A stretch of DNA of 63,892 bases, filler included, from Collodictyon triciliatum (taxonomy: Eukaryota): the NCBI GenBank assembly GCA_043381765.1. It is 9 parts of 9 records of this genome, joined end to end, with 100 filler letters (N's around TTAATTAATTAA, not from the genome) between each part and the next. Parts side by side here need not be neighbours in the genome. Positions count along the whole stretch, not along the records: positions 7,405 to 14,706 come from JBHJMP010003967.1; 8 more parts are not named here. One strand, 5' to 3'. The stretch's first letter is position 1; each line of letters starts with the position of its first letter. The translations under genes were made by a program, and so were the position numbers. This document shows positions 1-63,892 of this stretch, piece after piece. Under the pieces are notes generated by a model. The model searched no databases, was not told where the DNA came from, and saw nothing but the letters and a program-made list of their open reading frames with translations.

Positions 1-257
1 TTTTCTTCTCTTTTTCTCTTTCTCTTTCTTTTTCTCTTTCTTTTTCTCTTTCTTTTTCTCTTTCTCTTTCTCTTTCTCTTTCTCTTTTTCTTTTTCTTTT
101 TCTTTTCTTTTTCTTTTCTTTTCTTTTTCTTTTTCTCTTTCTCTTTCTCTTTCTTTTCTCTTTCTCTTTCTCTTTCTCTTTCTCTTTCTCTTTCTCTTTC
201 TCTTTCTCTTTCTCTTTCCCTTTTATTTTATTTTGTTTTATTTTGTTTTATTTTCTT
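1..257. repeat. (TTTCTC)n-type pyrimidine microsatellite, intronic
   Basis: Direct reading. Confidence 0.9.
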
Positions 258-298
258 TTCTTTATATTTTTTCTTTTCTTTATATTCCATAACTTTAG

Positions 299-3200
299 AT
301 AGTTCAAGTGTCGAGCATGCCTGAAGTCCGTGGTCCGGTTTTTATCGAGGTTATGAGACACAGTAAAAGTGTTACCAGCAAAAAGGTACTCCATACTTCT
401 ATTGCTATGTGGAAATGGAAACTGTTTTCTGAATATTATAAATGATTACAACTTATTCACAAATCGATAAAAATACAGGCACTAAAGAAAACAGTTTGTA
501 TGAAAAAAATATTGTGTGTAGGTTCTAAGCACTATGGATAGGAGAGCTGTCTGGGACGAAACTCTGTCGCTGCCACTTACTCTATATCAAGTTTTTTTTT
601 AAATCTCTTTATCAAAACATTCTTTAATTCTTTTAAAAACTATTTTCTTGTCATATCTATTTAAATATCTGTATTATATCCTTCCTCTTTTTTTGAATTC
701 TTCATTTTCGGTATTTTTATCATTGATATCTAGTTTGCTCACCAATATTATTTCTTCTAATTACCGTTAAAAAGGAGGGGCACAAATCTTCATATCAAGA
801 GAAGAATGTCAAGATTTTCCTGAAAGACACCAATAAGACCCTGGGCTCCACAAAGATCAATATATCCTCCTTTGCTCATGTAATCAGATAGTACAACGTC
901 CTCTTCTCCATTACGATTTTGTGCCAAAATTCATTTCTACAGGCACTTTCTATCACAATTATTTTTTTTTAAAAAAAAAAAAGAGTACATCAAAAGTAAA
1001 TAATAATTATTGTGATATACCACCAGAGCAAGGAGCAGAATGTTGAGCTCGAGTTTGAAGAATTTACAAAGAAGCCAAAACCTCATCCTATTCTGAAGGT
1101 ACCAGCTTGAGAATTCTTTGTTCGATACTTTAAAAGCAAATACCTCTGTGCTCAATATACATAAATAGACAAATGAAACTCTTCTCTGTTAGCGTTTGCT
1201 GAGAATTTTTATATCATCAATATGTTGCTTAAGGTTACCATTTCTTCTATTTCTCCATCTGAAGCGAAAGGCTACAGCAGGTGGTATTTCATAAAACAAT
1301 GTTAAGAATAATTTAGCAATATGGCATTTAGATCTCGTGGCAGTCTAGCATGTGGAATTCCATCTAGGATTACTGATTTTTCTTGCTTGATTCTTAATCA
1401 TTTCAACAGACGACAGAGCCAGATTACTGAAGCAAGTTATGTGACGGATGTTACTGGTCAAGCTGAAAGTGAAGGCCTTCACGAAACAGAAGAGGCTCTA
1501 AGTGTCGATGGCCACGAAACCATGGAGGAGTCATCTTTTTTTGGGCACACAACATACACTCATAGCGAAACTGGGATGAAAATCTCCCAAGAGGTAATTG
1601 TAAATCCTCCATGGCGGTATTCAATTCTATTTCCAGGTGTTTGTGATTCATGATTGTTTTATGAAAATCTAGAGCACTATGATGTATTATTGATTCTCTA
1701 CTTTTCCAGGAATATGGTGACCACGACCCTGAATTGGTATTTATTTTATGTGTTATGTTTATTTCATAGCTTTCCACAGATTGTAATTGTTAAGTATTTT
1801 TTTTAAAATCTGAGTATTTTTTGTAAATATGAATCACCCATCTTACAAGGGTGAAAAGTATGACGCACTCCTTCACAAGCACGAAGTTGCTTTGGCCAAT
1901 CTTGATGCTTTACAGAAGCAATTGCTAGAATGTAACAGATATTTATATTACAAAATTACATGCATCATATCCAGTTCGTTTTTCTTTTCAACAATAGAAA
2001 ATCTTTAAATTTAATTGTTTATGGCTTCGTGTCCTCTGATTGGAATCGATAGTAAAGAGAAATCCAGGTTCGCCAACTGGACAAACAGAACGCGTAATTT
2101 TTTTTTATTCGTTATCATTATATTCTAGATACTCTGATTTGAATAAATGAAAACGATGCACCATAATACAGCTCACCGAGGAAATCAGCTCCCTGAGCGA
2201 AAAGCTGACTCTTGCTGATTCGAAACTTGATGAATACGAAAAAGAATTACTGAATGCGGTTTGTTATCAGAAGTATTCTCATGTCTTTACTTAATTGCTG
2301 ATTATCCTGAGTTGTTGGAAATTATGTGATGGAACTTTAATTGGATAGAAAGAAGAATTCGATCAAAAGCTCCGTGAACAGTGCTCCTCGAACGAAAATT
2401 TAAAGAATAGCATAATTCATGTCAGTATTTCTTCAGCAGTGTGTCATATCAGTTCTTCCTTTGACTCATCTATGAAATTCTCTGCTACAGTCACTAGAGA
2501 TTCTCAACAGTAGTACGTTGCTTTCAGCCCCGTACGAATCAAACCCGGAGAATCTAGAATCCGCGATTTTAGCGTTAACTGATGGAGCTTCGAAAGAAAT
2601 TGCTCGCCTGACATCAGAATCAGCTCACTATCAACAACGCCTAATCGAATTGCAAATTTCTGAAAGCAATAAATCCGGAGAGGCAGCAGCAGACTTGTCA
2701 AAGTTTTTTATTTCCTTGTTGAATCCATATTATCACATAAAAATCTAATTAACTAGCCTCTTTTTGGTCATTCTCATGATTTATTTTATTGTCAATAGGT
2801 ATGAAATCGAAATATCAACATTGAGAGAAAAGAACGCTGCCCTTCAGTTCGAGTTGCAACAAGCAACCTCTATCACCAAAGAGAGGAACGAATTAAAGCT
2901 TCGGGTTTCTATTCTCCACTAATTTAGCGCACTCTCATTTTCTTAGATATATAAATTCCCAGGCTCTGCATCTCTCCAATTATTTCATCCTAAAATATTA
3001 ACTATATTTTTTATAAAATAAAATCAAACGTTACTCCTAAAAATATTAGTTATCTTCGTTATCATCTCAAATGTCGAGTATGCAATCAAAATTGGAGAAC
3101 ACCGAGAGAAGCATTGAAGTCAGCGAATCGGACTTGAAAAAGTTTGGTCAAAAATACCTTTATCAACTCATCCTTTTGGAAATTTTTCTTTTATTTTCTT

Positions 3201-5628
3201 TGTACTTTTTCTTCTTTTACTCATTTTTTTTACTTATAATTTTGATTTATATCCAGAAAACAAAGCCGCATAGATGAACTAGACCTTAAGGTTGGGTCAC
3301 AAACTCATGAGGTGGGCTTCAAATACTACTCATTACGTGTAAATAACCTTGATTTTTCTATCCTCTTTTCTTTTAGTTTTGTTCTTACTCATGGCTGTTT
3401 ATTTCTATTCATTTCTACTCACACAGATAAAAACGTTGGAAAAAGTTATATCTGACCTCGAACACAAACTCTTGCTGGCCCAAAATGAAATCGAGCATTT
3501 AAGGTCGGAGGCCCAATCGAGGAATCTAGCATCAGAATCTGAAACTGAAAAGGTGGTAGTATATTGATTGAAATCGAATCAAATGTAATTTTCTATCTGC
3601 TAAGTGGTAGAAATTTCGATTTGACATAAAGACGAGCAGTATTTTTTTTTAAAAAAAACTATTTATACTAGTTCATAAACTAAATTCTTAATATCATAAC
3701 GGGCGAAATAGAGACTTCGTGATTTGGCTGAAACCAACAAATTACTGCAACAAAAATGTACTACACTAGAGCATAACTTAGAGGCTACGAAGAGGGAGTT
3801 CCAAGGAATAATTGATGACATGAAAGAGGTTTATTTGATGCATTCGCTCGATTAAATTATTTTTTAAAAGAAAATCTGTAATGTCCACCATGTAGTTATC
3901 ATTTTTCTTCTAAAAAAAAGGAACTCAAAGAAGAGGCCAAAGAGAATGAGGATTTGGACGAACAAGTTACTGCTTGTTCCTCTTATATTCAGGAGCTCGA
4001 GCAGAAGATTTTATCGCTTGAGACTAAACTAAGTGGTCTAGAGAGCAAAAACGTCAACGATGAACAACAGAAAGAAGAAATGAAAACCCAACTCAAAAAG
4101 CTAATGGAAGTGAATGAGTCTCTGAAGAGGTCCACACAGAGCAAAGATGACCACATTCGTGATTTGGAAGAGACAATAAGGTCATTATCATCTGCTGGAA
4201 AAGATGTCGGTGTTGTTGAGGTGGTCTTTTTTCTTTTTCTTCTTTCAATCATATTGTAAAATTTCGGAATGGAACACTTTTCAAGCTCTTTACATGTAAA
4301 TGATTCAGATTAATTTAACAATTAAGATAAAATGCACCTGTGTAATCTCCATAAAATAAAATAAAATAAAAAGAGGAAACTCATCGAAGCGCAAGCAGAA
4401 AATCAGAGATTAAAGAAGGAAAAAGATACAAATTCGCAAGAACTAAGCACTCTTCGCAAAGTGATAGAAAATTATGAGAAAGAAACCGAGAAATCACTTG
4501 CTCATATCCAAAAATTGGAGAAAGCTGCATCGGATTTTGCTGAAAATATCGAAAAGCATCAGGAATCAGATCGCTTGAAGCAAGAAGTAATATCTTAATA
4601 GATTGTAATATTCTGTCAAAAAAGAATTGCATACATCTTCTTTACTGCTATTATCATATCTGTTTATCTGTTTATCTGTTTATCTGTTTATCTGTTTATC
4701 TGTTTATCTGTTTATCTGTTTATCTGTTTATCTGTTTATCTTTTTATCTCAAGAAAATATAATAACCATACGTAGGAAGTTGATCGAGTGAATGCAAGAG
4801 TCTCTGAACTTGAACTCGAAAACCGCGAAGCTGAGCGTCTTCGGGACAAGTATCACCAGGAGCTATCTCTATCGAAGCCCCAGATTGTATTAAACTACTT
4901 TTTAAAATTCACATTCGCTAAAAAAAAATATATATTAAATAGCTGTCTCTTGACTAAAGAAGGTATTTATTAAAAAAATTATACATAGAATACCCTTAAA
5001 GTAAGATGTAGTCAGTTGGAAGCTGAATTAGAAAAGATTGAAAAATCGTACATCGATAAAATTCAGACACTTCAAGAGCAGCAATCAAAGGTTATTTTTG
5101 TTATTTGTCTCGCTTTTAAAGTAAAGAAAAAGCTATCCTTTATTTTGTCTTAAAATCCGGGCAAGAATTCGTTTTAACCTATGCTATGGCTTAATACATC
5201 GCACATTTATTGAAAACGAAGGAAAAATGAGATTTTTATGTCACTCATCCCGCGTCATTAGCTTTGTTATAATCTTTCTCTTTACGATTGTGAGTCTGAA
5301 ACCAGCTTAGCAACTTATTTTTTATGTTCACAGGACCATGAAACCATCAAAGGATTGCAAGATATAAGTAACTCAAAAACGAAGGCGGTTGATGGCGAAG
5401 TTGAGAGGTTGGAACAAGAACTCATTCGAGCCCGAATCGGGTGGGCAGAATCTGAAGCTGAAAAGGTTTAATTAATTCCATATAACATCCCCTAACAAAA
5501 TCCTTCGGTTTGCATAAACTTTCGATGCCAAAACTGATCAATTGTAAACAAAGGACCAAATCCTGAAGCAAATGCACGACCTCAGGAGTTCTATTGTCAA
5601 CCATCGACAAACCCCAACAAAGAAGTAA
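299..5628 (+). CDS. NT-C2 (EEIG1/EHBP1-type N-terminal C2) domain plus long coiled-coil protein; multi-exon, 5' end missing
   Basis: GT-AG exons join to IVQVSSMPEVRGPVFIEVMRHSKSVTSKK / VLSTMDRRAVWDETLSLPLTLYQ / EGHKSSYQEKNVKIFLKDTNKTLGSTKINISSFAH (NT-C2 pattern WxExL...TLY...YQEK...LG...INIS). Many E/K/L/Q-rich coiled-coil exons follow; last exon DQILKQMHDLRSSIVNHRQTPTKK ends at TAA 5626-5628. Confidence 0.75.
4658..4740. repeat. (ATCTGTTT)n 8-mer tandem repeat, intronic
   Basis: Direct reading. Confidence 0.9.
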
Positions 5629-7031
5629 ATTCTAGTCAAAGGAGAGACAAAAATAAATTAATTTTTTCTTAAAAAAAACTGTTTGCTTACAGTCCATAAT
5701 GAAGTGAGAATTGCATGTCTAATGTAACGGAGTTGACATGTTTTCTGGAAAGATAATATCAATAGCTTTCACTTGAGCTCATCTTATCATGCTTGAGGAA
5801 TACTTTTGTTATCAAAGATATCTTTGCATGCCTTTGTGAGTACCTTCCTCATCTCATTAATTGCAAACGATCTCAGGGACATACGATTATTTTTTTATTT
5901 ATTTTTTTACCAAGCTGAAAATTCCGAGGATTTCAAGTTGTAATTCGACGACGAATGAAAATGTTGGCATCGTACACACAACCTTCAAGAATCATCCAAG
6001 AAAAATTAGCCAGTAACCCGGAACATGGATGAACCGAAAGGCCGTAAACTAATTGCTCCTCTCCTTTAGAACGCCTTGAAAACGAGGTGGTGATTTACAG
6101 GTTGATAAAACTTCGCGATTCTTGGGTATGAAAATAAGGGCGCAATCACTGCTAAGTAGTGTAATGATGACCTGTTGCCATGGTACCAGCAAATAAATGG
6201 CTTATGTTTGCCATTTCATTTACTTTGATTAGCAACCATAGTAGGACATCTCTGGAGAAGGAATTTTTTTTTCTAGTCTGTCTTTTCTGCTGGTAGTATC
6301 AGTAGTCTGCTCGTCTGTTGACTCAGTATTGAATTTCCCGACGCTTCCGACCGGCCCTTTCGTAACAGAAGCCAAGCAAGAATCGTGATATTCTTTACTC
6401 ATTTCCCTACACTGCGCACAATACACAAACACGACGATGATTTGGCTATTCCGATAGGCGCTAGAAAAGTTGAAATCGGAAACTTGGGATTCACTCCTTC
6501 TAGCATATCAATCATGGCTGCAGAGTGGAGAAGATATGAAAGATGATGGCGGTAGAATCACAGACTCCTTGGTGGCGAACCTTATTTGGCCAGCTTTTCC
6601 TTGTTGCGGACGGCGAAAACCCAAAAGCAGAAAGAGCACCACATACCCTGCAATCATACCATATATGTCGATATGTTCGTTACAGAATATATTTGGTATG
6701 ATGCCGTTGTTTTTTTGACTTCACTTTTTTTTTTTGATCTCTGCCTGATGATCAAACTAAGTTTCATAGTCTCACGGCCGATCCTTTACGACAACTTAGG
6801 CCGTGAAGCTCAAAGACAGACGCAGACACATTCTCTCACATACACACACAAACGGCAAACGCAGAGAGGAGCCGTGTTTTCTTGACGGTGTTTTGGCCAA
6901 AGAGACGCCGATTTCTTCCTTTCGTTGCTCACAATCTTTCTTCGCCGGAAGCATCAGAGCCTGAGCGCGATCCTGTCTCGAAGTTGCTCGATTCCTGATC
7001 CCTCGAGTTTGCCCGAGTCCAAGGAATAACC

Positions 7032-7166
7032 ATGGGAACGAAATCCGTCAGCGTGATTGAAGCGCAGCGCATCAGTGCCGTTCTGGAGGAGGCTGTCGAA
7101 CGCCTCAGCGTCTTGCAAACCATCACCCCAGACTTGCTGGCGCATAGGGATGAATTGGCGCAGACT
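7032..7166 (+). CDS. DRC9: Dynein regulatory complex subunit 9 / IQCG, first exon only (contig ends in intron 1)
   Basis: MGTKSVSVIEAQRISAVLEEAVERLSVLQTITPDLLAHRDELAQT followed by a GTAAGC donor; RISAVLE..LS.L..I.P matches the remembered IQCG/DRC9 N-terminus. DRC10/IQCD is the alternative. Confidence 0.65.
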
Positions 7167-7304
7167 GTAAGCTCCTTTCTTAGTTCTTTTCTCTTCTCTT
7201 TTCTCTTTTCTCTTTCTTTTTCTCTTTCTTTTTCTCTTTCTTTTTCTCTTTCTTTTTCTCTTTCTTTTTCTCTTTCTTTTTCTCTTTCTTTTTCTCTTTC
7301 TTTT

Positions 7305-7404
7305 NNNNNNNNNNNNNNNNNNNNNNNNNNNNNNNNNNNNNNNNNNNNTTAATTAATTAANNNNNNNNNNNNNNNNNNNNNNNNNNNNNNNNNNNNNNNN
7401 NNNN
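7305..7404. other. Artificial contig spacer; identical spacers at 14707-14806, 22104-22203, 29500-29599, 36895-36994, 44296-44395, 51690-51789 and 59081-59180
   Basis: 44 N + TTAATTAATTAA (stops in all six frames) + 44 N. Confidence 0.99.
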
Positions 7405-7530
7405 CTCTTTTTCTTCTCTCTTTTTCTTCTCTCTTTTTCTTCTCTCTTTTTCTTCTCTCTTTTTCTTCTCTCTTTTTCTTCTCTCTTTTTCTTCTCTCTT
7501 TTTTCTTTTTTCGTTTCTCAATTACCACAG

Positions 7531-10500
7531 CTTGAAGAACTTTGCAAAAAGGCGCGGATTTGAAGTGGTTTTTATCGACCTTCGATGGGGCTTGACACGA
7601 TATGACACGTCTACTGGACTTGTAAATCATATATTTGCATGGAATAACAACCATTCTTTCATCGAGTTATTTCTTTGTTTCGCTCTTTCTTCAGTTCTTT
7701 CTTTCATTTTTTTTTATTTATTTATTTACTCCTGGGCATGAATATTTGTATTTCAATATTCTTGGTTGTTTCTGACGTTTGTCCTGTTTTCCCTTGGATT
7801 TCGTGTACAATTTTTTTATTTTCTGTCTATAAATATCGAAACGGTGCCCCGACACATTTACCATCCACTTTCCGTAAACCCCATCTGGTTTACGAATGCT
7901 GAAGCATGATAATATTATTTTTATATATAAAAAGCACAATCTGTCTCTCCAAGAAACTCATTATCTTTGGCTATCCTAAAGGTTGTTATTCGCTGCTTCG
8001 AGTCGCTCTCGAAGTGTCCCTATTTTTTGTGCATCCTCGGCTCAAGATACGGCTGGGTTCCTGACAGTGGCAATACGGAGCATTGGCATTCCTCTACAGA
8101 TTGGCGCTTTCCGTTTCTTCAGAAGATGCGGGGCTTAAGTGTGACAGAATATGAGGTTTGTTTCTATATATAAAAAGAATGAATCAGTATCAATATGCCT
8201 CATTCAAGAGATTGCAAGAATAGTTGGAGATATGAATATTTTTATTACTCGTCTTGAATCTGAAATCATTCACATCGTAAAAAGAATACTCGCATGCATA
8301 TGTCACTCAAGAGTGCTAGGCTCTATTGATGCTCTCTTTCTTTCCTTTATGGCCCGTAATAGTAAATTAAATCACCCATGAATGTCTAATTGGAATAGAT
8401 TATGTACGCTGCCATGATTCCAAAATGTGTAGCAAGCCGGGCGTTCTTTTTTTTCCGTGATGAGGACTATGCTATCAAGCACGTGGCCACTAGCGATTCT
8501 GAAATAGCTCTTTATCAGGCCGAGGACGAGATAAATGTTTGTTAATAACATCCATCTTGTCCATTTCATTCATAAAATTGAACACATTAAACATGGAATC
8601 CTATATTTCACCCTCCTTTTTTATGTATAGTAATTACGTCTTCTGCATTAGTAAAAATGCCTTTCTAAGCTAGTATTTATCCATTCGTATGTTTATAACT
8701 GGATCATGTTGCGAACTAGGCAATCCGCCAGAACCAACTGAAGGACAGAATCAGAGAAAGATTTTTGGCGCATACTTTTGAAGGACCAAGACATTTTTCC
8801 GATCTTGCCTGTGAAGCCTTGATGATGGCCTTCTCGCACGACTTTGAACCCCTATTAGTTCTGTATCTAATATATTTTTACGTTCGAAAATGGGATATTT
8901 AATCACATGTCACTTACTATTCTTCATTTGTGTTTATTAGTTTAATAGGAAAGAAAATCTTTCGGAAGCATGTTTATTTTTACTCATCGATTTTTATTCT
9001 GTTATTTTAGTTTTTATTTTATTTGTCTGGCATATATATATCTTTCATTTTTCCCTTTTTTTCTTTTTAGATTCAGGACCCGGAAGAGCTGAGCCATCAC
9101 CAGTTCATGAAACACCGCCTCACAGGCTTTGAAGGCCGTCGCGAAATTCTGTCCCAACTTGAAAGAGATGTTTTTCTACAACTGGAAAAGGACGACTGCC
9201 CCATCACTATTGTAGCTGCGCAATCTGGAATCGGAAAATCATCCTTAATGGCAGCTCTTGTTCGGCTTTTGGAAACAACAACAAAAGCATCAGACACGCT
9301 TGTCACCTTCCATTTTGTCGGATGCTCAGACTTAAGTTCATATGTTGAAAAGTAAAGCTGACTCTGTTTTTTCACATAGTTATAAAATCAACTTTTTCTT
9401 TTCATTTCTTTTTTTGAGTTTTTCGGTCCCATAACAACCCGCCCAGTCTGTGTCCACACCTTTATAAATTGTCCAACTGACGTTGAATTTTAATTATTTT
9501 TTTAAAATATTTAAAGCATCAGCCAAAGGTTCTGGAAAGCCGTCAAGCTGGACTCTGCTGATATCGAGAAACTAAAAGATTCCTCTGAAGAAAATCGTAA
9601 GATTAGTTTATGGGGTTTTAATGAGGGGGTTTTTTACAGAGGTTTATAGTGTGACAAAAAAAAAAAGCACCCATTGGAAGAATACGCGACATAAGTACGA
9701 CTTATTCAATCTAGGGTTGAAATCGAAAAAAGGAATCGAATCCTTGATGGTTCATATTTCGAAACAATCGTAAGAGTTATTTTGAATTGTGTATGAAGAA
9801 ATGTCATTTGGATGTGCTGCTCAATCTGTTGTTCTGTGATTTTCATATATTCACACTTACCTTACATGATTTGGCCACTATTATTATTCAATTATTTATT
9901 TTCTTCCGATTTATGAATCAGAGAGAAGAAGTACATTTTTGTAATTGACGCTGTTAATCAACTCTTGAATTCGGATGAGTTTCCTCAAGTACATCAATTA
10001 CACTGGCTCCCAAAAACTACTCCAAAAGGTGTTTGCATCGTCGCGTCTACAGTTGACACACACGATTCCTGTCACGTAATGGCTTTGTCAAACTACGTAC
10101 CCATCTTTATTTTTTTTTCTCGCTGAGTATGTAGATAGCCTTTTTCCTTTCTCCTTTTTCCTTTCTCCTTTTTCCTTTCTCCTTTTTCCTTTCTCCTTTT
10201 TCCTTTCTCCTTTTTCCTTTCTCCTTTTTCCTTTCTCCTTTTTACTTTTTACTTTTTCCTTTTTCTTATTTGGAATTGTGCACTAGTGGGCTAGGGTTTC
10301 AGGCATCACTCCAATACCTGTAAGCCGGTTGACAGACCAGGAGATAGAAGACTCAATTCACTCTTTCCTCGCACGCTACGACAAAAAATTGACGACGAGC
10401 CAGATTCGAATGATTTTAACGGACCAAAGAGATACAGGTCCCCTTTTTTAAATATTCTAGGCAATATTTTGTCGAAATTGCCTACATTTTTTTAATTTAT

Positions 10501-13500
10501 GTTTGGAAAAAAGAAACACGCCCGAATGACAACCAATATATTCCAAAAGGCCATCCTCTCTATCTGCGAATCTTATTGGATGAACTTCGTCTGTTTGGAA
10601 TCTTTGAAAAGCTTGACCAGGAAATTCAGACTCTTTTGGACATGGACGGGGTGATCAACTTGTACAATCTTATATTGTACCGCTGGGAGTCAAAATATGG
10701 TTAAAATTATATATTATAATATGATGCGATAGAATACAAGACCATTTTATGACATCCACTTTAATTATATTTTCGCAAGTTGGATTCATGCTGAGAATCC
10801 TGTCTTATGTAGGAGTTGACCTTGCTCGAATATCTACTACAGTCCTGAGCCTTTCAAGAATAGGACTGTCAGAGAACGAACTGGATGAATACATGAAATG
10901 GAGGCTTCAGGAAAAATTTGACTTTGCTGATTGGTATAATATTTCGAGCGTGTTGTATCATCTTAAAATACATTTGGCATCGCATCAGATATGAATTTTT
11001 CCATTTGATGTCTTTATACATTCAGGAAGTCTTTTTTATTCACCTTGCTGGATTTTCTCTACGTGAGAAATGGGAGGTAAGGCAATTCAATCAAAAAAAT
11101 CAAATCAAAGTGAAAATTGATATATCCATAGGTCTTAAATAGCAAAGTTTCACACTCTACCTAAAAAACCACTTTCATGTATAGTGATAATGTAGTAGTA
11201 ATAAGAATAGTAATAATGGTAGTAAAAAAAAAAAAAACGCACAAGGTATGCATTCTTCCATCTTTTGCTAAAAGAATCTGTGGAGCACCGATATATGAAA
11301 GGGGAGAATGTCGCTTTGGAATACGCAGCGTACGGTTCCTGGCTAAACGAAAAAGCGAAAACGCATGATCTTCCAAGCGACGAAGTAGCTGAAGTGTGTC
11401 ATGCCTTTTTATCTGCTGCCGAGTACGAGAATCTATGGAAATTTATATCCCAATCGCAGGTTCTTTGACATGAATTCAAGAATCGATTGTGATCTATTAT
11501 AACATTTTTTTTGTTCAAATATTCATAGCAATACCCTTTCTTTTCTTTTATATGTTGATTATTTCTGTTCCCGGTATTTGAAGGTTGTTGATAAACTTCT
11601 TGGGACTCGATACAAATTTGAGTTTTTTCTTTATTGGCGTGAGTTGAGCAAAAAGGGTTTTAATGACAAGGAGACGTACGCAAGCCTAGTCAAGGTTTGT
11701 TGATATCAGCAAATATGAATTACATTTTGCGAGTGGAGCAGTCTGTTGTCTACATAATTGGTCTTTTGCATCACCGCAATCAATTTTTCACTCTGCGACT
11801 GTCCACAGGAGCATTGTGCAGTTGGACTTAGTTTGCTTGATTACTTTACGGAACTACAGCAAAATGACTTTCTGCTCCCAATCATAGAGGACCGTATCAA
11901 AACGTGCTCATCCGAAGGTTAATCTTATACATTTCTCTTTGGATTGGTTTTATCCATGTATTTGCTTGGAGATAAATCAGATTTGATCTTTGACAAACGT
12001 CGAACAGCTCTATACGAAAAGACATTATATCAGTATATGGGGTGCAAAAAATTAAATTTGAACTCTCGAATGACGTACAGATGAAAGGCACCATAACTAT
12101 TGCTTTTTGGGGCGAGTGACTAATCAGAAAGGAAGGTATATCAAAAACCTGCAGCTGTTTTTATTTGAAAATATAATTCCTTTCCTTTGTCACGTCTTGT
12201 ATCTCCTTTTTATTTACTTTTTTCGTTTGTTTTTGATTGTTTTTGATTTGGTTTGGTTCGGTTTGGTTTGGTTTGGTTTGGTTTGGTTTGGTTTGGTTTG
12301 GTTTGGTTTGGTTTGGTTTGGTTTGGTTTGGTTTGGTTTGGTTTGGTTTGGTTTGGTTTGGTTTGCAGGTATCTCGAGGCAATCCCCCACTTCGAAGAAT
12401 GTCTCAAGATGCGTTTAAAACTTTTTGGAGCGGAGAATCCATTCGTCGCAGAGTGCTATCGCTACATCGGCGATTCTAATTACTGGATGGGGAGGTATGA
12501 TAATAATGTCGAGCTCAATACATCTTCCCCTTTCTATTTCTTTCATTTGCGTGGCTTCATATCCTCTGATGGAAATAAAACAATTGTATAATTTAGAGAT
12601 GATTGTAATTTTTCCACGAATTCCAAGTCCCCAGGCAAAAGCTCAACTTTTCTCTATTCACATTAACACAGATACTCGGAAGCTTTGGTGTTCTATTTGA
12701 AAGATTTGGAAGTTTCTTCTAAAGTATTGGGCGACCACAAAGACACTGGAATTGCAAACAATAATGTCGGATGGGCCTACTTTTCGATGAAAAGGTTGTA
12801 TGGTGCATATCCCTCATGTGATTAAGAAACTCCACATAAAAAGAAAATCGGATACAGTTTCGATGAATATCACATCAAGCCTCATTAGTCTTCACTTCGC
12901 TCACTCTTTCCTCATATCGCTGTCGATCGAAGGTTTGATGAATCGCAGAAATACTTCCAGACTGGCCTTGACATTCAACTGAGAACGCTGGGCGAAACAC
13001 ATCCAGATACTGCATACTCTTACAACAGTCTGGGTGCTGTATTTGGCGCTATTAAAAAGTTTGTCTTTTCATTTGGCGTTGCTGTATCGAATTTTTATGC
13101 ATATATTCGCATGAGTATGCATGTCTGTTAGGGAAGAACAAAAAAAAAATAATCTTGCAAGATTTATTTCTCTCTTTTCTCTTATCATTTATAGACCGCT
13201 CTTTCAACAATAGCGCCATTTAATTATTACTATGCCCTCATCTGAATTTTTATTGAGTAATACTTACATTCTCTCATTTCGTGCGGTTAGATTCGAAGAT
13301 GCACTGGTATATTATGAGAAGTCTTTGAAAATCAGGCTCAAGATATTTGACGAAAACCATGCTGAAACTGCAACTCTATACAACAACGTAGGATGGGTAT
13401 ACAACTCCATGAAAAAGTACGGAACTGAACATATACTTGAATTTTTTTTTGTCAACATAATTACAGACACGAAGGGATAAAAAAAAAAACAGATAGATAG

Positions 13501-14414
13501 ATAGATGATTTCGCTTGTTGTATAGTTGGGCGCTCAGCTTTTACAAGCCTCTTAGAAAAATATATAATAGTCCTATCACGTTTGAAGATTTAATAAAGTT
13601 TCTTTTATTTTGTCTTAATAACTCAATAATACTTAAAGGTACGAACAGGCTATTCACTACTTTCAGAAATCGATGAAGATTCGCGTCCATTTGATTGGAG
13701 AAAATCACCCCGACACAGCTACGTGCTTGAACAACATCGGGATGGCCTTTTCAAGCCAGGAAAAGTATACCTTTCTCTTTTTAGCAGCGAAAAATTTTAA
13801 AAAAAGATTTGGTATTATTATATTTCATTAACTGGGTTTTGGCAAATATCTATGAAAAAGAATATCCCTATCAATATAAATATAATTTGATAATGGAGGA
13901 CTATTTGGGTTTTGGATTATGGATTTTGACTCTTACGTCTTAGGCATGAGGATGCATTGACCTATTACCGTCGCTCCCTAGAAATCCGCTCCAAAGTCCT
14001 TGGCACATCACACCCCAACACTCGCAAAACATTCGTCAACGTCTCAAATGCACTGATTGCTTTGCAAAGGTGTTTGTTTTTTTCTTTTTCGTGTATGTCT
14101 TTTTGTTTTTTGTCTTCACATTTGTGTGAGTCTATTCGAATCATCTGCACTTCGATAAGCCTCTATTGAATGCCATGTTTTTCGGCGTTGTTTTTATTTT
14201 ATTTATTTTATTTTTAATCATGTTTACAATTTAATCACATCACTAAACGTTGCACACGCACTTGATGGCGGCCGATTGACCCAAGGCACCACGATCTCAT
14301 CGACCATCTGATTAGCTTCGCGGCTGAACGCACTTCTGACCTCGGCAGCGAAAACCACGCCGAAGTGGCCGACCTTTTCAACCAAACCGGCTCAGCATAC
14401 TCGTCCTTGAACAG
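7531..14414 (+). CDS. DUF4062-NACHT-TPR STAND NTPase (NPHP3/TEP1-like, NLR-like); both ends truncated
   Basis: FIDLRWG, LGSRYGW and SVTEYE (DUF4062); Walker A AAQSGIGKS; FHFVG; Walker B FVIDAVNQL; LHWLP; GHPLYLRILLDELRLFG; then at least seven 41-43-aa kinesin-light-chain-type TPRs. The exon phases I checked are compatible. Confidence 0.85.
10139..10255. repeat. (CCTTTTTCCTTTCT)n 14-mer tandem repeat, intronic
   Basis: Direct reading. Confidence 0.85.
12247..12365. repeat. (TTTGG)n microsatellite abutting a 3' splice site
   Basis: Direct reading; ends at GCAG acceptor 12365-12368. Confidence 0.95.
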
Positions 14415-14806
14415 GTCGCTGTGTTTGTCCCGTCGCCACATCCTCACAAAAGCACAACACAAATCCATCAATCTCTTGTATCCTCTCATAGTTTATCATT
14501 CATACAAACAAAGCATGCAACAAATATATGTACTTGCATCTTGACTGCTTTTATAAGCCTCGCAAAGTGCATTAATTTACTGCCACAAACGCAGTGCTTC
14601 TCTTCTCTTCTCTTTTCTTTTTTTCTTTTTTTCTTTTTTTCTTTTTTTCTTTTTTTCTTTTTTTCTTTTTTTCTTTTTTTCTTTTTTTCTTTTTTTCTTT
14701 TTTTCTNNNNNNNNNNNNNNNNNNNNNNNNNNNNNNNNNNNNNNNNNNNNTTAATTAATTAANNNNNNNNNNNNNNNNNNNNNNNNNNNNNNNNNNNNNN
14801 NNNNNN

Positions 14807-17800
14807 CAAGCCGATGCGGGAAACAAAGAGAACCTTCATCGAGAGGGACACATACTCGACCTTCATTGTCTCTTTTCCATCAGACGAGGCTACTGTACAA
14901 TAAAAAAATCATTCAATAAAAGTTGCAATGTAATTACTTTTTTCCTTTTAATTTGGCGAAATATGTAATCAATACTCACCCCTCCTGTCAAACTTCAGTT
15001 GCCAGCGCTGTATAATGAGCATGTAAAGCTCAATGACACCATTGGTCGAAAGCATAGCAAACAGTTCATCATCGAGCTTCTCATTGACACCAAAGACCCT
15101 GACTTCATCCAGAATGATGCGGAGATAGAGCCAATGTCCTTTTAAAAATTCATATAATAAGTAACTAAATAAACTGTGAAAAACCTTATCAAACTAAATG
15201 GTCTTATTAAAAATGTCTCACCGGTATCTTCAAAGTCAGCCAGAATCATTCCAACTTGCTTTTCATTCAGGGTCTTGTCATAGCGGATGAGGAATGATTC
15301 GACACCATCCTTTATTTCGCCCTCGGTCAACTTGGTGACAGGAATCGGCTCCAGTCCACTTTGCTTGGCATACTTATTACAGATACATTAATTAACCTTC
15401 CACTCAAAATCGTTTTTAACCAAAATACAAATACATCCAAAATATAATATTAAATGATGAATACCGTGCAAGATTCATGGGTATGAATAGTCGACACAAC
15501 CACCGCAACATTAGCTGGTGTTTCCTTAGGCAACCAGGTCAGCAGATGCGGAGCTGACGTTCCTTGCGACGGGTGGATTTGGTTGATGGCATCGATGAGG
15601 AAGACAAACTTCTCATCTCTATACAAGATAAATCAATATCAATTATTTTTTATTCGATTCAAAGTATTTCAATTTGATTTTGATAGTTAAAATAGACAAA
15701 AAAATCGAAGTATTACTTGTTTTTCTCCTGAATCATTTTCAGCAAGCCCTGGAGTCCCTCTTTTTCGTATTCTGGTAACAAAATAGAAAAAAATACATGA
15801 TTGATTATACAACATTTAAATTAAATTAAAAAGATAAAAATATAATACTGTAATACCAGCTTCCTGCTTCTTTTCCCCGAAAAAGTTGGCAGAGTTTGTG
15901 ACCAAAGTCCAGAAGCGAATCGAAACACTAAAATAAACAAATGTTAAAAACCAAAATAAAATATCTTTACATCTATAAAAACAAAAAGAAAAAAATTACC
16001 TTTCAACGTAACTGCTGAGGTTGGTGCATCCGACAAAATGGAAAAAGACACGCAGCCCAGGATGCTTCAGCCCTTCGAGGTCTCTCGCTGTGGCGGCCAT
16101 GAGCGACGACTTTCCAATACCAGACTCGGCAGCAAGAACGATGATTTTGGATTTCTCCATGCTCAGCTGGTTCATGACCTGATGAAAATAATTTATTGAT
16201 AATAAAAGAAAAATCAAAGAATATTGTTGTCATTTTTAAATAATTGCTCTTCATTTCGTCTTACTTGCTCCGTGATTGTCTTGAGAAGCTCCTTTCTTCC
16301 ACAAAACCCAACCAATCGATGCATCTTGAACTGGTGTTGCGCTTGGTCTTCAGGGTCTCTCACCTATTTTATAATTATGTGAATGCCATGTTAATGAAAT
16401 ATATCTCACGAATCAATACCGAAACTTTTGCACTAATTAAAAATAAAAAATTATACAGTTTGATTCCCAAAGTCGTGCTCGATGGCGTAGGTGAGATGGT
16501 AAGTCACAAAGTCCGAATACTCTTTCGCTCCTTTGTAGATAACATGCCCGAACTTGGCCTTGACTTTTCCTTTGAGCTCCTCCTGCCTCTTACGCTAAAA
16601 AATACATTACAATATATGTTAAATAAATCAAATAATTCAATAAACGTAACATAATTACTCGAAAACGAAAACATAAGAAAATTTTATCAATTTTTACCGC
16701 CTCTTCGCTTTCAGCTTGGAACAGCTTTCTTTCTTCCTCATTCTTGGCATGTTGGACAGCATAATGCTCATCGCGAAGGTAAAAGAAGGCGCGGCTGCAT
16801 GCTGGTTTGTCAATCAGACAGGCATACTGAATCTGAATATATATTTTGATTTAGAATGATTTATTTAATTTTTATTATTCATGACGGATGATACATAAAA
16901 AAATTTAGGGATTTGGCTTCACCTCGTATTCAGTCACACTCAACCCAGGCATTTCGTCAATGAAAGGAAAGCGGCTATTGGTTTCACTGCGCCATTCCAC
17001 CCAAATATCCTTCATGGTGGCATCAGGCTTGGTATTCAGCAGCTCCTCGAGGCGGGCTTGTTTGTTCAGCTCCGTTTTGTTCTGGTCAGGAATCCAGCCG
17101 CAGCGCGCACCGAGAGAGCACACAAAATATGGACATTTTCCGATAGAGTCCAAACAGCGAATCACAACCTTTGAAATATAAATCAAAGTAAATTGAAGGT
17201 TATTATTATATAAAATGCTAAATATTCTAAAAAAATTATCAAAAAATAATGTTAATAATATTGTGATTACCCATCCCTCACTACTGTCCACAGAAGTCAG
17301 TCCCCAGCGCAAATCGATAAAGACAAGGTCCACTCCCAATGATTTCGCAAGCCTTTTTAGCCTGACATAAAGACAATTTTGTTAGTAAAATAAAATCATG
17401 AAATTATCATTCCTTGTTATAGATTTATTTTTTAATTTGTGTATTAAACTTACTCAGGGGCTCCATTCTTGAAAAACTCGTCTCTTTCTCGCTGCATGTC
17501 ATGGAAAGTGGAGGAAAGGAAAACACGGATGACACGCTCCTCAAAGAAAATGAGTGGCAATGGTGTCGATGTTACGTATTTTTGTGGAGCCGGATTCCAC
17601 TTCTTGTATTGCCTCTCTTTCAGGTCTTCACGAGCAAGATTCATCTGGTTTGAAAAGGACATTACATTTCACATATCGGAATGATTTTGGTCAAATTTAA
17701 CTATTTTAATTAATTATAAATTGCCTTGTCAAGAAGAATGCAAGTGCGGATGAGCACAACAGAGCCTTTGTCTTCCAGACCAAGACCTGCATCAATATAT

Positions 17801-18693
17801 AAATTTAATTCAGTTGATATGTTAATATAAAATAAATCAATAAAAAAAGATAAATATATAAATCAAATTTCAACCATGGAACGGAAACGGGGCCTTCGCT
17901 CTTTCGTAGAGCTTCTTGGCAATGTCGTACCTCTCGCGACATTTTTTCTACAATTTTTAACGATGGGAAATTATATTTTGGAATGGTTCAAAATTAGAAA
18001 TCATTGAATATGAAAGATTAAAAGGAAGTGTTTTGTTACCCCAAGATTTCCCAAATGGCCAACACTTTGTCCAATAAGATACCGAAGCATTTCATTGAGC
18101 AAATCTGTAAGAATATTTATATGTCAATCACCCATACAAACTAAATATATGATATATGAAAAATTCCAAAATCAGTTCCCTTTAAAACAAATAAAGCAAA
18201 CCAGCGTAATGGGCCTGAGAAGCAACAGCCTCATCACGCACATTCAATTTCAGAAACCAATCAACAATGAGTTTTTGATTCTCGTCAACAAGAGCCTCCT
18301 CCTCAATAGCTTTGTCACTGATTTTAAAAAAGGGATTAAATACCAATAAATGAAAGAAATAAACAATAAAAATCGTGAATATCATAAATAAATCATACGC
18401 AAACAAGCGCGAATGGTAGCTTCCCAAGGACTTTCCGGTGACCGTCTCAATCAGCATGGCCAAAAAGAACCCGTCCATTAAGTCATCGCGGATGTTCTTC
18501 GACTTGAGATCGATTTTTCCCAGGTGGTGGTTTGCCCATTCGAGGACAGCCTGCGCTCAGTAGTTGGCGTAAACATTTCAACTCTTTCTAATATATAAAT
18601 CTATTTATTGATGAATATGTATGTATTTGTGCAGACTTCGTCAATGGTGACAACGCTGACGTTGGCCTCGGTGCTTGTTTCGGTTGCAGACAT
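14807..18693 (-). CDS. CH-domain-DUF4062-NACHT STAND NTPase, paralog of 7531-14414; 3' end truncated
   Basis: ATG at 18693; AVLEWANHHL..I..IRDDLMDGFFLAMLIETVTGK...LVDENQKLI (calponin homology); IRVFLSSTFHDMQRERD, FIDLRWG and SVTEYE; Walker A AAESGIGKS; Walker B FLIDAINQI; HWLYLRIILDEVRVFG. Confidence 0.85.
15646..15664 (-). mobile_element. Third copy of the CTTTGAATCGAATAAA(A)n micro-element
   Basis: Exact core match within an intron of the CH-NACHT gene; TSD degraded. Confidence 0.55.
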
Positions 18694-19794
18694 TTTTTTG
18701 AATCTTCCTATTACTTCGTTTGTGTTGCATAAAATACATCGTATTCATGAGTTATAATATATGCCAAGTATCAATCAACTCTAATATAAAACAAGCTATC
18801 CTACTTTTTCATGAACGGATATTGTTTGATTTATCGATTCATATTTTGAATGCGTTTTTGAATATTTTCATTAGGCTATCTATGTTATATTTTACTAATG
18901 CTCAAAGATTAATATCATCTCTCTGGATATTTTATTATTTTTCTTTATTATGAAATAAACTGTTCGTGAATACAAATGTATCTCAGTATGAAATGAGTTT
19001 CATGTATCTTTAATTGCTTTCTTTTGTAAATAATATGAATGTGAGTTGCTTATGCATCATACAGCCACTAAACATTGTTTTAATGCTTAAATATTTCGTA
19101 TACTATAAGAAATGTGATGTATGAAATTCTCTGCGTGATAGATTGATATTCTCCAGGTCGAGTTAATACAATTCCTTGAATCTATTCAAAATTGTGCAAA
19201 TGTACCAAATTATATGTAATGGTTAGTATAGTCCCACAGAATGCCTAATCCACAAATAAATAAGATTGTAATACCGATACTCATGTAATACTCTCCGTTA
19301 ATTATAGCCTGAGTTTCATCGTGAAGATTTTACGCATGATTAAAAAATACCAAACCACCATCGCTTAAGTTTTCCAGGCATAGGTGCTTGCCTTCCATTC
19401 AAGGTAAGCGTTTTTTCCATATGTACCTTGCATTAACAGACAAATAATGAAAAAAAGCTTCATTAGGAATTATCCATGTATGATAATACTATTCGAATGA
19501 ATGAATAAACACCATGTTTAATGAAAACAAAAATAACACCGACTTCATATTACTGAACTCGGATTGTTTGTCCAGATGGTTGCAGTGCGAAGTGCGTTTC
19601 TATTGACCCGTACGCTCTCTTTATATGATCGTTGTGAAGGCTGCTTCTTGCTTGAGCGATACTGATTCTTCCATAGCTCCGGGTGGTTGGGTTTAAAAGG
19701 GTCGACATTGTCTTTCTGTACTTGACAGCTCGGTTTGTTAGTATTTGTGATGAAGTTTAACCATGATATTTTTCTTTTGACTTCGTCCTTGTGT

Positions 19795-20300
19795 TCAGGG
19801 ACGGATTATGAAAGGGACGTGGAATCCCTGCAGGCTTATTTTCTTTTCTGGCACTTTGGGTAGTTCTGATGCCGGGAACTTGACCAGCGCGTCATTAGTC
19901 CAGATACCGTCCACAGCTTCGTAGTAAAAAATGGTAGGCGAAAATGTTGCTTTGCAGACCTCTTCAATGTCTGCCTTGGTGAAGCCTGGGGGGATATCGC
20001 CGATGATAGCGGAGTGGAGAGGTGGCCTCTCTTGGTATGGGCGGAAAGAGCGGCCAAGCAGTTTAAACTGTCCTGCTTTGGCAAACTCTGCGGCGTTTTG
20101 TTGGTGCGGGAAGGCTACTGTGTATCCTTGGGGTTGATCGTACAGTTGCATGATCACGTTCTCCTCGTAGCACTTGAGTTGTTTAAGGACTTGGGCGAGT
20201 TCTTTCTTCGCTTGGTTGCGGGCTTCGTGGTTCTGGGGCAGTTTGTGCTTACCTCGAAGGCGGACGTAGCAGCCGGCTCCGTACAGGTTCTGCTCCTGGG
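19795..20300 (-). mobile_element. Non-LTR retrotransposon ORF1 (gag/RRM-like) fragment
   Basis: Intronless, higher GC; HSAIIGDIPPGFTKADIEE...GIWTNDALVKF..LPKVPEKKISLQGFHVPFIIRP resembles LINE ORF1 RRM modules. No reverse transcriptase downstream. Confidence 0.4.
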
Positions 20301-21132
20301 CTCTCTTTGATCGGCGGATCGGTGTGGCCGAGGGGCCTTGGTCGAGTTGTGTCCTCGATTCTCGTGCGTTCGAATGTGTTTTTCTCAAGCTTGCGCTTTC
20401 GACCTCCACACTCGAGTCGGGCTCTATGAGTTGTTCCCCACGAGATCGAAGAGATCGAACGAGGAGGGAAATGTTGGCTGGAAGCATGGAGATGTTTTAT
20501 CCGATGAAATTCAGCGAGTGGAGCTGGATATATGCCTCGTTTGGTGTCCATCCCGGCTTCATGATTTCACCTTCCTGTTTTTGTTTTGTATTTTGAGCAA
20601 CTTTTTTCTTTTATTTCATTTTTTAATTTGCTTACGGGGTCGTAGAGCTGCAGAGCGCGGATGTATCTGTAGTCTTTGTGTGATGTGTCATTGCACAGTG
20701 GAAGAGCTGTGATGTCACGCGGGGCCTTTATGTTAATTCTTTCACTGAGCTCGAACGAGAGCTTCTCCCGATTTGTGAGCGCTGTGATTTGTGGTGGGAG
20801 CTCCTCCATCTGTTTGTATGATTGTCAGTCACTTTATCTTTCAACATAAACAAAAAAAAAAGATAGAATATCAAATAAATAAAAACAAACCGGATTGCCA
20901 TCAACCCAAAGCCATGTGAGGCCAGTCAAACGCGATATTTGTGGAGGCAGTGATGACAGCATATTGTCAGGAAGACGAAAATCTTCGAGACCAGTCAACA
21001 AGAAAATACCTCGAGGCACATATGTCAGTTTTTTGGATCTGAGACTAGACTTGTGGAGCCTTTTAAAGAGGCAACGCTGGGTTCCACGGCGATTTTCTGG
21101 AGCTCTTCTAAAAGTTCAGCCTTGTCGGCCAT
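20300..21132 (-). pseudogene. Disrupted spliced leucine-rich-repeat gene (3' boundary approximate)
   Basis: ATG at 21132 (MADKAELL...). A 1-nt frameshift near 21045 restores TSL(D)LRSKKLTYVPRGIFLLTGLEDFRLPDNMLSSLPPQISRLTGLTWLWVDGNP. GT-AG introns at 20810-20890 and 20575-20635; in-frame TAA at 20497-20499 within the LRR-like LHSLNFIG*NISMLPANISLL. Confidence 0.7.
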
Positions 21133-21594
21133 CGCGGCAGAAGTGGGGCGGGGACGGTTTGGACGGGTTGTGGGGGCTGTGTGGGCGAGTGAAATGAGTT
21201 GTGCGTCAGTGCATTGCATAGTGCTTCATTTGTTTTGTGACTGCACTTGACAAGTCACACAGAGGAGCGTTGCTAGGGTGAGCGGTGCGGTTTTGCGCAC
21301 AGAGAACAGAACGTGCATTGCGAATGAACGACGCATGACATGGTAGCAAGAAATAAGTGCGCAATGCAGCGGCGATTATGACAGGACAATGCTTAAATAT
21401 CTCGCAAAGGCCGGCGAATCTTCCGTCCGAATAAATATGCGATTGACTTAACGTATGGGTGGACGGATTGGGCTGTGTGTCGCTCGTGTGTGGCGTGTGG
21501 CTCGTGTGGTGACTTAAAGGTAGAACATTCGGCCATTTGGTTTTGCACATTAAAGCCACGTTTCCATTTTGGTTTTGCACAAAAAAACACACGT

Positions 21595-22103
21595 ATGGCA
21601 ACCAAGCCTCAACTTGACGACGAGAATGGTCTACGAGCACTACCGGACGCGACCGGTGGAGCGAGCAGCGGGATGCAGGAGAAGGAAATCTACCCGGCCG
21701 GCTGTGTGGTGCGCCTGGTGGGCGAGTACACTGAGACACTGACGCACGCCACACGCCTGCGTCTGCTGGAGCAGCTGTGCGAAGTCCACCGCACCCACGA
21801 GTGCGCCACGGAGGGTGTTGTGCTGCTGGTGTAAGACCTGTCGCGCGGCCCTCACATCCAAATTGGGACGCTGCGCCACAACAAAGGCGAAGCCACACCA
21901 CAGCTCGCGCCGATTCCCGAGTCAGCGCACACACCAACCCAGGCAAAACCCCGCCAACCCCAAAGACTCCACAAGAGGCTCCCCGTCCACTGCGGACAAA
22001 GACCCAAACGTGCCCTCCAACTCGGCAGGCACACTCACAGGCAAAGCCGCACCCAACGCCGCCCCACAGCGGACACAAACAAAGCCCGCCGTCACCCAAG
22101 CGA
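21595..22103 (+). mobile_element. Second ORF1-like copy (disrupted or spliced), running into the contig end
   Basis: MATKPQ...EKEIYPAGCVVRLVGEY...HATR aligns with EQNLYGAGCYVRLRGKH...HEAR of the 19795-20487 ORF; a Cys cluster and a P/S/T-rich tail follow in another frame. Confidence 0.35.
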
Positions 22104-22203
22104 NNNNNNNNNNNNNNNNNNNNNNNNNNNNNNNNNNNNNNNNNNNNTTAATTAATTAANNNNNNNNNNNNNNNNNNNNNNNNNNNNNNNNNNNNNNNNN
22201 NNN

Positions 22204-22320
22204 TGTATGTATGTATGTATGTATGTATGTATGTATGTATGTATGTATGTATGTATGTATGTATGTATGTATGTATGTATGTATGTATGTATGTATGTAT
22301 GTATGTATGTATGTATGTAT
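22204..22320. repeat. (TATG)n microsatellite at contig start
   Basis: Direct reading. Confidence 0.95.
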
Positions 22321-22357
22321 TTTAAAAAAACTCATTTTGATTTGATTCCTTTCGTAG

Positions 22358-25300
22358 AAATAAGACATGATTGTAACATGAACAACCAGAATGTCCGATA
22401 TAATTGGCTTCGTCACGACGGCCGGCACTTCGGGCAGCAGGAAATCCATGATAAGAATCAGAATCTTCAAATGACAACCACTTTTGTAGGCTCTTCAGAG
22501 AATGGTACATGCCTTTCTTTTTCTTTTTCTTTTTTTATCACAAGATGCATTTCTTCTATATTTACAAATTTTGTATTTTAAAGTCAGGCGAATAATCAGA
22601 TCTAGATATTTTAGTCAGAGGAAGGGTAGATATCTTCATAAAATTTACAGCATCAATAACAGTTGCCTTTCTTTAGATGCCTTCTGGCTTGCACGATTAA
22701 GTGGGTCTGCAAGTGGAAAGGGATTTTCATCATTGTATGTGTATTTCACGATTGAAGGTGGCGGCTCCTTCCATTATCCCAGACGTTTTTCAAAATCGGT
22801 ATTCGAATGCATTAACATGTCGTTTTCAGCGCTTTCATTCAATTTAATAACCACCCCAATATTGCAACTTTCCTTTTGTCCTGTTACTTTCATAGAATTG
22901 TTTACAGAGTATTAATACATTGTCAAAGTATCAAATTCATTTCTGTTTCGCATATTTTTTTAATGTTTGTTTTTACTATTAAGGGACTCACCTCGCCCTT
23001 CTATGTGAGCGGAGAATCTGATGAGTTGGGCGGGTTTGACATCGATGTTGATTTTTCTTCAGGTATATTTCAAATAAAATGCAAATTAGTTAAATAGGTA
23101 CATACATAATCAAATTGAGAGCAAACTCTTCGTCACATTGAAATCTGAACTCGAGTAGATGAGGCTGAGCTCAATGAAGTTGATGCCAAAGTAATGGATA
23201 TTGTCGAGGACAGCTTCTCGGAGCCAGGAAAGGCTTCATACTTGGGGATGAAACTGCCAACACCCAGAGGAACACAGTCATGGGAAGCTGCTTCCATTTT
23301 GAAGACATCTGCAACAAACGAAATACAGCGCCGCTTAATGCAGCTCGACAGGGTTGTTCAAACGGAGACGAGAGAGCGTCGCTTGCGCCTGAGGAATCAA
23401 CTGCTGTCTATACCAACCACCCTTGCTAATCGTTTTGATTATCATGCAACTTTCGCTGTCTTTGAGTTTCTAGTGAAAGGAAAATTCCAGGTTTCATTCT
23501 CATTTGATAATGGAGGATTTATGCATTCTGACATTGCACCTCATTTCAGGTGGCGAAGAACTTTTTTTTATTAAGAGAATATGATTCAGATCGACGTAAG
23601 GTTCGTTAATAAATCAGTGAGCGCCACTCCTCCTGGAATAAAGGATATTGCAACATTAATCAAAGAAAATGAAATCAAATATGATGAAAAGTTTGAGCAA
23701 GTCTTCAAGTTAGCAAATAAAGGGTTCTCAGAAGGACAGATTCGTTTTGGCCGGGCTGCCCTCAGTAATCTCCTTGGTGGTGTAGGGTAATGTACCTTAC
23801 TTCCATTTTTTTTAAATGATCAGTTGAATTGTCATTTAACTTCACCTTTTCCTTGAAAAATGAAAAAAAAATAATTACAGATTCTTTCATGGAGATTATC
23901 TGGTCCAAAATGGTAATGATGTCGCTTTTGCTGAGCCGGTCTCTCTTCTCACCGGAGTTCCATCAAGGTCATTTTTTCCCAGAGGGTTTCTATGGGACGA
24001 GGGGTTCCATCAAATGGTTATGCAGAAATGGGATGCTGGTCTGACGTAAGCTTTAGAATTGTTTAGTGGATATAAAGATGAAAGGAAAGCCATTAATAAT
24101 GATGATTACTTGCTTATTTGCCAAGCCGAGAAATCATAACCTCCTGGATGGAACTAGTGACGGAAAGTGGATGGCTACCTCGTGAACAGATACTTGGACC
24201 AGAGGCACGAAGCAAGGCATGATATAAAATGTTATCTAAATTATTAGTCATCAAAAGAGCTTTATTTACATCTCTAATTATTTAAGGGACAATTTTCACC
24301 ATAACTTCATAGGTTCCTAGAGAGTTTCAGGCTCAAAAGGATACAATCGCAAATCCTCCTACTCTTCAAGTCGCTATCCATAAGCTCATCACATCTGCCC
24401 CGCTTCATGATCGGAAAAGCACAATGAGGACAGAAGCCATGAATGACGAGAAAGATGTCATCAAGAGAAACACAAACTTTCTGGAAAAAATATCAGTGCC
24501 CTTGACTAAGCATTTTGAATGGTTTCTTTCAAGTCAAAAGGGAGCGCGAAAAAACTCGTTCAGATGGAGAGGACGCACGGTGAATCATACATTTGCATCA
24601 GGTCACCTTATACACCGATTTTTTCTCTACGTAGATGAAGTTTCTTTTATAAAATTCATAGCGAAACTATATGAGTTCCTTTCACATTCATACCACGGCG
24701 ATCTTGAAGCATGGTCTCAAATACTATGCAATAAAGCCCTCCCATTCTTTTTTTCTTCCTAGGATTGGATGATTACCCCCGCGGGCAATACCCCCATGAT
24801 ATGGAGCGACATGTTGATTTGCATTCTTGGCTAACTTACTATGCAAAATTCATGGCTGAAATATCCAAGGAAACCGGAAAACCCCACGAGGGATATGAAG
24901 AGACGTACCATCAACTTCTAGAAAGTCTTGACGGTAACACTTACTTCCATACATACTGATTTTCATCCATCCTTCATAAAGTGAAATCGACGTAGAATCA
25001 TACTTGTTCACACGGCATATGGTTTAGATTACCATTGGGACAGTGAGCAGCAGCTTTATGCCGATTACGTATATGACAAAAAAACAGGTATTTTTCTGCA
25101 ATCCAAGAAATAAAGACATAAAATTATTGTAATAGGTTTCGATGTAAAAAAAGAAAAAAAAAGAGTCTGATGTTGTGGCCCAAGTATGAAGTTTATTTTG
25201 ATAGGCCATTTTTCAAAACATGTTGGATATATCACGCTTTTCCCATTTTTGCTGGGGCTAATACCAAGAGATTCGCCAAAACTGAAGTCTACCTTGCAAA

Positions 25301-37125: not shown

Positions 37126-40100
37126 GTATAGAGCCACAGTGGAAGGTTGGCATTGCGGAAGATTCTCTGAAACTGTTCTATTAACTGCAAGGCTGATTTA
37201 TATTCAATTTTCAGATATCGCCTGATTATCAACAATAATCAAAGTGAATACATTTTGAATCGCTTTCTTTTCCTTTCATTTATGTATTTCTTATGTTATG
37301 AAAAAACTTCCAACCAAATTGGTCTTGGCGGATGTCATCACCGCTTTTGACAATACAGCAAAACGTCTCTGTATATATGAATTACGTAAGTAAGTCCCAT
37401 TTTATATACCTGCAGTTTCAAAGGTAAATAAAGAAGATAATTGGTATACTCCATGTTCTCAGGTGGCCATAAGGTGACAGTCGACGGAGCCGAGACTCTC
37501 TATTCTCCTGTAGCTCTCCAAACGGCCCGACTGAAAGTTTCCAAATATATTTGAATGAATAGTGATCGATGTTAGCGTATAGATATGCTCTAGATTATAT
37601 GTACAATTTAGATATATACCATATTTGGCTGTGGGTTCGCTTGAATGTGACTTTAGAACTCTCGAACCAATGGGAGGCAGAAACAGGTCGGGCTGCACAT
37701 AATTTCAACAAGATGCAGGTGAGGAAAGTGACATAACTGTTTCTGTAGAAAAAATCAATATTTTTTTTCCTTCTTTCACTATTTCGATTATGAAAATTAT
37801 AATCAAAACTAAAACTCACATTACTGCTTTTATTATTACTCTCGAGAACTTCGATGAAAAGCATGAACGGCACCTATTCATAAGCAGCATTATTTTAATT
37901 ATCCATTTTGTTCAAAAGAGTGGCATATGTGTCCCTTGTAACGTCTGAATAACTAGCTTGTACCCTTTCTTTCGATTTAAGAACAAATGCCTCTTCTGCT
38001 GGGATTCTCAAAACCGCATGGTGAAGGTCACTTTACCAATATACATATTATTCACGCTAACCTTAGACAAGTGAGGTGCTGACAAGAGTTTACGCAACCA
38101 AGGAGAGATGCAAAGAAATTGTATCGAAAATAAAGCAAGGTCAGAACATACTTTCCAGTGAATAAAGGAATATATAATGCAGCAGGAAGACGAGCGTTCA
38201 TGAGCCGAAGTTTCATACGCAATACATCATCTACAGCATTCAATGAGTGAAATTGCTATCTTTCTTGTTTGTCGAATTCACTGAAATGTTCAAACATATG
38301 AGAGAATTATAAAGTTAAATTATCACTTCTTTTTTCAATTGGCTCTGCTCGTAAACTTTCAGACAGGGCATTCAGCTGAGAAAGAAATGTCTCCACTCGG
38401 GTGAAATATTCACTACGAGCTCCTTTGGTTTGGAGAATTTCAAGATTATCATGTTCTCTTTCTTGTTCAAGGCGTTTTGCCAGAGGAGATGAGAGATGTT
38501 TCGTTGGAGAGCCCATAATATTTGGTTTTGATATGCTTATTTCATCAAAGGTGTGACCGTTCGTTTCAGAATCACTGTGGGTGTCGTCACTATTCATATG
38601 AGGAAAACGGGTGACTGACTTTTTTTTCTGATATAAATCATATAAGTATGTCAGGTATATCACATAATTACATTGTCGCAAAAGAGATAAAATAATAACT
38701 TACCGAGAGTCAACATGAGACACAGGAACAGAATAACGTTCCGAGTCGAGGTAAAGTTCAGTGCTTTGCTCCAATATCTTGAATTAATTGGGCAATAATA
38801 AGTTAATATCATATGAACACTTATTTTGAGAAGTATTACCGTGGATGTGATGGGTGATTCTTGAAGGAGTGGAGCGAAAGGCAATGAGAGCCGGTCATAT
38901 TGGCCTAACGTGGTTGTAGAGCGGTTTCTGGTCATTCCAATACTAGGTCATCATGTGATGTGGAAAAAAAGTTAGGAAATGAAGTTTGATTTTTCTTCCT
39001 TTTTTATAAAAAAAAAAAAATCATTAAAATATTGCAGAAAAACGTCTTTCGTAACTATGAGATATCCTTACTGCTCATTTGTGTCAATCCAGTTTGAGGG
39101 AGGAGAAAACGATATGTCGGTTTCAACGGTTCCATATTCATAATTGTCGAGAGATTCGTTGAAGCTTTTACTCGATGTGAGTGTGGAATTGGGTGATATG
39201 CCTTCTCCGATGAGGTTAGAAGAAGAGCCCACTCTTGTAACCATATTCTCGCTGGTAGCCTGATTGATAATATCAGAGTTGTTCAAGATATTTGATGGGT
39301 GTGTATTATGTGGTATTGCAGAGCAAAATTCTCACAATATAAACATATGTATCGTTGAAACCATTAAGTAACGACAACAATAACAATAACAACAATAACA
39401 ACAACAAACCATAATAATAAAAATTATTCCAAAATTTGAATAATCAAAGTAAAGCAGAAAATTTTATGAGAAATAGAGAAATACGAAACAAAACGCTCAT
39501 ATAATCACTATATCGAATGAACTAAACCTCTTTTTCATAGGTGACTGACCAGGCTGACAAAGATGGGGCCAAAACAAACTCACTATTGATGGCAACTGAT
39601 TCGGCTTTTGCGAGTAGCTTTTCTGCGATACGCAAATGACCGGTTTCTTTGAAATCATGTGTATTTGCATGAAGGTACAAATACACTTTAATAGCAAAGT
39701 GGATGGATTTTGCACATCTTTTCATCATAAAGTGGCTGAGCGCATCAGTTGTAGAGCGAGTAACCATCAAATTACTGAACAGAAAAATTGAGAGTTCAGC
39801 GACGTTTAAAACTCATTCGAGGATGAAGACAAATATATATATAATAACTATGAATGAAATTCTTAAGCAGAAAAAAAATCATCGAATCACCTATGAATTG
39901 ACCTACCATAACTGGGGAATGTAAAACTCTATTTCTTCCTCAGGGTACTCAAACAGTCTGTTGGCGATATAATCCGTGATACCGGGGTTCTGAAACTTGA
40001 ATAGGTATGCGATGGCGAGCCAAAGATCAAAGAACTGACTGTTGAATAAGCGAAGAAGTGACCCCACGTTCGCATTTCCATCACTTTTCTTGGCCCTAAG

Positions 40101-40686
40101 ATATTTATGAAAATGTGTTGTTATGGCAACGCACTCATCCAAAGCACATCAATTTGTGAAAGAATAGTAGTTATTTTAGTGTAGGTACAATTATTTATGC
40201 TCCGATTTCTTAACCTATTATTTTTTATATATAAATGGATAAATGAATGAATAAGTGAATAGATTAGAAGTCTTTAAAGATGAAAAGTTGAAAAATCCTT
40301 CGCGAGGATGATTAAAGAAGAAGAAAAGTTTGATGAACCGAGCCGAAACTTAAGCAAACATAAAGATCGCCAAAATAAAGGAGAATAGAGTACCCTGCAC
40401 TGTCGTCCTTGATCCGCTCCATAGCTGTGGCGTATGTCGCTGCGCTCGAGCTTTCAGAAGATATGATAAGTGCACCCGAAAGACTTGCACTTGGAGTCAG
40501 ATGGGTTACATCGCGCGGAACAAACGCTTCGGCGTTGCTTGCCGGGATCTGCGAGCCGAATCCAGCGGAGGCCGAAGCCGACGAGGCAGCCGGACTTTGC
40601 AGGCCTTGGAGTGTGGCGGAGTTGCGATCACCCGAAGAACCCACCAACGAGGCAAAAAACCCGCCAGACGCTCGAGCCGAGTTCAT
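37126..40686 (-). CDS. PI4KB: Phosphatidylinositol 4-kinase III beta (PIK1); 3' end truncated
   Basis: LLRLFNSQFFDLWLAIAYLF...EFYIPQL, CAKSIHFA, HAVLRIPAEEAFVLKSKKRVPFMLFIEVL, RRLSPYGHLRTW, IVKSGDDIRQDQF, QLIEQFQRIF...LPLWL. Confidence 0.95.
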
Positions 40687-40741
40687 CACGAGAGAAGAGT
40701 GGCTAGGCTTTTCGCGCCCCTGTGGACTTTGAGAAGGATAA

Positions 40742-40949
<208 letters not shown>

Positions 40950-42718
40950 CATAAGCGTCATCCGAATGTCTGCGCTGCGATCACACGCACTCTATTTTTT
41001 ACTACTACTTTTTCTCGCTCGTACGAAGGCAAGTTTGTTTTGTGTTACAGCAGGAGGAAGAGGCGGAAAGAGGTGTTTGATGATAAAATTATGTTGTTTT
41101 TTCTTTCTGTTTTCTTGTTCGCACGACCCTAGGCTTCTGGCTGGGAGCCCTCAGCATAGAGCTTATTGCAGAGAAAACAAAAGAAGGAATTATGACACAT
41201 ACATAGAGTTTGTTCGGAAGAAGTGTTTGCAAAGAAGCCAATCCTGACAGCAGACACATGACCACGTGCCGGCCAGTCATAAGGTTCACAAAGAGAGACA
41301 TGATATTCGCTGGATACCCAGCGCAGTGTGATAACAGTAGATGATTTGTATAATTCGTGCGTGCGTGCGCCTTGATATAAGTGCCCTGGCGTTATTTAGT
41401 ATGATGTCATGCAATGTGAACTACTCGCGTGCAGAGAAACGAAAAGACCTTTCATCTTGCTCAGATTGAAAGGACCGATAAACATAAAACAAGCAAAAGA
41501 AAAATAAGCAAAAACATTATATCAATTAAAAATAGAAGTCAAAGTCAAAATAATAAAAAAATAAAATAAAATAATCATTAGTGTTTTATCTGAATGGTGT
41601 GAATGTTCTGACAGTTTGCCCTATTTCTAAGATTTTTTTTTGAAACATGAAACAATGAAACCCATGTTGAGCTCAAACAAGTCCTCAGTTTTATAGATGC
41701 GATTTCACACGAATCACCAGAGGCAAATCTCGATGACAGGTACAGTTTTGGGTTAGTTAGAGTGTTGAGTCGCAGTGCATGGATGTAAGCCAGGAATGCA
41801 ACCTACTGTCAATCGCCACACAATTCACAAATATGTAGCCACTTCTTTCCTTGTGAATAGTACTCAGAATAATGCGACCAATTACTTCAATCCAAAGGTT
41901 TTTTTTTAAGTTGTTTTTTATTCAAGACTCGTTTTGGAAATTAATGTCTTTTGAGATTAATTGTGTGCCACCTACAAAGATGGACTATTTATTGTTCTTG
42001 ATAGGGACAAAACACTTGCCATAAGCATTTTTATGATACAAAGGGAGGAGTATATCATACTGCAGCATTTCGAAATGAATCGAAAATGACATCAGCTATT
42101 TCATGGCAACTTGACTGAAAAAGAAAATGAATCGATACAGTAACACGATTTATCATGGAAAATGTCGAAATCAATCAATGATATACCATTATGATTACTT
42201 GAAAAAAATTGCTTTGAATGTAATAAAGGGAAAAATGTAACTTAAAACTTGATTTAATCACAACATTTATGCAATGACTATCGAACAGACATCAGGAATT
42301 CAGAAGAGGCGTACGAATACCGACATGAACCAAAAGATTAATTAAATTCTGAAAGAGAGGAAAACAAACGGATTCAACGAATTCATTAGAAAAGTAACCA
42401 ATCAGGGGATGATGTGATAATCTAGTAGGTACAGGAAGATATTAAAATGTGTGCTCTTCTTTTCCATTCATAGCACCACAGTACCCTGGTCATATCCAGA
42501 ACATCAAAATAAACTTCTTATTTGAAAAGAACCGAACTTAAATATCCTATAGTATGATTTTGATTTAGTATAAAATGTGTAGTGAAGTAAATATGGAAAA
42601 ATACCATCAGAAGGCGATATGATAAGCAGGCAAGACGCCAAGACATTCGATTATTGTTCACATTTAGTTTATATCTAAGCCGTATAGAGTAGCATTCTGC
42701 GAGTTACAAACAAGCATC

Positions 42719-44116
42719 TTAGAAACCCATCCCTTTGTGTGTCGATGGAGTCACTAGGTTGACGAAGTCCAGACATGTGCACTCACAAAAGACGCAGCAA
42801 AATAATATGGTTGAGGCAGTGCTGCGCCTTATACAAGTGGGGTAGAGATAAGTAGATGGATGGTGTTTCGATTCGGCAACTGCTAGGTTCTGGTTTGACG
42901 GGGTCGAGTAAAAGCTTAGGAATCTCAGGATAGCCAAGTTGAAGCCATGTTGTCGGAGGCAGCTATGGTAAGAGAGAAGGACAGCAGGAGTAGGTGACTT
43001 GCTCCACGGGCGAAGTCTTTTTTTCTTTTTGTTTTTTTTGAAGAGCATTCCAGTGTAGAAAAGAAATATGAAGAGGAAAAAGAACCGGGCGGTGATGGAA
43101 AGGCCATTTGTTGTCGCAGCTGTATCTTTCAGTATTGAGTGCCTCCCAGCCTCAAAGTAATTGTAGCCGATTTTATACTGCGCAACCGCAGAGCTGTCAA
43201 ACACGAGAAAATTATCGACTTTTATTATGAGCGGTGATGTGGTAGGTTCTAGAGTAGGTCAGGCGGTTTGTGTCAATTTTATCCTCATCGGCATACGTGT
43301 ATATGTCCAAAAGTAAGGTGGTGGCCAAGAGACCGATGAGCGAGACGGGTGCAGACGGTGCAGATAAGAGGGCAATGGGATTTTGGGAGTTGAAGTTAGC
43401 CATGGCGTGGTGTTTGTGTGAGCATTTTCTATGTTGTTTGAGGCAAGGAGGCTGGGAGGCAAATAGTGTGGCATGATAAAAAAAATCACTTTTCTGCCTG
43501 GCTTGATATAACTACGGTTAAAGTATGGCTGGGCAATTGTGATAAATACAGCTATGTGGTTGCCACTGCGGCTTTTTCGGCTTGGTTGGTTGTCCGAAAC
43601 AATAATGGAGACTGAAGAGAGTTTTCTGTGCAAAGCTTGCCAGAGCAGCGACTCTGTCTATGGTGTCCTTGGTAGTTGGGGAGTGGCGGGCGTTGTTCAT
43701 TTTAGCAGAGCTGAAAAGAAACAGGGTTGAGAATACCTTATTTTCAGCTGGTCAAACGTGGACGATATAACGGCCATGAAGAAGCCGCGGATGCTTCAGA
43801 ACAAAGAGAGAACACTCGGCAGGCAAAACAAGGCGACGTGTATCTGATGCCGGGTCGCGTTCATTCGAGAGCATTTGACAGGGCCCCCAACACTATTTCA
43901 TAGGATGTCTCTGGTGAACGCAAAAACTGTAGAGCAACCAACGTCGCGACCATGAATTTTGTGTGAACCTGCAGATTGTGGTGTGTCGACAGTTTACTCG
44001 AGATTCTCAGAATGTTCCTAGGATCGTCACACAAGAGTCCTTCCAAGCCCGCGGCATTGGCCGGCGCTTTCCTTGCCACTGCCGCTTGGACCTGACAAAC
44101 TGGTATTACAGCACCC
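42719..44116 (-). pseudogene. Degenerate P-loop NTPase remnant
   Basis: GPSGSGK at 44072-44092, flanked by frameshifts; IVHV(D)QL Walker-B-like motif at 43751-43767 with one extra T; many stops. Confidence 0.3.
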
Positions 44117-44395
44117 TGGTATGATAGTGGCAATGCTTAAAATGTAGGGTGAAAGAAAGAAAAAAGGAAAAAAGAAAAAAAGAAAAAGAGGAAAAAAAGG
44201 AAAAAAAGAAAAAAAGAAAAAAGAAAAAAGAAAAAAGAAAAAAGAAAAAAGAAAAAAGAAAAAAGAAAAAAGAAAAAAGAAAAAAAAAAAAAGAANNNNN
44301 NNNNNNNNNNNNNNNNNNNNNNNNNNNNNNNNNNNNNNNTTAATTAATTAANNNNNNNNNNNNNNNNNNNNNNNNNNNNNNNNNNNNNNNNNNNN

Positions 44396-44601
44396 TCTTT
44401 ATTCTATCTTTATTCTATCTTTATTCTATCTTTATTCTATCTTTATTCTATCTTTATTCTATCTTTATTCTATCTTTATTCTATCTTTATTCTATCTTTA
44501 TTCTATCTTTATTTTATCTTTATTTTATCTTTATTTTATCTTTATTTTATCTTTATTTTATCTTTATTTTATCTTTATTTTATCTTTATTTTATCTTTAT
44601 T
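44396..44601. repeat. 11-mer tandem repeat (TCTTTATTCTA then TCTTTATTTTA)
   Basis: Direct reading; a single variant switch near 44510. Confidence 0.95.
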
Positions 44602-44708
44602 TTTTATTTTATCAGCTGCCAAAAATAAATAAATAAATAAATGAAAAGCTACTTGGATAAAAATTAATTGAACCTTTGATTGAGAAATATGCTAATGAAA
44701 TGCAATAG

Positions 44709-45095
44709 ATTCATCGGGCCCGCAATCGTATTTACAAGATTTAAAAATGCTTTTCGATCAACTACCACCCCCAAATAAAATGGTTTTAAAGGTTTATTCC
44801 ATCCCAGACCAAGGGAAATATACTTTTGTTAATCAAAGCCACACAGACGCATTTGTTGTACAACATCTTTTGTGCTCTATTTTCAATAGCTAACCATACT
44901 TTTCATAGAAATTATTTTTGTTTTTGAGCAAAATATCCCAGCACAGCTCACTCAACAAAATGACTCCAGACAACCTAAGGTGAGTAGATAATACAAAAAA
45001 AAAAAAAGCGTGGAGAGGATAAATTACATTCCAATGTGCAGTACATCCATAGTTGAATAGTTCATTTCGTGTTTCATTTTTTATTTTTTTAGTAC

Positions 45096-45127
<32 letters not shown>

Positions 45128-45261
45128 CTAGTATCGTCTTTGCTCCAAATCTACTTCGCGACCGCGGGGAGAGTATTGAGCAGAGCCTACTCGACTCGCC
45201 ACTGGTCAACAAAGTAGTCACCACACTTATTTCCAACGCGCAAGGGATTTTTGCCTCCTGA
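44709..45261 (+). CDS. RhoGAP-domain protein, last three exons
   Basis: LFDQLPPPNKMVLK / KLFLFLSKISQHSSLNKMTPDNLS / IVFAPNLLR...LISNAQGIFAS-TGA, containing the canonical NKM..NL.IVF.PNLL signature. Confidence 0.9.
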
Positions 45262-45779
45262 ATAGCTCAAATAAATCTGGGTCGTTGGATTGCTCATTTA
45301 CCCCACAAATATATTAAAAGAAAAACTGGAACAAACCTCTATCCTTTATAGTGTCGCAAATCGCCTTGCAAAATACAAAAATAAAAAAGAATGATAAAGT
45401 GTGGCTGAAATGTAAGAGGAAAGCAGTCTTTGGAAGCCGCCTCTCCGAAATGTTGACAGAAAAGAATGTATTTTTTTTCTAATATCAGCTTTATTCTTGG
45501 AGAAAAAAGAAAATAGTAGCATTATCATGACCAAAAGCGAGCTTTCTTTTATGTGAAAGGTTGGTTTATGAAATTGTAAGATATTTAGGGCACAAAAGTT
45601 ATGTTCCAATCATCGCAAATTAATGTTGTGAGTGGAATATTCCATAAAGTAGTAAGATTGATATTAGTGGTGTACAGAGGATAGATTAGGGTTAACATAG
45701 TCGCGAATCTTTCGAGTTGTTCTTTTTTTTAAAAAAAAAAAAAGAAAAAGAAAAAATAATCAAACATTTCACTTGGCCT

Positions 45780-48700
45780 TCACTGTAATTCCTCTTCAAA
45801 AAAGCAGAACCGAATCTGCCGAATAGCACGTCTTATTGAGGGAGAGATGACTACACTACTCGATGGTTGTCCTTTTCTTGCCTTGGAGCGCGGAGATAGC
45901 AATCCTGTAAGCAGATTTGTGTTGGTTCTTTAAGAAACATTAATTCAGAACGACAAATTTATCATCTGTTCCAGATTCTTGATGACTTTCTTCTCCTTAT
46001 TAGAGTATCATATCAGTATTTCTACCCAGAAGCTCTTCCACAGCTGTGAATGCGTTCTCCCTTCTGAGAGCGAATATGTAAATCGATTGCCGCATCAGAT
46101 AAGTCACATTCTCTGTCCACCCACGGTCTCCAACTTCATGCATGGTCAACTCTTTCGCCTTTGCATTTGCATGAAGGAGCATTGGTGATGTTAGAAAAGA
46201 GAGGGGCTCATAATAATAACAGAAAATAAAATTAAGTTGGAGGTAGTCTCCAATTACTCTGCATTTTTTTTTTATTCTTCCTTTCAATTTTGTGCAGGAT
46301 GGTGAAGATGTTGGCTTTGGTTCTCCAATTACTCTGCATTATAACATAACCTATCTACAAGCGATGTGAATAAGAGAACCTGATGGAGAAGGATGTTTGG
46401 AAGCCACTTCATTCCAACTACTTCGAAGCCACCAACACGATTTATAATTCGATTCAATGTTTCCAATATGATTTCGTTGGATTGTGGTTCGTGGATGACT
46501 CCGAGCATGATAGTCTTGATGGTAATGAAAGCAAGTTTCGTACGTGTTAAGGTTCATAGAGATAAAGGAAAACGTAAGTAATTATAATAGCACATGTATA
46601 ATTTCATACATCATTGGTGGGAGGCGGGGATAGGTATAGGTCACTTTCTACTTGCCAACTATAAAAATGAATGGTAGAAAAGAATAGGTTATTTTTGAGT
46701 TCTCGTAAATATACGTTGACGTATTATGTTTATAATGTATTTTACTTAATTTTTTTAAGAAAAAAAAACATATGAAACACCTAAGATATTTTGAGGCATA
46801 TTCCACTTGAAAAACATACCGATTTGGAACAGGGGGTGCGTTGGATGGAAATATGGATTCGGTGATAGAGATAGAGTCTGTTACGAAAAACAAGTCCTGT
46901 ATTGACTTGCTTGGTATCAGTGTGCTTTTGATTTCTTCAAATATCCTATTACAAAGCGATATGCATTGGAAGGCTGCGTTGGGGCGTTGTAAACTTATAA
47001 AGAAGCATGTGTTCTGAAAATGTGAAGGCCATTCAGTCATCCACCAACTACAGTACGTATTATTCTAATTTAATCAGCTGGTCATGTGAGTGTTGAGATT
47101 CCTTTTTCTTTCTTTCTTTCTTTTTCTTTTTCCTTTTCCTTTTTTAAAAGAGAAATGAGGAAAGAGAACACTCATCAAAATGGTTTCTAGTAATTTTTTC
47201 ATGAGAACATTCATTTTCAAAGTTAGAATTAAAATGATTTCTTCAATAGATGTTCGGTAATACCTCGAGTATCGCGGTATGCATCGCATATTCTTGACAC
47301 AGAATTCATTTCGAAGACATATATTCAAAATCTGTGGGAATAGACTGAACGGAAGGATACCAGAGGCGACAATAACGCATTGGCTTGGAACTGAGGTGGA
47401 AACAGACGGTATAACTAGCCTCTTTGTAAGCTTTTCTTGGTATTCTATAGATATTATATACTTATTTAGTGTTTTATTATTATTTCATTTCATAGTACAG
47501 CACATACATCAACAGATAACTTGCCACCCAAAGTAAATGAATATGATTGAATCGGGGGTATGTGGTTAAATTCATTTAAATAGAGGGGATACGAATGGCG
47601 TTATGAAACTGACTCCGCGTAGGACACTTTCCAAAGTACGTGACCAAATCCATATGTAAATGGTGCTCATCAGACGATATACGGATGAGAGAGGAGTGAA
47701 TATCCATGGAGGGTGGTCTGCATTTACATAATAGTAAGAAAAATTGACCAAAACAATAAGAATAGTAAATCGATGGCATCAGATCGAGACTACGAAGAAT
47801 TCGCACTTACTTTTTAGTGTGGAACTATGCAAGTAAAGGAAATACTTTATATGGGTGAGTGGTTAGCTTATACCTGGTGAAATGTTTCTTTAAACGTTCT
47901 CTTGGCTGAATCCCTCGTAGCAGAATTGCAACAGCGAAATTTGTATTGAAAACGTAGGAATAATCACCGACAAATGGAGTTGATTGCTGTCCAAATATTC
48001 AAGATTTTGACATGTTCATTATTGAAATGAATAAAGGGGAAAATAATCATTTGAAATTGTGTATCAAAGGACAGGAATAAATGAGTGAAAACATAAAATA
48101 GCTGAAGGCTACGAAAATCCTGGTATTGCTCACCAAGTCGGCGTCATAAAAGACTGTACGTATCCCAATCACATCAAGATTTGTGCTCATTATCCGATTC
48201 ATAATACACCGAAACATATTCACATCACCTATCTGATAACAAGAAAAAAAAGGCTTTGTTGTTTACCTATTCAACGGCGAAAGCAGAGCAACGACCAATT
48301 TCGAGTATTCAATAAATCACGATAATACAAGTAGAAGCGAGGAAATCATTCAGAAGCATTTTATTTATTTATTTTTATAAGTTTTATTAACATGACTTCA
48401 AAATAAACAATCATCGAATCTATTTTCCCCTTTCTTCGACTCAAGGGAAGGGTTTATTAAATGAATAAAAAAATTGAATGATTATATTACCATTTTTCCA
48501 GCAACCAGACATGTTAGTAATTCAAGTCTTTCATGAGTTTTTGTTGCAGAAAGTAATTGGTCCTGAGAGGGAGAAAAAAACAGTCATTTAGAATATGGTA
48601 CTGATTCATCATAAGATATAGTGATTAGGGTCTAACTTCACTGCAACAGGGTTCTTTCAGCATCACGGTAGCATTGTGATTTTCAAGGATTTTGCTATCG

Positions 48701-49327
48701 ACCGTGTCGCAGGCAGACTGTTTGAATATGCGTAGTACTGACGCCAATGATAACTTTCGAACGTCGTCGGGCAGTAACTCTGTGCCGGGTATCGACTCAA
48801 AAGTTGTCTTTGCAAGAAAAGCTTTAATCCTTTTGGATAGTGGGCTATTCGGATAAGCAGAAGAAGATGAGGAAGAAATTCATTAATACCTACTAGTATA
48901 TTTTAGAAAAGCCGTTAATTTGACAAAACAATTATTTTTCATTTATAATATTAGCAGCAAACCCTTCTGCAATTGGTAATATATACATCTATTCGTGAAA
49001 ATAAGTAAAGGGGGATGTTAAATATCCGTACGTTTTTGTGGATGTAGATGCAAGGTCTGCAATCAGAATATAAGCAAACTGCCTGTCAGATACCGATGCC
49101 CGGCCTGATGGAGATGGCTTATCTACCGTATCATGCGAATGAGTGAGCTGTAGACCCAAAACTTGGAAAGGAAAGGGGGACACATCAGTCTTCAATTTTG
49201 TTGCTTTTGATGAGTTTTCAGTGTCCACGTGTATATTCTCAGTGAACCATAGGATTAGTGGTATAAGAATAGTTTGTGCCTCTGAAAGCAGTGGCTCTGC
49301 AATAAGGACAAGTCGCCTGTGTTTTTT

Positions 49328-49411
<84 letters not shown>

Positions 49412-63892: not shown

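Follow-up and report, generated by a model that had tools for sequence, protein, structure and literature searches.

Does a row of symmetric exons, each encoding one repeat period, mark a receptor gene that diversifies by exchanging those exons, or does it record how an old repeat array was built? The question is raised by a gene of Collodictyon triciliatum (GenBank assembly GCA_043381765.1), for which an initial annotation described DUF4062 and NACHT domains followed by tetratricopeptide repeat (TPR) exons and proposed a diversifying cassette system of innate immunity. Here, we report a computational analysis of this locus. The gene is probably (at roughly 65%, in our estimate) a conserved member of a multigene STAND family with the architecture TeTIR/NIR-NACHT-TPR, whose exon layout is old and inherited and whose units are fixed in number and order.

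The window, the whole stretch of 63,892 nucleotides that was analyzed, consists of ~7.3-kb contigs joined artificially, and the DUF4062-NACHT-TPR gene is therefore incomplete at both its 5' and 3' ends. The gene lies on a contig piece that was delimited from the list of N runs (7405-14706) and is flanked on both sides by linkers of the form 44 N, TTAATTAATTAA, 44 N. The closest relatives of the window gene are transcripts of Diphylleia rotans, in agreement with the protist host given in the initial annotation, and the cross-species comparison was made with this one other species, on its transcripts, at the level of protein identity. Relative to the ortholog-like D. rotans transcript P0131, the protein's first ~50 residues and its last exon (whose P0131 counterpart encodes ~50 C-terminal residues) lie off the contig, and tblastn with P0001 found nothing at E<1 before position 7529. 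Coiled-coil open reading frames at 4989-5471 were rejected as the N terminus of the gene; they lie on a separate piece, and P0131 has no such extension. An Rfam search of the whole window gave no match at gathering score.

DUF4062 and NACHT domains do lie upstream of the repeats in an NLR-like architecture, as annotated: the gene has a Pfam DUF4062 match and a NACHT-type P-loop, and P0131 exceeds the Pfam cut-offs for DUF4062, NACHT, NPHP3_N, nSTAND1, and TPR_12. All exons of the gene are on the plus strand. The first DUF4062/TeTIR exon on the contig (7532-7621, 5' border tentative) carries the RWG loop and was placed by its 71% identity to P0131 residues 51 to 81, together with the alignment of P0131 to 11gz_A, the TeTIR chain of TEP1, a solved structure. 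The next (7982-8155) carries the cysteine, the arginine of GSRYGW, and the glutamate motif SVTEYE and was identified with Pfam DUF4062 (27.4 bits on window exon 7931-8173; cut-off, 24.7), with 11gz_A (E value, 0.008 for the window exon and 1.1e-17 for the P0131 N terminus), and by homology to P0131. Two further exons placed by homology to P0131 within 8399-8857 (8399-8536 and 8720-8857) code for the last part of the TeTIR domain plus the linker that joins it to the NTPase.

The alignment of P0131 with 11gz_A matches all of the FxSS..R..ER, RWG, Cys, GSRYG, and SVTExE positions. At the last four of these, the window exons are identical to P0131; the N-terminal FxSS..R..ER motif is off contig for the window gene and present in P0131. 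Mutagenesis of TEP1 is described as showing that the catalytic glutamate, the RWG loop, the Cys, and the Arg are required for NADase activity (bioRxiv 10.64898/2026.09.21.753143). The statement in the initial annotation that DUF4062 has been reported as TIR-like is backed by 2026 preprints that describe it as a TIR-like NADase (bioRxiv 10.64898/2026.05.01.722283, 10.64898/2026.09.04.749371, and 10.64898/2026.09.21.753143), which also describe in vitro NADase activity as absent from human NWD1, NWD2, and NPHP3. Judged by these alignments, the window gene keeps the putative NADase motifs of DUF4062/TeTIR/NIR, the TIR-like NADase domain.

The first NACHT exon (9077-9351; alternative acceptor, 9071) contains a Walker A motif (GIGKS) and gave sub-threshold NACHT, NPHP3_N, and nSTAND1 matches. 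The other NTPase and helical-domain exons (9517-11917, mixed intron phases) were located by a homology-guided junction search against P0131, at 9517-~9641 (uncertain), ~9924-10075 (with the Walker B Asp, in VIDAVNQL), 10287-10437, 10550-10699, 10813-10933, 11026-11076, 11246-11459, 11584-11694, and 11809-11917. Against the NACHT model, single window exons gave sub-threshold pieces only (16 and 12 bits), which is expected because introns split the domain; P0131 scored 34.7 bits (cut-off, 26.7). In the consensus of nine D. rotans paralogs, the Walker B Asp is followed by N-Q, not by acidic residues.

The TPR array begins with a half-unit exon (12081-12135) that encodes helix A of the first TPR and whose 3' border is the first of the phase-2 K/R junctions, as placed by alignment and junction search against P0131. 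A (GGTTT)n microsatellite read from the sequence (12250-12365) occupies most of the intron that precedes TPR exon 1. The seven annotated TPR exons are real, with AG before and GT after each of the seven, lengths that are multiples of three, and a shared K/R codon that is divided in phase 2 each time. Exons 1 (12369-12494, 126 nt, phase 2-2), 2 (12672-12794, 123 nt, encoding 41 residues as in P0131 unit 2), 3 (12933-13058, 126 nt), 4 (13291-13416, 126 nt), 5 (13639-13764, 126 nt), and 6 (13944-14069, 126 nt) were assigned from AG/GT borders, Pfam, and P0131 alignment; exon 7 (14286-14414, 129 nt, donor present) was assigned from borders and P0131 alignment and encodes a degenerate unit without a Pfam match. 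Joined in phase 2, the seven give 293 residues with no stop. The six internal junctions split a codon after base 2 (R, R, K, K, K, R), and the exonic bases at the TPR junctions are AAG|G, GAG|A, AAG|G, AAA|A, AAA|G, AAA|G, and AAG|G. Pfam TPR_12 matches six of the seven exons singly (E values, 3.9e-3 to 3.3e-9), and unit spacing in relatives is 42 or 41 residues (TPR_12 score of P0131, 200 bits). The first residue of an exon corresponds to residue 18 in the TPR_10 model (42 positions), so that an exon runs from helix B of one repeat across the linker into helix A of its successor. The annotated rule of one TPR per exon stands as far as each exon is one 42-residue period; it does not stand for structural repeats, which the exons straddle, nor in terms of Pfam for 14286-14414.

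Counting the half-unit exon, eight consecutive donors are in phase 2, while the 14 homology-guided upstream junctions are of mixed phase (phase 0, ~7; phase 1, ~4; phase 2, ~3; one uncertain); the chance that eight of eight fall in phase 2 is ~1.5e-4 if each phase is given one third. Eight independent intron gains at an identical codon position and phase would be unparsimonious, and we consider it unlikely that introns entered an intron-less TPR array of bacterial type in parallel, always at one proto-splice site in the K/R codon (AG|G or AA|G). The idea draws on the junction bases (AAG|G, AAA|G, and so on), which resemble the proto-splice consensus, and on the more distant relatives: among the 120 matches listed, those outside D. 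rotans have bacterial or metagenome-style names or are unnamed, at 27 to 33% identity. A metagenome scan with a smaller alignment (A3) gave 79 loci at 23 to 32% identity, with match spans that, in the examples taken (e.g., L001, 2,772 nt for 951 residues), fit intron-less, presumably prokaryotic genes; the scan with P0131 alone gave 88 pattern matches, none of them confirmed. Against parallel gain, too, the first and the last units cluster across paralogs, which fits an array formed once, and the comparable 90-bp leucine-rich repeat (LRR) exon arrays of Tetrahymena are explained by clonal exon expansion in the account available to us (PMC6564038).

The window TPR array is collinear with P0131 without gaps, units 1 to 6 being identical at 151/251 residues (60%), and unit number, unit order, and the 41-residue unit 2 are all shared with that D. 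rotans counterpart, which argues against the diversifying cassette system proposed for the locus. The best P0131 partner is the unit of the same index in six of six cases (67, 64, 69, 67, 52, and 40%; best other unit, 36 to 48%), whereas units within the gene are only 31 to 45% identical to one another. A TPR unit tree, which the initial annotation had suggested as a way to detect shuffling, grouped units by position instead, with T1 to T5 each paired with the P0131 unit of the same index, T6 placed with u6 among terminal units, and u1 to u4 of P0121 paired with u1 to u4 of P0008. For 17 positions variable from unit to unit, 57 of 102 orthologous residue pairs are identical, so unit-specific residues have been kept between the two species, and selection, judged here by protein identity, points to conservation. 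TPR conservation (60%) is not below that of the NTPase exons (50 to 73%), and conservation falls off toward the C terminus (T5, 52%; T6, 40%; T7, weakly aligned).

The locus itself holds no near-identical exons (best exon-exon DNA match, 71% over 52 nt), no intron pseudo-exons, and no intron-intron matches, as against the inactivated intron exons of Ectocarpus. A profile search of six-frame fragments from three contig pieces found TPR units in the seven exons only; the next hit (iE, 0.15) lay on another contig piece. We thus regard it as quite improbable that TPR exon cassettes are shuffled on a DUF4062-NACHT chassis to yield a diversifying innate-immune receptor, even though the symmetric 2-2 exons are multiples of three, 126-nt TPR exons are the hallmark of the Ectocarpus genes, the effector domain has an immune-type NADase fold, and the family has multiple copies that differ in N-terminal domains and in unit number. 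The TPR exons are formally skippable or duplicable without frameshift, and nothing at the locus shows such use.

Exon skipping, also part of the initial proposal, did not appear among 17 alternative D. rotans isoforms (7 clusters), none of which has an internal unit deletion or insertion. Among D. rotans isoforms with a truncated or divergent C terminus, 9 of 14, from five genes, break exactly at TPR unit boundaries, which fits introns at equal positions in those genes. In six isoforms, the junction residue is exactly the last one, the outcome expected from a GTAA or GTGA donor, and P0010, with a changed junction residue and a different tail, looks as if it took another exon at a unit boundary, an apparent switch that would also suit shuffling. 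Intron retention or alternative terminal exons might in this way produce a graded series of receptors with zero, one, two, three, or more TPR units, the shortened forms being de-repressed or acting as decoys, with skipping perhaps confined to infection. We hold such a series to be very unlikely; if true, it would mean that a deep-branching lineage of protists tunes a NADase-armed, NLR-like receptor at the level of splicing.

The gene belongs to a multicopy family, with at least 11 genes in D. rotans and another copy elsewhere in the window (14807-18547, minus strand, on another contig piece), which has DUF4062 and NACHT domains and an upstream stretch that matches the CH-domain region of P0002 and is cut before any TPR. 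The two copies were rejected as a tail-to-tail gene pair, given that an artificial linker lies between their pieces. Family members vary in their N-terminal domains (coiled coil, CH, RRM), one has C-terminal WD40 repeats, and unit number across paralogs is ~5 to 8. Some non-adjacent units in paralogs are moderately similar (P0125 u1/u5, 55%; P0135 u3/u5, 52%), which, with the varying unit number, points to unit gain and loss in the family's past. A generic TPR match was all that PADLOC v2.0.0 returned for P0131 and P0125, and P0121 had no match. A language-model look-alike atlas placed the protein in the cluster "tetratricopeptide repeat protein 41-like" (score, 0.95), a lead toward TTC41 as the closest named animal protein.

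Multiple copies also bear on nephrocystin-3 (NPHP3). A single-copy NPHP3 ortholog, which the initial annotation had set against its own proposal, is very probably not what the locus holds; the gene is multicopy, and Pfam TPR_NPHP3 on P0131 (75.9 bits) stays below its cut-off of 100. NPHP3 has an N-terminal coiled-coil extension, but DUF4062 begins at residue 26 of P0131, with no N-terminal coiled coil; the D. rotans paralog P0121 (1,331 aa, with a long N-terminal extension before DUF4062) is presumably the better NPHP3 fit. No source-named animal NPHP3 appears among the 120 matches listed, in which "nephrocystin-3" is a JGI name on metagenome proteins of 27 to 32% identity. An orthologous ciliary scaffold without enzymatic output would share the DUF4062-NACHT-TPR order, would accord with the Pfam NPHP3_N score of P0131 (28.1; cut-off, 24.8), and, as a housekeeping protein, would suit conservation between two species. 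The catalytic glutamate motif is kept here and reported missing from NPHP3 (bioRxiv 10.64898/2026.09.21.753143), and with the other differences, this makes such orthology highly improbable.

In the conserved TeTIR/NIR-NACHT-TPR protein that we favor, the domain order is a TeTIR/NIR domain (Pfam DUF4062), a NACHT NTPase with helical domains, and seven or eight 42-residue TPR units of the kinesin-light-chain type. Its phase-2, unit-per-exon layout is most likely an old family-wide inheritance: an intron-flanked 126-nt unit may have been duplicated in tandem, or an intron position copied along with the repeat. The tandem duplication would predate the divergence of the paralogs and of the two species, after which the units would have diverged with their number and order fixed. 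By analogy with the family, the TPR array may restrain the NTPase until it binds a ligand conserved between species; nucleotide-dependent oligomerization would then gather the TeTIR domains, and the assembled domains may hydrolyze NAD+, leading to cell death, dormancy, or signaling.

The locus adds a genomic example of a DUF4062/TeTIR-NACHT-TPR gene from a poorly sampled lineage near Diphylleia, at a time when the link of such proteins to NAD+-degrading immunity dates only from 2026. These genes can carry the 126-nt repeat-exon layout that has been read as a diversity generator in brown algae, and the layout coexists here with strict conservation of unit order, so that symmetric repeat exons alone are not evidence of ongoing shuffling. 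A literature search, which covered main texts, found no prior account of a diphylleid gene built in this way; relevant lists may exist in the supplements to the Ectocarpus and NIR studies.

Repeat-per-exon arrays are already known from Ectocarpus and Tetrahymena, and DUF4062-NACHT NLR-like proteins from the 2026 preprints. The Ectocarpus parallel drawn in the initial annotation is real, the TPRs of NB-ARC-TPR genes in that alga being described as encoded by repeated exons of 126 nt (Zambounis et al. 2012, PMC3341825). As there, the window gene belongs to a multicopy family in which a STAND NTPase is followed by a C-terminal TPR array made of 42-residue (126-nt) exons of one period each. Unlike the window gene, with its NACHT and TeTIR/NIR domains, the Ectocarpus genes have an NB-ARC NTPase, with no N-terminal effector reported in the account available to us, which also describes inactivated intron exons and paralogy blurred by shuffling; the window gene has no pseudo-exons and keeps its unit order between species. 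DUF4062-NACHT NLR-like proteins of eukaryotes are covered in the 2026 preprints through a EukProt survey and through TTC41, NWD1/2, TEP1, and NPHP3 (bioRxiv 10.64898/2026.05.01.722283, 10.64898/2026.09.04.749371, and 10.64898/2026.09.21.753143). The window gene resembles TTC41 and NPHP3 as described in having an N-terminal DUF4062 domain directly before NACHT and then C-terminal TPRs, and it resembles TEP1 in that the residues mutated there are aligned and kept (in the P0131 alignment). It differs from the TeTIR-NACHT proteins of those preprints in coming from a diphylleid-like protist, and gene structure is not the topic of their available text. Bacterial DUF4062-STAND-TPR defense proteins, such as a DUF4062-bearing Avs2 (bioRxiv 10.64898/2026.09.04.749371), are described with the same three-part architecture; those genes are apparently intron-less, and any defense role of the window gene is putative. 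In the 90-bp LRR exon arrays of Tetrahymena, >96% of introns are reported to be in phase 2 (PMC6564038), and the window array shares with them a repeat-per-exon layout, an extreme phase-2 bias, and a junction residue common to neighboring exons. Those arrays, as described, consist of thousands of young, nearly identical LRR exons from recent clonal expansion, whereas the TPR exons of the window gene are old and diverged.

The plus-strand DUF4062-NACHT-TPR gene on piece 7405–14706 belongs, as a conserved member, to an expanded TeTIR-NACHT-TPR STAND family (TeTIR and NIR being newer names for Pfam DUF4062). The window is eukaryotic DNA (~36% G+C; GT-AG introns) in nine pieces of ~7.3 kb each, the last one shorter, separated by eight identical linkers (44 N + TTAATTAATTAA + 44 N; 7305–7404, 14707–14806, 22104–22203, 29500–29599, 36895–36994, 44296–44395, 51690–51789, and 59081–59180). 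Because small contigs were joined artificially, the order of genes across linkers carries no meaning, and the gene, on a piece bounded by linkers, is cut at both ends. Microsatellites lie at both ends of this piece and were seen at the ends of several pieces of the window. Elsewhere, a plus-strand, 680-residue stop-free open frame with many hydrophobic stretches (33723–35765) may represent a multi-pass membrane protein gene without introns, and a minus-strand SET-domain-like open frame (59856–60431), with a histone-lysine methyltransferase type motif ending NHSCE, was recognized by eye. Two regions (20001–22000 and 56001–58000) had ~52% G+C, compared with ~36% for the rest of the window, together with long frames free of stops on either strand, rich in Pro, Ala, and Arg; this compositional oddity raises the question of repeat or foreign DNA.

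Upstream of the TPR exons, one exon matched Pfam DUF4062 (27.4 bits; cut-off, 24.7), and a NACHT-type P-loop NTPase is encoded (Walker A GIGKS; Walker B aspartate), which bears out the two domains placed there by the initial annotation. The P-loop exon as query retrieved one protein, P0001 (57% identity), and a wider search with P0001 returned 410 matches, the top eleven of which were Diphylleia rotans transcriptome proteins (EukProt); among the matches listed beyond these, the named ones bore bacterial or metagenome-style names (27 to 33% identity). D. rotans P0131 (1081 aa) matched every exon of the gene at 50 to 88%, starting from P0131 residue 51, with lower identity in the helical region (36% and 30%), and on sequence grounds is its ortholog-like counterpart. 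On P0131, DUF4062, NACHT, NPHP3_N, nSTAND1, and TPR_12 were above Pfam cut-offs. Judged by these best matches, the source organism is probably a protist related to D. rotans yet distinct from it.

All seven TPR exons (12369–14414; 126, 123, 126, 126, 126, 126, and 129 nt in order) are flanked by AG on the 5' side and GT on the 3' side. Spliced in phase 2, they gave 293 residues with no stop, and the codons split at the six internal joints encode R, R, K, K, K, and R, confirming the exons, their lengths, and the phase-2 split in a K/R codon as first annotated. Searched singly, six of the seven matched Pfam TPR_12 or TPR_10; the seventh (14286–14414), a degenerate unit, had no Pfam match when searched alone. 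Exon residue 1 aligned to TPR_10 model position 18, so each exon spans helix B of one repeat, the linker, and then helix A of the following one; the description of one TPR per exon thus holds for the 42-residue period but not for the structural repeat. A short half-unit exon (12081–12135, plus strand) encodes the first helix A and also ends in phase 2 in the common K/R codon, giving eight consecutive phase-2 donors. At 14 inferred upstream junctions, phases were mixed (~7 phase 0, 4 phase 1, and 3 phase 2), the junction near 9641/9924 being uncertain. This phase-2, one-period-per-exon pattern is genuine and would hardly arise by chance. Donors of the TPR exons were very variable past GT (12495–14420; GTATGA, GTTGTA, GTTTGT, GTACGG, GTATAC, GTGTTT, and GTCGCT), unlike the GTAA or GTGA donors suggested by D. 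rotans isoform ends, and the splice-site consensus may differ between the two organisms.

The initial annotation had proposed that these exons are shuffled as cassettes. Five shuffling tests agree in speaking against it. The spliced TPR region aligned with P0131 with no gap across units 1 to 6 and a single one-residue gap in unit 7, unit 2 having 41 residues in both; identity over units 1 to 6 (151/251 residues, 60%) was not below that of the NTPase exons. In a set of 51 units drawn from this gene and eight D. rotans paralogs, the best match of each of the first six units (T1 to T6) was the same-index P0131 unit (67, 64, 69, 67, 52, and 40%), compared with 36 to 48% for the best other unit and 31 to 45% for the best unit of the same gene; T7 best matched P0131 unit 5 (36%) in this set, which held no seventh P0131 unit. 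A maximum-likelihood tree built from 41 units (those of P0127 and P0011 left out) paired T1 to T5 with P0131 units 1 to 5 (support, 98/35, 100/97, 99/97, 99/86, and 86/83) and placed T6 with P0131 unit 6, among terminal units from other paralogs (95/82). Four paralog lineages had their first units in one clade (96/93), and units 1 to 4 of P0121 paired with those of P0008; the 42 columns leave many forks unresolved, including those among the middle units of the other paralogs. A profile built from all units and searched against six-frame fragments from contig pieces one to three found no unit besides the seven exons (whose own scores are circular, since the profile includes them); the next-best match (iE 0.15) was on another piece. 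Inactivated TPR exons within introns, described for Ectocarpus (PMC3341825), were not found in the introns of this gene, nor was any intron-intron similarity, and the best exon-exon DNA match was 71% over 52 nt. At the 17 positions varying most between units, many of which fall in the helix-A half of the exon, both species had the same residue in 57/102 cases; unit-specific residues are thus kept between species.

The fifth test, on D. rotans isoforms, found no support for exon skipping, which the initial annotation had raised as a possibility. Seven clusters contained 24 proteins, of which 17 were alternatives to the longest isoform of their cluster; compared with it, none of these 17 lacked or gained an internal unit. 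C-terminal truncations or divergences occurred in 14 of the 17; nine of these 14, from five different genes, break precisely where one TPR unit meets the next. Six of these nine stop right at the junction residue, as a retained intron starting GTAA or GTGA would probably produce; two continue for 8 to 22 residues with a T-initial first codon; and P0010 differs at the junction residue and in the tail that follows, which would fit use of an alternative exon. The remaining five break points lie outside the TPR array. The breaks of P0122, P0132, and P0136, as read from aligned sequences, appear to fall at intron positions of the window gene. Judged from protein sequences, the isoform breaks indicate the same intron positions throughout the D. 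rotans family, which would make the layout older than the paralogs.

The gene is not single copy, as D. rotans expresses at least eleven distinct family members and the window holds a second. This DUF4062-NACHT copy (14807–18547, minus strand) lies on another contig piece and is cut by the contig end before any TPR. It is closest to P0002, a paralog with CH domain, DUF4062, and NACHT (one NACHT exon is 72% identical), and retains both RWG and SVTEYE. An additional intron, absent from the plus-strand gene, interrupts its P-loop exon. D. rotans members have about 5 to 8 TPRs and vary in what precedes DUF4062 (long N-terminal extension, CH domain, or RRM); P0011, N-terminally incomplete, has WD40 repeats behind the TPRs. 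Some paralogs contain moderately similar non-adjacent TPR units (up to 55%), evidence of past gain and loss of units.

Three 2026 preprints (bioRxiv 10.64898/2026.05.01.722283, 10.64898/2026.09.04.749371, and 10.64898/2026.09.21.753143) describe DUF4062 as a TIR-like NADase acting in bacterial anti-phage systems and human TEP1, preceding NACHT in human NWD1, NWD2, TEP1, TTC41, and NPHP3, and widespread among the NLR-like proteins of EukProt. The TIR-like assignment in the initial annotation agrees with this and with matches to the solved TEP1 TeTIR chain 11gz_A (P0131 N-terminus, E 1.1e-17; window exon directly, E 0.008). Positions mutated in TEP1 align in P0131 (FxSS..R..ER motif, RWG loop, Cys, GSRYG arginine, and SVTExE glutamate); RWG, Cys, GSRYGW, and SVTEYE are unchanged in the window gene, whose N-terminal FxSS..R..ER region falls off the contig. 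NPHP3 is reported to be without the glutamate, which places the window gene nearer TTC41-type members. On P0131, the Pfam NPHP3-specific TPR model scored 75.9, under its cut-off of 100, and P0131 has no long N-terminal extension. The D. rotans paralog P0001/P0121 (1331 aa) starts Met-Gly and has a ~390-residue extension ahead of DUF4062; it presumably resembles animal NPHP3, a myristoylated protein of about 1330 aa with a coiled coil, and could be the real counterpart of NPHP3 in this lineage.

By analogy with the family, the TPR sensor would keep the NTPase inactive until a ligand binds; oligomerization could then follow, and clustered TeTIR domains would hydrolyze NAD+. An immune role is plausible. 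That the sensor face is conserved speaks for a ligand that is itself conserved, and against an arms race, at this locus. The most likely reading of the symmetric exon layout is that it preserves, in frozen form, the way the array was built, with an intron-flanked 126-nt unit duplicated in tandem. For phase-2 90-bp LRR exon arrays of Tetrahymena, clonal exon expansion is the explanation offered (PMC6564038). A possible alternative origin is parallel intron gain at a proto-splice site repeated along the array. The gene is of value mainly as a counter-example, a cassette-like exon structure without detectable cassette behavior. A literature search, supplements excluded, found no description of such gene structure in diphylleids. 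Both ingredients are already in print, namely, in the 2026 preprints for DUF4062-NACHT NLR-like proteins across eukaryotes and, for one-repeat-per-exon arrays, in work on Ectocarpus and Tetrahymena. The parallel drawn earlier with Ectocarpus stands, as 126-nt TPR exons with one repeat per exon are described there (PMC3341825) and are common to the window gene; Tetrahymena shares one repeat per exon in phase 2, but its repeats are LRRs of 90 bp (PMC6564038).
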